64,000 nt of DNA from an uncultured Acidobacteriota bacterium (GTDB taxonomy: Bacteria; Acidobacteriota; Thermoanaerobaculia; UBA5066; DATFVB01): assembly GCA_963813155.1 (NCBI GenBank), contig CAWEYG010000002.1, positions 608,001 to 672,000 on the forward strand, given 5' to 3'. The notes below the pieces were generated by a model. It had not been told where the DNA came from. It did no database searches and worked only from the letters and a program-made list of their open reading frames with translations. Every line of letters starts with the position of its first letter. The stretch's first letter is position 1. Shown here piece after piece: positions 1 through 64,000 of this stretch. Both the position numbers and the translations under genes were made by a program.

Positions 1-1158
1 ATGTCGGGCTACCTGATCTACATCCGAAGCGTCGAGGCGCTCGACCCGGCGACGGTTCGCATTCGCACGACGCGGCCGCTCGCGGTGCTGCTCAACAAGA
101 CCACCGACGTCGCGATCGTTCCCGACGGATCAGCCGACGAAAAGCTCGCCGCGGGCGAGGATGGCACCGGGCCCTACCGCCTTCGGCGGCTGCGGGCCGA
201 CGCGGTCGAGTTCGAGCGCAACGATCGCTACTGGGGCCCGAAGCCGGCATTTCGCACCGTCACTTACCGGTTGGCCACGAGTCCCCCCCGGGCGATCGAT
301 CTGATCCGGTCGGGCGGAGCGGGTCTCGTCCAGTGCAACAGCCGCGCGGCTGCGGGTCTCCCGAGCGCGGGCGGACGGATCCGGATCCTGCGGCGGCCCG
401 ATCTCTTTCTCAAACACCTCGCTTACGAGCTCCGTCAGGAAACCACGCCCGGAGTGTCCGGGGGACGAAATCCCTTTCGCGACATTCGCGTGCGGCGGGC
501 GATCAACCTCGCGATCGACCGCGACTCGCTCGCCGCGGAGCTTCCCGCGCCCGCCGTGGCCGCCTCTCAGCTCACACCACCGTTCATCTTCGGGTTCGAC
601 CCGTCGATCACGACGCCTCGCACGGACCGAACGGAAGCGAAGCGCCTGTTGAAGGAGGCGGGATACCCGAACGGTTTCCGCGTGAGGTTCGACGTCCGGC
701 GCCTCTTCGAGCCGGCCGCCGCCCTCGTCGCCGGCCAGCTCGCGGCCGTCGGCGTGCTCGCGGACCTGCACGTCCACTCCGACCGGGAATTCGCGGCCCT
801 CGCCGCGCCGGGCGCCAAGACGCTGATCCTCGACCGATTCGGCTGCACGACCGGAGACATCAGCGACATTTTCGACAACGTGGTCCACTCCCCGGACGGC
901 GCGCGGCATTTCGGAATTTTCAACGCGGCCGGCTACGCGAACCCGGAGATCGACCAACTGATCGAAGAGAGCGCCGCGATCACGAACACGAACGCCCGCC
1001 GGAGCGCGCTCCAGAAAATCGTCGGTCAGGTCATGGACGATCTCGTCGTGATTCCCCTCTACGTGGACGAGGACGATTACGCCATCGACCGGTCCCTCGA
1101 CTGGCGCCCCCGCAACGACGGTATGGTGCTCGCCGCGGAAGTCCGCCCGGCGGCCTGA
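1..1158 (+). CDS. ABC transporter substrate-binding protein, family 5 (peptide/nickel type), probably 5'-partial
   Basis: Motifs GTGPY, FERNDRYWG, NPFRDIRVRRAINLAIDR, AKRLLKEAGYPNGF, YANPEIDQLI. Starts at the window edge with no signal peptide. Confidence 0.85.
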   Translation: MSGYLIYIRSVEALDPATVRIRTTRPLAVLLNKTTDVAIVPDGSADEKLAAGEDGTGPYRLRRLRADAVEFERNDRYWGPKPAFRTVTYRLATSPPRAIDLIRSGGAGLVQCNSRAAAGLPSAGGRIRILRRPDLFLKHLAYELRQETTPGVSGGRNPFRDIRVRRAINLAIDRDSLAAELPAPAVAASQLTPPFIFGFDPSITTPRTDRTEAKRLLKEAGYPNGFRVRFDVRRLFEPAAALVAGQLAAVGVLADLHVHSDREFAALAAPGAKTLILDRFGCTTGDISDIFDNVVHSPDGARHFGIFNAAGYANPEIDQLIEESAAITNTNARRSALQKIVGQVMDDLVVIPLYVDEDDYAIDRSLDWRPRNDGMVLAAEVRPAA

Positions 1159-1272
1159 CCGGCCCTGTCCCCTTTTCGGCCGGCACGCGATAGAAGATAG
1201 AAGAGGGAGAGACGCCGGACCGAAGGGAAACGTATAGCGATCGGAAGGCCCGATCGAAAGGATGCAAAGGAG

Positions 1273-3237
1273 ATGTTCACTTTGGGAACCATCGGAAGAA
1301 TTCGAGCCGCGGTCGCAATCGCGTTCCTGCTTTCGCTCCCGGCGACCGGGCGCGCGTCGTACAAATGGAAGGACCCCACCCCCGCCGAAAAGCAGATCGT
1401 GGAGGACCCGGCGAAGGGACTCACGGGCGCCGTCTACCTGGAGATCTCCCAGGAGTCAGTGGACGCGGTCTTCCACCAATACGTGAGGGCGAAAATCCTG
1501 TCCCGGACCGGGTTCGAGGTCGGAACGGTCGACGACCTCTCGGACGAAGCGTTCGAAATCGAAGGCCGCACGATCAGCGCGACGGGAGTCGTCACGCCGC
1601 TGCCCGAACGCGAGATTCGAACGATGACGACCGTCAAGGCCGCCGGCGGCTCCATCCGCCGAAAAGGGTTCACGATGCCGGGCCTCGAACCGGGCTCGTT
1701 CATCGAGTACACGTACCGCGAGTATGGCGCGTTCGGATCGCTCGGCGAGTACCACACCGAGGTGCCGTTTCAGAAAACTTTCCCGGTGCTTCGGCACTCG
1801 CTCACCGTGCCGCACGAGTTCCGATTTCCCTACTCCAGCGCGATTCGCTTCGCGAACGGCGTGAAAATCGAGACGCGCCCGGAGGCGGGAAAGGTCGTTT
1901 ACTCGGCGGACAACGCCCCTGCGATCCACCCGGAGCCGCACGGCCTGCCGAAAAACGAGCGGTCGGCGGCCGTGATTTTCTCGTATTTCTTCTCCGACCT
2001 CCGCGCGTCGACCGCCGACCAGTACTGGGCCGGCGCGACGCGCCTCGGCCTCGCGCCATGGGTGAAGAACCGCCTCCTTCGTCCTTCGAAGGTGGAAGAC
2101 CGGCTCAAGAAAATTCCGGGATCCCGGAGCGCGGACGCTCCAGCGCGACTCAAGGCGCTCTACGCCTACGTCCAGACGACTCTCAAAAACCGCGAGGCCC
2201 TGCCCGCCGGCGAGACACCTCCGCCGGGCGGCTGGAAGAAAAACGCCGACGCGGGCGACGCGTTTTCCCGCGGGAGCGGAACGCCCGAGGATCTCGTGTC
2301 GGCATTCGTGTCGCTGCTTCGCGCCGACGGCTGGGCCAGCCGCGTCGTCTACTGCCCGGATCTCCAGGTGCGCGTCTTTCACCCGCAGATCCCGTCGATC
2401 TACCAGTTCGACACGGAGGTCGTCGAGGTCCGCGACCCGGGCCTGCCGAACCCCGTCTACCTGAGCTTCGAGCATCCCGACACGCCGTTCGGGGTCGTCG
2501 CATGGAACCACCTTGGAACCGATTGCTACGCGGTCGATCTCGACAAAGCGACGGCCGAGGTCGTGCAGATCCCGCAGGCTGCGCCCGCGCAAAACCTGCG
2601 GCGCCGGCTGTGGACGGTAGGCCTGACGGCGGACGGCGACGCGAAGATCGTCCGCGAAAGCCACTGGAACGGCCAGCAGGCCCTGGAGGCGCGCTCCACC
2701 CTCTTTCAGAAAGGGCGCTCGCAGTACGAGAAGGACCTTCGCGAGGACTACCGGAAGATGGATCCCCCGGCCGAGATCGACTCCGTGGAAACGCGCAATG
2801 ACTCGGCGCCGAACGAGGAATTCGTGACGAAGATCTCGTTCGAGCGAACGGGGCTGCTGCCGGCCATGTCGGGGCGAGTCATCTTCTCTCCCCTTTCGAT
2901 GGTCGGCGAGTCCAACCCGTTCACGCAGGAGAAGCGAACAGAGCCCATTCGGTTCGCCTACCCGTGGCTCAACGCGGACACTTTCACGATCTCCCTTCCG
3001 CCGGGATACGCCTTCGAAGGGATTCCCCGCGGCTACGACAACTCGAACGAGGCGGGTCACTACTCGGTGACCGCCCGCCAGGAGGGCAATACCGTCATCG
3101 TCGACCGGGTTTTCGAGCTTCGCCGCGCGGCGGCGAGCGCGAGTGCGTACCCGCTCTACCAGTCGCTCTTCGAGACGGCGGCCCGGGGGGATTCGGACTT
3201 TTCGCTGGTCCTCAAAAAGACGGCGGGCTCGAAATGA
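1273..3237 (+). CDS. Secreted DUF3857 + transglutaminase-like protein, catalytic Cys absent
   Basis: Signal peptide; FTMPGLEPGSFIEY (DUF3857-like); GSGTPEDL at the position of the usual GxC; C-terminal RTEPIRFAYP...ISLPPGY (DUF3858-like). SD AAGGAG. Confidence 0.75.
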   Translation: MFTLGTIGRIRAAVAIAFLLSLPATGRASYKWKDPTPAEKQIVEDPAKGLTGAVYLEISQESVDAVFHQYVRAKILSRTGFEVGTVDDLSDEAFEIEGRTISATGVVTPLPEREIRTMTTVKAAGGSIRRKGFTMPGLEPGSFIEYTYREYGAFGSLGEYHTEVPFQKTFPVLRHSLTVPHEFRFPYSSAIRFANGVKIETRPEAGKVVYSADNAPAIHPEPHGLPKNERSAAVIFSYFFSDLRASTADQYWAGATRLGLAPWVKNRLLRPSKVEDRLKKIPGSRSADAPARLKALYAYVQTTLKNREALPAGETPPPGGWKKNADAGDAFSRGSGTPEDLVSAFVSLLRADGWASRVVYCPDLQVRVFHPQIPSIYQFDTEVVEVRDPGLPNPVYLSFEHPDTPFGVVAWNHLGTDCYAVDLDKATAEVVQIPQAAPAQNLRRRLWTVGLTADGDAKIVRESHWNGQQALEARSTLFQKGRSQYEKDLREDYRKMDPPAEIDSVETRNDSAPNEEFVTKISFERTGLLPAMSGRVIFSPLSMVGESNPFTQEKRTEPIRFAYPWLNADTFTISLPPGYAFEGIPRGYDNSNEAGHYSVTARQEGNTVIVDRVFELRRAAASASAYPLYQSLFETAARGDSDFSLVLKKTAGSK

Positions 3238-5165
3238 GGCGGGCGCTGCTCGCCGCCGCCGCGGGCTTCGTGAGCGCCGCCGCGCTCGCCGCGACGCCCG
3301 ACTGGATCACCCGCGCGTCGAAAGCGGCCGTTCCCCCGGAGCTGCTCTCGGTCCGGCCCGCGCCGGACGCGGTCGTCCTGTGGGACCAGCAGATCATCAC
3401 GGCGTCGGCCGCAACGGGTTCGACGAAGCTCTTTCGCCGGCACGCGGTTCGGATCCTCACGGTCGGCGGAAGCTCCGCCGGGACGTTCGAGGAAGCTTAC
3501 GACGACGATTCGCGCGTCGACATCGAGGGCGCGTGGAGCCTCCACGGCGACGGCACCACCGAAGAGCTCAAGCTTCGCGACGTCGTGACGACGCAACTCG
3601 CGAACCCCGAGTACTTCACCGACACGCAAATGCTGTATTTCCGTCCGCCGCGGTTGGCCCCGGGCGACGTGGCCGCGTTCGCGCTCTCCCGAAAGTCACG
3701 GCGGGACGTGCATCAATGGATCCTCCCGCTGCAAAGGAAGGAACCCGTCGTCGGGGAACAGATCGTCATCGACCTTCCGGCGGGATGGCGCCACCGCTGG
3801 CGGCTCACCCGGGCGCCGGAGGGCTACTCCGGACCGCTCTCGGGTGACGGGTCCAACCAGGCTTCGTACCCGTTCGGGCCCCAGCGCGCGCTTCCCGAGG
3901 AGGCGTCGGCGCCTCCGGAAGCCGACCTCCCGGCACAAATCGAGATCGCCCTGATCCCGCCTGCCGGAAGCTTCGGCAATCTCGCGTTTGCGGCCTGGAA
4001 CGACGTCGCTTCGTGGTTCGAGCGCAAGAGCGTTCCTGCCCGCGGCGCCGTGCCGGCCGCCCTTCGCGTGCCCGGCACGAGTCCGCTCGCGGACTGCGCC
4101 CGCTGGGTCCAGGAGAAGGTGCGGTACGTCGCGCTCGAGGTCGGCGAAGGTGGCTACGTCGCGAGGCCTCCGGCGCTCGTCGCGCAGCGCCTGTTCGGAG
4201 ACTGCAAGGACAAGGCGTTTCTGCTCATCGCGCTGCTGAAAAGAAACGGGATCGAGGCGTATCCCGTCCTCGCGAGGCCGCGCGACTTCGGAAGCGTGGA
4301 CCCCGGCTTCCCGTCTCCCGTCCAGTTCGATCACCTGGTCGTCGCGGTGCGGCCGCCGAAGGTGGAAGCCGTGCCCGGGCTCGTGAAGCTCCCCGACGGG
4401 CCCGCGGTGATCTTCGATCCGACCGACCCGTGGACGCCGTTCGGCGAGCTCCCCCAGGGCCTGCAGGGCACGCGGGCGCTCGTCGTCGAGAACGGCAGCG
4501 GCATTCTCGTGGAGCTGCCGTACGCGGACGGTTCCGTCAACTCGCAGAACCGAACGGTGGACGCCGCTCTCGACCGCTCGGGGCGGCTCTCCGCCTCGGT
4601 GACCGACACGACGCGAGGCACGCGGTGCCAGCGGGACATCTATCAGTCGATGCCGCCGTTGAAGCGCACGGAATCCCTCGCGCGCGGCGTGGAACGGGCG
4701 ATCCCGGGATCGACGCTGTCGGGCCTGACGCTCGAGCACCTCGACGACCGGGACCAGCCGCTCGAAGCCCGCTACTCCGTGACGGCGCCCGGGTACCTGC
4801 ACCACGCGGGCGGCGTATGGCTTCTCTCCGTCCTGCCGTTCCCGATGGGCCCTCACGAATCTCGCGCCTCTCCGAGCGGCGCTTTCCGATCGAGCTCGGG
4901 GAGCCCCGGCAGCTGGACCTCAAGGCCACTCTCCGCCTCCCGGAAGGTTTCAAGCTCGACGGATTGCCCGACGCCGTCGACGCGGACAACGCTTACGCCG
5001 CGTACCATTTCTCGGTTTCGCAGCAGGGCTCCGCGATCGTCGCGACCGAGTCGTACCGCGTGAAGAAAACCTCGATCCCGGTCGCGGAAGCTGGCCGCGT
5101 GGAAGCAGATCGAGTCCGCCGCCGCGAAGGGGCGCGGCGCGACCGCGGCCGTGCTGCCTCCGTAG
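3234..5165 (+). CDS. Secreted DUF3857 + transglutaminase protein, two apparent frameshifts (~4850, ~5090)
   Basis: ATG 3234 overlaps the upstream TGA. Signal peptide; VRYVALEVGEGG, FGDCKDKA, FDHLVV, DPT (Cys-His-Asp triad). C-terminus continues in other frames (LRLPEGFKLDGLP..., ...AAWKQIE...LPP*). Confidence 0.75.
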
Positions 5166-5181
5166 GGACTTCCCCGGCTCT

Positions 5182-7695
5182 CTATCGGCCTTCCGGCCCC
5201 GCAATCGGAACGAGGGGCGGCGGCTCGACCGGGGCGATCACGGGAATCGGGACCGGATCGACGGTGAAGGACGCGCTCTCCGTGACGCCCAGGTAGGTCG
5301 CGGCGACCGCCGCCGCCGTGGGAGACGAGACGGCCGTCGTCGTCACCGAAAACGAGGCGGACGCCGAACCCTCGGGAACGAGAACGCTTTGCGGAACCGA
5401 GACCGGACCGCTCGCCGAGAGCGTCACGACGGCGCCGCCCGCGGGCGCGACGGCGGAAAGCGTCACGCTTCCCGTCAAATCGAAGCCTCCCGCGACCGAG
5501 TCGCGACTGACGCTGACGGACTGCAGCGCGGCCGGTATCGGCCTCAACGTCGCCGGCAGGGCCGCGACGAAAGCATCCTCGGAACCGCCGTCCGCGGCAT
5601 GCGCCGCGAACGCCCCGCCGGCGGTGCCGGGAAAATCGCTCGAGGTCGTGGTCCCGGCGACATACACGTCCCCCGAAATCGGGTGGATCGCGAGCGCGTT
5701 CGCGGCGTCGGTTCCGCCGCCTCCGAGATAGGTCGCCTGCGCAAGCGTCGCCAGGTCGGCAGTCAGGTGCGCGACGAACGCGTCTTCGAACCCCCCGCCT
5801 CCGTTCGCGGCCTGCGCCGCGCCGGACGTGCCGGGAAAGTCCGCGGAAGAGCTGACACCGGCCACGTAAACGTCCCCCGTGGCGGGGTGAATCGCGAGCG
5901 CGCTCGCGACGTCGTCGCCGCTCCCTCCGAGGTAGGTCGCCCGCTCGAGCGAGGACAGGTCGAAGGTCAGACGCGCGACAAACGCGTCCGCGCCCCCGGC
6001 AGCGCCCGCCTGCGCCGCGCCGGACGTGCCCGGAAAGTCCGTGGAATCCGTATATCCCGCGGCGTACACGTCGCCCGACACCGGATGAATCGCGAGGGCC
6101 CGAACGACGTCGCCGCCGGTGCCCCCCAGGTACGTGACCTGCTCGACCGCCGTCAGGCCGGCATTGAATCGGGCGACGAAGCCGTCCGTGTTGCCGGAGT
6201 CCGCCGCGTGCGAAGGGAAGGCCCCGCCCGACGTGCCCCGAAAATCGACGGAAAGCGTGAAGCCCCCGATGTACACGTCTCCGGAAGCCGGATGTATCGC
6301 GATCGCGTTGGCCTGATCGTAGCTGTCGCCGCCCGCGTAAGTCGCCTGATTGAGCGTCTTGAGGTCGGAGCTGAGACGAGCGACGAACGCGTCGCCCTCG
6401 CCGGCCGTCCCCGAGTGCGCTCCGCCGGAGGTCCGCGGAAAGTCCTTGGAGAGCGTCCAGCCCGCCACGTAGACCTCTCCCGAGGTCGGATGGACCGCGA
6501 GAGCGAGAGCCTGGTCGACGTTGTTGCCGCCCAGGTAGGTGGCCTGCTCGAGAGTCGTCAGGGAGGAGCTCAACCGCGCGACGAAAGCGTCGCTCGTGAC
6601 GATCGTGGTGGAGCTGTCCGTGCTCTTCTGCGGCTGCGCGCCGCCGGTGACGCCGGGGAAATCCGTCGAGTCCGTGTAGCCGGCGACGTACACGTCGCCC
6701 GACGCCGGATCGATCGCGAGGGCGCGGGCGGCGTCGACGCCGCTGCCGCCGAGGTAGGTGGCCTGCTCGAGCGCCGTCAGTCCGGGCGTGAAGCGCGCGA
6801 CGAAGGCGTCGTCGAAGCTCCCGGCTCCTTTGGCCGGCTGCCCTCCGCCGGCCGTGCCCGGAAAATCCGTCGAGAACGCATCGCCCGCCACGTACACGTC
6901 GCCCGACGTCGGGTTGACGGCGATCGCGAAGGCCTCGTCGTCGTTGTCGCCGCCCAGGTAGGTCGCCTGGAACACGGGATCGATCACGACGGGCAGCGCC
7001 GCGTCGCGGTCCGCTAGGCGAAATCCATATTGCCGTCCGTGCAGCTCGTACGCGACGCGCACGCGCGACGACGTTCCGCGGCCGTCTGTCTGGGTCGCCG
7101 AAGGCGCCGTGAACGTCACGGCCCCGGAGCCGGTTTCCGCGACGAGGGCCCCGGCCGAGTCCACCCGCAGCCTCCGCGCGCCGCGGACGCTCATTCGAAT
7201 CGACGCGGGATCGGCGCCTGGCCGAACCGTGAACACCTTCTCGACTCCCCGGCCGCGCGCCCGCAAATCGAGCGAGACCCCGGGCCAGACCTCCCCGAGG
7301 GAAACGTCCTCGAAGGTCCGAAGTCCGGTTCTCCACCGCTTCCGGTCGTTTCCCCGGAACTCGCTCACGGACGCGGAGGCCCGGGTTCCCCCTGTCGGCC
7401 GGGGCCGTCCGCCGACCGCCGTCTCCGTCAGCGCGGAAGATTTCTTTCCCGAAGGGAGCGAATAGACCACCTTCCCGGCTCGAGTGACGAACACCGTGCC
7501 GGAGAAGGTCGGCGCATAGAATGCGACCGCCGAATCCGCCTGGCCGGAATTCGTCACGAAGGGGACGCGCACGCCGGAGAATCGTTGCCCGGCCTGGCTC
7601 TCGGACGGCGAAATGCCCAAGAACACGAGCGCCAGGAGACCGAAAATCCATCGGAAACGAGGTTGGGCGCCTGTGGATCGAAAATTCATCTTCAT
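5182..7695 (-). CDS. Secreted SBBP-type beta-propeller repeat protein with C-terminal Ig-like domain
   Basis: Signal peptide; FVTNSGQ...PVVIDP N-terminal domain; seven ~60-aa repeats (Q/R)ATYLGG..D.A.A.AI.P.SGDVYVAG.T.S.DFP...DAFVA; Pro-rich tail. Confidence 0.85.
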   Translation of the reverse strand: MKMNFRSTGAQPRFRWIFGLLALVFLGISPSESQAGQRFSGVRVPFVTNSGQADSAVAFYAPTFSGTVFVTRAGKVVYSLPSGKKSSALTETAVGGRPRPTGGTRASASVSEFRGNDRKRWRTGLRTFEDVSLGEVWPGVSLDLRARGRGVEKVFTVRPGADPASIRMSVRGARRLRVDSAGALVAETGSGAVTFTAPSATQTDGRGTSSRVRVAYELHGRQYGFRLADRDAALPVVIDPVFQATYLGGDNDDEAFAIAVNPTSGDVYVAGDAFSTDFPGTAGGGQPAKGAGSFDDAFVARFTPGLTALEQATYLGGSGVDAARALAIDPASGDVYVAGYTDSTDFPGVTGGAQPQKSTDSSTTIVTSDAFVARLSSSLTTLEQATYLGGNNVDQALALAVHPTSGEVYVAGWTLSKDFPRTSGGAHSGTAGEGDAFVARLSSDLKTLNQATYAGGDSYDQANAIAIHPASGDVYIGGFTLSVDFRGTSGGAFPSHAADSGNTDGFVARFNAGLTAVEQVTYLGGTGGDVVRALAIHPVSGDVYAAGYTDSTDFPGTSGAAQAGAAGGADAFVARLTFDLSSLERATYLGGSGDDVASALAIHPATGDVYVAGVSSSADFPGTSGAAQAANGGGGFEDAFVAHLTADLATLAQATYLGGGGTDAANALAIHPISGDVYVAGTTTSSDFPGTAGGAFAAHAADGGSEDAFVAALPATLRPIPAALQSVSVSRDSVAGGFDLTGSVTLSAVAPAGGAVVTLSASGPVSVPQSVLVPEGSASASFSVTTTAVSSPTAAAVAATYLGVTESASFTVDPVPIPVIAPVEPPPLVPIAGPEGR

Positions 7696-7745
7696 CGTTG
7701 GCCGCGCAGACGACCAACGTCCAAACGCGGCTCGAGGGCGATTCG

Positions 7746-9191
7746 TTACAGCTTGAGGCAGATGTTCTTGGCTTCGGTGAAGAAGTCGAGCGAGTCGAAG
7801 CCGCCCTCGCGTCCGACGCCGCTGTCTTTCATTCCTCCAAAGGGGACGCGAAGGTCGCGCAGCAGCCAGGTATTGACCCAGACCGTCCCGCAGTCGATCG
7901 CCGCGGCGACGCGGTGGGCCTTGCCGACGTCGCGCGTCCACACGCTCGCGGAAAGGCCGTAGCGCGAGCCGTTCGCGAAGGCGATCGCTTCGTCGGGGGA
8001 ATCGAACGGCGTCACGGTGACGACGGGGCCGAAGATCTCCTCCTGGAGGACGCGGCATTCGACGCCGAGCCCGACAACGACGGCGGGCTCGAGGAAATAG
8101 CCGCCCCGAACGCGTTCCGGGAGTTCGGCCGGAGGTTTCCCTCCGCAGAGGACCTCGCCCCCCTCCTGCTTCGCGAGCTCGACGTAGCCGGAGACTTTCT
8201 CCCGGTGCGCCCGGCTGATCAGCGCGCCCACTTCCGTCGCCGGGTCCCGCGGGTCGCCGACCTGGAGCCTCTTTGCCCGCGCGAGGAATCGGTCGAGGAA
8301 CTCGGAGTAGATCTCTCTCTCGACGAAGATCCGCGAGCCGCACAGGCAGATCTCCCCCTGGTTCGCGAAGCTCGATGAGATCGACGTGGCCACGGCTTCC
8401 TCGAGGTCCGCGTCGGCGAAGACGATATTCGGGTTCTTTCCCCCGAGCTCGAGCGAGACTTTCTTGAAGAGCGGCCCGGCCTGCGCCATCACGTCCGCGC
8501 CCGTCTTCGTCCCGCCGGTGAACGAGATCAGGGGAACGCCGGGGTGCGCCGTGAGCGCGCGTCCGGCGACGGCTCCCCGGCCGTGGACGACGTTGATCAC
8601 GCCGGGCGGAATTTCCGCTTCCCGCGCCAGCTCGGCCAGCCGGTTCGCCGTCAGCGGCGTGAGCTCCGAAGGCTTCGCGACGCAGCAGTTGCCGGCCGCG
8701 ATGGCGGGCGCGATCTTCCAGGTCAGCAGGTACAGCGGAAGGTTCCAGGGCGAAATCAGGCCGGCGACGCCGAGCGGCTGACGAAGCGTGTAGTTGAGCG
8801 CGCCGCCGTCCATCGGGTGGCACTTCGTCTCGGCATGGAGGATCGCGGTCGCGAAGAATCGGAAGTTTCGGATCGCGCGCGGAATGTCGAGCCGCCGCGC
8901 GAGAGAGATGGGCTTTCCGCTATCCTCGGATTCCAGCGAGGCCAGCTCGTCGAAATTCTCCTCGATGAGGTCGGCGAGCCGCAGCAAAAGCCTCGAGCGA
9001 TCTTCGGCGGGCGTCGCGCGCCAGGCCGGGAACGCGCGGGCCGCGGCGGCGACGGCCGCGTCGACGTCGGTCCCGTCGCTGTCGGCGATTTCGGCGATCC
9101 CCTCGCCGGTCGCGGGGTTCACGTCCTCCAGAAACTTGCCGGAGCAGGGCGGGCGAAACTCGCCGCCGATGAAATTGAAGACGCGTTTCAC
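7746..9191 (-). CDS. 2-aminomuconate/2-hydroxymuconate semialdehyde dehydrogenase (ALDH8-like)
   Basis: ISPWNLP, AKPSELTP, FTGG, LELGGKNP, NQGEICLCGSR, EEIFGPV; located in the kynurenine cluster. Confidence 0.88.
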   Translation of the reverse strand: MKRVFNFIGGEFRPPCSGKFLEDVNPATGEGIAEIADSDGTDVDAAVAAAARAFPAWRATPAEDRSRLLLRLADLIEENFDELASLESEDSGKPISLARRLDIPRAIRNFRFFATAILHAETKCHPMDGGALNYTLRQPLGVAGLISPWNLPLYLLTWKIAPAIAAGNCCVAKPSELTPLTANRLAELAREAEIPPGVINVVHGRGAVAGRALTAHPGVPLISFTGGTKTGADVMAQAGPLFKKVSLELGGKNPNIVFADADLEEAVATSISSSFANQGEICLCGSRIFVEREIYSEFLDRFLARAKRLQVGDPRDPATEVGALISRAHREKVSGYVELAKQEGGEVLCGGKPPAELPERVRGGYFLEPAVVVGLGVECRVLQEEIFGPVVTVTPFDSPDEAIAFANGSRYGLSASVWTRDVGKAHRVAAAIDCGTVWVNTWLLRDLRVPFGGMKDSGVGREGGFDSLDFFTEAKNICLKL

Positions 9192-9222
9192 CCGCCGATT
9201 CTATTCCGAGTAGGATCTACCG
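9192..9222. promoter_or_regulatory. Back-to-back leaderless -10 elements for ALDH and TDO
   Basis: Minus strand TAGAAT (9198-9203) is 6 nt before GTG 9191. Plus strand TAGGAT (9211-9216) is 6 nt before ATG 9223. No SD on either side. Confidence 0.65.
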
Positions 9223-10320
9223 ATGCCCAAGCCGAGCGAGCCCCTTTATTACGCGGACTACATCCAGCTCGAAAAACTGCTCGACTGCCAGCGGCTCGAA
9301 AGCGAGCGGCGCGGCCGCCTCGCCCACGACGAGATGCTGTTCGTCATCGTTCACCAGACCTACGAGCTGTGGTTCAAGCAAGTCCTCTGGGAGCTCGACG
9401 CCGTGCTCGCGTTCTTCCGGAACCCGACCGTGCAGGAGGAGGACGTGGGCCGAGCCGTCTCCCACTTCGCCCGCATTGTCGAGATCCAGCGCGTCCTGAT
9501 CCAGCAGGTCGACGTGCTCGAGACGATGACGCCGCTCGATTTTCTCGAGTTCCGGGACGTTCTGATTCCCGCTTCGGGAGTCCAGAGCGTTCAGTTCCGC
9601 CTCGTCGAGAACAAGATGGGACTCCGGCGCGAGAACCGCCTCCAGCTGAGCGACGCCCCCTACACGTCCCGATTCCGCCCGGAAGATCAAGCGCGGCTCG
9701 AGGCCTCGGAGAAGGAGCCTTCCCTGTTCGATCTTCTCCAGGGCTGGCTCGAGCGCACCCCTTTCCTGAGCTTCGGCGGATTCGACTTCTGGCGGGAGTA
9801 CCGGCAGGCCGTCGACGCGATGCTCGCGGCCGATCGCGAATCGATCCGGAACAATCCGACTCTGACCGAGAAAGAGAAGTCCACGCAGCTCGCCGGGCTG
9901 GAGGCCACCGGGCGGCGTTTCGAGGACGTCTTCGGAGAATCCGCCGGCGCGCCCGCCGCGGAGGCCCCGGGACCGGGGCCGCGTTTCTCGCGGCGCGCGC
10001 TCCAGGCGGCCCTCCTGATCCATCTCTACCGCGACGAGCCGATCCTCCACCTGCCCTTCCGGCTCCTGACCCTCGTCACGGACATGGAACGGAATTTCAC
10101 GACGTGGCGCCAGCGCCATGCGCAAATGGCGCAGCGCATGATCGGCACGCGGATCGGCACCGGGGGAAGCTCCGGAAGCGAGTACCTCGGCAGGGCGGCC
10201 GAACGTCACCGGGTCTTCGGGGACCTCGTCGGCCTCTCGTCGTTCTTCATCCCGCGGTCGGCCCTGCCGAAGCTTCCGGCCGAAGTGAAGGGAACGATGG
10301 GCTTCAACTTTCCGCGATGA
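9223..10320 (+). CDS. kynA: Tryptophan 2,3-dioxygenase (long form)
   Basis: YADYIQLEKLL, HDEMLFVIVHQTYELWFKQ, MTPLDFLEFR, PASGVQS.QFR, RMIGTRIGTGGSSG..YL. Confidence 0.95.
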   Translation: MPKPSEPLYYADYIQLEKLLDCQRLESERRGRLAHDEMLFVIVHQTYELWFKQVLWELDAVLAFFRNPTVQEEDVGRAVSHFARIVEIQRVLIQQVDVLETMTPLDFLEFRDVLIPASGVQSVQFRLVENKMGLRRENRLQLSDAPYTSRFRPEDQARLEASEKEPSLFDLLQGWLERTPFLSFGGFDFWREYRQAVDAMLAADRESIRNNPTLTEKEKSTQLAGLEATGRRFEDVFGESAGAPAAEAPGPGPRFSRRALQAALLIHLYRDEPILHLPFRLLTLVTDMERNFTTWRQRHAQMAQRMIGTRIGTGGSSGSEYLGRAAERHRVFGDLVGLSSFFIPRSALPKLPAEVKGTMGFNFPR

Positions 10321-10684
10321 CCTTGAGCTCGATCGAAATCGGCGTCGGCAGCGCGACGACGCCGACGGTCGTTCTCGCCGGCTGAATCTCGCCGAAGTAT
10401 TCGCCGTAGACCTTGTTGAAGGCCGCGAAGTCTTCGTGAATGTCCGTCAGAAAGACGGTCACGTCGATCACCTTCTCGAGCGAGCTGCCGGCGTCCTCGA
10501 GGATCGCCTTCACGTTCTCGATGCACGACCGCGTCTGCGCCTCGATGCCCTCGGCGATCGCGTCCGTCTTCGAATGCCGCGGCCCGATACCCGAGACGAA
10601 CAGCAGATTTCCGAATCTCCGCGCGTGAGGATACGGCCCCACCGGCCGGGGAGCTCGCTTCGAGACGACGGGACCGTCGGTCAT
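10304..10684 (-). CDS. RidA-family protein, probable 2-aminomuconate deaminase
   Basis: [49 protein letters not shown]; kynurenine cluster context. Confidence 0.85.
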
Positions 10685-10718
10685 GGCACCTATAATATCG
10701 GCTTCGCGGGAGGCGGCA
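10685..10718. promoter_or_regulatory. Overlapping bidirectional -10 elements
   Basis: Plus strand TATAAT 10691-10696 (for nbaC, followed by GGAGG SD) overlaps minus strand TATTAT 10692-10697, which is 7 nt before the RidA ATG. Confidence 0.6.
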
Positions 10719-11237
10719 ATGGAACGGAAGGCGATCAATTTCGCGCGGTGGATCGACGAGCATCGGAAAGACCTCCAACCGCCCGTCTGCAACAAGAAGG
10801 TCTTCGACGAAGACGAATTCATCGTCATGGTCGTCGGCGGCCCAAACAACCGCAAGGATTACCACATCGACGAGGGACCGGAGCTCTTCTACCAGATCGA
10901 GGGCGAGATGGTCTTGAAGACGATCCAGGACGGGCGCGTCGTCGACATTCCGATTCGGGCGGGCGAGATGTACCTGCACCCGCCGCGCGTCCCCCATTCG
11001 CCGCAGCGCATGGCGAATTCCGTCGGCCTCGTCGTCGAGCGCAAGCGCCTTTCCAACGAGAGAGACGGGCTGCAGTGGTATTGCGACAATTGCACGACGC
11101 TCCTCCATGAAGAGTTCTTTCCTCTCCAGAACGTCGAAAAGGACTTCCCGCCCGTCTTCGACCGGTTCTTCGCGAGCGAGAAGCTTCGCACCTGCAAGAA
11201 GTGCGGCACGGTGATGCCTGCCCCGAGCCGCGGATAG
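10719..11237 (+). CDS. nbaC: 3-hydroxyanthranilate 3,4-dioxygenase
   Basis: [45 protein letters not shown]...RTCKKCG (rubredoxin-like site). Confidence 0.95.
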
Positions 11238-11259
11238 CCGCAACTCCTTTGAAGATCAA

Positions 11260-12262
11260 TTGCTGAAAATCGACATCCACACCCACGTCCTTCCCGAGAC
11301 GCTGCCGGACCTCGGCCCGGGTTTCGTCCGCATCGAGCCCTCGTCGCCGGGCCGCGCGCGCATGACGATCGACGGCAAGCTGTTTCGCGAGATCGAAAGC
11401 AACAGCTGGGACCCCGCGACGCGGCTCGCCGAGTGCGACCGCAACGGAGTGAACGTCCAGGTCCTCTCGACCGTTCCGGTGATGTTCGGCTATTGGGCTC
11501 CTCCCCGACGGGCGCTGGAGCTCGCGCGGAGGCTCAACGACCACATCGCGGGGCTGCAGGCAGCGTCATCCGGAGCGCTTCGCGGGCCTCGGGACGATCC
11601 CGATGCAGGATCCGGCGCTCGCGATCGGAGAGCTCGAAAGATGCCGGCACGAGCTGAAACTCTCCGGCGTCCAGATCGGGTCGAACGTCAACGGCGCGAA
11701 CCTCGACAGCCCGGAGGTCTTTCCGATCCTGGAAGCCGCGCGGGATCTTGGCGCCGCCGTCTTCGTCCATCCTTGGGAAATGGTCGGCAGAGAGCGGATG
11801 GCGAAGTACTGGCTTCCCTGGCTCGTCGGGATGCCCGCGGAAACCTCGCTCGCGATCTGCTCGTTGATCTTCGGCGGCGTGCTCGAACGGCTTCCCGGGC
11901 TCCGCATCGCGTTCGCGCACGGCGGCGGGGCGTTCCCCGGAACGTTCGGACGCATCGCGCACGGCTTCGAGGCCCGGCCTGACCTGGTCGCGGTCGACAA
12001 CGCCGTTCCCCCGCGGGAGTACCTCGATCGAATCTACGTCGATTCGCTCGTGAGCGATCCCCTGACGCTCCGCTACCTCGTCGACCGGATGGGCGCCGCG
12101 CGCATCGCGCTCGGGAGCGACTATCCGTTTCCGCTCGGCGAAGCGCGGCCCGGCGAATTGATCGAGGGTTCGGGATTCGACGACGCGACGCGAGCGCGGC
12201 TCCTGCACGGAACCGCGCTCGAATGGCTCGGGCTCTCCGGCGAAAGATTCGGCCTCTCGTGA
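11260..12262 (+). CDS. nbaD: Aminocarboxymuconate semialdehyde decarboxylase (ACMSD), frameshift at ~11565
   Basis: KIDIHTH in ORF 11260; MQDPALA, FVHPW, PWLVGMPAET, AHGGGAFP, LGSDYPFPLGE in ORF 11603. Confidence 0.88.
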
Positions 12263-13551
12263 ACGAGCATTTCGAAACGGGCCGGGATTTCGCGGTCGCG
12301 CTCGATGAGCGAGATCCCCTGCGCGCCTTCCGCGACGAGTTCCTGATTCCAAAGCGCGAGAATGGATCGGACGAAATCTATTTCGCCGGCAACTCGCTCG
12401 GGCTCCTGCCCCGCCGCGCAAGACTCTTCGTAGACGCGGAGCTCGACAAGTGGGGCCGGCTCGCCGTGAAGGCCCATTTTTCGGGGCCGGACCCGTGGAT
12501 GCCGTACCACGAGCTCCTGGCCGCTCCGACGGCCAGCCTCGTGGGCGCCAGCCCCGCGGAGGTCGTGACGATGAACTCGCTCACCGTCAACCTCCATCTC
12601 ATGATGGCGAGCTTCTACCGCCCCACGCGCGAGCGGCACAAGATCCTGATCGAAGATCGCGCGTTTCCCTCCGACGACTACGCCGTCGAGTCCCACGCGG
12701 CCCATCGCGGGTTCGACCCGGCTTCCGCGATCGTGCGCCTGGGACCGCGAGGGGACCGGCCCGGAATCGCGACGGAAGACATCGCCGAAGTCCTCGCGCG
12801 GGACGGCGATTCGATCGCGCTCGTCCTCCTTCCCGGCGTCCAGTACTACACGGGCCAGGCCTTCGACATCGAAGCGATCACGCGGCTCGTCCACGAGAAG
12901 GGGTGTGTGGCGGGGTGGGATCTCGCGCACGCCGCGGGCAACCTCGTCCTGAAACTGCACGACTGGAACGTCGATTTCGCGGTCTGGTGCACGTACAAGT
13001 ACCTGAACAGCGGGCCCGGCTCGGTCGGCGGCTGCTTCGTGCACGAAAGGCATGGCGCGAACTCCACCTCGAACACGGAACTGCCTCGCCTGGCGGGCTG
13101 GTGGGGGCACGACAAGGAATCGCGCTTCCGGATGCAGTCCGGCTTCCGGCCTACTCCGGGCGCCGAGGGGTGGCAGCTGTCGAATCCTCCGATCCTGTCG
13201 CTCGCGGCAATTCGAGCGTCCCTGGAAGTCTTCGGCGCGGCGGGAGGAATGGCGCCCCTCCGCGAGAAATCGATTCGCTTGACCGGATATCTGGAGTGGC
13301 TCCTGAAGAACGAGGTCGGAGACGCGATCGAGATCTTCACGCCGGCGAATCCCGAACAGCGCGGCTGCCAGCTTTCCCTCCGCGTTCGACCGGGCAAAAC
13401 TCCGGGAAAGACGGTCTTCCAGAAAATCGAAGCCGCAGGCGTGACTTGCGACTGGCGCGAGCCGGATGTCATCCGCGTCGCGCCGGTTCCGCTCTACAAC
13501 ACCTACGAGGACGTCCATCGGTTCGTCGAGGTCCTTCGCGAGGCTCTTTGA
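12259..13551 (+). CDS. kynU: Kynureninase
   Basis: LDERDPL..FRDEF, YFAGNSLGL, MNSLTVNLH, GWDLAHAAGN, WCTYKYLNSGPG, WQLSNPP, DWREPDVIR. GTG start overlaps the upstream TGA. Confidence 0.95.
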   Translation: MNEHFETGRDFAVALDERDPLRAFRDEFLIPKRENGSDEIYFAGNSLGLLPRRARLFVDAELDKWGRLAVKAHFSGPDPWMPYHELLAAPTASLVGASPAEVVTMNSLTVNLHLMMASFYRPTRERHKILIEDRAFPSDDYAVESHAAHRGFDPASAIVRLGPRGDRPGIATEDIAEVLARDGDSIALVLLPGVQYYTGQAFDIEAITRLVHEKGCVAGWDLAHAAGNLVLKLHDWNVDFAVWCTYKYLNSGPGSVGGCFVHERHGANSTSNTELPRLAGWWGHDKESRFRMQSGFRPTPGAEGWQLSNPPILSLAAIRASLEVFGAAGGMAPLREKSIRLTGYLEWLLKNEVGDAIEIFTPANPEQRGCQLSLRVRPGKTPGKTVFQKIEAAGVTCDWREPDVIRVAPVPLYNTYEDVHRFVEVLREAL

Positions 13552-14930
13552 AGAAGCCCCCCGAAACGAAAGAAATCACTCTCGTCGGCGCTGGCCTGGC
13601 CGGTTCCCTGCTCGCAATTCTTCTGGCTCGGCGCGGCCATCGCGTGACGATCCACGAGAGACGCCCTGACCCGCGCAAAGCAGGAGCATCCCGGGGCCGC
13701 TCGATCAACCTCGCGCTCGCGAACCGCGGAATCCACGCGCTGGAGCAGGCCGGCCTCATGGAACGCCTTCGGGCCGCCCTCATTCCGATGGCGGGACGGA
13801 TGCTGCACGACGAGCAGGGCCGGCTGCAGCTCGTCCCGTACGGCAACAAGCCGCACGAGGTCATCTACTCGGTCTCGCGAGGAGGACTCAACGAGCTGCT
13901 CATGGACGCCGCGGAAGCGACCGGCCGCGTGGCGATCCGGTTCGGGGAGGCGTGCATTGGCGTGGACTTCTCGGGCCGAAAGGTCCGCATCCGATCCGGC
14001 GAGAGCCCGGAGACGCGGGACTTTCCGTACGAAGTCCTGATCGGGACCGACGGAAGCGCGTCGGCGGTGCGCGCGGCGATCCTGGAGAAAACCGGCGGCG
14101 ATCTGGACGACGCTCCTCTCGGCCATGGCTACAAGGAGCTTTCGATCCCCGCGGGATCCGGCGGCGCGTTCCGGATGGAAAAGAACGCGCTCCACATCTG
14201 GCCGCGGGGCGAGTACATGCTGATCGCGCTGCCGAACGCCGACGGCAGCTTCACCGCGACGTTGTTTCTGCCGAACTCCGGAGAGGAAAGCTTCGAAGCG
14301 CTCAAGTCGGAACAAGATGTCTGGCGGCTCTTCGAGCGGCGCTTCGCGGACGCGATTCCTCTCCTCCCCGATTTCGAGGAGCAATTCTTCGAGAACCCCA
14401 CCGGCCACCTCGAGACGATCCGCTGCCGGCCGTGGTCCTTCGAGGATCACGCGCTCGTTCTGGGCGACGCGGCGCACGCGATCGTCCCGTTCCACGGCCA
14501 GGGCGCGAACGCCGCGTTCGAAGACTGCGAGGCGCTCGACGGGCTGCTGGACGAGAAAGACAAGACGTGGGACCAGATCTTTGCGGAATTCGAATCCCTC
14601 CGCCGGCCGAACGCGGACGCGATCGCGGACATGGCGCTGGAGAACTACGTCGAGATGCGCTCGACCGTCCGCGAGCCGCTGTTCCAGCTGAAGAAGGAGA
14701 TCTCGTTCCGGCTGGAGGAGCGCCATCCCCGCCGCTTCATCCCCCGCTACTCGATGGTCATGTTCCACCGCATTCCGTATGCGGAAGCGCAGCGCCTCGG
14801 CGCGATCCAGGCCGGGATCCTCGACGAGCTGACGAAGACCGCGAAGAGCGTGGATCAGGTCGATTTCGCGCTGGCGGATCGGTTGATTGAGGAGAGGATG
14901 GCGGAGGATGTGCTGGGATCGGGGGATTGA
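13548..14930 (+). CDS. kmo: Kynurenine 3-monooxygenase
   Basis: GAGLAG, GRSINLALANRG, HGYKELSIP, NALHIWPRG, IALPNADGSFT, GDAAHAIVPFHGQG.N, NYVEMR, FIPRYSMVMF. TTG start overlaps the upstream TGA. Confidence 0.93.
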   Translation: MKKPPETKEITLVGAGLAGSLLAILLARRGHRVTIHERRPDPRKAGASRGRSINLALANRGIHALEQAGLMERLRAALIPMAGRMLHDEQGRLQLVPYGNKPHEVIYSVSRGGLNELLMDAAEATGRVAIRFGEACIGVDFSGRKVRIRSGESPETRDFPYEVLIGTDGSASAVRAAILEKTGGDLDDAPLGHGYKELSIPAGSGGAFRMEKNALHIWPRGEYMLIALPNADGSFTATLFLPNSGEESFEALKSEQDVWRLFERRFADAIPLLPDFEEQFFENPTGHLETIRCRPWSFEDHALVLGDAAHAIVPFHGQGANAAFEDCEALDGLLDEKDKTWDQIFAEFESLRRPNADAIADMALENYVEMRSTVREPLFQLKKEISFRLEERHPRRFIPRYSMVMFHRIPYAEAQRLGAIQAGILDELTKTAKSVDQVDFALADRLIEERMAEDVLGSGD

Positions 14931-15138
14931 GGCGAGAATCTCAGCACCTTCACCCCCGAACACACCCATCTCGTGACGCGGCGCGGCGTCTGAATGTCGT
15001 TCAGGCGAGACTAACCTGCTGACACGACACAAACGAGGGATTCCGAGGCGGCGAAGAACGAGGTTGGTCTAGGAGTTCCAGCTCGCGCTCGCCGATCTCA
15101 GCATCGAGTCGGACGATCCATCGAAGCTGGAAACATGA

Positions 15139-15627
15139 ATTCCGTTCGCAGCCTCTCGAGTCTCGCGAGACCTCACGCCAACGCCAGTTCCAATCGACCC
15201 ACTCCCACCGGACCTCAAGTTTCTCACCCGAATCACAAACGGCACCGCCCTCGTTCAGCTCATCATCGGCGCCGAAGCTGTAAATTTCGCCAACGACGAT
15301 CTCACCGACGAACAGAGTATGGAAGTCGCCGGCGTACTCTTCGATCTCATCAAGGACTGGGGAGACATCGCAAGTGAAGTACCGCCAAGCAAACGAATTG
15401 AACTCGCACGCGACCTCGGGGCGCAGTTGGAGACAACCCACGACGCCGGCCTGTGGCTTTTTGCCACCCAAATTCCCTACGTCGTCAGTTTTGAGGACCG
15501 GAAGGCGAAAATTACGGCCACCACTTATTACCTAGCGAAGAGCACGAACCCTGCGATCGTGCACCATGGCTCTGGCAACCCAATACTCCCGATACGGATA
15601 CCTACACCAACCGGCTTCACTATTTGA
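15139..15627 (+). pseudogene. Lower-GC ORF remnant, possibly the C-terminal domain of an HNH-nuclease-like protein
   Basis: The frame is open from 15139 (after TGA 15136) to 15627 and the first ATG is at 15319. LTRITNG...DDL...DWGDI...R...L...G...F pattern recalls C-terminal domains of HNH proteins (by-eye recall). Atypical codon usage. Confidence 0.35.
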
Positions 15628-15759
15628 AACACAAACTCTGCGGCCCCGGTCGGCCTTTACGGGGGCAGCTCTGGGAAGGTCTTGTTTTCGTGTATTTTCG
15701 CGAGCCAGCAAAACACGCAACCCCTCACCCGATGCGTGTCGCGTACCCGTGGAATCAGC

Positions 15760-16131
15760 CTAAGGTCGAAGCCCGACCCCCAGCGACAGCAGCATCGCGA
15801 CTTCGATGGCGCGGAGCTGCGCGGCCGTGACGCGGCCGAGAGCCCGGCCCCTGAGGCGCGCCTTCGCGATCGTCAAGACCTGTTCGCATTTCACGAAGCC
15901 CGTCTCGCGCAGACCGTTGCCCTTCGTCGGCTCCAGCCGGACGTGAAACGGCACCGGCTTTCCCTTCGTGCTCATCGCGAGAACGATCGTGTTGGGGTAG
16001 CGCGTGCTCGCGTTGCCGGCGTCGTTCTGGATCACGAGCGCGGGGCGCACGCCCGCCTGCTCGGAGCCGCGAGCGGGATTGAAATCGACCATCCAGATCT
16101 CCCCGCGCCGCGGAGAAGGAGGATCACTCAT
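15760..16131 (-). CDS. mazF: PemK/MazF-family toxin
   Basis: RRGEIWMVDFNPARGSEQAGVRPALVIQND, GL...G.VKCEQVLTI.K.RL. Confidence 0.92.
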   Translation of the reverse strand: MSDPPSPRRGEIWMVDFNPARGSEQAGVRPALVIQNDAGNASTRYPNTIVLAMSTKGKPVPFHVRLEPTKGNGLRETGFVKCEQVLTIAKARLRGRALGRVTAAQLRAIEVAMLLSLGVGLRP

Positions 16132-16366
16132 TCAAGAGCGCTTCGACCTGAGCGGCGAGCAGCGTTTCGACGCCCGACTCCGACGGATCTCCCGCGAGGA
16201 CGTCGTACGCGGCAGCCAGCCTCTTCGAGGCCGAACGGTGGGCCTTTTCTTCGATCGCGCCCCGCACGAGAACGTTGACGCTCACCCCTTCCATCCGGGC
16301 GAGCCGTTTCGCCGCCTTGTAGACAGGAGCGGGCAGACGAACCGTCAGGGCATGGGCGTGTTCCAT
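16124..16366 (-). CDS. Ribbon-helix-helix antitoxin
   Basis: LTVRLP..VY......A..EGVSVNVLVR.AIE; GGAGG SD; overlaps the toxin start by 8 nt. Confidence 0.8.
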   Translation of the reverse strand: MEHAHALTVRLPAPVYKAAKRLARMEGVSVNVLVRGAIEEKAHRSASKRLAAAYDVLAGDPSESGVETLLAAQVEALLNE

Positions 16367-16384
16367 GGGAACCTCCAAAAATTA

Positions 16385-16405
16385 TGGTATCACGCGACGA
16401 TACCA
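16385..16405. promoter_or_regulatory. Palindromic operator of the MazF TA operon
   Basis: TGGTATC-N7-GATACCA inverted repeat directly upstream of the antitoxin SD, next to minus-strand TACCAT/CATAAT. Confidence 0.6.
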
Positions 16406-16776
16406 CCACTCTCCCCCAACATCTCCCTCAGCAGCGACCGGTGGCACGCGGCCTCGTCCGGGCAGTAGCAGCCGACGGAGAAGTTCGTCTCCTTCGAGAG
16501 CGCCGCGAGCAGCGCGAGCAGCCGCTGCGGCGTCGCCGCGGACATTTCCTTCCGGTAGCGGCGGGCGAACTGCTTCCACCGCGCCGGCGTCAGGCCGCCG
16601 TGGGCGAACTTGAGCAACTCGTCGCTCGGCGCCAGCTCCGGCAGCCAGACGTCGTAGAAATTCATCCGAGCGAAATCCTGCTTGCGCACGCCGCGCGGCG
16701 GGCGGCGCACCGTCCCGATCCGCAGGCCTTCGCCCTTCCCCCGCGGCGAGCCGAGCCGGACGATTCGAATTGCCAT
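16390..16776 (-). CDS. DUF488-family (YeaO-like) protein
   Basis: GLRIGTVRRPPRGVRK, DVWLPELAPS..L, W..F..RY..EM, CYC.....CHRS.L. Confidence 0.85.
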   Translation of the reverse strand: MAIRIVRLGSPRGKGEGLRIGTVRRPPRGVRKQDFARMNFYDVWLPELAPSDELLKFAHGGLTPARWKQFARRYRKEMSAATPQRLLALLAALSKETNFSVGCYCPDEAACHRSLLREMLGESGGIVA

Positions 16777-16865
16777 ATTCAGGAATCCTAATCGTTTCAC
16801 GCGCCGGGCGAGAGTGCCGCGTTCCGGCCCTGGAAGGATAAAATGCCGCGAACAGGAGATCGCAA

Positions 16866-19481
16866 CTGAGTCTTTCGCCAGGCACCCGCCTCGGTATCTA
16901 CGAAATCCTCGCGCCGCTGGGCGCCGGCGGGATGGGAGAGGTGTACCGGGCCCGGGACACGAAGCTCGGCCGGGACGTCGCTCTGAAGGTCCTTCCCGAG
17001 ACACACGGGCAGGACCCGAGCCGGGTTTCGCGATTCGAGCGGGAAGCCCGGTTGCTCGCATCGGTCAACCATCCCGGCATCGCGGCGATCTACGGAGCCG
17101 AGGAGGACGGCGACCAGCGGTACCTCATCCTCGAGCTCGTGCCGGGCAAGACGCTCGCGGACTACATGCACGGCCCGCTTTCCGTCGCGGAGACGCTCCG
17201 GATCGGGCGCCAGATCGCCGAGGCCCTCGAGGCCGCGCACGAGCGGGGCATCGTCCACCGCGACTTGAAGCCCGCCAACGTCATGATCGGACCGGACGGG
17301 CGAGTGAAGCTCCTCGATCTCGGCCTCGCGAAGATGGTGGACGGCGTGAAAACTCTCGTCGACGGCCTCTCCCGCGACACGACCGCGGGTTTCGACCACA
17401 CGCGCCCCGGCGCGATCATGGGAACCGTCGATTTCATGAGCCCGGAGCAGGCCCGCGGGCAGCCGATCGACAAGCGGACGGACATCTGGGCGTTCGGCTG
17501 CGTCGTTTTCGAGTGCCTCACGGGGCAGCGGGCCTTCACGGGAGACTCCGTTTCCGACGCGCTCGCCGCGATCCTTCGGTCCGAGCCGGAATGGGACCAG
17601 CTGCCCGCCGACACGCCGCCCGCCATCCGGGAGATGCTCGCGCGCTGCTTTCAGAAAGACGCCTCGCAGCGGCTGCGCGACATCGGCGACGCGCGGCTCG
17701 CGATGGACGAGGTGCTCGCGGAAATCGAGCCGCGGCGATCGACCTCGAGCGCCATCGTCGCGGCTCCCCGGAAGCGCGGGTTTCCAAAAATCGCCGCGAT
17801 CTCCGCCGCCGCGGCCGTCGCGGCATTCGCGATTCTCGCCGGCGTCCTGCTCGTCGGCCGCCGCTCTCGCCGGCCGACCCCTCCCCCGCCCGCCCGTCTT
17901 CTGGCGATCCTGCCGTTCCGCGATCTCTCGAACGTTCGCGACGACGGCCTCGTCGGCGAAGGCCTCGTCGAAACGGTTTCGTCGGCTCTCGGGGGCGCGA
18001 CCGGGCTCCAGGTGGTCTCTCCCGCCGCTTCCGTCGCGGCCTCCGCGGGAAACCCGGACCCGCTGCAGGCGGCGCGAAGCCTCGGGGCGACCGTCGTTCT
18101 TCGCGGATCCGTCCAGCGCAGCAGCGACCGCGTTCGGATCACGTATTCGCTCTGGGACGTCGGCCGCGGAACCGAGATCTCGGGGGGCACCCTCGACGGG
18201 TCGGCCTCCGACCTGTTCGACCTGCAGGACCGGCTCGTCGCGCGGGTGAGCAGCGCGGAGTCCCTTCCGATGACCGGTCCGACGCCGCCCGCGGCGGGGC
18301 TCGCTTCCGGGGACGAGCAGGCGCGCTACCTCAAAGCGGTCGGCCTTCTTCAGCACTACAACACGAAAGCTTCGGTCGACGAGGCGACGGCGATCCTCGA
18401 GTCCCTTTCGCGCGAGGCACCGCGGTCGCCGTACGTCTTCGCTTCGCTCGCGCGGGCGTATCTCGAGACGTTCGACCTGACGCACGATCCGACGGTGACT
18501 CCGAAAGCGGAGACGGCCTCGGGCCGCGCGCGCGAGCTGGGGCCGACTCTCGTGGATGTCGACATCACGCTCGGAGAGCTGCGGCTCCACTCGGGCAACG
18601 TGCCCGGCGCAATCGACGCCTTTCGCCGCGCGCTCGCCGGCTCGCCGGCGAACTACCCGGCCCGTCTCGGCCTGGCGCGCTCGCTCGGCGCGGCGGGAAA
18701 CAGCGCCGAGGCGGAAAAGACCTTCCGCCAGGCGATCGATCTCCAGCCGACCTCCTGGGGCGGATACAGCAAGCTCGCGGGGTTCTACTATTCGCGGGGG
18801 CGCTACGCGGACGCCGCCGCGGCGTTTCGCCGCGTCACGGAATTGACGCCGGACAGCGCGATGGCGTTGTCCAACCTCGGCGGAGCGTATTTTCTCGCCG
18901 GCGATCTCGAAAAGGCTCTCGCCGCGTTCCAGCGTTCCCTCGCCCTGGAACCGACGGCGTTCGCGCAATCGAACATCGGAACGGCGGAATTCTTCCTCGG
19001 CAACTACGGCCAGGCGGCCGACGCGTTCGAGCGCGCGACAAGGCTGACGCCCGACCACTATCGCGTCTGGTCGAATTTCGGGGACGCGCTTCGGTGGCTT
19101 CCGGGACGCGCGCCGGACAGTCTGAAAGCGTACGCGCGCGCGATCGAGCTCTGCCGGAAGGAGCTGGACCGGAATCCCGGCGACGGGCTCGTGCGCGCGA
19201 TTCTGGCGAGCTCGCTCGCGAAAAGCGGCAAACCGGCGGAAGGATCGGCCGAAATCGGGCGCGCGCGGAAAACCGGCGGAGCCGACCCCGACATCCTGTA
19301 CCAGGCCGCCGTCGTGGAAGTTCTCACGCGCGACCCGTCGGCCGCGTTGCAGGATCTCCGCAAGGCGCTACAATCCGGCTATCCCAGCGTCCTGGTCGAA
19401 AGGGATCCGGAATTCTCGGGCCTCCGTGCGGACGTGAGGTTCCAGAATCTTCTCGACGGCGGAAACCGGGGCGCTCATTGA
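16866..19481 (+). CDS. Membrane Ser/Thr kinase with TolB-N-like and TPR extracytoplasmic region (CTG start)
   Basis: LGAGGMGEVY, VALK, HRDLKPAN, DLG, GT..FMSPE, DIWAFG; TM helix; LAILPFRDLS TolB-like domain; multiple TPRs. In-frame TAA at 16839 leaves CTG 16866 (after AGGAG) as the plausible start upstream of the Gly loop. Confidence 0.9.
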   Translation: MSLSPGTRLGIYEILAPLGAGGMGEVYRARDTKLGRDVALKVLPETHGQDPSRVSRFEREARLLASVNHPGIAAIYGAEEDGDQRYLILELVPGKTLADYMHGPLSVAETLRIGRQIAEALEAAHERGIVHRDLKPANVMIGPDGRVKLLDLGLAKMVDGVKTLVDGLSRDTTAGFDHTRPGAIMGTVDFMSPEQARGQPIDKRTDIWAFGCVVFECLTGQRAFTGDSVSDALAAILRSEPEWDQLPADTPPAIREMLARCFQKDASQRLRDIGDARLAMDEVLAEIEPRRSTSSAIVAAPRKRGFPKIAAISAAAAVAAFAILAGVLLVGRRSRRPTPPPPARLLAILPFRDLSNVRDDGLVGEGLVETVSSALGGATGLQVVSPAASVAASAGNPDPLQAARSLGATVVLRGSVQRSSDRVRITYSLWDVGRGTEISGGTLDGSASDLFDLQDRLVARVSSAESLPMTGPTPPAAGLASGDEQARYLKAVGLLQHYNTKASVDEATAILESLSREAPRSPYVFASLARAYLETFDLTHDPTVTPKAETASGRARELGPTLVDVDITLGELRLHSGNVPGAIDAFRRALAGSPANYPARLGLARSLGAAGNSAEAEKTFRQAIDLQPTSWGGYSKLAGFYYSRGRYADAAAAFRRVTELTPDSAMALSNLGGAYFLAGDLEKALAAFQRSLALEPTAFAQSNIGTAEFFLGNYGQAADAFERATRLTPDHYRVWSNFGDALRWLPGRAPDSLKAYARAIELCRKELDRNPGDGLVRAILASSLAKSGKPAEGSAEIGRARKTGGADPDILYQAAVVEVLTRDPSAALQDLRKALQSGYPSVLVERDPEFSGLRADVRFQNLLDGGNRGAH

Positions 19482-19495
19482 GAGAAGGAGGGGCC

Positions 19496-19924
19496 ATGGA
19501 TTCGAGAAACAGGATCTCCGTCATGCTCGCTTTCGGAATCGCTCTGGCGGCTTTCTCGTCCGGCGCATGCGCGGCGACGCCGCCGAAATGGAATACCGGT
19601 TGCGGTTCCGATCCCGGCGATCACAAGATCGACGTGGGAACGGAGGTGAGCTGCAAGCTTGCGGTCGTCTCGAAGAGCAAGGCGAACACCGTCACGTGGA
19701 GGTCGATCGACACAGCCCGTCCGAACGTCAAGATCGTGTTCGACGATCCGGACGCGTTCAAGAACATCAAGGATTGCGACGGGCTCCATGCCCAGTGCAA
19801 CTCGGGCGCGCCGACGAGACCGGGGAACCCCAACTGGGTCTATCTCTACAAGGCCTATACCTGCGACAAGGACGGCGTGACCTGCAGCAACCCCGTTGAC
19901 CCGGGAATCATCATCAACCCCTGA
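19496..19924 (+). CDS. Small secreted Cys-rich protein (possible lipoprotein) ending DPGIIINP
   Basis: AAGGAGG SD; hydrophobic signal ending SGAC; six further Cys; 14 nt after the kinase stop. Confidence 0.75.
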   Translation: MDSRNRISVMLAFGIALAAFSSGACAATPPKWNTGCGSDPGDHKIDVGTEVSCKLAVVSKSKANTVTWRSIDTARPNVKIVFDDPDAFKNIKDCDGLHAQCNSGAPTRPGNPNWVYLYKAYTCDKDGVTCSNPVDPGIIINP

Positions 19925-19976
19925 GGCGGTTAGAATCGAGAGGCGCCGGGCGGAATCGGCGCGGAGGAGCGTTCCC

Positions 19977-21020
19977 ATGAATCCGACCAAGAGCATTGGC
20001 GTCTGTCTGGTCCTGGCCGCGGCGGCCAGTATCTTCAATGTCCCGAAGGCCCGGGCGGCCGACGCCACGTACACGGTTCGCCGGCTGCCGCTGCCGGGCG
20101 GGGCCGGCGCGCCGATCCTCATGGATTACATCGCGTTCGACCCCGCCAGCCGTTCGGTGTGGGCCCCGGCGGGGAACACTGGCGCGGTGGACGTCGTCGA
20201 TGCCTCGACGGGCGCGATTCGGCAGATTCCCGGCTTTCCGACCGCCGTGATGGGGACGGGCGAGCGCAAGCGCGTCGTCGGCCCGAGCTCGGTCACGATC
20301 GGTCGAGGCATCGTTTACGTCGGGAATCGCGGAGACTCGACCGTGTGCGCTTTCGACGCTCGATCGCTCGCGCGCGGCGCGTGCCACAAGCTCGACTCGA
20401 TGCCGGACGGGATCGCGTTCGTCGAAGCCACGAAGGAGGTCTGGGTCACGACTCCGCGGGACAAATCGGTCCGCATCCTCGACGCGATCTCCCTCGACGA
20501 GAAGTCGAGGCTCGCCTTCGAAGGCAACCCGGAGGGATTCGCGGTCGACGCGAAGCGCCATCGCTTCTACACGAACCTGGAAGACAAAGACCTGACGCTC
20601 GCGATCGATCTCGTGTCGCGCAAGACCGTCGCGACCTGGAAGCCCTCGTGCGGCGCGGACGGCCCGCACGGCCTTCGCGTGGACGCGTCCGCGGGACATC
20701 TTTTCGTCGCCTGCAGCGCGCGCGTGGAAGTCCTCGATGCCGCCCACGGCGGCGAGGTCCTCTCCTCGATCGACACCGGAGACGGCGTGGACGACATCGA
20801 CTACTCGCCGGCGACGCACCTGCTGTACGTCGGCGCGGCCAAAGCCGGACAGCTCACGATCGCGCGCGACGATGCGCACGGGAAGCTGTCCGCCGTCGCG
20901 ACAGTGAAGACGGTCGTCGGCGCGCGCAATCCGGCCGTGACCGACAAGGGAACCGTGTACCTCGCCCATTCCGCGCTCGGCGGCCTGAGCGACCTCGTCG
21001 TCGTCGAGCCCCGGAAATAG
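19977..21020 (+). CDS. Secreted YncE-like beta-propeller protein
   Basis: GGAGGAG SD; signal peptide; DYIAFDP, PDGIAF, GNPEGFAVD, PHGL.VD repeats. Confidence 0.8.
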   Translation: MNPTKSIGVCLVLAAAASIFNVPKARAADATYTVRRLPLPGGAGAPILMDYIAFDPASRSVWAPAGNTGAVDVVDASTGAIRQIPGFPTAVMGTGERKRVVGPSSVTIGRGIVYVGNRGDSTVCAFDARSLARGACHKLDSMPDGIAFVEATKEVWVTTPRDKSVRILDAISLDEKSRLAFEGNPEGFAVDAKRHRFYTNLEDKDLTLAIDLVSRKTVATWKPSCGADGPHGLRVDASAGHLFVACSARVEVLDAAHGGEVLSSIDTGDGVDDIDYSPATHLLYVGAAKAGQLTIARDDAHGKLSAVATVKTVVGARNPAVTDKGTVYLAHSALGGLSDLVVVEPRK

Positions 21021-21039
21021 GCGGCGTCGAACGCCGGGC

Positions 21040-22341
21040 TCAGGCGTTCGACCGGAGGAACGTCGAGAACTGGTCGGCCGGCAAGGGGTGGCTCAGGAGA
21101 TAACCCTGGCACTCATCGCACCCCAGGCCTTTCAATTGCGCCTTCTGCTCGTTCGTCTCGACGCCTTCGGCCACGACCCGGAGGCCCAGGCTGTGCGCGA
21201 GGCGAATCATCGATCCCACGATTTCCCGGTCGCGCGGATCTTCGAGGCTGCCCTTCAGGAACGACTGATCGATCTTGATGTGCGTGATCGGCAGCCTTCT
21301 CAGGTAAGCGAGCGAGGAATACCCCGTCCCGAAGTCGTCGAGGGCCACGCGGATGCCCAGATCGCGAACGGCGCGAAGGATTCGCGTCGCGTTCACTTCG
21401 TCGTGAATGGCGACGCCTTCCGTGATCTCCAGGGTGAGCGTCTCGGGCTTGAGCCCGCTCTCGTCGAGCCCGCGGCGGACGGTCTCCAAAAGGTCGCCTT
21501 TTCGGAATTGCATCGCCGACACGTTGACGGAGACCCCCATGCCGGGATCCGACTCGTTCTGCCACAGGGCCCCCTGTCGGCACGCTGTACGGAAAACCCA
21601 GGAGCAGATCGGCAGAATGAGAGTGGACTCCTCGGCAAGGGGGATGAAGTACTTGGGCTCGATCAGCCCCTTCTGAGCGTGACTCCACCGGACGAGGGCT
21701 TCCGCGCCGACGACCCTGTCGCTCGCGAGGTCGAGGACCGGCTGGTAATGCAGAAGGAAATCCCCGTTCTTGACCGCTTCCCGCAGCTGGTATTCGACTG
21801 ACACTTCGAACGCGGGCTTCGCGGCCATCGCCGGCGCGAACACCTGGAAGTTGTTCCGGCCGCTTTCCTTCGCCCGGTACATCGCGGCGTCGGCTTTGAC
21901 GATCAACGTCTCCGGATCGTCGCCGTCGGGCGGGAAGAGGCTGACGCCGACGCTCGCCGTCATCTGGATCGGATTCCCCCCGAGGTCGCCGGGCTCCGCC
22001 ACCCGGGCCAGCAGATTTTTCGCGATGTGGACGTGAGCATCGTCCGTCCGGAGATCCTGAAAGAGCAGAACGAACTCGTCTCCTCCCACCCGCGCGATCG
22101 TGTCCTGTTCCCGCACGGCGCCCTCGAGCCGGTGGACGACGACCTTCAGAAGGGAATCCGCCATTCGGTGTCCGAGCCGGTCGTTCACCTGTTTGAAGTG
22201 ATCCAGGTCGACGAACATGACGGCGACGCGGCTTTGGATGCGCCGGGCGCGCGCCAGCGCGTTGCCCAATCGGTCGGCAAAGAGCTGCCGGTTCGGCAAC
22301 CCGGTGAGATCGTCATGAAACGCCTGGGAAGTCACGGCCAT
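21040..22341 (-). CDS. Diguanylate cyclase/phosphodiesterase (GGDEF-EAL) without a sensor domain
   Basis: HDDLTGLPNR, DLDHFK.VND..GH, REQD I-site, GGDEF; YQP, EAL, DDFGTGYSSL, IKID.SF, VAEGVE, QGY. Confidence 0.92.
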   Translation of the reverse strand: MAVTSQAFHDDLTGLPNRQLFADRLGNALARARRIQSRVAVMFVDLDHFKQVNDRLGHRMADSLLKVVVHRLEGAVREQDTIARVGGDEFVLLFQDLRTDDAHVHIAKNLLARVAEPGDLGGNPIQMTASVGVSLFPPDGDDPETLIVKADAAMYRAKESGRNNFQVFAPAMAAKPAFEVSVEYQLREAVKNGDFLLHYQPVLDLASDRVVGAEALVRWSHAQKGLIEPKYFIPLAEESTLILPICSWVFRTACRQGALWQNESDPGMGVSVNVSAMQFRKGDLLETVRRGLDESGLKPETLTLEITEGVAIHDEVNATRILRAVRDLGIRVALDDFGTGYSSLAYLRRLPITHIKIDQSFLKGSLEDPRDREIVGSMIRLAHSLGLRVVAEGVETNEQKAQLKGLGCDECQGYLLSHPLPADQFSTFLRSNA

Positions 22342-22510
22342 AACCTCGTTTCGATCCGGCCAGACCGCGGCAATCCGCGCCCTCCCTCCCGCTCGAAAGC
22401 GTCGAAAGCCAGGGTGAACTGGTCGTCGTTTTGCGCGGCGCAGTCTAGCCCAAACGCGCTCCGGAGGCGAGCCTCCCCCCGATCGCCCGCGGGCTTCCCC
22501 CGTACGATTT

Positions 22511-22798
22511 TCAGTCGTGCGCTTTGACCGGCCCTTCGATGACTTCGGGTTTCTGGGTGATGAGCTTCGCCATGTGGTCCCGGACATAGTCCGCGGCGAG
22601 ATGGATCGACTCGTCGGCGCCGGCCTTGTCCTGGAAAACGCTGACCGACGCGCCCTCGCCTTTGCCCGTGTCCAGCCAGTAGTAGCGAATGAAACCCTTC
22701 GCCTTCTTGATCAGAGGAACGAACTCGTCTTTGACCATCCTGTCGATGGTGGCGCCGTTCTCCGGCTTGAAATGGTAGTGACGGACGACTGCAAACAT
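22511..22798 (-). CDS. Small ABM-like (dimeric alpha-beta barrel) protein
   Basis: MFAVVRHY...FVPLI....GF..YY...G..G.SVSVF...GADES...AA; GGAGG SD. Confidence 0.75.
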   Translation of the reverse strand: MFAVVRHYHFKPENGATIDRMVKDEFVPLIKKAKGFIRYYWLDTGKGEGASVSVFQDKAGADESIHLAADYVRDHMAKLITQKPEVIEGPVKAHD

Positions 22799-22839
22799 GG
22801 ATGCCTCCTTCTTTTCCCCGGGAGCGTACACCCGATCAC

Positions 22840-24641
22840 TCAGTGAGCCAGCGGATCGAGCGAGCGGCAGGCCGCGCGAAGCTGATCGTCTGTCAGGCGA
22901 TCCAGCTGCGTGAGGCGCGCGACTCCGGGCTCGAACCCGGAGACTTCCGCGGCGTGCGCATTCATCCACGCGACGATTCCCTTGAGCACGCGCTCGTTGG
23001 CCTTCCCGTGAGCGCTCGAACCCCCCACCGGCGACAGGATCGATCCGAGCGATCCCCTCGGTCCCGGCGCGAACTGCACCTCGGAGAGCTTGGCGCGAAA
23101 CTCCAGCTCCTCGTCGTCGTGGATTCCCATGGCCTTGTCGATCGCGTGACGCCCTTCGTGAGCCCAGATCGAAGCGGCGTCGGAGTCCCGGCGAACGGTC
23201 CGAAGAAAGGCGTCGCGAAGGGCGTCGCCGGACAGCCCCTCCTTTTCGAGCCTCTGCCGCAGGCTCTCCGCATACTGATCGGACAACCTCGACTCGAGGC
23301 CGCGCAACGCCGCGACCTCGTCGTCCTTGACCCGCTCGCGGTCCCGGATGGACTCCGACCGGATCTCTTCCTGCGCGCGGGTCCTCGTCTCGGGATCGGT
23401 CAACTGTCGCCAGAGGCGCAGGGGGCCTCCGACGTACATGGGACGAACCTGGTAGACGACGCCGTCTCCCACCCACCCGCCGGTGCCCGACCGTCCGTGG
23501 GTGGCCCAGGTCGCATACCCGCCGGCGATCATCCCGTCCAGCTGGACGAATCGAAGCGACGCCTTCCGGCCGTGCTGCTCGACTTCGCGGGTTTCGTCGG
23601 CAACGCGGTGGCCGTAGAGAATGTCGGGGACTCCTTCCGTGTCGCCGACGGTGAAGATCGCGCCGAAGCGCTCGTCCAGCTCGCGTTGCAAGGACTCCAG
23701 CGAGAACGCCGAGTCTTTCGGACGCGGCGGCAGGGCATTCCACAGCGCGACACCCTCTGCGTCCAGTGCCTGATGAAATTGCCGGGCGTCGTCGATGCCC
23801 GCGGCGACCTGCCGGAAGTGTTCGTCCGCGACGGCATGAATCCGGCGCGTGAATTCCGCGTACCGCCTCACGTCGAGGACGGGGGCGTCGTGCTTCGCCG
23901 CGAGCGGGGCGCACGGATTGTCGAGAACGAGCTCGATTTCGTCGAAGAGCTTCGCTTTCGCGAGGGCCAGCCCCGTCGCGCGCCGATCGTGGACGTCCGC
24001 CGGAACGAGCGAAGGGAGCCCCGAGTCGTACCAGCCCCACGCCTTCGCGCGCGGTCTTTTCGTCGCCCGCGAGAAGAGAAGCGTCGAGGAGCAGGCGCGA
24101 CCGCTCGAGCGTGGGGCCGCCTTCTTCGATGGCCGCGGACAGGCTCGCGATCGCCTCTTCGAGGCTCGGCCGGTCGGCCGGACAGCGTCCGCCCAGACGG
24201 CGGGAGCGCGCTTCTTCGATGGTCGCGGTGCCCAGCCGGGTGAGCGCCTCGTCCCGATCAGAAGCCTTCGTCGCGCGCGTCCGGGCGTCCCGGGCGGCCT
24301 TCCGAGCCGCTTCGAAGTCCCGGGCGAGCTCCGTCTCGAGCCGGGAAAGCTCCGAGAGCGCCGCGGAAGCCTCCGGGCCCTTCGCGAGACCGCCCAGGAG
24401 CGAGCGCGCGGCCGCGGCGTCGTGGAAGACGTACCAATCGAGACGCGCCGCCCGAAGGATCGCCTGATCGCGCCGCTTCGGATCCGGGTCCGATCGCGAA
24501 GCCTCGAGAAAAAGATCACGCGCCTTTCGTTGATTCGCCTCCATCGAGGCGTTGTCCGCGGCGTCGAACGGAGCAATCGACAGGAGGCGCGGGGGGCGCA
24601 GAGCTAGCCGCGAGGAGAAGGAGAATCAGAAGAGCGTTCAT
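22840..24641 (-). CDS. Secreted TPR-like + HExxH metallopeptidase-like protein, two apparent frameshifts (~24590, ~24050)
   Basis: Signal MNALLILLLLAAS at 24641; helical repeats in the 24544 frame; C-terminal IWAHEGRHAID...ELEFRA in the 22840 frame. Confidence 0.55.
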
Positions 24642-24784
24642 GGGGCGAGCCTGCGTTTTTCGTTGACGTTCATGCTCGGTACTACGTCGGGAAGAGGCGG
24701 AAGTTCGCCGCTCGGCACGCGAAAGCGGAAGTCACGATAGATTGTCATCGGTAATTTCATTTTCGATCCAGAAGGAGGCACACC

Positions 24785-25099
24785 ATGCGCTGGTACCAAC
24801 ACTTGGCGTATTTCTTCGGCGGAGCTTTCCTGGCAAACACCCTGCCCCATCTCGGCAACGGAATCTCGGGACACGCCTTTCAGAGCCCCTTCGCATCGCC
24901 GCCCGGTGTGGGTCTTTCGTCTGCCACGGTGAATGTCCTCTGGGGCCTCCTCAACCTCGTTGTCGCGTACTTGCTCATCTGCCGCGTCGGCGATTTCAAT
25001 TTGCGAAAAACGGAGCACGTGGTCCACCTCGGCGCCGGTATTCTGATCATGTCCCTCATGCTTGCCCACAGCTTCGGTCGGTTTCACGGGGGGCTCTGA
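24785..25099 (+). CDS. Small membrane protein (about 3 TM)
   Basis: AAGGAGG SD; FFGGAFLAN..PH...G..G..FQSPFA.PPG.GLSS..VNVLWG. Confidence 0.75.
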   Translation: MRWYQHLAYFFGGAFLANTLPHLGNGISGHAFQSPFASPPGVGLSSATVNVLWGLLNLVVAYLLICRVGDFNLRKTEHVVHLGAGILIMSLMLAHSFGRFHGGL

Positions 25100-25503
25100 T
25101 GCTTTCGGAGAGTGTGATGCAACCCTCTGCAACCGGACGAGGCGTCAGATCGTGCAAAGCTCTTTTTGAGAGTTGTCTTGGTGATCGCCGCTCCGTGCGC
25201 CATCTTTCTGGGTGCGGTTCGGCTCGGGCTGGCTCACCCGATCTGGTGGGCCTTAGGCGGTGGGGGTGATTATCCTCGTCGCCCAACGCGCACGGGGCTC
25301 TACCAATCGTGTGAGATAACATCCGCTTCCACCGGCCCACCCCTCTCTTCTTGCCGTTGAATCCGGGTCGTCGAGTTCGACGGTTGATTGAATGTCGCTA
25401 AGGCGGGGCTGCTCTTCATCGCGCCCGCAGCAGAGTGCGCGGCTCTTAGAACGAAGCGCTTCCCGGCCCGAGCTATGATCCCGATACCCGAGAGGAGGGA
25501 ACC

Positions 25504-26743
25504 GTGAAAATCCGACTCGCTGCCGCTCTCGCTGTTTTCTGTCCCACGCTCGCGCTCGGAAGCGCGGCGACCGGCGTCGTGGGCGTCCTGGGATCCTCAA
25601 ACTCGTTGGTCCTGTCGAGCGTCGAGCTCATCGACCTCGTCCATGGCGCCACCGCCGCCGGCAACTACACGTCTGCAACCGTCTACTGGGAGGGGGGAAC
25701 GCCGGCAGTTCGTGTTCGTCCGCGTTCAAGCTTCGCTTCTACCATCCGGCTGCCCTGGGCTCGACCGACCTCCAGCTCGTGGCGGAGCGGGGTCCCTTTG
25801 ACGCGAGCCCGGGCCTCGTGACGGTCGCGCTCTCTCCCGCGGTGACGGTTTCGACCGGCGATCTTATCTCCGTCGTTTCGATACTCGGGTTTTCATGCGG
25901 CGGCCCGGTGCTCGGCAGCAGCGGGGAGACCGCGGCGACGCTCGTGGTCAACCTGGACACCGCCGGCACGTCGCGCTCCGTGTGCGCAGGGAGCCTTTTC
26001 CCCTACACTCTGGCGGCCCGCGCCACGATGGGCGGCACGGAGGTCCGATCGGGCATCGTCACCGGCGCCGGCTCCGCGCACGGCGCGGCCGGATCGAATT
26101 TCAAGACGGAGATCCAGGCGATCAATCCCGGTGCGGTCGCGATCAACGTCAAGCTCCGCTTCCATCCCATCGGGGTTTCACCGGCTCGGCGTCGGATCCC
26201 TCGGTCTCCTTCTCCCTCGGGGCGTTCCAGTCCACGCGGATCCACGACATCGGAGACGCGCTCGGTATTTCCGGGCTCGGGAGCATCGACGTTCTGTCGG
26301 ACGAGAGCTATCCACCGCTCCTCGTGACCCACGTCTTCAACGACGCCGGCGCCGCCGGGACCGCGGGATTTTCCGAGCCGACGGTCCGCTCTGGCGACGT
26401 CTACGTGCTCGAGACGCTCGACACGGCCTTCCTTTTCGCACCGGGAGACCTGACGCAGTACCGCATGAACGTCGGCGTCCGGACCCTGTCGGAAGGAGCA
26501 AGCCTCGCGGTTCAGGTCCTCGATGCGGCGACTGGAGCCGTCAAGACGACTCGGAGCATCGACTATCCGGCCGACTTCTTCGACCAGAAGACCATTTCCG
26601 ACTTCCTTGGCGGCTTCGCGGTTTCAGCCAACGACTCCATCCAGATCCAGGTCACGGACGGGCGGGCGATCGTCTATGCCGTTTCCGTGGACAACGTCAC
26701 CAACGATACGAGCCTGCAACTCGGGACGCGGACGCACTTCTAG
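25504..26743 (+). CDS. Secreted protein with a Thermoanaerobaculia-type beta-sandwich domain, two frameshifts (~25700, ~26180)
   Basis: GGAGGG SD + GTG; signal peptide; AGSAHGAAGSNFKTEI...NP, YRMNVGV, G.AIVYAVSVDNVTND spread across three frames. Confidence 0.65.
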
Positions 26744-26808
26744 CAGGACGTTACGGCGACGGGCTGGACGCCGGGGACGTGGCGGGTCGAGCGCCGGGCG
26801 GGGGGATC

Positions 26809-26936
26809 GTCGCAAGTTCCCGCCTCGAGGAAGAAAAAAGGCCGGGACGTTAACCGCTTCGAAGTCTTCCGAAATGCGAACTTGCGGCGATTCTTACGGG
26901 TCGCAAGTTCCCGCTTCGAGGAAGAAAAAAGGCCGG
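26809..26936. repeat. 37-bp direct repeat pair downstream of tRNA-fMet
   Basis: GTCGCAAGTTCCCGC(C/T)TCGAGGAAGAAAAAAGGCCGG at 26809-26845 and 26900-26936, one mismatch. Confidence 0.85.
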
Positions 26937-26953
26937 AAATGTTCATCCCGGCC
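26925..26953 (-). terminator. Intrinsic terminator of tRNA-fMet
   Basis: Minus strand GGCCGGGA-loop-TTCCGGCC followed by T6. Confidence 0.75.
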
Positions 26954-26963
26954 ATCTCGTAAT

Positions 26964-27040
<77 letters not shown>

Positions 27041-27052
27041 TCAGGGATGTGC

Positions 27053-27081
27053 AAGATATCGGAGCCGCCGGCGGGTGTCAA
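27053..27081 (-). promoter_or_regulatory. Sigma70 promoter of tRNA-fMet
   Basis: TTGACA (27081-27076), 17 nt spacer, TATCTT (27058-27053). Confidence 0.8.
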
Positions 27082-27090
27082 GAAACGGGC

Positions 27091-28920
27091 TCAGCCTTCC
27101 GAACCCCCCGCCGCGCGGCGAGAAGCCCTGCCGCCGCGAGGCCGCAGAAGATCCCCAACACGACCGGTCCGAGGAGCGAGAGCCAGTCCGACGGCGTGGA
27201 GGGCGAGAGAAGCCGGGCGATCCGCCCGTTGAGGTCGAAAACCGCTCCCGGCTTTCGGCGCATCGCCTTCGCGGCGTCGAGCAGGGCCGAAACGAGCAGT
27301 GCGCCAGCGACGCTCAGCCGATCGCGATTCCCAAAGCCCAAAGCACGAGCGTTCCGCTGCGAGAAGCCCGGCCGCCGCGAGGCCGCAGAAGAGGCCGAGA
27401 ACAATGGGACCGAGGACCGAGAGCCAGTCCGACGGCGAGGCGGGCGAGACGAGCCGGGCGAGCTGCCCGCGCAGGTCGAAAACCGCTCCCGGCTTTCCGC
27501 GCATCGCCTTCGCGGCGTCGAGCAGGGCGGAGACGAACAGCGCGCCGGCGACACCCACGATCGCGGCTGCGAAACCCGCCAGCGCGAGCGCCGTTCGCGT
27601 GACGGGCTCTCTCGGACGGACGTCCTCGATCTCGAAGTCCGGCTCGCGGACGCCCGGAGCGACGAAGCGCGACAGCATGATGAGCCCGGGCACGGACGCG
27701 AAGATCGTCACGACGAAGAACGGCGTCCAGCCGAGCGCGTCGACGAGAATTCCCGCGGGCGCGCCGGCGAGCGTGCGGCCGAGCGCGAAGACGCTCGCGA
27801 ACAGCGCGTACTGGGTGGCCGAAAATCGTTTCTGCGTCAGGCGGATCAGGAAAACGTCGAGCGCCCCCGTCGCGAGGCCCTGGCATCCCGTCTCGAGCGC
27901 GGTCGCCGCGTACATGACGAGCCTCATCGAGAAGGGCTGCCCGGCGCTGCCCGCCGTGGGGATTCCGGCCAGTCGGTCCACCGCGACGTACCCGAGGCAC
28001 GCGACGGCCTGCAGGACGCCGAAGATCCACAGCGCGCGGCCGACGCCGATCTTTTTCGTCAGCGCCGCGCCGACGATAGTGCCCGCGATGATGAAAACCA
28101 GCCCGATCGTCAGGGTCGCGAGCCCGACGTCGGCCGGAGAGAAGCGCTTTTCGATGAGGAACGGCCGGACGAGCGCGGTCGCCATGTTGTCGCCGAGCTT
28201 GTAGAGCAGGATGAAAAGAATGATCGCGGTCGCCCGCGGCTTGCGGAAAAGCGACACGAACGGATCAAAAACGGCGTCGCGAAGCGTGACGGGCGGGCGG
28301 ATCGACGCGGGGGGCTCGGGCGACGCGATGACGACGGCCATCAGCGGAACGTAGAGCAGCGCGAGCCCGAGAAAGACCGTCGACCATCCGATCGAATTGC
28401 CGAGCGCGATCGCGACGCCTCCCGCGGCGAGCATCGCGGCCCGGTACAGGGCGACGCGGCCGCCGACCGCCACGCCCAGCTCGTCTTTCTGGAGGACCTC
28501 GACCGCGTAACCGTCGATCGCGATGTCCTGGCTCGCGGAGCAGAACGCGATGAAAGTCGCGACCGCGGCGACGACCGCGACTCTCGGGTTTGCTCCCTCG
28601 AGAGCGAGCGCCGCGATTCCGGCCAGGAGGAGGACCTGGAACAGCAGCATCCAGGAGCGCTTGCGGCCGAGGAACGGGAGGCGGTAGCGGTCCATCAGCG
28701 GCGCCCACAGGAACTTGAACGTCCACGGCGCCTGCGCCAGGGAAAAAAGGCCGATCGTCCGAATGTCGACGCCGCGGTATTTCAGCCAGGCGGGAAGGGC
28801 GATCCAGATCAGGCCGAGAGGAAGCCCTGAGGAAAACGACTGCAGCACGACGGCGCCGACGCGCCACGAGCCGAACGCGGCCTTCAGGCTCGCAACCGTC
28901 CCGACCCGCCGCTTTTCCAT
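27091..28920 (-). CDS. ampG: AmpG-family muropeptide MFS permease with a duplicated 3' end
   Basis: FSSGLPL, PWTFKFLWAPLMD, GRKRSW, SASQDIAIDGY, LYKLGDNM, SATQYALF; extra C-terminal two-helix segment present twice. Confidence 0.85.
   Translation of the reverse strand: MEKRRVGTVASLKAAFGSWRVGAVVLQSFSSGLPLGLIWIALPAWLKYRGVDIRTIGLFSLAQAPWTFKFLWAPLMDRYRLPFLGRKRSWMLLFQVLLLAGIAALALEGANPRVAVVAAVATFIAFCSASQDIAIDGYAVEVLQKDELGVAVGGRVALYRAAMLAAGGVAIALGNSIGWSTVFLGLALLYVPLMAVVIASPEPPASIRPPVTLRDAVFDPFVSLFRKPRATAIILFILLYKLGDNMATALVRPFLIEKRFSPADVGLATLTIGLVFIIAGTIVGAALTKKIGVGRALWIFGVLQAVACLGYVAVDRLAGIPTAGSAGQPFSMRLVMYAATALETGCQGLATGALDVFLIRLTQKRFSATQYALFASVFALGRTLAGAPAGILVDALGWTPFFVVTIFASVPGLIMLSRFVAPGVREPDFEIEDVRPREPVTRTALALAGFAAAIVGVAGALFVSALLDAAKAMRGKPGAVFDLRGQLARLVSPASPSDWLSVLGPIVLGLFCGLAAAGLLAAERSCFGLWESRSAERRWRTARFGPARRREGDAPKAGSGFRPQRADRPASLALHAVGLALAPRTGRVGDLLRPRGGRASRRAAGGSEG
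27115..27552. repeat. Diverged tandem duplication of the ampG 3' segment
   Basis: 27115-27311 vs 27356-27552: about 27 mismatches in 197 bp (hand count), no indels, 44-bp spacer, period 241. Confidence 0.9.
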
Positions 28921-28941
28921 GCCGCGGAGCTTACTCCGCCC

Positions 28942-29448
28942 CTACTCCTGGTTCGTGTTGACGATCGCCCAGAACACGAGATCCGTCGGCTTCGGGTCTT
29001 TCCCCATCGAGCGGATCATCGTCGAGATCTGGCCGCGGTGGTACGAGGCGTGGTTGACGGCGTGGCGGAAGACCGCCCAGTAGGGGACCTTCTTCACGCT
29101 TCCCTGCAGGTTCTTGTACGCGAGGATCTCGCTTCGGCGTTCCGGAGACGTCCCGAGGACGAAACGGGTCAGCACCGCGTCTGCTTCTTCGAGCAGGCGA
29201 ACGGCGGAATCGAGCTCCGGAACGTCCGTTCCGGTCAGGAGTCGCGAGGGGGAATTCCCGAGAAAACGATCGTGCCACGCCCTCGTCGCGGACCCGATGT
29301 GCACGAGAGTGTCGCGCACGCTCGGCCACCCTCCCCCGATCTTCCGCTCGTACTCCTCCGTCGTCAGCTCCCGGCACGAGGCAACGGTTCGCTCGTTGGC
29401 CCACCGGTTGTACGCGTAGAGATTCTCGAAGTCGTCGGCGATCAGCAC
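28942..29448 (-). CDS. DinB-family protein
   Basis: LYAYNRWAN, SVRDTLVHI....W, HAVNHASYHRGQI...R..G. Confidence 0.88.
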   Translation of the reverse strand: MLIADDFENLYAYNRWANERTVASCRELTTEEYERKIGGGWPSVRDTLVHIGSATRAWHDRFLGNSPSRLLTGTDVPELDSAVRLLEEADAVLTRFVLGTSPERRSEILAYKNLQGSVKKVPYWAVFRHAVNHASYHRGQISTMIRSMGKDPKPTDLVFWAIVNTNQE

Positions 29449-30392
29449 GCCGGATCCTCGACGATCGTGTTCGTCAGCGTTCCCAGCCCTCCGGCCGACA
29501 GCGAGATCCGGTCGCCGGGCCGCAGCCACTGGTCTTTCGTCACTTTCGATCCGTTCAGCTCCAGAAAGCACCCGGTGCCGACCGTGCCGGAGCCGATCAC
29601 GTCGCCGGGGAAGAGCGTCACCCCGTCTCCCGCCCGCTGGAGGATCTGTGCGAACGTCCAGTTCATGTCCGACGCATTGCCCTCGGAGACCTGGACGCCG
29701 TTGACCTCCGCGGTCATCCGGGAGTCGAAGACGTTGCCGCGATCGGTCGAGGTCAGGCGGCCCGCGAGCTCGTCGGCGGTGACGAGGTACGGTCCGAGCG
29801 CCGTCGCGAAGTCCTTCCCTTTCGCCGGCCCGAGGTTCAGCTTCATCTCCTCCATCTGCAGGGCACGGGCGGAGAAGTCGTTCATGATCGTGTAGCCGAA
29901 GATCGCGCGGTCGGCCTCTTCGATCGTCGGGTTGAGCACCTCGCGCCCGACGACGACCGCGATCTCGAGCTCGAAGTCGAGCCGGTCGAGCCGGCCCCTC
30001 CCGACGCGAAGCTCCCCGGGACCGATCACGGCCTGGTGGTTCGTGAAGTAGAACACCGGGAACTGGTCGAACTCCGGGATCATCGGAAGGCCGCGGTTCT
30101 TTCGGGCCGTCTCGACGTGCTGGCGGAACGCGTACCCGTCGCGCATGGACGACGGACGGGGAAGCGGCGAACGCAGAACCGCGTGTTCCTCCGCGATGAG
30201 CGCGCCGGACGGAAACGTTCCGTCCCCCGCGAGGACGCTCTTCGCGATCGGCAGCAGGGAGGCCGATCGGCGGATGAACTCCTCCATGGGGACGTTCAAC
30301 TCCGGAACCATTGATGCAAGGTCGATGATTCCGTGGCTCGTCTTCGCGCCGATCCTCTCCCGCCCACCGTGCAAAAAAGTGACGAGTTTCAC
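29442..30392 (-). CDS. Fumarylacetoacetate hydrolase family protein
   Basis: RDGYAFRQH, PVFYFTN, LDFELE, GYTIMNDFSAR..Q, GPAKGKDF, PGDVIGSGT. Confidence 0.9.
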   Translation of the reverse strand: MKLVTFLHGGRERIGAKTSHGIIDLASMVPELNVPMEEFIRRSASLLPIAKSVLAGDGTFPSGALIAEEHAVLRSPLPRPSSMRDGYAFRQHVETARKNRGLPMIPEFDQFPVFYFTNHQAVIGPGELRVGRGRLDRLDFELEIAVVVGREVLNPTIEEADRAIFGYTIMNDFSARALQMEEMKLNLGPAKGKDFATALGPYLVTADELAGRLTSTDRGNVFDSRMTAEVNGVQVSEGNASDMNWTFAQILQRAGDGVTLFPGDVIGSGTVGTGCFLELNGSKVTKDQWLRPGDRISLSAGGLGTLTNTIVEDPAC

Positions 30393-30400
30393 GTCTTCCC

Positions 30401-32296
30401 TTACAGCACGAACGGTATCGGGACCATGTACCAGGTCTTGACCGCGACTCCGTTCTTTTCCGCCGGAACGAACGTCCACTGCCGGACCGCCTTTTCCGCC
30501 GCCTGCGGAAGGCCCACATTGCGGCCGGGATCCCGCACGACCCGCACGTCCTCGACTCTCCCGGTTTCCGTCACGAGCACGCTCAGCACCACCGTCCCGC
30601 TGATGTTCATCCTTCGGGCGATCGACGGGTACTCCGGCTTCACGACGCTGGCGATCTGCGGAGCGCGGTCGAGCTCCGCCGAACCGACGAGGTCTCCGCG
30701 GCGCGTCGCGGGAGCTGCCGGAGCCGGCGAGACCGGAGCGGCGGCCGAGCTCGAAAGGGGCGAGACCGGAATCGGCGCCGGCCGCGCGGCGCCGCCGGCC
30801 GGAGGAGCGGCGGCCGTGCCTCCGACGGGGATCCGTTTCGGCGCGGAGAGGCCGGCAGACATCGGTGCCGGCACGGGCTTGAGCGAGGCGACCCGGTTTT
30901 CGGCCTGCACCCTCGCGAGCTTCGTCTTCTGCTCCGCTTCCAACTTCCTGACTTCCTCGGCGAGCCGGCGTGCGACTTCGTTCTTGAACTCCGCCTGCGT
31001 CATGCCTGCGGTCGGCGCCGGCGCGGCTGCGGCGGCCGGAGGGCGCGCCGAGGCCGACGCCGGGACCGTGGTCGCGGAGGAACCCGCCGCGGTCGAGCTT
31101 GCGGCCGAAGGCGGCTCCAGCGCCGCGGCCGGCTTCGGTACCGGTTGCGGAAACAGAGGGCGGCCCTTGATGCGCAGCAGGTAGATCGAGCCCCACAGCA
31201 GGAGGATCCCCAGAATCGCTCCCCCGATGATCTTGGGCAGCGGCAACTTCTTTTCCGACGTGTCGTCCACGGCCGCGACGGTGACCCCGAACCGGGGAGC
31301 CGCGACGAGCCGCGGGGGGCGAGCGGTGACGGCAGGCCGGGGATATCGGCTCGCATCCCAGCCGCTCTCTTCTTTCCGGTGCGCCTGTTCGGCCCCGATT
31401 TCCGCCTTCAGCAGGTTCGTGAGGAAGAACGCGAAGTTGAACGTGGAAGGCGCGTATTTGCCCGAGAAGAGCAGCTTGCCGAGCTCGCGGCGCAGGGCGC
31501 CGGCGGTCTCGTAACGGTTGTCGGGCGATTCGGCGAGTGCGACCTTCAGGACCGCCGAGATGTCGGCGGGAATGGCCTCTTCGCCGCCGAAGAGCTTCAG
31601 CTCACCGGCGAGGGCAGGCGCGGGATCGAGCGGCGGAGGCGCCCCGGTCAGCATCTCGACGAGGATGGCGGCCGTGGAGTAGACGTCGCCGGTGCGGGTC
31701 GGCTTTCCGGAGGATCGAACTTCCGGCGCGAGGAACGGAAACAGCAGTCCCTGCACGGACGCCGCAGAGCGCGAGGCGAGAACGCCCTCCGCGAGGCCGA
31801 AGCCGACGAGCCGCGTTTCTCCCTCGTCCGAGATGTCCACGAAGCCCGGCCAGACGAGCCCGTGGAGCGTGCGCTCGCCGTCGATCAGCGAGTTGTAGGC
31901 GTGGTCGAGGCCCGTCGCGATTTTCTCCGCGATCAGGAGGGAGTGTTCGATGGGAATCGGAAACGGGCGCTTGCGGGAGATCTCGATCAGCGCATCGAGC
32001 GTCCGTCCCCCGGCGTCCCGATAGGCGAGGAAGGCGTCCCCTTCGACGGAATCCAGCTCGACGTCGCGCGCGACCGCGGGGTTCTTGAGGAAATCGTGAA
32101 CGGCCCCGTTCTCCTCGATCGAGATGAGAACCGGCTCGGAGTCCAGGCGCGGCGCGTCGAAAATCCGGAGGCGGAAGAACGCCGACGCGTTCTCGATCTT
32201 GCGCGCGCGATACACTTTTCCGAGCGCGTCCGCGCCGATCTTCTCAGCGAGCAGATACGACCCGAAAAGCCGCGGGACGATCTCGTTTTCGGCCAT
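30401..32296 (-). CDS. Pseudokinase-TM-TonB C-terminal domain fusion
   Basis: Kinase-fold landmarks (FGSYLL.EKIG, LAPE, DVYS) with degenerate catalytic motifs (LHGLVWP, VGFG); TM helix; Pro/Ala linker; PEYP..ARR..ISGTV...V...G.V...W.F.PA..NG (TonB_C). Confidence 0.8.
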   Translation of the reverse strand: MAENEIVPRLFGSYLLAEKIGADALGKVYRARKIENASAFFRLRIFDAPRLDSEPVLISIEENGAVHDFLKNPAVARDVELDSVEGDAFLAYRDAGGRTLDALIEISRKRPFPIPIEHSLLIAEKIATGLDHAYNSLIDGERTLHGLVWPGFVDISDEGETRLVGFGLAEGVLASRSAASVQGLLFPFLAPEVRSSGKPTRTGDVYSTAAILVEMLTGAPPPLDPAPALAGELKLFGGEEAIPADISAVLKVALAESPDNRYETAGALRRELGKLLFSGKYAPSTFNFAFFLTNLLKAEIGAEQAHRKEESGWDASRYPRPAVTARPPRLVAAPRFGVTVAAVDDTSEKKLPLPKIIGGAILGILLLWGSIYLLRIKGRPLFPQPVPKPAAALEPPSAASSTAAGSSATTVPASASARPPAAAAAPAPTAGMTQAEFKNEVARRLAEEVRKLEAEQKTKLARVQAENRVASLKPVPAPMSAGLSAPKRIPVGGTAAAPPAGGAARPAPIPVSPLSSSAAAPVSPAPAAPATRRGDLVGSAELDRAPQIASVVKPEYPSIARRMNISGTVVLSVLVTETGRVEDVRVVRDPGRNVGLPQAAEKAVRQWTFVPAEKNGVAVKTWYMVPIPFVL

Positions 32297-32345
32297 CAAA
32301 CCTTTATGGGTACGGGGTTAAGCTAACACGCCCCCCGGACCATCG

Positions 32346-33386
32346 TCAACGCGGCTCTTCGCCGTTCGCGGCCGCGGAGTTCGCCCGGCTCTTCTCGATC
32401 ATCTGCAGGTGGTCGGCGTAGGTTTTCGAGAAGTAGTGCCCGCCGTCTCCCCGGGCCACGAAATAGAGATCGTCGCTCGCCATCGGCTCCACGGCGGCCC
32501 GAAGAGACGCGACGCCCGGATTGCAGATCGGCCCCGGCGGAAGGCCGGAGTTCAGATACGTGTTGTACGGCGACTCGAAATCCAGGTCCGAGCGGTGCAG
32601 GCGGCCCGTCCACTTGCCCGCCTTTTCGAGCGCGTAGATCACCGTCGGGTCGCACTGGAGGCGCATGCCGAGCTTCAGCCGGTTGAGATAAACGGCCGCG
32701 ACGTGGGGCCTTTCGGAACGCAGGGAAGTCTCCTTCTCGACGAGCGAAGCAATCGTGACGACGTGACGCACCGAGAGCCCCGTGGCCTCCGCCCTCTTCT
32801 GCATCTCCGTGCTGAAGTGGTGCTCGAAGTTCTCGAGCATGCGCGTGACGATCTCGCGGGTCGGCGTCGACCGGGTCGCGATGTAGGTGTCCGGAAACAG
32901 AAACCCCTCGAGATCCGTCGTCTGGGCCGTCGCCCACGGAAGGACCTTCACGGCCTCGCCGGCCGCGCGCCGGAAGCCCTGCGCCGAGCCGATCCGCTGC
33001 TGCAGAAACAGCGCGAAACTCTCCTCGTCCGTCAACCCCTCGGGGACGACGACCGTGTGGCGGACGACTTCGCCCGAAACGATCGTCGCGATCACCCGGT
33101 CGAGCGACTGCGGCCCCGAAAACGCGTACTCGCCCGCGCGAAGCGATTCGCTTCGATAGAAGAGCCGATAGTAGATTTCCGCGACGACCGCGTCGCGCAC
33201 GACGCCGGCCCGCTCGAGTTGCCGGAAGATCCCGCGCGTCGAGGTCCCGATCGGGAACTCGACGGTCGCCGACGGCCCGGCAAAACCCTGAAACGGCGTC
33301 CGGATCCAGACGTAGCCCGCGAGGCAGGCGAGCGCCGCGATCAGCAGGAACACGAGAATCGCCCGGCGGGCGCGGTGCCGGCTCAT
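32346..33386 (-). CDS. mltG: Endolytic transglycosylase MltG
   Basis: N-terminal TM; AGEY, PEG, LEGFLFPDTY, ASLVEKE, VYLNRL..GM.LQCDPT, SPYNTY...GLPPGPI.NPG, LYFVA. Confidence 0.95.
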   Translation of the reverse strand: MSRHRARRAILVFLLIAALACLAGYVWIRTPFQGFAGPSATVEFPIGTSTRGIFRQLERAGVVRDAVVAEIYYRLFYRSESLRAGEYAFSGPQSLDRVIATIVSGEVVRHTVVVPEGLTDEESFALFLQQRIGSAQGFRRAAGEAVKVLPWATAQTTDLEGFLFPDTYIATRSTPTREIVTRMLENFEHHFSTEMQKRAEATGLSVRHVVTIASLVEKETSLRSERPHVAAVYLNRLKLGMRLQCDPTVIYALEKAGKWTGRLHRSDLDFESPYNTYLNSGLPPGPICNPGVASLRAAVEPMASDDLYFVARGDGGHYFSKTYADHLQMIEKSRANSAAANGEEPR

Positions 33387-33772
33387 CGCCCGCGCCCCGA
33401 AAGGAATTCCTCGAGGATGACGGCCGCCGCGTCGGCGTCGGAGCCCTCCCGGCCGGGAACCCGGCGCTCGGCTTCCCGGGTCGTCAGGTGCTCGTTGACG
33501 GCGTGGACCGGCAACTCCGCCGCCTTTTCCAGCTTCCTGCCGAAGGACCGGACGCGAGCCGCGAGCTCGTTTTCCCGGCCGTCGGCGTGGTGGGGAATTC
33601 CGAGGACGATCTCCCCCACTTCCTCCTCCCGCAGGAACTTCAGGATCTCGTCGACCGCCCGGTTATCGCTGCGGCGGGAAAGGGTCCGCCGGGGCGTCGC
33701 GATCAGCCCCGAGGCGTCCGAGGTCGCGAGGCCGATGCGCCTTTCCCCGAAGTCCACGGCCAGGTATTTCAC
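33383..33772 (-). CDS. ruvX: RuvX/YqgF nuclease
   Basis: LAVDFGERRIGLA.SD, IVLGIP, NEHLTT.EA, DADAAAVILEEFL. Confidence 0.92.
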   Translation of the reverse strand: MKYLAVDFGERRIGLATSDASGLIATPRRTLSRRSDNRAVDEILKFLREEEVGEIVLGIPHHADGRENELAARVRSFGRKLEKAAELPVHAVNEHLTTREAERRVPGREGSDADAAAVILEEFLSGRGR

Positions 33773-33812
33773 GGAAAAAGAATAGCCGAAAACTCGAATA
33801 AGATTGCCGGGG

Positions 33813-35858
33813 ATGGCGACCGAACAAATCGCGCTGGCCGGAATTGAACGCCCGCGCCGCGAGCAACTGCAACGCTGGTACCGGCTTCTTCACCTGGGGC
33901 GCGTCCTGGACGACAAGGCCCCGAACTACCTGAAGCAGGGCCTCGGCTGGAGTTACCACGCGCCGAACGCGGGCCACGACGCGATTCAGCTCGCGCTCGG
34001 GCTGACGTTTCGCCCGGGACGGGATTACCTCTTTCCCTATTACCGCGACCTCACGACCTGCCTCGCGGCGGGGCTGACGGTCGAGGAAATCCTCCTGAAC
34101 GGGATGTCGAAGGCGACCGATCCCGCCTCCGGCGGCCGCCACATGTCGAACCACTTCGCGAAGCCCGAGATCGGCATTCAGAACGTGTCCTCCGCGGTCT
34201 CGAACCACGCACAGCACGCCGCGGGCCTCGCGCGCGCCGTCAAGGACTACGGGCGGGACTCCCTCGTGTTCTGCTCCGTCGGCGAATCGTCCACCTCGGA
34301 AGGCTACTTCTACGAAGCCGTGAACGGAGCGAGCCGCGAGCTGCTCGCGGTCGTCTTCGTCGTCCAGGACAACGGATACGGCATCTCCGTGCCGAAATCG
34401 GACCAGACGGCCAACGAGTTTGCGTCCGACAATTTTCGCGGATTCAAGAACGTCGCCGTCCTCCACTGCGACGGCACGGACGTCTTCGACTCCTTCCGCG
34501 CGATGGGAGAGGCGGTCGAATGGGCCCGGCGCGGCCAGGGGTGCGCGCTCGTCCACGCAAAGTGCGTGCGAATCGGACCGCATTCGAACTCCGACCGGCA
34601 GGAGCTCTACCGCTCCCCCGAGGAGCTCGCCGCCGCGAAGGCGGCCGATCCGCTTCCGAAATTTCGCCGGCGGCTCCTGGAGCAGGGCCTGCTGAGCGAA
34701 GCGGATCTCGCCGAGATCGAAGAATCCAACCGAGCCGCCTACGAGCAGGCGGCCGACGCGGCGCGAAAAGCCCCCGACCCCTCGCCCGACTCGATCTTCG
34801 AGTTCGTCGTGCCGGAGGCGTGGAAGCCCGCGAGCTGGCCCGACGGGCTGCCGGACGGCTCCGGGACCGAAATGTCGCTGATCCAGGCGCTCAACACCAC
34901 GCTGAAGGAAGAATTCCGATCGAGCCCCGACACGTTCCTCTGGGGCCAGGACGTCGCGAACAAGGAAAAAGGCGGCGTGTTCAACGTCACGAAAGGGATG
35001 CAGCAGGAATTCGGAGAGAAACGTGTCCGAAACGCGCCGATCGCCGAGGACTACATCATGGGCACGGCCGACGGCTTTTCGCGCCTCGACGACAAGATCC
35101 GCGTGATCGTGGAAGGGGCGGAGTTCGCGGACTACTTCTGGCCGGCGGCCGAGCAGATGGTGGAGATGTCGCACGAATACTGGCGCACGAACGGGAAGTT
35201 CTCGCCGAACGTGACGGTCCGGCTCGCCTCCGGCGGATACATCGGGGGCGGCCTCTACCATTCCCAGAACATCGAGGGATGGCTCACGACGCTGCCGGGA
35301 ATCCGCGTCGTCGTCCCCGCCTTTGCCGACGACGCGGCGGGGCTCCTGCGCTCGGCGATCCGCTCGCGCGGCGTGACGCTCTACCTCGAACCGAAATTCC
35401 TCTACAACCTTCCGGCCGCGAGGGCGAAAGTTCCGGCCGATTTCGCGGTCCCGTTCGGAAAGGCGAGGACGCGGCGCGAGGGGAAGGATTTGACGATCCT
35501 CGCCTATGGCACTCCCGTGCACTTCGCGCTCGAAGCCGCGCAGGCCCTCGAAAAGGAAGGCAAAAGCGTCGAGGTGATCGACCTGCGGTCGCTCGTTCCT
35601 CTCGACCTCGACGCGATCCTCGCCTCCGTCCGGAAGACGAGCCGGGTGTTGGTCGCGCACGAAGACAAGGTCCACGGCGGCTTCGGCGGCGAGGTCGCCT
35701 CGCAGGTCCAGGAGAACGCGTTCGCGTTCCTCGACGCCCCGATCGGGCGCGTCGGATCGACGTTCACGCCGGTCGGCTTCAACCGCATCCTCGAGCGGGC
35801 GATCCTGCCGAACACCGAGAGAGTGCTCGCCGCCGCGAAGAAGGTACTGGAGTACTGA
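33813..35858 (+). CDS. Fused 2-oxoacid dehydrogenase E1 alpha/beta (branched-chain type)
   Basis: FPYYRD, GGRHMSNHF, GESSTSEG...DNGYGIS, HSNSD, GQDVA...GGVF..T, PIAE, GGLYHSQ, EVIDLRSL.PLD. Confidence 0.92.
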   Translation: MATEQIALAGIERPRREQLQRWYRLLHLGRVLDDKAPNYLKQGLGWSYHAPNAGHDAIQLALGLTFRPGRDYLFPYYRDLTTCLAAGLTVEEILLNGMSKATDPASGGRHMSNHFAKPEIGIQNVSSAVSNHAQHAAGLARAVKDYGRDSLVFCSVGESSTSEGYFYEAVNGASRELLAVVFVVQDNGYGISVPKSDQTANEFASDNFRGFKNVAVLHCDGTDVFDSFRAMGEAVEWARRGQGCALVHAKCVRIGPHSNSDRQELYRSPEELAAAKAADPLPKFRRRLLEQGLLSEADLAEIEESNRAAYEQAADAARKAPDPSPDSIFEFVVPEAWKPASWPDGLPDGSGTEMSLIQALNTTLKEEFRSSPDTFLWGQDVANKEKGGVFNVTKGMQQEFGEKRVRNAPIAEDYIMGTADGFSRLDDKIRVIVEGAEFADYFWPAAEQMVEMSHEYWRTNGKFSPNVTVRLASGGYIGGGLYHSQNIEGWLTTLPGIRVVVPAFADDAAGLLRSAIRSRGVTLYLEPKFLYNLPAARAKVPADFAVPFGKARTRREGKDLTILAYGTPVHFALEAAQALEKEGKSVEVIDLRSLVPLDLDAILASVRKTSRVLVAHEDKVHGGFGGEVASQVQENAFAFLDAPIGRVGSTFTPVGFNRILERAILPNTERVLAAAKKVLEY

Positions 35859-35887
35859 AACAGGCTCCTCGCTCACCCTCCGACGCG

Positions 35888-36298
35888 TTGTCCTCCAATT
35901 CCGTAAACCCTCGTGATGAAGGGACTCGCGGTTCCCCCACCGAGAAACCGTCGGGGTTTCATAGCATCGCAGGGAGCTATTCGGCTACGTATACATTTTG
36001 CGATCCTTACTCCAGCGTCGTTGAGCTAAAGCAAGACGGTCAGGTCGTCAAGAGCGACATTCCCGGTGCTGGCGCTCTGGAAATCCTCGTTACGCGTCAG
36101 TCGGAGCAAAACCGAATCGAGAGCGCGTCAATCATCCCATCCGAAGCGGTGTGCCCCGCCAACTCGAGCTGGAACCTCGATGTGAAGGAGAACGGTATGA
36201 CGATCGAACTCTCAAGAGTCATCGGCAAAGGCAGTTGCCCGGAAAAATGTGGATACTCAACACAATTCTTTGATCTCGTCCTCCAGAGAATCCAGTAG
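35888..36298 (+). CDS. Lower-GC hypothetical protein, start uncertain, possibly truncated
   Basis: Open frame ending at TAG 36298; four Cys; atypical codon usage; no clear SD. Confidence 0.35.
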   Translation: MSSNSVNPRDEGTRGSPTEKPSGFHSIAGSYSATYTFCDPYSSVVELKQDGQVVKSDIPGAGALEILVTRQSEQNRIESASIIPSEAVCPANSSWNLDVKENGMTIELSRVIGKGSCPEKCGYSTQFFDLVLQRIQ

Positions 36299-36452
36299 CC
36301 AATTCTGCTCGCCGCGACAAGGAAAGGTCGTGGGAGTACTGAGCGAACGTCAGATCCCGGGAGGTGTCCATTACCCGAGGGAATCCAGAGGCCGGTAGCA
36401 GGGCCAACCAAGCGTTGTCGATCGAGCTTCAAGAACGCACCTCGGCAACTTA

Positions 36453-36478
36453 GTATGGTAGTATGGTGTTTGTATGGT
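36453..36478 (+). promoter_or_regulatory. Triple GTATGGT repeat over the leaderless -10 and start of the antitoxin
   Basis: GTATGGT at 36453, 36461 and 36472; TATGGT is 6 nt before ATG 36474. Confidence 0.6.
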
Positions 36479-36755
36479 GAAAGTCACCTTCACACTCGAT
36501 GAACCGACGGTCGAACGACTCCGCCTCTCCGCGCAGCGATTGAGCCGCCCGAAGAGCGCGGTCGTCCGTGAGGCGATCAACGACTACGCGCTTCGCGTCG
36601 GGAAGCTTTCCGAAGCCGAGCGGCGGCGAATGCTCCAGGCGTTCGACCGACTCGTGCCCTTGATCCCAAAGCGACCCGTTGCGGAGGTCGAGCGAGAGCT
36701 CAAGAGTATCCGCGAAAGCCGGCGCTCCGGAGGCCGGCGGAGCAAGATTCGCTGA
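36474..36755 (+). CDS. vapB: RHH (CopG-like) VapB antitoxin
   Basis: KVTFTLD..T...L...A......KSAVVREAI; directly upstream of a PIN gene. Confidence 0.8.
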   Translation: MVKVTFTLDEPTVERLRLSAQRLSRPKSAVVREAINDYALRVGKLSEAERRRMLQAFDRLVPLIPKRPVAEVERELKSIRESRRSGGRRSKIR

Positions 36756-37141
36756 TTCACCTCGACACATCCGTTCTCGTCGACACGCTGGCGGGACCGA
36801 GGCGGTCAGTCCGAGCCCTGCGGGAGGCGCTCGATCACGGTGAACGAATCGAGATCTCCGCACTCGTCCTTTATGAATGGAATCGAGGCCCTCGACGTTC
36901 GCAGGAGCTGATCGTTCAGGAGACACTCTTTCCTTCTGAGCTTGCTCTGCCCTTCGGGCCGCGCGAGGCGGCGCTTGCCGGATCTCTGTATCGCCGCCTG
37001 AAGAAACCGCGCGGGAGGGAGGTCGACCTCGCGATCGCGGCCTGCGCGATTTCGCGCGAAGCGAGCCTTTGGACCCTGAATCCCCGGGATTTCAAGGACA
37101 TCCCGGAACTGGCGCTTTACGATCCAGCCGCCGAAGGCTGA
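36752..37141 (+). CDS. vapC: PIN-domain VapC toxin (CTG start, absent from the ORF track)
   Basis: Manual translation: (M)IHLDTSVLVD...SALVLYEW...VDLAIAACA.....LWTLNPRDFKDIP. CTG overlaps the antitoxin TGA (CTGA). Confidence 0.88.
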   Translation: MIHLDTSVLVDTLAGPRRSVRALREALDHGERIEISALVLYEWNRGPRRSQELIVQETLFPSELALPFGPREAALAGSLYRRLKKPRGREVDLAIAACAISREASLWTLNPRDFKDIPELALYDPAAEG

Positions 37142-37214
37142 GCGTCGACTCGCTGAAACCTTCCCCTCCGATTCGAAATCTCAGGAACGTGGCACACTCC
37201 AACGGGAGGAACCG

Positions 37215-37704
37215 ATGAAGATCATCCTTTTCGCGCTCGCTGCGGTCGCGATCCTGTCTGCGGCATTCTCAATCGCCGCCGGTGCGGACGCGGGCGGCGC
37301 GACGGGCCTCTCGCTCGCTCCCGGTCTTTCCTTCACCGACGATTCCAGCGCGAATTTTCCGATCCGCGGGGCGAACCTCGGGAGCGGCGAGATCGCCGCG
37401 GGGCTCCCCACGATCGTCTTCTTCGGAACGTCGCACTGCTGGAACACGAACCGCGAAGCCGAGCGCCTCGTCGCGTTTGCCGCGAAGCACAAGGACGAGG
37501 CGCGCTTCCTCGTCGTCGACCTCGACCACCCGTCGCGGCCGCAGAGGAAGCTGATGGAGGCGTACTACCACGGCTACATCCCGACGCTCGCGTTCCTCGA
37601 CAAAACCGGAAAAGCCGTCTACGACCGCTCCGGTGAGACCTCCCGCACGCCGCGCGGACACGTCCGGGCTCGAAGAGATTTTTCAGAAGACGCTCGCCCC
37701 CTAA
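37215..37704 (+). CDS. Secreted thioredoxin-like protein (CxxT), frameshift at ~37650
   Basis: GGAGGA SD; signal peptide; PTIVFFGTSHCWNT, FLVVDLD, IPTLAFLDKTGK; ends EEIFQKTLAP* in another frame. Confidence 0.6.
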
Positions 37705-38627
37705 GCCTTCGGGTGGCTCTTCCGGTAGACCTCCATCAACCGCGCCGCGTCCGCGTGGGTGTAGCGCTGCGTCGTCGAAAGCGACGCGTGGCCGAGCAGC
37801 TCCTGGATCGAGCGCAGGTCAGCGCCGGCCGAAAGCAGGTGCGTCGCGAACGTGTGCCGCAGCGCGTGCGGCGAAATGCGCGAAGGAAGGCCCGCGTCGC
37901 GGAGGCGGCGTTTGAGGACCCGCGCGACGGATCTCGCGGTCAGACGCTCGCCGAGACGGTTCACGAAGAGCGGCTCCCCCTCTTCGCGTGGAACGTGCGC
38001 CGCGCGAAGGGCGCCGCGCGAAGGCAGGTATTTTCGAATCGCCTTCGCCGCGGGAGCTCCGAACGGCACGATCCGCTCCTTTCCCCCTTTTCCGAGCACG
38101 CGCACGAGCCTCTCGGAGAGGTCCAGGTCGTCCAGGTCGACGCCCGCGAGCTCCGAGACGCGCAGGCCCGTCGCGTAGAGAAACTCGAACATCGCCTGGT
38201 CGCGCTCCGGAAACGGAGCCGTCTCGTCCCCGGCCGAGAGGAGCCGGTCGGTGTCGGCCGCCGTCAGCGCCCGCGGAATCGTTTTCGGGGTCCTCGGGCT
38301 CGGGATTCCCGCGGCGGGGTTTTTCGGACAGATCCCTTCGCGGGAGGCCCAGGCGAAAAACGAGCGGATCGCGGAAAGGTGCCGCGAAAGCGACCGGCTC
38401 GAAAGCTTCGCCCGGTGGAGCGAGGCGACGTGGGCCCGGATCGCGAGCTTGTCGACGCGCGAAAGCGGCGTGGACGCCGCCGGCTCGTTCGCGAAGTCCT
38501 TCTCCCAGAACAGGCAGAACCGCTCCAGGTCGGCGCCGTACGCGCGCAGCGTCTGGGGGGAGAAATTGCGCTGAAGCGAAAGGAATTTCAGGAACTCTTC
38601 GACCGCGGCGGAAAGGGAAAGGCGCAT
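37701..38627 (-). CDS. xerC: Tyrosine recombinase XerC
   Basis: SPQTLRAY..DL, RD.AMFEFLYATGLRVSEL, GKGGKERIVP, SPHALRHTFATHLL..GADLR.IQELLGH.SLSTTQRYTH. Confidence 0.9.
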   Translation of the reverse strand: MRLSLSAAVEEFLKFLSLQRNFSPQTLRAYGADLERFCLFWEKDFANEPAASTPLSRVDKLAIRAHVASLHRAKLSSRSLSRHLSAIRSFFAWASREGICPKNPAAGIPSPRTPKTIPRALTAADTDRLLSAGDETAPFPERDQAMFEFLYATGLRVSELAGVDLDDLDLSERLVRVLGKGGKERIVPFGAPAAKAIRKYLPSRGALRAAHVPREEGEPLFVNRLGERLTARSVARVLKRRLRDAGLPSRISPHALRHTFATHLLSAGADLRSIQELLGHASLSTTQRYTHADAARLMEVYRKSHPKA

Positions 38628-38640
38628 CGGAATACGATCA

Positions 38641-38669
38641 TTGAAACACATTTTCGATTCGTGTACGAT
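38641..38669 (+). promoter_or_regulatory. Sigma70 promoter
   Basis: TTGAAA, 17 nt spacer, TACGAT, upstream of the gene at 38728. Confidence 0.6.
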
Positions 38670-38727
38670 TCGTGCGTCCTCACACAAAGCGCCGGCATTC
38701 CTTCGTCTGCCTCCGAAAGGAGAAAAG

Positions 38728-39165
38728 ATGAAATGCCTCGCGATCCTCGGTTCGGTCCTGCTCGGCGTCGCTCCCCCGGCCTTCGCCGGCGGAGGCTCGG
38801 ATCTCACGTTCCAGATCTTTCCCGACTTCGGCGTCTCTTCCGACAACGCCACGATCTGCCGCGTCACGGTGACGAACTACTCCGGAGACCCGCTCGACGG
38901 ACGCCGCATCGGATTCGAGGCGTCCGCGATCGAGAACGGAGTCGTCGTCGAGCGCGAACGGGGCCGCTTCCAGGGGATCCTGCGAAACGGAGAAAAGGCG
39001 GAAACGCTGATCGGCTTCAACGGAGTTTTTCGATATTTTGACGTCGTGGAGGCCCCGGTTTCCGGGCGCTCGCGTTCGGGAGGTTCGGCCCGCGGGCGCA
39101 AGGGCGCCTCGAAAACCGCGAAATCCAAGCCCGCTTCGAAGCCGCGAACGAAAAAGACGAATTAG
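38728..39165 (+). CDS. Secreted hypothetical protein with Lys-rich tail
   Basis: AAAGGAG SD; signal peptide ending AFA; beta-rich domain; basic tail. Confidence 0.65.
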   Translation: MKCLAILGSVLLGVAPPAFAGGGSDLTFQIFPDFGVSSDNATICRVTVTNYSGDPLDGRRIGFEASAIENGVVVERERGRFQGILRNGEKAETLIGFNGVFRYFDVVEAPVSGRSRSGGSARGRKGASKTAKSKPASKPRTKKTN

Positions 39166-39187
39166 AATCGTCGGGAGGAGGCCCATC

Positions 39188-39745
39188 ATGAAACCCTTGC
39201 GCCGTCTCTGGATTCTCGCTCCACCGTTCCTGTTGCTGACTGCGCTCTTCGGCTGCTCGACCTCGAAATCGGCCAGCTCCGCCGCCGTGCCGCCCGCCTC
39301 CGCGGGCCCGCAACTGACCGCGATGATCGAAGGCCGGAGCGGAAGCGCGCTCACCGGCACGGCCACGTTCACCCAGAGCTCGGGAGCCGTCCACATCGTC
39401 GTCGACGTCAACAACGCGCCGGAAGGCGTCCACGCGGTTCACCTCCATGAAAAAGGTGACTGCGCGGCGCCCGACGCGAGCTCCGCGGGAGGCCACTTCA
39501 ACCCGACCCACATGTCCCACGGCTCGCCCGACTCGCCGAATCACCACGCGGGAGACTTCGGAAACATGACGGTCGGGAACGACGGGCACGGGCACCTCGA
39601 GCTTGATTCGACGATCCTCACGATCGCGCCGGGCGAGATGTCGGTCTCCGGCCACGCCGTCGTCGTGCACGCGAACGCCGACGACATGACGACCCAGCCG
39701 ACCGGAAACGCCGGCGGGCGGATCGGGTGCGGAGTGGTGAAGTAA
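39188..39745 (+). CDS. sodC: Cu/Zn superoxide dismutase, lipoprotein
   Basis: Lipobox LFGC; HAVHLH..G.C, AGGHFNP, HG.P...HAGDFGN, VVH...DD, GNAGGRIGCG. Confidence 0.93.
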   Translation: MKPLRRLWILAPPFLLLTALFGCSTSKSASSAAVPPASAGPQLTAMIEGRSGSALTGTATFTQSSGAVHIVVDVNNAPEGVHAVHLHEKGDCAAPDASSAGGHFNPTHMSHGSPDSPNHHAGDFGNMTVGNDGHGHLELDSTILTIAPGEMSVSGHAVVVHANADDMTTQPTGNAGGRIGCGVVK

Positions 39746-39746
39746 A

Positions 39747-39834
39747 ACCTCACCTTCGGCCTTCGGCCACCCCCTCCCGCGCTGACCAGTCGTCTGAAGG
39801 GCTGCCAGCTGGAGAGGGGGACGGGGGGTGAGGT
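39747..39834. repeat. REP-like palindromic element
   Basis: ACCTCACC...GGTGAGGT outer arms, CCCCTCCC...GGAGAGGGG inner arms, and a GGCCTTCGGCC hairpin. Confidence 0.55.
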
Positions 39835-39852
39835 CGTGGTAATGTTTTCGTG

Positions 39853-40182
39853 ATGTTGCGGCGTTTGCTCTCTTTCGTCCTCCTCGCGGCCCTCGCGACG
39901 ATCCTCGCCTCACCCTTCGCGGGCGCTGCGGAGGGCGCCGGCGCAATGGCCTGCTGCCGGGACGGCGCGAAGATGATCTGCTGCGCCCCTTCCGCCGGCT
40001 GCCAGATGAAGAGCTGTCCAAACTCCGATCGGGCGACGATGCTGCCGAGCCTCGAGCCGGCGGTCCCCGTGTCGACGTCCTACGAAATCGACCGGGTTCT
40101 CTGCCCGGATCCCCTCGTTTCTCTCCGAGCCGCGGCCGCGACTCTCCCCGCCCAGCCCCCCGACCAGCCTCCTCGCTTCTAA
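39853..40182 (+). CDS. Small exported Cys/Met-rich protein with Pro-rich C-terminus (candidate regulatory leader)
   Basis: TGgTAATGT 7 nt before ATG (leaderless); signal peptide; MACC...MICC....CQMKSC; ends PAQPPDQPPRF. Confidence 0.7.
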   Translation: MLRRLLSFVLLAALATILASPFAGAAEGAGAMACCRDGAKMICCAPSAGCQMKSCPNSDRATMLPSLEPAVPVSTSYEIDRVLCPDPLVSLRAAAATLPAQPPDQPPRF

Positions 40183-40228
40183 AGCTTCCGCGCCTCAATC
40201 CCGATTCGTTTTTTTGAGGAGGTGAAGC

Positions 40229-41402
40229 TTGAGGTCTTTCTCGAGTTCGAGGGTTCATTCGGTATTGCTACTCACGGCGCTCCTTTCTGCTCCCGCGGTC
40301 GCGCAGGAGAAAGCAATATCCCCCCAGTCGCTCGACTCCGGCTCTTCGCCGGTCGCTCTTTCCTTCGGCGATGACCCGGCCCGCAGGCTCGTCATCAACG
40401 GTTTCGGCGTCGCGACGTATGCCTACAACCTCAATACGAACGAGAACTCGTTTGCCGACAGCGCTCTCGCTATTTCTTTTTCAAAGCTGATCACGGACCG
40501 GATTTCGGTCTTCGCGCAACTGACGACCGCGCGCGAATCCGCTTCGCCGTTCGTCGGCGATACGGGAAACTTCGAAGGCGATGTTTCGACCGACATCGAC
40601 AATCTGCAACTCGCGTGGATGCCGTCACCGGCCGCCGGACTCCAGCTCACGTTCGGAAAATTCGATTCGCCGATCGCGCTGGAACGCGACGACGCTCCAT
40701 TGAACTTCCAGGCCACGAATTCCTTCACGTTCGACTTCGCGCGTCCCGTGAAGTTCACGGGAATCGAGGCGCACGAGGCGTTCTCGCCGAAGTTCGAAGG
40801 ATGGGCCATCGTCGGCAATGGCTGGGACAACGACACCGACAACAACAACGCGAAAACCGGCGCGCTCTACGCGCTCTGGAACCCGTCGCTGCGCTATCAT
40901 TTCGGCCTCGGAGTCATTCAGGGCGGCGAAAAGGAAGGTCAGACCGGAGATCAAAGGACGACGGCCGTCGCGACGATCCTGATGCAGCCCACCGATTCCT
41001 GGGTTTACGGCGAAGAGCTCGTCGCGGGGAGCGAGCCGCACGCGGCCGCTCGACGGCGGAACGGCCCGCTGGTATTCGGACATGTTTTATCTCCACCACC
41101 GCTTCGGACAGCACTGGGCGGGGACCCTGCGCGCCGAGTATTTCGACGACGCGGGAGGCTCGCGCACGGGAACGCGCCAGATCCTTCGCTCGGTGACGGT
41201 CTCTCCCCAGTATCTCGTCGGCGGCGGCTTCTACGGACTCTACCGAAACTTCGAGCATACGTCGCTGCGCCTTCCAGAAGTGACCGTCCGGCTCGACCTG
41301 AGGTGGGACCGTTCCAGCGTCGATGCCTTTCGAACGCGCGAGGAAGCCGTCGGGCGGCGCGACGCCTATTCCGCGACATTGCAGACCGTGTTTCTTTTCT
41401 AG
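40229..41402 (+). CDS. Outer-membrane beta-barrel porin, frameshift at ~41050
   Basis: Signal peptide; GKFD.PI..E, FTG, GNGWD...DNNNAK, TLRAEYFDD..G.RTG, LDLRWD; C-terminal Phe; GAGGAGG SD. Confidence 0.8.
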
Positions 41403-41411
41403 GAGAAGATG

Positions 41412-41981
41412 ATGGGAAAGCTTCCTCAAAGCGCGATCGAGACCCGGCTCACGGCGACGCTGTTCCTGCTGCTCCTCGGCGTCGCCAACCTGTTCGGAGC
41501 CTGGCAGGTGAAGAACTTCGCTTCGTTTTCACCCGCCGGAGTCGCCGCGACGGTCGCGCCGGAGGCCCATCACGACATGACGATGGCCTGCTGCCAGACC
41601 TCGGCCGCCGAGGAGAAGCCGGTCGACCTCGCCATGCTCGATCATCCCCGCCACCAGGTCAGCCGCGAGCTCCTCGTTCAGGACACGCACGTTCACGTCC
41701 CCGTTTACGCAATATCGGCCGCGCTGCTGTCGATGATCGTCCTGGGCCTGGTTCTCCCTTCGGGCGCTCGAGTCGCCCTGGTTCTTTGCTCGTTCGCGGC
41801 GCCGTTTCTCGATTTCGCGGGCCTTTGGGGCGCACACCTCTTTCCGTCGAAGGGAACGCTGTTCGGCCTCTTCGCGGTGGCGGGAGGCTTCGCCATGGGG
41901 CTCGCGTACCTCGTCGTGCTCGTCCTCACCCTGGCTCAGTGCTGGTTTTTCAGAAAGAAAATGGAGGCAAACCATGCGTAA
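41412..41981 (+). CDS. 4-TM membrane protein with HHDMTMACC loop and THVH motif
   Basis: AGGAG SD; hydrophobic helices; His/Met/Cys-rich segment after the first TM. Confidence 0.75.
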   Translation: MGKLPQSAIETRLTATLFLLLLGVANLFGAWQVKNFASFSPAGVAATVAPEAHHDMTMACCQTSAAEEKPVDLAMLDHPRHQVSRELLVQDTHVHVPVYAISAALLSMIVLGLVLPSGARVALVLCSFAAPFLDFAGLWGAHLFPSKGTLFGLFAVAGGFAMGLAYLVVLVLTLAQCWFFRKKMEANHA

Positions 41982-42549
41982 CATCTGTGCAGCCGGAGCC
42001 GCGCTCCTGATTTCCACATCTCTCTTCGCGCACGTGACTCCGAACGTCCAGCTCGTGCGGCGGGGAGAATTCATCCAATCGAGTCTGGCGGGGGCGGTGA
42101 AATTCTCCGAAAAGGTCCTGATGATCGGCGGTCCCGACATGGTGGCGATCAAGAACGCGACCGGCTGGAGACCGTCCGAAGAGGACGCGAAAATCTACAT
42201 TGGTCGCGACGCGACCGGCCGCCTCGTTGGGTCGGTCGCCTTCGTCTGGATGCCCTCCGAACACGGACCGATCGGGGTCGGCGCTGCTTTTGACGCGGAC
42301 GGGACGATACTCCGAGCCGAGGTCACCGATGTCGGAACCGAGCCGCTCGCCTGGGTGCGGCCCCTGATCGAGGCGAAGGGGCTCTCCGCCCTGGAAGGCC
42401 TGCGGCTGCAGGAACGCGCGAAGGGCTCCGCAATTGCCCCCCTCGTTCGGGGGAACATGACCCGCTATTACGCGGATGTGATTGCCGAGGGCATTACGCG
42501 CGCCCAGGCGCTCGAAAGGGTTTCGCGTGAGACGCCAGCCGCCCGGTGA
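41974..42549 (+). CDS. Periplasmic FMN-bind/RnfG-like protein lacking the SGAT flavinylation motif
   Basis: GGAGG SD; signal peptide ending LFA-H; G.LVG......EHGPI.VG.....DG.I...V pattern recognised by eye. Confidence 0.55.
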   Translation: MRNICAAGAALLISTSLFAHVTPNVQLVRRGEFIQSSLAGAVKFSEKVLMIGGPDMVAIKNATGWRPSEEDAKIYIGRDATGRLVGSVAFVWMPSEHGPIGVGAAFDADGTILRAEVTDVGTEPLAWVRPLIEAKGLSALEGLRLQERAKGSAIAPLVRGNMTRYYADVIAEGITRAQALERVSRETPAAR

Positions 42550-43103
42550 TCGGTCTCGCGGGAGAACGCTCCGGGAGGCGGCGATCCTCGCGGCGCTCGC
42601 GCTCCTCTTCGCCGCGGCTTCGAACCTGACGGCCCGCCCGGAGCGCCGCCTCGACTGGATCGGCAGGAGCTCCGCGGTTTCGAAGGCGGCCGTCCCGGCG
42701 GCGCCGGCCACGACCCCCGCCTCGTCTTCCGATTTTCCGCCGCACCCCGACAAGCCCTATCTCGAAATCACGCCGGACCAGGCGAAGAAACTCTTCGACC
42801 GCGGAGCGCCGTTCCTCGACGCCCGCCGCACGGTCCGTCTATCGCGAGGGCCACGTCCGGGGAGCCCGATCGCTTTCCGTCTGGGAGGCCGACCTCGACG
42901 GCAAGCTCCTCGCCCTCTCGCAGGAGAGGCTCGACCCGGCCGCACCTCTCGTCGCCTACTGCAGCGGCGGAGACTGCGAGGATTCGCATTCCCTGGCGGA
43001 ACGGCTCTGGTCGATCGGTTTCAACGACGTTCTCGTCTATCGGGACGGATTCCCCGACTGGGAAAAGCGCGGCTGGCCGGTTGAACGCGAGGCGAAAAAA
43101 TGA
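42546..43103 (+). CDS. Membrane-anchored rhodanese-domain protein, frameshifts at ~42560 and ~42835
   Basis: TM helix; EIT..QAK.LFD.GA.FLDAR, Y.EGHV.GA, VAYCSGGDCEDS, GF..V.VY..GFPDW. Confidence 0.75.
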
Positions 43104-43573
43104 AACGCGTCGCCCTTCTGCTCGGGCGAGTCGCTCTCGGCGCCGTCTTCCTCGTCGCCGCGGGACCGAAGATCGCCGACCCGCCGGGATTCGCGCACAT
43201 GGTCTCGAACTACCTCCTCGTGCCGGCGCCCGCGGTCAACTTCCTGGCCCTCTTCCTTCCGTGGATCGAGATGCTGGCGGGCATCGCGCTCGTCACCGGC
43301 GTGTTTTGGAGAACCGGCGCGAAACTCTCGGCGGCGCTCCTCGTCCTCTTCATTCTGGCGATCGGCATCAACCTCGCGCGGGACCACGCGGTCCAGTGCG
43401 GCTGCTTCGACGTCCACGCCGCCGAAAAGAGCCACGCCCAATTGATCGGAGAGATGCGGTGGGTCGTCGCGAGGGACCTCGGGCTTCTCGCGGTCGCCGT
43501 CGGGCTCTCCCTTTCTAAAGAGGATCGGCGAACGGCCGGCTTTCTGAGAGAATCCCCCCGGGAGGAAGAATGA
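43100..43573 (+). CDS. MauE/DoxX-family redox-associated membrane protein
   Basis: R..LG.VF..A...KI.DP..F, LPWIE...G..L, F.......ARD...QCGCF, RDLGL. Confidence 0.85.
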   Translation: MKRVALLLGRVALGAVFLVAAGPKIADPPGFAHMVSNYLLVPAPAVNFLALFLPWIEMLAGIALVTGVFWRTGAKLSAALLVLFILAIGINLARDHAVQCGCFDVHAAEKSHAQLIGEMRWVVARDLGLLAVAVGLSLSKEDRRTAGFLRESPREEE

Positions 43574-43890
43574 AGATCCGACTTTCCCTGATCGTTCTGG
43601 CCGGTTACGCGTCTCTCGCGGCGGCCGCCTACAAGCCCTCGAGCCTCTTCGTCCAGCGGTGCGCGAAATGCCACGGCGAAGACGGCCGCGCCCAGACCCC
43701 GAAGGGGCAGAAAATGAAAGCGCGCGATTTCACCGACGCCAAATTCCAGACGGACAAGACCGACGCGCAGCTGATCGACTCGGTCACGAACGGAACCGAA
43801 ATGGACATGCCCCCGTTCGGCAAGGTCCTCTCGGCCGCCGAAATCGAAAAGCTCGTCAAAGAGGACGTTCGGGGATTCGGGAAGAAGTAG
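43570..43890 (+). CDS. Monoheme c-type cytochrome
   Basis: Signal peptide; CAKCHG.DG, RDFT, MPPF. Confidence 0.88.
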   Translation: MKIRLSLIVLAGYASLAAAAYKPSSLFVQRCAKCHGEDGRAQTPKGQKMKARDFTDAKFQTDKTDAQLIDSVTNGTEMDMPPFGKVLSAAEIEKLVKEDVRGFGKK

Positions 43891-44867
43891 CCGGCGGGCG
43901 GGGCCGATTCGCCCCGACGCCGTCGGGGCCGCTCCACTTCGGCTCTCTGCTCGCGGCGCTCGCGTCGTACCTGTTCGCGAAAAGCGGCGGAGCGGCCTGG
44001 TTGATCCGGATCGAAGACCTCGACGAGCCCCGGACGATCCCCGGATGCGCGGAGGAGCAAGTCCGCCTCCTTTCCCTCTGCGGCCTGGAGAGCGACGGGC
44101 CGATCGTGAGGCAGTCGGAGCGCGCCGCGACTTACGACGCGATCTTCGAAAGGCTCCTGGCCGAGGATCTCCTCTACCCCTGCGTCTGCTCGCGCCGGGA
44201 GATCTCGACCTCGGCCTCCGCTCCGCACGGAGCGGAGCCGGTCTACCCCGGCACGTGCCGCGACGCGAGGATCCGCCCGGACGAGGCCCGCGCGTGGCGC
44301 TTTCGCGTTCCGGCGGGGACCGTTTCGTTCCGGGACGAAGTCTTCGGCGAGATCTCGCAGGACGTCGCGAACGAAGTCGGCGACTTCGTCGTCCGCCGCG
44401 AGCAGCCGGCGCGAGCGTACGCGTACCAGCTCGCCGTCGTCGCGGACGACGCCGCGCAGGAGATCACGCAGGTCGTGCGGGGAGCGGACCTCCTCGATTC
44501 GACGGCGCGCCAGATCGCGCTCGGCCGGGCGCTCGGCTTCCGGATACCGGCGTACGCGCACATCCCGCTGCTCGTGTCGGATCAGGGAGAGAAGCTCTCG
44601 AAACGCGCCGGCAGCCGCCAGCTCGCCGAGGCGGCGGAGCGCGGAAGCCTTCCCGCCATCGCTCGCCGCGCTCCTGACGACGCTCGGGCAGAAGCCCCGA
44701 CGCTGAAAGAGGCGCTCGCAAGCTTCGACGCTTCGAAGAATTCCGCGGCAGCGCGAAATCCGCCTCGCGCCGCCCGCGTCAGGGTTCAACGCCGGAACGT
44801 GACCGCGCCGGCTTTCGCCAGCAGGTCGAGATACTCCGCGACTTCGGAAAGCGGAACCGATTCGTAG
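43875..44867 (+). CDS. gluQ: Glutamyl-Q tRNA(Asp) synthetase, start and 3' end uncertain
   Basis: GRFAPTPSGPLHFGS, RIEDLD.PR, YPCVCSR, YPGTCR, GDFVVRR, AYQLAVV.DD, VVRGADLLDST, KLSK; no anticodon-binding domain; no canonical start near the N-terminus. Confidence 0.85.
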   Translation: MREEVAGGRGRFAPTPSGPLHFGSLLAALASYLFAKSGGAAWLIRIEDLDEPRTIPGCAEEQVRLLSLCGLESDGPIVRQSERAATYDAIFERLLAEDLLYPCVCSRREISTSASAPHGAEPVYPGTCRDARIRPDEARAWRFRVPAGTVSFRDEVFGEISQDVANEVGDFVVRREQPARAYAYQLAVVADDAAQEITQVVRGADLLDSTARQIALGRALGFRIPAYAHIPLLVSDQGEKLSKRAGSRQLAEAAERGSLPAIARRAPDDARAEAPTLKEALASFDASKNSAAARNPPRAARVRVQRRNVTAPAFASRSRYSATSESGTDS

Positions 44868-46778
44868 AGACCCGTCAGAGCATTTCGGATCTCCGAAACG
44901 GAGCGTTTCCCGTCCACGAGGTTGAACGCCTCGTACGCGAGCACTTCGCCGCCGTCGCGCTTCATCAGCGCCGCGCTGCTCGCGTCGACGCCGGCGGACT
45001 CGAGATAGCTGAAGTAGTAAACGTCGAGCGGCCCGCGGATCTCCGGGTTGCGGACCGGGATCCGCTCGTCGCGCTTCTCCCGCGAACTCGCGGCCTCCGG
45101 AGCCGCGCCGCCATGTTCCGGAGCCGCTCCTCTTCGAGACGGACCTCCGCCGCGGGAACGTTCCAGAGAGAGGCCACGGAACGCACGGTCCGGACACCCG
45201 ATTCGACCTGCCGGACTTCGACGTCGGCCGCGTCGCTTCCCTCCGCGCGGGCGCGCGCGACGCGCTCTTCCGCGCCGATCCCCGCGAGAACGAGCAGGCG
45301 AGACGCCTCGGAATCCGGCAGCGCCGCGAGCGTCCACGCGATGCCCGCGCCCATGTACGCGACGCGGCCGAGCTTCGTCGCGTCGAGGTTCTCGGGCTGG
45401 TCCTTGTTCGTGTGGATCGTCACGTCGGGGTAGTCGTGGAAATACACCATCGGAACGGCGAAGGCCGCCTCTTCGAAGACCTCGTGGTCGCTTCCCATCT
45501 CGAGCCGGCGAATGTCGCCCAGAAACGCTTCGCGGGCGCCGGGCGGCCACACGAGACCGGCATACGGATCGCCTCCCTTTTCCGCGTACTTCGAGGAAGC
45601 CCGAACGACGTCGTCGAACCAGGCGCGCGCGATCTCGTTCGCGACGTGCGGAAGGGTCTCGGCCGTCCGGGAGAGGTGGAACGTCCCCTTCGTCGCCGCG
45701 AGCGTGCCGCCGACCATGTCCATGTGGATGCCGGCCACGAGCCGCTGGACGATCTCCGGATGGCGGACGAGCCACGCCTGCGACCCCGCGATCTCCGGGA
45801 ACCACGCGAACCGGATCGTGAGCCGCGGCTTCGGCAGCGTCCCCTTCGCGATCGCGGCCTCGAGCGCCCTCGCGATTTCGAAAATCGCGGCGGAGCCCGA
45901 GGCGTTGTCGTTCGCTCCCGCCGACTCGTGGCAGAGGTGCGCCGTCAGGATCACTTCGCGGCCCGACGGGTCCGTTCCGGGAATCGTCGCCGTGAGGACG
46001 TCGAAAGACGCCGGGACCATTTTCGCCCGCACCCGCGCGCGCAGCACGATCTTCTCGCCCCCGGCGAGCCTCGCCCGGTAGGTCTCCGCCTGCCGCTTCG
46101 AGACCATGAACGCGAATCGGTTTTTGAGCTGGTACGGGGACAGATGGCCCCATCGCACGAGGTCCCTGTCGTCGCCGGACCAGGCGGTCGTCTGGTTCGG
46201 GTAAGTCGGACAGGAACCCCGCCGCGCCGCGGTCTTCGCAGGCTGCGCGATGCACGGCGGGGAGCGGCCCGTCCGCGAGCACGATCTTTCCGCGGACGTC
46301 TTTCCCCTCGTAACTCTTCGCGTCCGAGCCGGTGCCCGCGTCCACGAGCTCCGCCGTCACGTCGGCGTCCTGGCTGTAGTCGGCGAGGGCCACCGGAGAC
46401 GCAGGGAACGTTTCGACCGCGCCCGCGCGCGGCGAGACTTCCTCGAGCGAGGCCGAGACGGCGTCCCACCCGAAGTAGCTGAGGAAAGTGCGCGTAGCGA
46501 GTCTTCCCGTCTGCCGGGAGGCGCTCGACGGAGGCATCCGCGAGCCCGGCCGCGAGGAGCTTCTTTCGCATGTGCTCGGCCGCGGCGGCGTACCCGGGCG
46601 ATCCGTGCACGCGATGGAAACGCCCGAGCTCCCGGACGGTCTCGAGCGCCGCGTTCCCGTCGATCTGCGCCCGGATTGCGGCGGGCACCTCGTCGGGCCA
46701 GAACGGAATGCGTCGGTCCCCGGCGAGGGCCGGAACGGCGGCGAACACCAGGGCCAGGGACACGAGCTTTGTCGTCAC
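44786..46778 (-). CDS. M28-family (DUF4910-like) aminopeptidase with PA and wHTH domains, about three frameshifts
   Basis: Signal peptide from GTG 46778; AHLCH, GANDNASG, PEIAGS, HMDMVG, GSDH, HTNKD; C-terminal YEAFNLVDGKRSV.EI. Confidence 0.75.
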
Positions 46779-46800
46779 TCTTCCTCCGCGCGCGACAAGC

Positions 46801-47103
46801 CTACCGTTTTTCCCCTCTTTCGGGCGCGACCGAGGAGACGTACGCGTCGATCGACGATTTCTGTTCCGGCGTGAGCTTCGCCTTGGCCGCCATCTTGTCG
46901 AGGATCGACGGCCATTTCCGCGGGTCGATTTTCGAAGGCTGGCGGAGCCGGTGGCATCCCCCGCACTTCGCCGCGTACAGGGCGCGCCCCGGCTCGAAGG
47001 AAGGCTCGGGAGCGGGATCGAGCGTCGTCGCGCACGCAACGAGCGCGCACAGGGCGCCAGCCAGCAGAAGCACGGGGATTCCGGCTTTCCTCCTGTCCGT
47101 CAT
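46801..47103 (-). CDS. Monoheme cytochrome c lipoprotein
   Basis: Lipobox LVAC; G..LY...CGGCH, W..I...M; start overlaps the upstream stop. Confidence 0.82.
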   Translation of the reverse strand: MTDRRKAGIPVLLLAGALCALVACATTLDPAPEPSFEPGRALYAAKCGGCHRLRQPSKIDPRKWPSILDKMAAKAKLTPEQKSSIDAYVSSVAPERGEKR

Positions 47104-47834
47104 CAGAAGTAAAACGACAGGATCGCGCGGGCACCGAAGCTTCCGTCGCGGCGAGTCAATCCCCAGTACGGCCCGAACGCGACCCACGCCTTCTCGGCCT
47201 GGTACGAAACCACCGGCCCGATCTTCGCCGTCGACGCCGTGAACGAGCCGTGGCCTTCAAAACCGGCGTTGACGCGCGGCGAGATCTCGTACGAAGCGCC
47301 GGCGGCCCACTCCTTCTGCCACGGAAAATGCCGGCCCGTCTCGTCGTCGACCGGTTTCTGGAAGATGAAGTTGCCCGCCGCGTTCAGCGGACCGAAATCG
47401 TGGGCGAGAATGAGCTTGAGCTCCGGTTCGCCGAATCCGCGCACTTTGAACGGCTGTTCGTACTCCGCGTACAGCTCGACGTCGACGGGCCACGCGCCGG
47501 CGCTTCCGAGCCTGTACTTCGCCTCGATCTTCGAGGAGTCCCAATCGAGCGAGGACGATCCCTCTTTCGTGAAGGTCGTGTAGAGCGAGACGTCGAGCTT
47601 GTCCGTCACGCCGAACTCGCCCTCGAGTTGAAACTGCCCGTTCGTCTGCGAGGAGTTCGCATCATCGTCCTCGCGCGTGGCCGAGACTTCGAGCTCGGCC
47701 GACCCCTTCGGGAGCGTCGCGTACTGGTACGTGAACAGGTAATACTTCCGGTCGGCCCGCGCCTCGCGCGCGGCAAGCAGCGCGCCGACCCAGAGGACGG
47801 GCAGCAGGAATGGGCGGAGTCGTCGGAGAATCAT
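47103..47834 (-). CDS. Small outer-membrane beta-barrel protein
   Basis: Signal peptide ending ARA; alternating beta strands (E.EFGVTD.LD..LY, LY.EY, ELKLIL..D); C-terminal YF. Confidence 0.72.
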   Translation of the reverse strand: MILRRLRPFLLPVLWVGALLAAREARADRKYYLFTYQYATLPKGSAELEVSATREDDDANSSQTNGQFQLEGEFGVTDKLDVSLYTTFTKEGSSSLDWDSSKIEAKYRLGSAGAWPVDVELYAEYEQPFKVRGFGEPELKLILAHDFGPLNAAGNFIFQKPVDDETGRHFPWQKEWAAGASYEISPRVNAGFEGHGSFTASTAKIGPVVSYQAEKAWVAFGPYWGLTRRDGSFGARAILSFYF

Positions 47835-47862
47835 CGGGCAGGTCTCCCTCTTTTCTCTGAGC

Positions 47863-47879
47863 TTAAGACTCAGTCTCAA
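47863..47879. promoter_or_regulatory. Putative Fur box 1
   Basis: TTAAGACT-C-AGTCTCAA 8-1-8 inverted repeat upstream of the beta-barrel gene. Confidence 0.65.
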
Positions 47880-47886
47880 TGAATCC

Positions 47887-48375
47887 CTAGGTATCGGCTG
47901 CGGGGGACCGGGCGGATTCCAGCTCCCCGGCGGCCTTCTTCGTCTTCTGGCACTCGCGGCAGAAGCCGCGGATGTGATGGCTGTGGGCGACGGCGCGGAA
48001 CCCGGCGCGCGCGCAGACCTGGTCCTGCAGGTCTTCGATCTTCGGCTCGTAGAACTCGATAATCCGGCCGCACGAGATGCAGATCATGTGGTCGTGGTGC
48101 TCGCCGGCGTGGAGCCGCTCGTACCGGTAACCCTCCTCGCCCACGCGAACCCGGCCCACGACTCCGGCCGCGACGAGGAGCTCGAGGCCCCGGTAGATCG
48201 TCGCTCGGGAGATTTTCCGCCCCCGTTTCTTCATCCGGAAGAGGAGCTCGTCCGCCTCGAAGTGTTCGTGCCTCTTGAAGATCTCCTCGAAGAGGTCCCT
48301 CCGCTCCGGCGTGAGCTTCAGGCCCCGACGCTTCAGGTACGTCTGGAACAGCGCGGCTTCACGACGATGCGGCAT
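47887..48375 (-). CDS. fur: Fur-family transcriptional regulator
   Basis: GLKLTPER..L, HFEADEL, ISRATIYR.L, HHDHMICISCGRIIEF, GFCREC. Confidence 0.92.
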   Translation of the reverse strand: MPHRREAALFQTYLKRRGLKLTPERRDLFEEIFKRHEHFEADELLFRMKKRGRKISRATIYRGLELLVAAGVVGRVRVGEEGYRYERLHAGEHHDHMICISCGRIIEFYEPKIEDLQDQVCARAGFRAVAHSHHIRGFCRECQKTKKAAGELESARSPAADT

Positions 48376-48402
48376 GGCGGCCCGGATCGGATGCTTTTGA
48401 CA

Positions 48403-48419
48403 TTGCGACTCAGTCTCAG
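48403..48419. promoter_or_regulatory. Putative Fur box 2 between divergent fur and FTR1
   Basis: TTGCGACT-C-AGTCTCAG, sharing GACTCAGTCTCA with box 1; flanked by facing TTGACA hexamers (48397 plus, 48453 minus). Confidence 0.65.
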
Positions 48420-48476
48420 TCGTGATAGTTTCGCAAGCGTTGGCCGTTGTCAAGTCCAGGCGGCCGGGAGGCTCAC

Positions 48477-49268
48477 GTGTGGCAGGGGTTGACCATCGCT
48501 CTGAGGGAAGGAATCGAATCGTTTCTCGTCGTCGCGCTGACGGTGTTGTATCTCGTTCGCACCGGCCGCCGGGGCCTCCTCTCCGCCGTCTGGTGGGGCG
48601 TGGGGTTGTCCGTCGCCGTTTGCGCGTGCGCGGGATACCTGCTGTCGAAGGCGCTCAGCCAGTCGCTCTGGGAAGGAGTTCTCGCTCTCGTTTCCGCGGT
48701 GTTCGTCGGCTCGTTCCTCGTCTACATGAAGAAGGTTTCCTCGCATCTCAAGGCCGACATCGAAAAGAGAGTCGAGAGCGCGGCATCCCGGCGCTCGGCC
48801 TCGGCCGGTTTCTGGGGAATCTTCCTCTTCACCGTCTTCATGGTCTCCCGGGAGGGAATGGAGACGGCTCTCCTGATCGACAGCGCCCTGTTTCAATTGA
48901 AGAGCGCGCGCGTTCTTCTCGGTCTCGTCATCGGCCTTCTCGCGGCCGTCGCGATCGGGTTTCTCTGGATCCGGATGGGGAGAAAGATCAATTTTCGCGC
49001 GATTCTCAACGTGTCCTCCGTGTTCCTCGCCCTGTTCCTCGTCCAGCTGCTGATCGCCGGATTCCACGAGCTCGCGGAAGCGGGCGTGTGGCCCAATTCG
49101 GCCGTGCTCCATGACGCGACCGAAGCCATCGGTCCGGACGGAAAGTACGGCCAGTGGCTCGCGTACGCGCTCGCTGCCGTTCCGACGCTCTGGCTTTTCG
49201 GCGCGTGGATCAAACACCGCCTCCACCCGGAGGCGCCTCCGGCGACCGACAAACAGGCCGCGCTCTAG
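48477..49268 (+). CDS. FTR1/EfeU iron permease
   Basis: Two RExxE motifs (REGIE, REGME); about 7 TM; HEL.EAG; GGGAGG SD + GTG. Confidence 0.9.
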   Translation: MWQGLTIALREGIESFLVVALTVLYLVRTGRRGLLSAVWWGVGLSVAVCACAGYLLSKALSQSLWEGVLALVSAVFVGSFLVYMKKVSSHLKADIEKRVESAASRRSASAGFWGIFLFTVFMVSREGMETALLIDSALFQLKSARVLLGLVIGLLAAVAIGFLWIRMGRKINFRAILNVSSVFLALFLVQLLIAGFHELAEAGVWPNSAVLHDATEAIGPDGKYGQWLAYALAAVPTLWLFGAWIKHRLHPEAPPATDKQAAL

Positions 49269-49291
49269 CCGGCTGCCGAGACCGAGCGAGC

Positions 49292-50539
49292 CTACCGGAA
49301 GCGGATCTTCGCGAAACGGCGCTTGCCGACGCGCAGGCGAATCTCCGAGCCCGCGGATCGAGAGACGGCGAACTTCGGATCGGTGACGCGCTCGTCGTTC
49401 ACGTCGACGGCGCCCGAGGAAATCAGGCGCCGCGCTTCCGCGACCGACGGGGCAAGGCCCGCCTCGGCGAGGAGTTTCGGAAGGGCCCCCTCCCCCGCCG
49501 CCGGAAGAGCGATCTCCTCGGCATTCGCCGGGTCTTCCCGCCGCGAGAAGACGCGGACGAATTCCTCCTGTGCGGCCTTCCCCGCCTCTTCGCCGCCGTG
49601 GAAGCGGGCGACGATCTGCCGCGCGAGGCCTTTCTTCGCGTCCATCGGGTGGAGGCGCCCTGCCGCGACGTCGCGCTTCCGGTTTTCGACGTCTTCGGCG
49701 GTCTCGTCGGTCAAAAGAAGGTAGTAGCTCCACATCGTCTCGTCGGAGATCGACATGATCTTGCCGAACATCTCGCCGGGCGGGTCGTTGACGCCGATCG
49801 CGTTGCCGAGCGATTTCGACATCTTCTCGACGCCGTCGGTCCCGACGAGCAGCGGCACCGTCATGACGACCTGCGGTTCGAGGCCCTCCTCGCGCATCAG
49901 GTCGCGCCCGAGCAGGAGGTTGAAGAGCTGGTCGGTGCCGCCGAGCTCGACGTCGGCCTTCAGCGCGACCGAGTCGTAGGCCTGCGACAGCGGGTACATC
50001 AGCTCGTGGAGGGAGATCGGCTGGTGCGCGCTCCAGCGCCGCGCGAAATCGTCGCGCTCGAGCACGCGCGCGACGGTGATCCGCGAGGCGAGACGAACGA
50101 ACCCGTCCGCGCCGAGCGGCGGCCGCTTCTCCGGGCCGCCCCCGAGAAACCACTCCGAGTTGTAGCGGATCTCGGTTTTCTCCGGGTCGAGGACCTTGAA
50201 GCACTGCGCGGCGTAGGTCTCCGCGTTCTTCTCGATCTCCGCGCGCGTCAGCTGCGGGCGGGTCGACTTCTTCCCGCTCGGATCGCCGATCAACCCCGTG
50301 AAATCGCCGATCAGGAAGATCACGCGGTGGCCGGCGTTCTGGAAATGGCGCATCTTCAGCAACAGCACGGTGTGTCCGAGGTGGATGTCGGGAGCCGACG
50401 GATCGAAGCCGACCTTCACCGTCAGCGGTTTCGCTTCCCGTTTTGAACGCTCCAATTTTCGCTTGAGATCAATTTCATCGATCACATGCGTGCAGCCCTT
50501 TGTCAGGGCTTCGTAGTTGACGTCATCCGGCCAAGCCAT
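49292..50539 (-). CDS. tyrS: Tyrosine-tRNA ligase
   Basis: GFDPSAPDIHLGH, GDFTG.IGDPSG, YPLSQAYDS, GGTDQ.FN, KMSKS; S4 domain. Confidence 0.96.
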   Translation of the reverse strand: MAWPDDVNYEALTKGCTHVIDEIDLKRKLERSKREAKPLTVKVGFDPSAPDIHLGHTVLLLKMRHFQNAGHRVIFLIGDFTGLIGDPSGKKSTRPQLTRAEIEKNAETYAAQCFKVLDPEKTEIRYNSEWFLGGGPEKRPPLGADGFVRLASRITVARVLERDDFARRWSAHQPISLHELMYPLSQAYDSVALKADVELGGTDQLFNLLLGRDLMREEGLEPQVVMTVPLLVGTDGVEKMSKSLGNAIGVNDPPGEMFGKIMSISDETMWSYYLLLTDETAEDVENRKRDVAAGRLHPMDAKKGLARQIVARFHGGEEAGKAAQEEFVRVFSRREDPANAEEIALPAAGEGALPKLLAEAGLAPSVAEARRLISSGAVDVNDERVTDPKFAVSRSAGSEIRLRVGKRRFAKIRFR

Positions 50540-50642
50540 GTTCCGGGCATTATTTCCCAAGACCCTTCAAAACGGGAGAGAACTCTCGGCCGCGTCCGGG
50601 AGCCGGCGTAATCCGCCGCGGATCTCCGTCGTCCAACGGAGG

Positions 50643-51383
50643 ATGGCGCGCGTCCGGCTTCTCTTCTCGGCTCTCTTCCTTTTCGCGGCCTCGGGAATCC
50701 CCGGCGCGGCTTTCGCGGCTCCCTGCGTTTCCGACGCGACGACGCTCTGCCTCGGCTCGGGACGGTTCCAGGTCCGGGTCGACTGGCAGGCGCTCGACGC
50801 GGGCACGAGCGGGCAGGGGCAGGCGTCGCCGCTCACGGCCGCGTCCGGAAGCTTCTGGTTCTTCGACAGCTCCAACCTCGAGCTCGTCGTCAAGGTTCTC
50901 GACGGCCGGGCGATCAACGGCCGGTTCTGGCTGTTCTACGGCGCGCTCTCCAACGTCCAGTACACGATTACGGCGACCGACACGCAGACAGGCGCCGTTC
51001 GAACCTATTTCAATCCGCAGGGAACGCTCGCGAGCGCCGCCGACACGTCGGCCTTTTCCGACGCTCCGGCCGGATCTCAGACGGTCACGATCGACGTCTC
51101 GCAGTGGAACTACAACCCCGGCGGTCCCGTCTCCGGTCCGCTGGTGCTGACCGTCGGAGTCGACTACACGCTGGTCTTTCACTCGATCGACGTCCAGCAC
51201 GGGTTCTCGGGGATTTCCGATCTCGGCATTCCGGGCACCGACGACATCTCGCCGGGAACCGAATTCTCGGTGCGCTTCACTCCCCAGGCCTACCAGCGGG
51301 GGAGCTATTCCTTTCAGTGCACCCACGTCTGCGGCGATTTCGACTCGCACCTCGGAATGACCGGAATACTTCGGGTCCAGTGA
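50643..51383 (+). CDS. Secreted protein: lineage-typical N-terminal domain fused to a CuA-type cupredoxin
   Basis: Signal peptide; C..D.TTLCL...RF.V.V.W...FWFFD..N.ELVVKVLDG...NG.FW; then SQW.Y.P, DVQHGF, FQCTHVCGDFDSHLGM. Confidence 0.72.
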   Translation: MARVRLLFSALFLFAASGIPGAAFAAPCVSDATTLCLGSGRFQVRVDWQALDAGTSGQGQASPLTAASGSFWFFDSSNLELVVKVLDGRAINGRFWLFYGALSNVQYTITATDTQTGAVRTYFNPQGTLASAADTSAFSDAPAGSQTVTIDVSQWNYNPGGPVSGPLVLTVGVDYTLVFHSIDVQHGFSGISDLGIPGTDDISPGTEFSVRFTPQAYQRGSYSFQCTHVCGDFDSHLGMTGILRVQ

Positions 51384-51399
51384 CCGTTAAAATCCTTCT

Positions 51400-52566
51400 G
51401 TGGCGGAAATCGAGGACCTCAACCGGCTGATCGCCGACCTGAACGCCGGCGCGGAGCCGGGAGATGCGTCGCTCGAGGCGGAAAGCGCCCTGCTGTCGGA
51501 GGTCTCCGAGCCCGATCCGCGGCTCCATCGGTGGCTCGCCGCCATGATCGCCCGCAAGGCGACCGACCTGTTGCTCGTCGCCAACCTTCCGCCCGTGCTC
51601 CGCCGGGGCTCCTCGGTCGAATTCCTCGGAGACGACAAGCTCGAAGGCTCAGACATCGAGCGCGTGCTTTTGCCCGCCCTGAGCCCCGGACATCGCAAGG
51701 ACTATCGGGAACGCTCGAGCGCCGACCTCTCCGTGAAGGCGGAAGGCACCCGGTTTCGGGTGAATCTCCACCGCGAACGCGGCCGCGCCGCGGCGGCGAT
51801 CCGCGCCCTTCCGTCCGAAGCTCCGTCGCTGGCTTCGCTCGGGCTTCCGCCGGGCGTCGAGAAGCTCGTCCGGCTGCCCCACGGGCTCGTCCTCGTGACG
51901 GGGCCGACGGGTTCCGGCAAGACGACGACGCTCGCCGCGCTCGTCGGCGAAATCAATCGGACCGCCTCGAAGCACATTCTCCTGATCGAAGACCCGATCG
52001 AATACGAGCACGCTCACCGGAAATCGATCGTCGAACAGATCGAGATCGGCAGCGACTCCCCGGATTTCGCGTCGGCGCTGCGTGCCGCATTGCGGCAGGC
52101 GCCCGAAGTCATCGTGGTCGGCGAAATGCGCGATCCCGAGACGATGTCGATCGCGCTGGCCGCGGCCGAGACCGGGCACCTCGTCTTCTCGACGCTGCAC
52201 ACCTCCGACGCCGCGGGGGCCGTGGCCCGCATCGCGGACTCGTTTCCGCCCGAGAGGCAGTCCACCGTGCGGCAGGAAATCGCGATGGCGCTCGCGGCCG
52301 TCCTGTCGCAGCAGCTCCTTCCGCGCGCGGACGGCACGGGACGCATCGCGGCGGCGGAGCTGCTCCTCGTGACGTACGGGGCGCGGCAGCACATCCGGAA
52401 GAACGCGCTGCAGCATCTGCACCAGGAGATCGCGCTCTCGCGAAAGAACGGGTCGGTGTCTCTCGAAGAGTCGCTTGCCGCGCTCGTCGGCCAGGGTCTC
52501 GTCTCGCCGGAAGACGCGCGCGCCCGCGCGAATCATCCGGAAGAATTCGACTCGCTGCGGCGCTGA
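51400..52566 (+). CDS. pilT: PilT/PilU-family ATPase
   Basis: RFRVNL, GPTGSGKTTT, EDPIEY, LRAALRQAP.VI.VGEMRD.ET, AETGHLV.STLH. Confidence 0.88.
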   Translation: MAEIEDLNRLIADLNAGAEPGDASLEAESALLSEVSEPDPRLHRWLAAMIARKATDLLLVANLPPVLRRGSSVEFLGDDKLEGSDIERVLLPALSPGHRKDYRERSSADLSVKAEGTRFRVNLHRERGRAAAAIRALPSEAPSLASLGLPPGVEKLVRLPHGLVLVTGPTGSGKTTTLAALVGEINRTASKHILLIEDPIEYEHAHRKSIVEQIEIGSDSPDFASALRAALRQAPEVIVVGEMRDPETMSIALAAAETGHLVFSTLHTSDAAGAVARIADSFPPERQSTVRQEIAMALAAVLSQQLLPRADGTGRIAAAELLLVTYGARQHIRKNALQHLHQEIALSRKNGSVSLEESLAALVGQGLVSPEDARARANHPEEFDSLRR

Positions 52567-52641
52567 CCCGGCGCGGCTGTCACTCCCGCGAAAGCGGGAG
52601 TCGCTCTCGGCGATCGACCAGGGGAACCGCTCGGGCGATCC

Positions 52642-53678
52642 TTTGATTTCACAAACGAAGTGCAACACCTTCTGATGGGGGTGCTGCGATGGGGCGCCAA
52701 TACGGGCAGCTTGGGATCCAGGAACGGTGTGAGATTGCCCGGCGTCGCTGCGCCGGGCAATCGATCCGGCAAATCGCGGCAGGTCTGGATCGCGCGCCAT
52801 CGAGCGTTGCTCGGGAGCTGAAGCGCAACAGCACGACGTCGGGCGGGTATCAGCCCGTTTACGCCGGTCAACAGGCCAAGGCACGGCGCTGGACCGGCAG
52901 CAAACTGTTGCGTCGGCCCGACCTCCAGGCTCTGGTCTTGGACCGCCTCAGTCAGGGATGGTCGCCGCAGGAGGTCGCCGGCAGGCTCGCGCGCGAAGAA
53001 GGCCGGCCGGTTGTCAGTCATGAAACCATTTATCGCTTCATCGCCGCTCAGATCGCTCGCACCAAGGATTACTCCTGGCGGCTCTACCTCCCCCGCGGCA
53101 AGAGCAAGCGCGGCCGACGCTCCCCAAAACACGGCAACTCGACCGTGCACATCCAAAACCGTGTCCCCATTGCTCTGCGACCCCCAGAAGCCAGCGACCG
53201 AACCAACCCTGGCCATTGGGAGGCCGATCTCATGCTCTTTGCCACCTATGGGCAGGCCGTCTTGGCCCTTCACGAACGTACTTCTCGACTGACGGTTATC
53301 CTGCGTCAACAAAGCAAGGCCGCCGCACCTCTTGTCTCTACCATCGAAAATCTTCTGCGACCTCTTCCCCCGTCCCTGCGCCGCACCGTGACCTTCGACA
53401 ACGGAACCGAGTTCGCTTTCCATCACCGCCTGGGAAAAACCCTCGGAGTCGAAACATTCTTTTGCGATCCACGGTCTCCTTGGCAGAAGGGCGGAGTCGA
53501 AAATGCCATCGGCCGGCTTCGTCGCTTCCTCCCCCGAAAAACCGACCTGGCAGTCCTTCCCACGAGCCTAATCCTCCGCCTTGCCCAGCTCTACAATCAC
53601 ACACCTAGGAAATGCCTTGACTTCCAAACCCCGGCCGAGGTCTTCTCTCATCTGTTGCACTTCAAATGTGAATCCACC
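52642..53678 (+). mobile_element. IS30-family insertion sequence
   Basis: IR cores TGATTTCACAAACGAAGTGCAACA and TGTTGCACTTCAAATGTGAATCCA (19/24 match); 3-bp TCC direct repeats at 52639-52641 and 53679-53681; lower GC. Confidence 0.9.
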
Positions 53679-53699
53679 TCCCCGCGTGCGCGGGGATGA
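52689..53699 (+). CDS. IS30-family transposase
   Basis: HTH SIRQIA..L.R.PSSV.REL.RN; WSPQEVAGRL, SHETIY, GHWEAD, TFDNGTEF, PWQKG..EN, N.TPRKCL...TP.E. Confidence 0.95.
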   Translation: MGRQYGQLGIQERCEIARRRCAGQSIRQIAAGLDRAPSSVARELKRNSTTSGGYQPVYAGQQAKARRWTGSKLLRRPDLQALVLDRLSQGWSPQEVAGRLAREEGRPVVSHETIYRFIAAQIARTKDYSWRLYLPRGKSKRGRRSPKHGNSTVHIQNRVPIALRPPEASDRTNPGHWEADLMLFATYGQAVLALHERTSRLTVILRQQSKAAAPLVSTIENLLRPLPPSLRRTVTFDNGTEFAFHHRLGKTLGVETFFCDPRSPWQKGGVENAIGRLRRFLPRKTDLAVLPTSLILRLAQLYNHTPRKCLDFQTPAEVFSHLLHFKCESTSPRARG

Positions 53700-53717
53700 C
53701 TTCGCCTCGCGGCGAAG

Positions 53718-54653
53718 TCACTTCGCCGGAAGCGCCGCGAGCATCTCCTTCGATGTCTGCGCCTGGTCGCCTTTCGGCGCGAGCTCGAGGTACTTCTGGA
53801 AGTGCGTGCGCGCCGGCGAGTAGCGCTTCAGGTTGTACTCCGACATCCCGAGCCAGAAGTACGCGTTCGCCATGTCGGGCTTCAGCGAGACCGCCTTGTT
53901 GAAAGATGCGGCCGCGCTCGCATAGTCGCTTGCGGTGTAGGACTCGACTCCCGAGTTGTAGTTGACCTCGGGGTTGTCGGCGTTCGCTTCGACGAATTTC
54001 TGCTTGTAGGCCAGGGCGCTCTTGGTATCTCCCGCCTTCTGCGCGGAGTCCATCAGGATGCCGTACAGGTCGTTGTCTTTCGGGTCGAGCTCGATCAGCT
54101 TTCGGCCGCTCGCGAGCGCCTTCGCATAGTCCTTTCGCTCGTAGGCGAGCTGCGAGAGGACTTTCCAGGCGGACGCGAGATCCGGCTTCGCCGCGACGGC
54201 GGAATCGAATTTCTTCTCCGCTTCCGCCTTGTCCCCCTTCTGGATGAGGTCGACGCCCTCGTTGTACGACGCGACGCCGGGATCGATTTTCGGCGCCGGG
54301 GGCGCGGGAGGAACGATCGGGGGATGGAGCGTGAGGTCGACTTTCGTCTCTTTCGTGCCGTTCGGCTTCATCTGTGTCTGGCTCGGGGAGAAACCGTCCC
54401 TCTGGACGCGGATCGAATACGTCCAGCTCGAGTTGGGGACGTCCGTGGACCAGCGGCCGGCTTCGTCGGACGTGAGCGCGAGGTTGACGGTCGCGAGACT
54501 CGAAGTCGTGACCGTGACCGAAGCGCCGGAAATCGCCTGCCCGCTCTCATCAACGACCGTCCCGGAGAGCCGGCCTTCCGCGGCGAACGCTGCCGACGAA
54601 AACACAAGAAGCGCTCCCGCCGTTACGGCGAGAGGACGTAAAACAAATCGCAT
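53718..54653 (-). CDS. Secreted carboxypeptidase-regulatory-like + TPR protein
   Basis: Signal peptide; GRLSGTVVDESG..I.GA.V; TPRs ending FQKYLELAP. Confidence 0.8.
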   Translation of the reverse strand: MRFVLRPLAVTAGALLVFSSAAFAAEGRLSGTVVDESGQAISGASVTVTTSSLATVNLALTSDEAGRWSTDVPNSSWTYSIRVQRDGFSPSQTQMKPNGTKETKVDLTLHPPIVPPAPPAPKIDPGVASYNEGVDLIQKGDKAEAEKKFDSAVAAKPDLASAWKVLSQLAYERKDYAKALASGRKLIELDPKDNDLYGILMDSAQKAGDTKSALAYKQKFVEANADNPEVNYNSGVESYTASDYASAAASFNKAVSLKPDMANAYFWLGMSEYNLKRYSPARTHFQKYLELAPKGDQAQTSKEMLAALPAK

Positions 54654-54713
54654 CTCGAGAGGTCCTCCCTGTAGGCGGATTCTAGAGAGAAAACAGCCAA
54701 AATCAAAGGGTTT

Positions 54714-58396
<3,683 letters not shown>

Positions 58397-58400
<4 letters not shown>

Positions 58401-60286
58401 GCCCGCACGCTCGACTCTTCGGAAGCGCCCGCGGCGCGGCGGGGAACCGCCTCGAGAATCTTCTCGACGAGCGCGTAGCGCTGCATCGGCATGATGTGGA
58501 TCCCCGGCGCGATCCCGGCGATCTCGGCCGCGAGCTCCCGCGCGATCGCGAGCCCTTCGGCGGCCTCGAACTCGGCTCCCTTTTCGGACGCCCTCCGCAT
58601 CCGCGCGATCGTCTCGTCCGGAACGACCATTCCGGGGACCTCGTTGGCGAAATAGAGCGTCTGCTTGAGAGTTTTCAGCGGAATCAGCCCGATGAGAACG
58701 GGGATCTCGTTCGCTTCCGGCCGCCGAAAGAACGTCTCCAGCGCGGCCGGATCGAAAACCGGCTGGGTCTGGGCGAACGTCGCGCCCGCCTCGATCTTCG
58801 CACGGAGCTTGGAGAACTCGACTTCGAGGTCGCGCGCGGCGGGGTTGGCCGCGCAGCCGATCGCGAACGCCGTCGCGGCGCCGATGGGATTGCCGACGAG
58901 ATCGGAGCCGGCGTTCAGGATCTTCGCGATCCGGAGCAGTCCGAGCGTGTCGACTTCGGACACCTGGTGGCCGTTGGGATAATCGCCGATCTTCAGCGGG
59001 TCTCCCCCGAGGCACAGGAGCGCCTTCAGGCCGAGGCCGGAGGCGCCAAGAAGGTCGGACTGGATCCCCAGCACGTTGCGGTCGCGCGTCGTGAACTGGA
59101 CGACCGACTCCAGGCCCGTTTCGCGCTGGATCAGGCCGGCGACCGCGATCGACGACATCCGCAGGCGGGCCATCGGGTTGTCGGTGACGTTGACCGCGTC
59201 CACGCCGAGGGCCTTCAGCTGTCTCGCCGCGAGGATGGAGCTCGAGCAATCGGCGCCCTTCGGCGGCTCGACCTCCACGGTCACCGTGAATGATCCGCGC
59301 GTCGAAAGCTTCCTCTTGAAATGGGAAGTTTCGATCGCCGTTTGCCGCCGAACGGTCGGGAATCCGTCCGCCGGCGCCGCCTCGGCCGAGACCGCGAGCG
59401 GACGTCGCGACGCGCCCGCGAGGGCTCGCGCCATGGCGCGCGTGTGCTCGGGCGTCGTTCCGCAGCATCCCCCGACGATCGCGGCGCCCTTGTCGACGAA
59501 CTCGAGGGCGTACTCGCGAAAGTAGTCCGGCGAGGCGTTGTACACGTTGCGGCCGCGGATGAGGGTCGGGTAGCCGGCGTTCGGCATCACCGAGAGGGGG
59601 GCCGGGACCCGCGAGGCGACCTGGGAAAAGACTTCGAGTGTCTCCTGCGGCCCCAGGGTGCAGTTGATGCCGGCGGCGTCCGCTCCCGCGGAGACGAGCG
59701 TGTGCAAAGCGTCGGCCGCGCGCTCGCCGAACGCCGTGCGCCCGTCGCCGAAAAACGTCATCTGCGCGACGATGGGAATTTCGGGCGAAAGCCCGCGCGC
59801 CGCGCGGACCGCCTCGGCCGCTTCGAGCAGGTTTCCGAACGACTCGAGCAGGAGGAGATCGACTCCCGCTTCCAGCAGAACGCGGATCTGCTCCTCGAAG
59901 ATCTCGCGGACCTGCGAGAGCGAGAGCGCTCCGTAGGGCTTGACCATCGCCCCGAGCGGACCGACCGACGCGGCGACGAAGATGTGCTCACCCGAGGCCG
60001 CCTCCCGCGCGAGTCGAACGCCCTCGCGGTTGATTTTCTCCAGCGAGTCCGCCCAGTCGTGCTCACGGAGTTTCACGCGGTTCGCGTCCCACGTATTCGT
60101 CGTGAGAATCCGCACCCCCGCGTCGGCGTAGTCTTCGTGGATCTCGGAGACCGTCTGGGGCGCGACGACGTTGAGAGACGACCTCGCGCTGGAGGGCTCC
60201 GCTCCCCTCGTGACGAGGAGCGTTCCCATCGCCCCGTCGGCGAGGAGGATTTCTTCGGCAAGTGCTTTTCGAAACGATGCGGTCAT
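58397..60286 (-). CDS. yitJ: Bifunctional homocysteine S-methyltransferase/methylenetetrahydrofolate reductase
   Basis: [25 protein letters not shown]; [18 protein letters not shown]...QSDLLG, KIEAGA.F.QTQP. Confidence 0.92.
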
Positions 60287-60287
60287 G

Positions 60288-60321
60288 AAAAAAGCCCCTC
60301 ATGCGTAAGTCGATGAGGGGC
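60288..60321 (-). terminator. Riboswitch expression-platform terminator that also covers the SD
   Basis: GCCCCTCAT-loop-ATGAGGGGC-T6, then C and ATG 60286. Confidence 0.8.
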
Positions 60322-60345
60322 AGTTCTTCCGGTTCTTTCGCGAGC

Positions 60346-60489
60346 CTCTCATCTGTCCCCGCGATCAGCTAGCCGCGATCGGCTACCGGATCCGCCGGGG
60401 TGGGATTTGGCACCTGACGCTTTCCGCGCGATACGGAACCCGGTTGCCGCGGCTTCGCAGGGCCCATACCCTCCGCCGCTCTGGATGAA
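60346..60489 (-). ncRNA. SAM-I riboswitch
   Basis: TTCATCCAGAG...GAGGG..TGGGCCCTGCGAAGCC.CGGCAACC...AGGTGCCAAATCC...AGATGAGAG, upstream of methionine synthesis genes. Confidence 0.93.
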
Positions 60490-60506
60490 ATCAAAGATCC
60501 GAAGTC

Positions 60507-60536
60507 ATGCTACGCGGCGTCCGGACGCCGTGTCAA
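60507..60536 (-). promoter_or_regulatory. Sigma70 promoter of the riboswitch-yitJ-metH transcript
   Basis: TTGACA, 18 nt spacer, TAGCAT. Confidence 0.7.
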
Positions 60537-60700
60537 GCATTCCGGTTTCGGGAATCGATGTCCGAAAACCGGAAATGCCCTTGCCCAACCCCTGCCGAGA
60601 GAATCCATGAACTCTTTGTCGAATAACGAGTTGTTTCCATGATCCCGAGGGCAACGGTCGGGACCGGCTCTTGCTCCATCCCGGAGCCGGGAGGCAGGAA

Positions 60701-61081
60701 ATGCGAATTTCGATGATCGGACACCAGTACCAGATCGACATGAAACGCTCGACTTTCCGCTGGGAGGAATCCGCCGCCGACACGAGACAGGGCTCGGGAG
60801 TGGAGTATCACGTCGACCTCCGCGGGAAGGCGGACCGGAACTGGCGCAAGACGTTCTATCTCGTCCAGTGGGACTACTTCGGTCAGTTCAAGTTCCACCT
60901 GAGAGAAGACGGAAAGGCGATTTCCTTCCATCGCGGGACGGACGAATCGCTCGACCACGAGGAAATGCTCTTGAAGGCGCTCGAAGTCCTGATGAAGATC
61001 GTGAACACGAGCGCGTCGAGAAAGCCCGTGGAGTTCCTCAGGGCCGAAGGCCAGTTCCAGGGAGCGGCTCTCGCCGTTTGA
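60701..61081 (+). CDS. Hypothetical protein
   Basis: GGAGG SD; normal codon usage; stop overlaps the next ATG. Confidence 0.6.
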   Translation: MRISMIGHQYQIDMKRSTFRWEESAADTRQGSGVEYHVDLRGKADRNWRKTFYLVQWDYFGQFKFHLREDGKAISFHRGTDESLDHEEMLLKALEVLMKIVNTSASRKPVEFLRAEGQFQGAALAV

Positions 61082-62079
61082 TGATGCGAATTCTGATTGC
61101 CGACGACGATCCCCTTTCCCGGAACGTCCTGGAGAAGTCGCTCGCGGATTGGGGCCACGAAACTCTCACCGCAACCGACGGAATCCAGGCGTGGGTCTCG
61201 CTCCATCGGGACAACCGGCCCTCGATCGCGATCCTGGACTGGCACATGCCCGGAATGGACGGCATCAAGATCTGCCAGCAACTGCGGAAAGAAGCTTCCG
61301 GCAACTACGTCTACGTGATCGTTCTCACCGGAAAGAAAGAACGAAAGCACCTGATTCAAGCCCTCGAGGCCGGGGCGGACGATTTCGTTTCGAAGCCCTT
61401 CGAGCCGGCGGAGCTGCAGGCCCGCCTGCAGGTGTCCCGAAGAATCCTCGAGCTCGAATCGGCGCTGATCGCCTCCCGCGAGGCGCTGAAGGCGGAGGCG
61501 ACGCACGATTCGCTCACGGGAGCCTGGAACCGGGGAGCGATCCTCGGATTCCTGGAGCAGGAGCTCGCGCGAGCGCGGCGGGACGGCACCTCGGTGGCGA
61601 CGATGCTGTTCGACCTCGACCATTTCAAGCTCATCAACGACCGGTACGGACATCCCGCGGGAGACGCGATGCTTCGGGAATTCGTTCGGCGAACGGAGGC
61701 AACCGTGAGGTCCTACGACGCGGTCGGGCGCTACGGAGGGGAAGAATTTCTCGTCGTTCTGCCGAACTGTGGCACCGAGAACGCGATCCCTCTCGCGAAC
61801 CGGATCCTGTCCACGGTCGCAAAGACCTCCGTCTGCGACCGCGAACACGAAATGGGAATGACCGCGAGCGCGGGAATCGCTTCGACCGAAGGCGACCCCG
61901 AGAGAACTGCAGATGACCTTCTCCGGGAAGCCGACAAGGCCCTGTACCGGGCCAAGCACGCCGGGCGAAACCGCGCCGCGGTCGCGCCAGGCGGGGAGAT
62001 CGACGTCACTCCCAACGTCGTCATTCCCTGGAGAACGGGGAAAGCGGCGGGCCTCAGCCTTGCGGCCGCTCTTCCTTAG
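61081..62079 (+). CDS. Response-regulator diguanylate cyclase (REC-GGDEF)
   Basis: RILIADDD, ILDWHMPGMDG, GADDF.SKP; HDSLTG..NR, DLDHFK.IND, RSYD I-site, GGEEF. Confidence 0.92.
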   Translation: MMRILIADDDPLSRNVLEKSLADWGHETLTATDGIQAWVSLHRDNRPSIAILDWHMPGMDGIKICQQLRKEASGNYVYVIVLTGKKERKHLIQALEAGADDFVSKPFEPAELQARLQVSRRILELESALIASREALKAEATHDSLTGAWNRGAILGFLEQELARARRDGTSVATMLFDLDHFKLINDRYGHPAGDAMLREFVRRTEATVRSYDAVGRYGGEEFLVVLPNCGTENAIPLANRILSTVAKTSVCDREHEMGMTASAGIASTEGDPERTADDLLREADKALYRAKHAGRNRAAVAPGGEIDVTPNVVIPWRTGKAAGLSLAAALP

Positions 62080-62112
62080 GGTTCTTTTTTGTCTAAACTA
62101 AGTCGTCTGGCG

Positions 62113-64000
62113 ATGGCTTGCCGGGGATTGGCGGTAACCACGAATCCAACGATCGATTTGGGAATCGCGGGGTGTCGGGTTCCCCTCCATTCCCACATCG
62201 CCTGCTTCTGGGAAACCGAGCAGGAAGTCGCCGATGCTCTCGGTTTTCTGGAGAGCCGGGCTCTCGGGCTCGGACCACTGTGTCGTGGTGGGAGATCGCG
62301 CCGGATCTCGAACGCACTCTGGACGCTCTCGCGGGCGACGATTTCGACGTCGAAAGTCTCCGGGCCCGAAAGCAACTGACCGTCCTCGAACGCGCGGCGA
62401 CGGCGAAGGCAGACGCTCGAGCAGATCTCGAACGCCGTCGAAACCGCGCTTGCGGCCGGCGCTCCCCTGGTTCGCCTCTTCAACATCTCGGGTTGGGGCC
62501 GGCAGGCCGGCCTGGTGGATGGGGAGCTCTTCTGCTTCGAGGCTCTCCTCACGGAGGCGGCCAGGAGCTGGCCCTGCGTCGTTTTCTGTCTGCACGAAGT
62601 GAAGGCCACGACGGGGCCGGTCCTTCGGCACGGCGTGTTGGAAACGCATCCCCAGACGTTTTGCCACGGGAGCGTCTCTCCGCAATCCTCTCTTCGTTCC
62701 GTTCGAGAAGGTCGCGGGAAGTCTTTCGGCCGAGGCCGCCAACCTCTCGAGGCACCAGGGAGAACGAGAGGCGTTCCACCGCGAGTCGGAGATCCTGCGC
62801 GCCATTCTCGACAACGCTCCGCTCATGATTTCGCTCTACGACGCTCAGGGCCGCCTGCTCTTCGCGAATCGGGAATGGGAACGCCTCCTCGGCTGGTCGG
62901 TTGAGGAGGCTCGGCACACCGACATTCTCGCCGAGGCGTACCCGGATCCCGAAAAACTGCGCGAGGTCCGCGAGTTCATGCAGAAGTCGGAGGGGCGGTG
63001 GTCGGACTTCCGGACGCGCCGGCGAGACGGGCGCGAAATCGACACTTTCTGGATCCGGAACGAGCTCTCGGACGGAACGCGCCTCGGGTTCGGATTGGAC
63101 GTGACGGAACGCAAGCGCGCGGAAGAGGCCTCGCAGCAGATCGCCCGGAAGGTCCAGGCTTTATCGGAGCAAGAGGAAGCTCACCTTCGGCTCGTCATCA
63201 ACACCATTCCCGCGATGGCGTGGAGTCGTTCGGCCGGATGGAGCCGTGGATTTCATCAATCAACGCTGGCTGGAATACACGGGTCTCTCGCTGGAGGAGG
63301 CACTCGAGAACGCAACCCGCATCGTTCACCCGGAGGAGTTCTCGATGGTCATGGAACAGGGGCTTCGCAACATGAGGACGGGAACCCCGTGGGAGAACGA
63401 GATCCGTCTGCGCCGCGCCGACGGCGAGTACCGCTGGTTTCTGGTGCGCACCGTGCCGTTGCGCGACGAGCACGGAAACATCGTCAAGTGGTACGGAACG
63501 AGCACCGACATCGAGGATCGAAAGCAGGCGGAAGAGAAGCTCCGGGCGACCACCGAACAGCTGCGGGCGCTCTCGGCAAGCCTTCAATCGGCCCGGGAAG
63601 ACGTGAGCACGCGGATCGCCCGGGAGGTGCACGACGAAGTCGGGCAGGCACTGGCGGCCCTCGGGATGGACGTGGCGTGGCTGTCGAAGAACCTCGGCCG
63701 CTCCGCAGCAAAATCGACCCTTGCCGCGAAACTCAAATCGATGGCCGGGCTCGTGGAATCCACCGCCCAGGCCGTGCAGCGCATCGCTTCCGACCTGCGC
63801 CCCAGCCTTCTCGACAACCTCGGTCTCGAGGCCGCCGTCGATTGGGCCGTCACCGGTTTCCAGCAGCGGACCGGGATCACGTGCCGGCTCGAGGAGCTCC
63901 TCGACGGCGAACCGACCGAGCCGACTCGCGCGACGGCGATCTTCCGGATCCTGCAGGAAGCTCTGACGAACATCGCCCGGCACGCCCGCGCGAGCCGGGT
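62113..64000 (+). CDS. MEDS-PAS-PAS-HisKA_3 sensor histidine kinase, several frameshifts, 3'-partial
   Basis: HSHIACFWE (MEDS-like); PAS segments (FANREWE.LLGW; INQRWLEYTG...VHPEE...RRADGEYRW...WYGTSTDIEDRK); RIAREVHDEVGQAL, LRPSLLD.LGL, FRILQEALTNIARHA read from the DNA. Confidence 0.75.

Follow-up and report, generated by a model that had tools for sequence, protein, structure and literature searches.

The window analyzed here is a 64,000-nt stretch of one contig from an uncultured Acidobacteriota bacterium. It contains a small open reading frame (ORF), referred to here as the leader, that lies between the gene of a superoxide dismutase and the gene of an outer-membrane porin. The porin is encoded on the same strand, 46 nt downstream, and is followed by genes for membrane proteins, an FMN-binding-like protein, and a cytochrome (Table 1).

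Table 1. Features of the leader-porin locus, in window coordinates.
Feature	Position	Strand	Basis
Periplasmic Cu/Zn superoxide dismutase (SodC), immediately upstream	39038..39745	+	Pfam Sod_Cu, 1e-38
Inverted repeat CCTCACC...GGTGAGG between sodC and leader	39748..39833	.	Copy of dispersed REP-like repeat
Extended -10-like element TGgTAATGT, 7 nt before ATG 39853	39837..39845	+	Conserved hexamer
Leader ORF, 109 aa + stop (110 aa from GTG 39850)	39853..40182	+	Frame, length, and motifs kept in homologs
Sec-type signal peptide, residues 1-25, A-G-A before predicted cut	39853..39927	+	Inspection
Cys/Met cluster M32-A-C-C-x7-C-C-x5-C-x4-C55, presumed periplasmic ligand or redox sensing site	39946..40017	+	Conservation
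Linker, poorly conserved, of constant length ("ruler")	40018..40155	+	Alignment spacing
C-terminal motif P-P-D-Q-P-P-R-F + TAA, presumed pause/arrest site	40156..40182	+	P106, P107, R108 invariant
Anti-SD CCUCCUC, two Pro codons + first Arg base	40168..40174	+	Pairs with 40216-22 in MFE fold
Alternative intergenic hairpin, 5' arms AAGCUUC + CCUCAA, candidate second anti-SD	40182..40198	+	Constrained fold
Porin Shine-Dalgarno (SD) GAGGAGG	40216..40222	+	Sequence read; P(paired) 0.98 in free mRNA
Hairpin around TTG start 40229-31 + first porin codons	40226..40247	+	Folding prediction
BBP2/OmpL-like outer-membrane porin, TTG start 40229-31	40229..41402	+	Pfam BBP2 matches both halves
Membrane protein, Aq_1264_TM-like, 4 TM helices (by eye)	41409..41981	+	Alignment; language-model match
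Exported FMN_bind-like protein (lead only)	41974..42549	+	Atlas matches 0.90-0.92 to "FMN-binding" clusters
MauE/DoxX membrane protein	43100..43573	+	Pfam; syntenic in 8/11 loci
c-type cytochrome	43570..43890	+	Pfam; syntenic in 6/11 loci

The leader frame runs from GTG 39850 or ATG 39853 to the TAA at 40180-82 and thus encodes 110 or 109 amino acids (aa). It carries the motifs MACC, MICC, and CQMKSC and ends in PAQPPDQPPRF; an earlier note on this DNA had described this ORF, its Cys motifs, and its ending, and our reading of the sequence reproduced all of them, coordinates included. The N-terminus, MLRRLLSFVLLAALATILASPFAGA|AEG, resembles a Sec signal peptide in its n-h-c layout, and an n-region with Arg or Lys followed by a hydrophobic core was found in all 25 aligned leader sequences, in both cases by inspection. 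Two diprolyls (residues 102-103 and 106-107) end the window leader, versus the PPP that is usual in its family. Other kinds of exported or processed peptide were rejected: twin-arginine export because RR is not conserved (homologs begin MRL, MKP, or MKL), a PEP-CTERM-type sorting signal because no hydrophobic helix follows the leader motif, and a RiPP precursor in view of the Sec signal peptide and of the neighbours scanned, which cover part of the neighbourhood and include no maturase family.

Of 20 homologous loci (two of which, L028 and L038, come from genomes flagged unpublished), 18 have a TAnnnT hexamer that begins at -13 to -18 relative to the start codon, while none of the 20 has an SD before the leader. 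A hexamer so placed occurs at 0.6% of random genome positions. Since the -10 box is conserved close to the start codon and an SD is absent, these data suggest a leaderless or near-leaderless mRNA for the leader, as the earlier note had proposed; a strict sigma-70 scan found no -35/-10 pair before it. The inverted repeat further upstream belongs to a dispersed element: its 23-nt core (39811-39833) has 12 genome copies at three or fewer mismatches, compared to one for the reversed control, and many unrelated contigs have only 39805-39836 in common with the window. The repeat is possibly a sodC terminator or insulator. SodC also lies upstream of the leader in four loci of the same family (L045, L050, L051, and L055).

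Downstream of the porin, the Aq_1264_TM-like gene adjoins the porin in 79 of 80 loci and is syntenic in 9 of the 11 loci that were fetched. Its product contains invariant M-x-M-x-C-C and QDTHVH motifs (alignment A4) and has a language-model match of 0.95 to PF27139 clusters; a literature search on Aq_1264/PF27139 found nothing. The next protein, at 41974..42549, has no match in the Pfam copy searched. A PDB sequence search with the 191-aa protein found nothing. The MauE/DoxX and cytochrome genes form the distal part of the cluster, and the operon also carries a rhodanese-like ORF.

The Aq_1264_TM-like membrane protein served as the query that gave the 80 loci. Among the loci with enough upstream DNA, to which the linkage counts are confined, a small leader precedes the porin/membrane-protein/FMN-binding-like cassette in 71 of 72, comprising 36 of 37 acidobacterial loci and all 35 from Gemmatimonadota. 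Homologous leaders are 103-109 aa long and share 21-67% identity with that of the window; two database proteins (P0006 and P0007) are given as 123-124 aa, with the start called earlier. In the 25 aligned acidobacterial-type leaders C34, C35, C43, and C55 are invariant, and M32, G38, and C44 are conserved at 90% or more. The PPR of the C-terminus (P106, P107, and R108) is likewise invariant in all 25, the commonest ending being DPPPR[G/A]-stop, and a single residue separates the Arg from the stop codon in 32 of 33 acidobacterial loci. The conserved motif is therefore PPR and not the QPP of the earlier note, whose broader picture of a cis-acting leader that combines a signal peptide with a Cys cluster and a C-terminal Pro motif is borne out by the comparison. 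Both the Arg and the third Pro are encoded by several synonymous codons. Since codons vary while the amino acids stay fixed, selection acts on the peptide and not on the RNA alone. The first leader alignment (A1) returned 10 pattern matches and no relative from the genome contigs, and 7 loci, one of them false (L062), from metagenomes.

Gemmatimonadota leaders form a second family of dissimilar sequence. They carry the His/Cys motif CRHH...H..GH...PCFCD.M, are rich in His and Met, and have the Pro motif PPPPN, whereas the acidobacterial Cys motif consists of vicinal CC pairs and has no His. CxC is present in all Gemmatimonadota leaders and in some divergent acidobacterial ones. In the 25 aligned acidobacterial-type leaders the last Cys lies 52-54 residues from the Arg of PPR (52-58 in 32 of 33 acidobacterial loci), and in the Gemmatimonadota family the last Cys lies 52-55 residues from the last Pro in 33 of 33 leaders. 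Both leader families thus have their last Cys about 53 residues before the Pro motif. Overall, the sequence comparisons are strong evidence that the features of the leader are conserved well beyond chance across relatives, with the provision that the leader sequences are related, so that the counts overstate their independence.

The complementarity between the last Pro codons of the leader (CCTCCTC) and the porin SD is exact in the window, as the earlier note had it. The window on its own is not statistically special. Its 121-nt fold is not unusually stable (z = -0.24; equalled or exceeded by 67 of 200 shuffles), 13% of PPP segments in the same genome match its Pro-codon/SD pairing, compared to 2.5% of ordinary ORF ends, and CCTCC is contained in 47.6% of the PPP triplets of the genome. 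The second hairpin that the note had described has both pairs of arms exactly as written (AAGCTTC 40182-88 with GAAGCTT 40224-30; CCTCAA 40193-98 with TTGAGG 40214-19), and a constrained fold of 40160-40235 gave -21.5 kcal/mol for it versus -17.1 kcal/mol for the Pro-codon pairing. This hairpin is not conserved as such beyond the genus; what recurs is only a second C/U-rich stretch after the stop codon, and no more than a C/U-rich stretch is common to relatives within the genus. The TTG start, which the note had this hairpin bury, is placed by folding in a separate hairpin, which is also predicted in two loci of the same genus (L027 and L028, the latter from an unpublished genome). Folding with the ribosome footprint masked, a check suggested by the note, did not free the SD as expected, since the SD is still predicted to be 0.66-0.73 paired and the start codon keeps its separate hairpin.

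Across loci, the SD is predicted to be paired with the ORF end at a probability of at least 0.69 in 17 of 22 loci, and the mean SD pairing probability is 0.93, compared to 0.705 for 209 control genes with a GGAGG SD. The last 30 nt of the leader contain a CCTCC core in 29 of 34 acidobacterial and 29 of 35 Gemmatimonadota loci; among those without it (5 of 34 and 6 of 35), L077 at least has a C/U-rich stretch in the intergenic region instead. Contiguous helices of at least 7 bp were found in 23 of 34 acidobacterial and 31 of 35 Gemmatimonadota loci versus 34% of PPP-segment nulls, and helices of at least 9 bp in 10 of 34 and 6 of 35 versus 5.7%. All 16 loci with a DPPPR ending have CCT as the middle Pro codon (14 of 14 without unpublished genomes), against a background of 27.5% in PPP, while the third Pro of the same loci uses all four codons. 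In the Gemmatimonadota alignment an 8-bp helix has 86% of cells paired, compared to 32-59% when slid, and three of its pairs are changed on both sides; its covariation score exceeds that of all 500 shuffles, an outcome that favours the covariation between anti-SD and SD for which the earlier note had proposed a check. When leader ends and SD regions were exchanged between the two phyla, the cognate combination was best in only 17 of 33 and 19 of 35 cases, and since this advantage is small we do not count it as support. Taken together, pairing with the SD is more frequent for the Pro codons of the leaders than for Pro-rich controls, and some compensatory changes accompany it, in keeping with the overlap of Pro codons and anti-SD that had been noted in the window. 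An Rfam scan of 39600-40400 gave only two sub-threshold chance matches, and a terminator scan found none between leader and porin.

The leader resembles several described systems, for which we draw on parts of the published accounts. Its size of less than 150 aa, its apparent Sec signal peptide, its Cys cluster as a presumed metal motif, and its C-terminal Pro repeat recall CutF of Rhodobacter capsulatus (cutFOG; PMC9973294 and bioRxiv 10.1101/2025.02.05.636593), a small exported protein. As with CutF, the gap to the next gene is short and the SD of that gene is masked by RNA structure, here by prediction; CutF is described as acting only in cis. The window ORF is retained by three of the four rule-based "CutF-like" filters of PMC9973294, with the signal-peptide filter judged by inspection only. 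In contrast to these likenesses, there is no detectable sequence similarity to CutF, the Cys motif is CC-x7-CC-x5-C-x4-C rather than CxxxC, the leader ends in PPR-x-stop, the target is an OmpL-like porin cassette rather than a multicopper oxidase, and the hosts of window-type leaders are Acidobacteriota and Gemmatimonadota. The anti-SD lies inside the Pro codons here; for CutF it is inferred to lie in an intergenic stem-loop, because a construct without cutF can, in the sections consulted, keep the stem-loop. The same sections report no detectable arrested band for the CutF Pro motif in LepB reporters, which suggests that stalling may be subtle. The string "Acidobacteri" occurs 0 times in the main text of PMC9973294, and our literature search found no paper tying CutF-like leaders to Acidobacteriota or Gemmatimonadota.

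CruR (Bp2923) of Bordetella pertussis, the DUF2946 prototype (PMC9426467), is likewise described as an upstream ORF heading an outer-membrane channel operon, and an upstream cis-leader directly before an outer-membrane protein gene is the architecture reported for both CutF and CruR. In CruR, according to the parts of that report used here, a Cys motif precedes a Pro-containing motif at a fixed spacing of 45 residues, within one or two, compared to about 53 here, and in both leaders the Pro-containing motif stands a few residues before the stop. Neither the CXXC nor the RAPP motif described there occurs in the window leader: CxxC and CxxxC are absent from it (it has CC, CC, and C-x4-C), and RAPP is absent from all 25 aligned leaders. 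A Pfam search gave no match for the window ORF at E <= 0.01, and none of the 25 aligned leaders matched the DUF2946 HMM (PF11162) at E <= 10, a search that leaves distant homology possible; the best PF11162 match in the whole genome, at a different locus, scored 14.1 bits against a cut-off of 23.7. SecM, MifM, and VemP offer a further parallel, as in the accounts drawn on they are exported nascent chains whose arrest near the C-terminus opens an SD-masking helix of the next gene and is released by the pull of translocation. They are described there as monitoring the export machinery and regulating its components (SecA, YidC2, and SecDF), with unrelated arrest sequences, whereas the conserved Cys or His/Cys cluster of the leaders studied here points to a chemical signal from outside the cytoplasm, and their target is a porin operon.

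We hypothesize that the leader ORF is a cis-acting regulatory leader of the CutF/CruR kind, that is, a nascent-chain sensor, and the comparative sequence evidence makes this reading probable, with appreciable room for doubt. From the observed anatomy, conservation, ruler, and complementarity we infer pausing, dependence on export, a ligand, and a sign of the response, as follows. The leader would be translated from a leaderless mRNA, and its signal peptide would direct the nascent chain through SecYEG. The ribosome would slow at the C-terminal diprolyl- or triprolyl-Arg motif beside the stop codon; according to the part of PMC4176338 used here, DPPP, PPD, and PPPPN are among the strongest EF-P-dependent stalling contexts, and a diprolyl followed by Asp or a PPP preceded by D/E/Q/R/K stalls strongly. 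At the pause, the chain, with its last Cys about 53 residues ahead of the Pro motif, would be just long enough for the Cys cluster to reach the periplasmic side. Since a ribosome on the Pro codons would occupy the CCUCC anti-SD, the porin SD would be unmasked and the porin operon would become translatable. If the leader were untranslated or the ribosome left quickly, the Pro codons would pair again with the SD, as might, in this genus, the second C/U-rich stretch just past the stop. Events at the Cys cluster, for which binding of a thiophilic metal such as Cu(I) and disulfide formation are candidates, may alter the pull on the chain and with it the dwell time of the ribosome.

Part of this could be explained by plain translational coupling, in which the leader would be a first cistron without regulated arrest or sensing, and in which, as in any coupling through an SD hairpin, the second SD becomes accessible only when the first cistron is translated. 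With the anti-SD in the last five codons ordinary elongation would open the helix, masked SDs are frequent in a genome this rich in GC (mean pairing of 0.705 among control genes), and the pause at the leader end is itself a prediction from sequence. Ordinary coupling requires no signal peptide, invariant Cys, PPR ending beside the stop, or fixed linker length, however, and it leaves unexplained why an invariant PPR stands one residue from the stop codon (32 of 33 loci), why four Cys never vary, why there is a signal peptide, and why a ruler of 52-54 residues spans a poorly conserved linker and is repeated in a second leader family; we consider it unlikely. Nor do we favour the reading in which the exported, Cys-rich product is stable and does work of its own, for example as a metallochaperone of the periplasm or a subunit associated with the porin, with the C-terminal motif serving sorting or proteolysis and the SD complementarity arising as a by-product of Pro codons. 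Its appeal is that the leader is conserved, exported, and always encoded beside the same porin and membrane protein, that nearly half of PPP triplets (47.6%) hold CCTCC, and that the window's own duplex is unexceptional. Residues 56-101 are poorly conserved yet fixed in length, a pattern unusual among folded domains, the motif lies right beside the stop codon, and the extended complementarity and compensatory changes exceed the Pro-codon background, while the analogs CutF and CruR are described, in the sections cited above, as undetectable in cells. This reading appears very unlikely to us.

Two further alternatives keep the sensing leader and change either its output or its input. In CruR, as far as the cited part of the report (PMC9426467) goes, control is by Rho-dependent termination across a 162-nt gap, with the signal peptide and EF-P dispensable; by analogy, a paused ribosome might shield the mRNA from Rho, its release would lead to premature termination before the porin, and SD masking would be secondary. 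CruR also heads an outer-membrane transporter operon there, some acidobacterial leader-porin gaps reach 105-142 nt, and a distant member (L043) precedes a TonB-dependent receptor with a gap of 140 nt. Yet the gaps are mostly short compared to the 162 nt of cruR-bfrG (46 nt in the window, with medians of 56 nt for the acidobacterial and 40 nt for the Gemmatimonadota loci), and the complementarity is aimed specifically at the SD, so that we see little likelihood of transcriptional control of this type. The other alternative concerns the input, which could be periplasmic thiol-redox rather than a metal: disulfides formed co-translocationally by the five or six Cys would exert a pull on the chain that frees the ribosome, and reducing conditions or thiol blockage would lengthen the pause, the mechanism being otherwise unchanged. 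The operon contains MauE/DoxX, a rhodanese-like ORF, an FMN_bind-like protein, and a cytochrome c, with SodC upstream; the acidobacterial motif is built of vicinal CC pairs without His; and the CutF model, in the parts consulted, itself invokes disulfide-driven pulling. Against this, the His/Met-rich motif of the Gemmatimonadota leaders better resembles a metal site, M-x-M-x-CC and HVH motifs are kept by the partner membrane protein, and SodC is a Cu/Zn enzyme. We regard a thiol-redox input as doubtful but still a real contender.

Beyond the regulatory-leader reading of this locus, we tentatively propose, as possible rather than probable, that Acidobacteriota and Gemmatimonadota contain an undescribed superfamily of exported nascent-chain sensors. 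Its members would combine a Cys or His/Cys cluster, a linker that sets the last Cys about 53 residues ahead of the Pro motif, and a DPPPR-x-stop or PPPPN-xxx-stop ending; the arrest codons would themselves be the anti-Shine-Dalgarno, so that a paused ribosome would unmask the next gene. Such sensors would report periplasmic Cu(I) or thiol-redox state and gate a porin together with a membrane/flavoprotein electron-transfer cassette, and the shared ruler would read the combined length of the ribosome tunnel and SecYEG.

Parts of the accounts of CutF and CruR (2022-2025) describe a nascent exported peptide that reports extracytoplasmic copper to its own ribosome, and this principle so far rests on two proteobacterial DUF2946 proteins. 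The leaders described here would add families undetected by the DUF2946 model from two abundant, poorly cultured soil phyla, with different metal/thiol motifs, the same linker of about 53 residues, and an anti-SD built from stall codons. If confirmed, they would show that nascent-chain sensing is a general principle, provide a natural experiment on the tunnel-plus-translocon ruler, and tie the conserved porin/Aq_1264_TM/FMN-binding cassette to metal or redox homeostasis. They also have a signature by which annotators can recognise small ORFs that gene prediction tends to leave as "hypothetical".

A minor observation concerns the porin frame, which is split in this assembly by an extra base at 41048; intact homologs are 377-397 aa long. 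Independent short-read contigs are without the extra base at full depth (16.2 of 16.2), and the apparent frameshift is therefore an assembly error and not a programmed frameshift.

We re-read the junction between the leader and the porin gene and found all coordinates of the earlier note to be correct, with the arms of its second hairpin at the positions it named. The leader product is 109 aa counted from the ATG. By inspection its N-terminus resembles a Sec signal peptide (MLRRLLSFVLLAALATILASPFAGA followed by AEG), and it continues with a Cys/Met cluster (MACC, MICC, CQMKSC) and ends in the residues PAQPPDQPPRF. The CCTCCTC near its end exactly complements the GAGGAGG Shine-Dalgarno sequence (SD) of the porin gene.

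Features of the leader, its junction with the porin gene and the downstream cassette
Feature	Position	Strand	Remark
Inverted repeat	39748-39833 (core 39811-39833)		G/C-rich, in the sodC-leader gap
-10-like element TGgTAATGT	39837-39845	+	7 nt before ATG
Leader ORF	GTG 39850 / ATG 39853 to TAA 40180-40182	+	sequence reading
Anti-SD CCTCCTC	40168-40174
SD GAGGAGG	40216-40222
Predicted start-codon hairpin	40226-40247
Porin start	TTG 40229	+	BBP2/OmpL-like porin (Pfam), gene 40229-41402
Membrane protein	41409-41981		invariant M-x-M-x-C-C and Q-D-T-H-V-H motifs
Rhodanese-like ORF	42482-43084

The leader protein is scarce in databases, with one match in a word-indexed search, 10 matches at E <= 0.001 in a phmmer search of 1.84 billion representatives and no family matched in Pfam or NCBIfam. 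Homologs were found in 6/6 other genomes of the same family, in 23/175 genomes of the order using a first profile and in 5/401 genomes sampled across the phylum; these values are undercounts. A scan with an alignment of the neighboring membrane protein returned 80 loci, which by record title belong to Acidobacteriota/Thermoanaerobaculia MAGs, Gemmatimonadota MAGs and one Eisenbacteria MAG. Leader presence was counted only at loci with sufficient upstream DNA (37 acidobacterial-type and 35 Gemmatimonadota). Of the 37 acidobacterial-type loci, 35 have the leader intact, closing with PPR-x(-x)-stop; L108 has a frameshifted leader, and L087 is the only one of the 37 with no leader found upstream. 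In each of the 35 Gemmatimonadota loci the corresponding position holds an analogous small ORF whose N-terminus is hydrophobic, whose His/Cys motif reads CRHH...H.GH...PC[F/W]C..M and whose C-terminus resembles PTPPPPNGLG-stop. This second leader family (L109-L147), ending in PPPPN-xxx-stop, precedes the membrane-protein gene by approximately 1100-1200 nt and lies ahead of the same porin cassette. Taken as a whole, the evidence indicates a genuine regulatory leader that is conserved and of a kind already known from CutF and CruR, in a new form.

We found that C34, C35, C43, C55, P106, P107 and R108 are invariant in 25/25 aligned leaders, which share 21-67% identity with that of the window, and that exactly one residue separates the Arg from the stop codon in 32/33 loci. 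The approximately 45 residues between the Cys cluster and the ending are weakly conserved in sequence and constant in length. The distance from the last Cys to the Arg is 52-54 residues in all 25 aligned leaders and 52-58 residues in 32/33 of a wider acidobacterial set. Gemmatimonadota leaders have different motifs, and their last Cys lies 52-55 residues from the last Pro in 33/33 cases (53 in 20). The exit tunnel and SecYEG together span roughly 53 residues by our own estimate. That the ruler stays fixed although the linker varies implies that the chain acts while still attached to the ribosome, and we read this as the strongest single argument.

The leader itself may be translated from a leaderless transcript: no SD was found ahead of it in any homolog, and a TAnnnT hexamer begins 13-18 nt before the start codon in 18/20 loci, compared to 0.6% of random positions.

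The earlier note proposed that the Pro-Pro codons double as the anti-SD. In the window, the junction on its own is not beyond chance. Its fold over 121 nt has z = -0.24, with 67/200 shuffles equally or more stable. Only 2.5% of ordinary ORF ends pair this well with the window SD region, but the share is 13% among Pro-Pro-Pro segments of this genome. For the window the proposal is only plausible. CCT accounts for 8% of all Pro codons but occupies the middle position of 27.5% of PPP triplets, and 47.6% of these triplets contain CCTCC, so a naive argument from codon usage overstates the case. Across the leader family the proposal fares better, with codon bias, helix lengths and covariation all supporting an anti-SD role. 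In 16/16 acidobacterial loci ending in DPPPR (14/14 without two unpublished genomes), CCT encodes the middle Pro; the first Pro codon is CCT in 12, CCA in 2 and CCC in 2. At the third Pro all four codons occur, and the Arg is encoded by CGC, CGG or CGA. Within one clade of five close relatives, Pro3 uses all four codons while Pro1 and Pro2 are CCT only. SD pairing with the ORF end is predicted at P >= 0.69 in 17/22 loci, and in two clades complementarity reaches 9-11 bp (GAUCCUCCUC with GAGGAGGAUUG), matched by <1% of PPP-segment nulls. The unpublished-flagged genomes G002 and G138 (loci L006, L028 and L038) contribute to the Pro-codon, 22-locus SD-pairing, 20-locus TAnnnT and PPP-segment-null counts.

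A contiguous helix of at least 7 bp was present in 23/34 acidobacterial and 31/35 Gemmatimonadota loci versus 34% of nulls, and one of at least 9 bp in 10/34 and 6/35, respectively, versus 5.7% of nulls; the sequences behind these pairing counts are kin. CCTCC is absent from the last 30 nt of 5/34 acidobacterial and 6/35 Gemmatimonadota leaders. Gemmatimonadota pair in another register, CCU-CCG-AAC with (G)UUCGGAGG, and the C preceding GGAGG is invariant in 35/35 loci. Their 8-bp helix has 86% of cells paired versus 32-59% when slid. Covariation between anti-SD and SD is found in Gemmatimonadota, with changes on both sides at three pairs and a score of 0.067 versus 0.034 that lies above all 500 shuffles. 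Core pairs do not vary at all. A cross-phylum swap of leader ends and SD regions gave a weak result.

The same note inferred that a paused ribosome frees the SD, and folding does not bear this out for the window. Over 40160-40235 the predicted pairing with the Pro codons (-17.1 kcal/mol) competes with an intergenic hairpin (-21.5 kcal/mol), the SD is still predicted to be 0.66-0.73 paired after the ribosome footprint is masked, and the TTG start lies within a separate predicted hairpin. All three genomes of the genus (window, L027 and L028) have a predicted 9-bp hairpin around the porin TTG and first codons, its stem differing in sequence among them; none of the proposed mechanisms explains its opening.

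Polyproline has been described as the strongest staller, with stalling on diprolyls that are preceded by Asp or Ala or followed by Trp, Asp, Asn or Gly, and with D, E, Q, R and K ahead of PPP as strong contexts (Starosta et al. 2014, PMC4176338). The DPPP, PPD and PPPPN contexts all belong to these classes. Among known copper-sensing leaders, copper is described as lengthening the stall and turning the target on for CutF (PMC9973294; bioRxiv 10.1101/2025.02.05.636593), and as lifting the stall and turning the target off for CruR (PMC9426467); sequence alone does not reveal the sign of the response. Compared to both, the leader has new motifs, new phyla and a new target cassette. The leader anti-SD lies inside the putative stall codons, whereas that of CutF is inferred to lie in an intergenic stem-loop since the stem-loop can persist in a construct without cutF. 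The leader ORF passes three of four rule-based 'CutF-like' filters (PMC9973294), with the signal-peptide filter judged by inspection. Membership in DUF2946 fails on three features: the HMM matched 0/25 leaders and nothing above cut-off in the whole genome, and both the CXXC and the RAPP motif are absent from the leader. Overall, we lean towards stalling and unmasking as the mechanism of the leader, while its ligand may be either a thiophilic metal or thiol redox.

A Cu/Zn superoxide dismutase gene (Pfam) lies upstream of the leader. Gene order from the leader onwards is conserved, with a BBP2 porin, a membrane protein (four TM helices by eye), an exported protein, a rhodanese-like ORF, MauE/DoxX and a c-type cytochrome following in turn. 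The 12 downstream genes scanned encode eight BBP2 porins, three proteins without a Pfam family and one TonB-dependent receptor, indicating an envelope protein as the target in every case and, in most, an outer-membrane channel. Because MACC of the leader is echoed in the membrane protein, the two might bind the same species, and the membrane protein may be the partner that handles the metal or thiol. As leads only, a language model points to a possible Aq_1264_TM-like identity for the membrane protein (PF27139, a family on which no literature was found), and the exported protein resembles FMN_bind families. At L023, L024, L040 and L041, an exported protein of approximately 320 aa without a Pfam family (N-terminus CGSATCP(I/M)DPQSL) replaces the porin approximately 60-90 nt past the leader stop, and at L043 a TonB-dependent receptor is preceded by a distant leader.

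Relative to intact homologs of 377-397 aa, the porin is split across two frames at approximately 41047-41049. Independent short-read contigs from one soil run, identical to the window over 39995-40288, have one base fewer at 41048, and this holds at full depth (16.2 of 16.2). We therefore attribute the frameshift to assembly error, and for the same reason rejected both a pseudogene and recoding or programmed frameshifting. Frameshifted leader ORFs in MAG assemblies (L027/L069 of G001, and L108) are probably assembly errors of the same sort; the family ending PPR-V-stop recurs in another frame at L069, as does PPR-V at L108, where the frameshift removed the stop itself. Matches of the rhodanese-like ORF to relatives by tblastn fall in two segments that overlap, a pattern suggestive of different frames, and it may hold another assembly frameshift, in the window or in the relatives. 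The inverted repeat upstream of the leader represents one copy of a dispersed REP-like element: its core has 12 genome copies at <=3 mismatches versus one for a reversed control, and many unrelated soil contigs share only approximately 30 nt of it.
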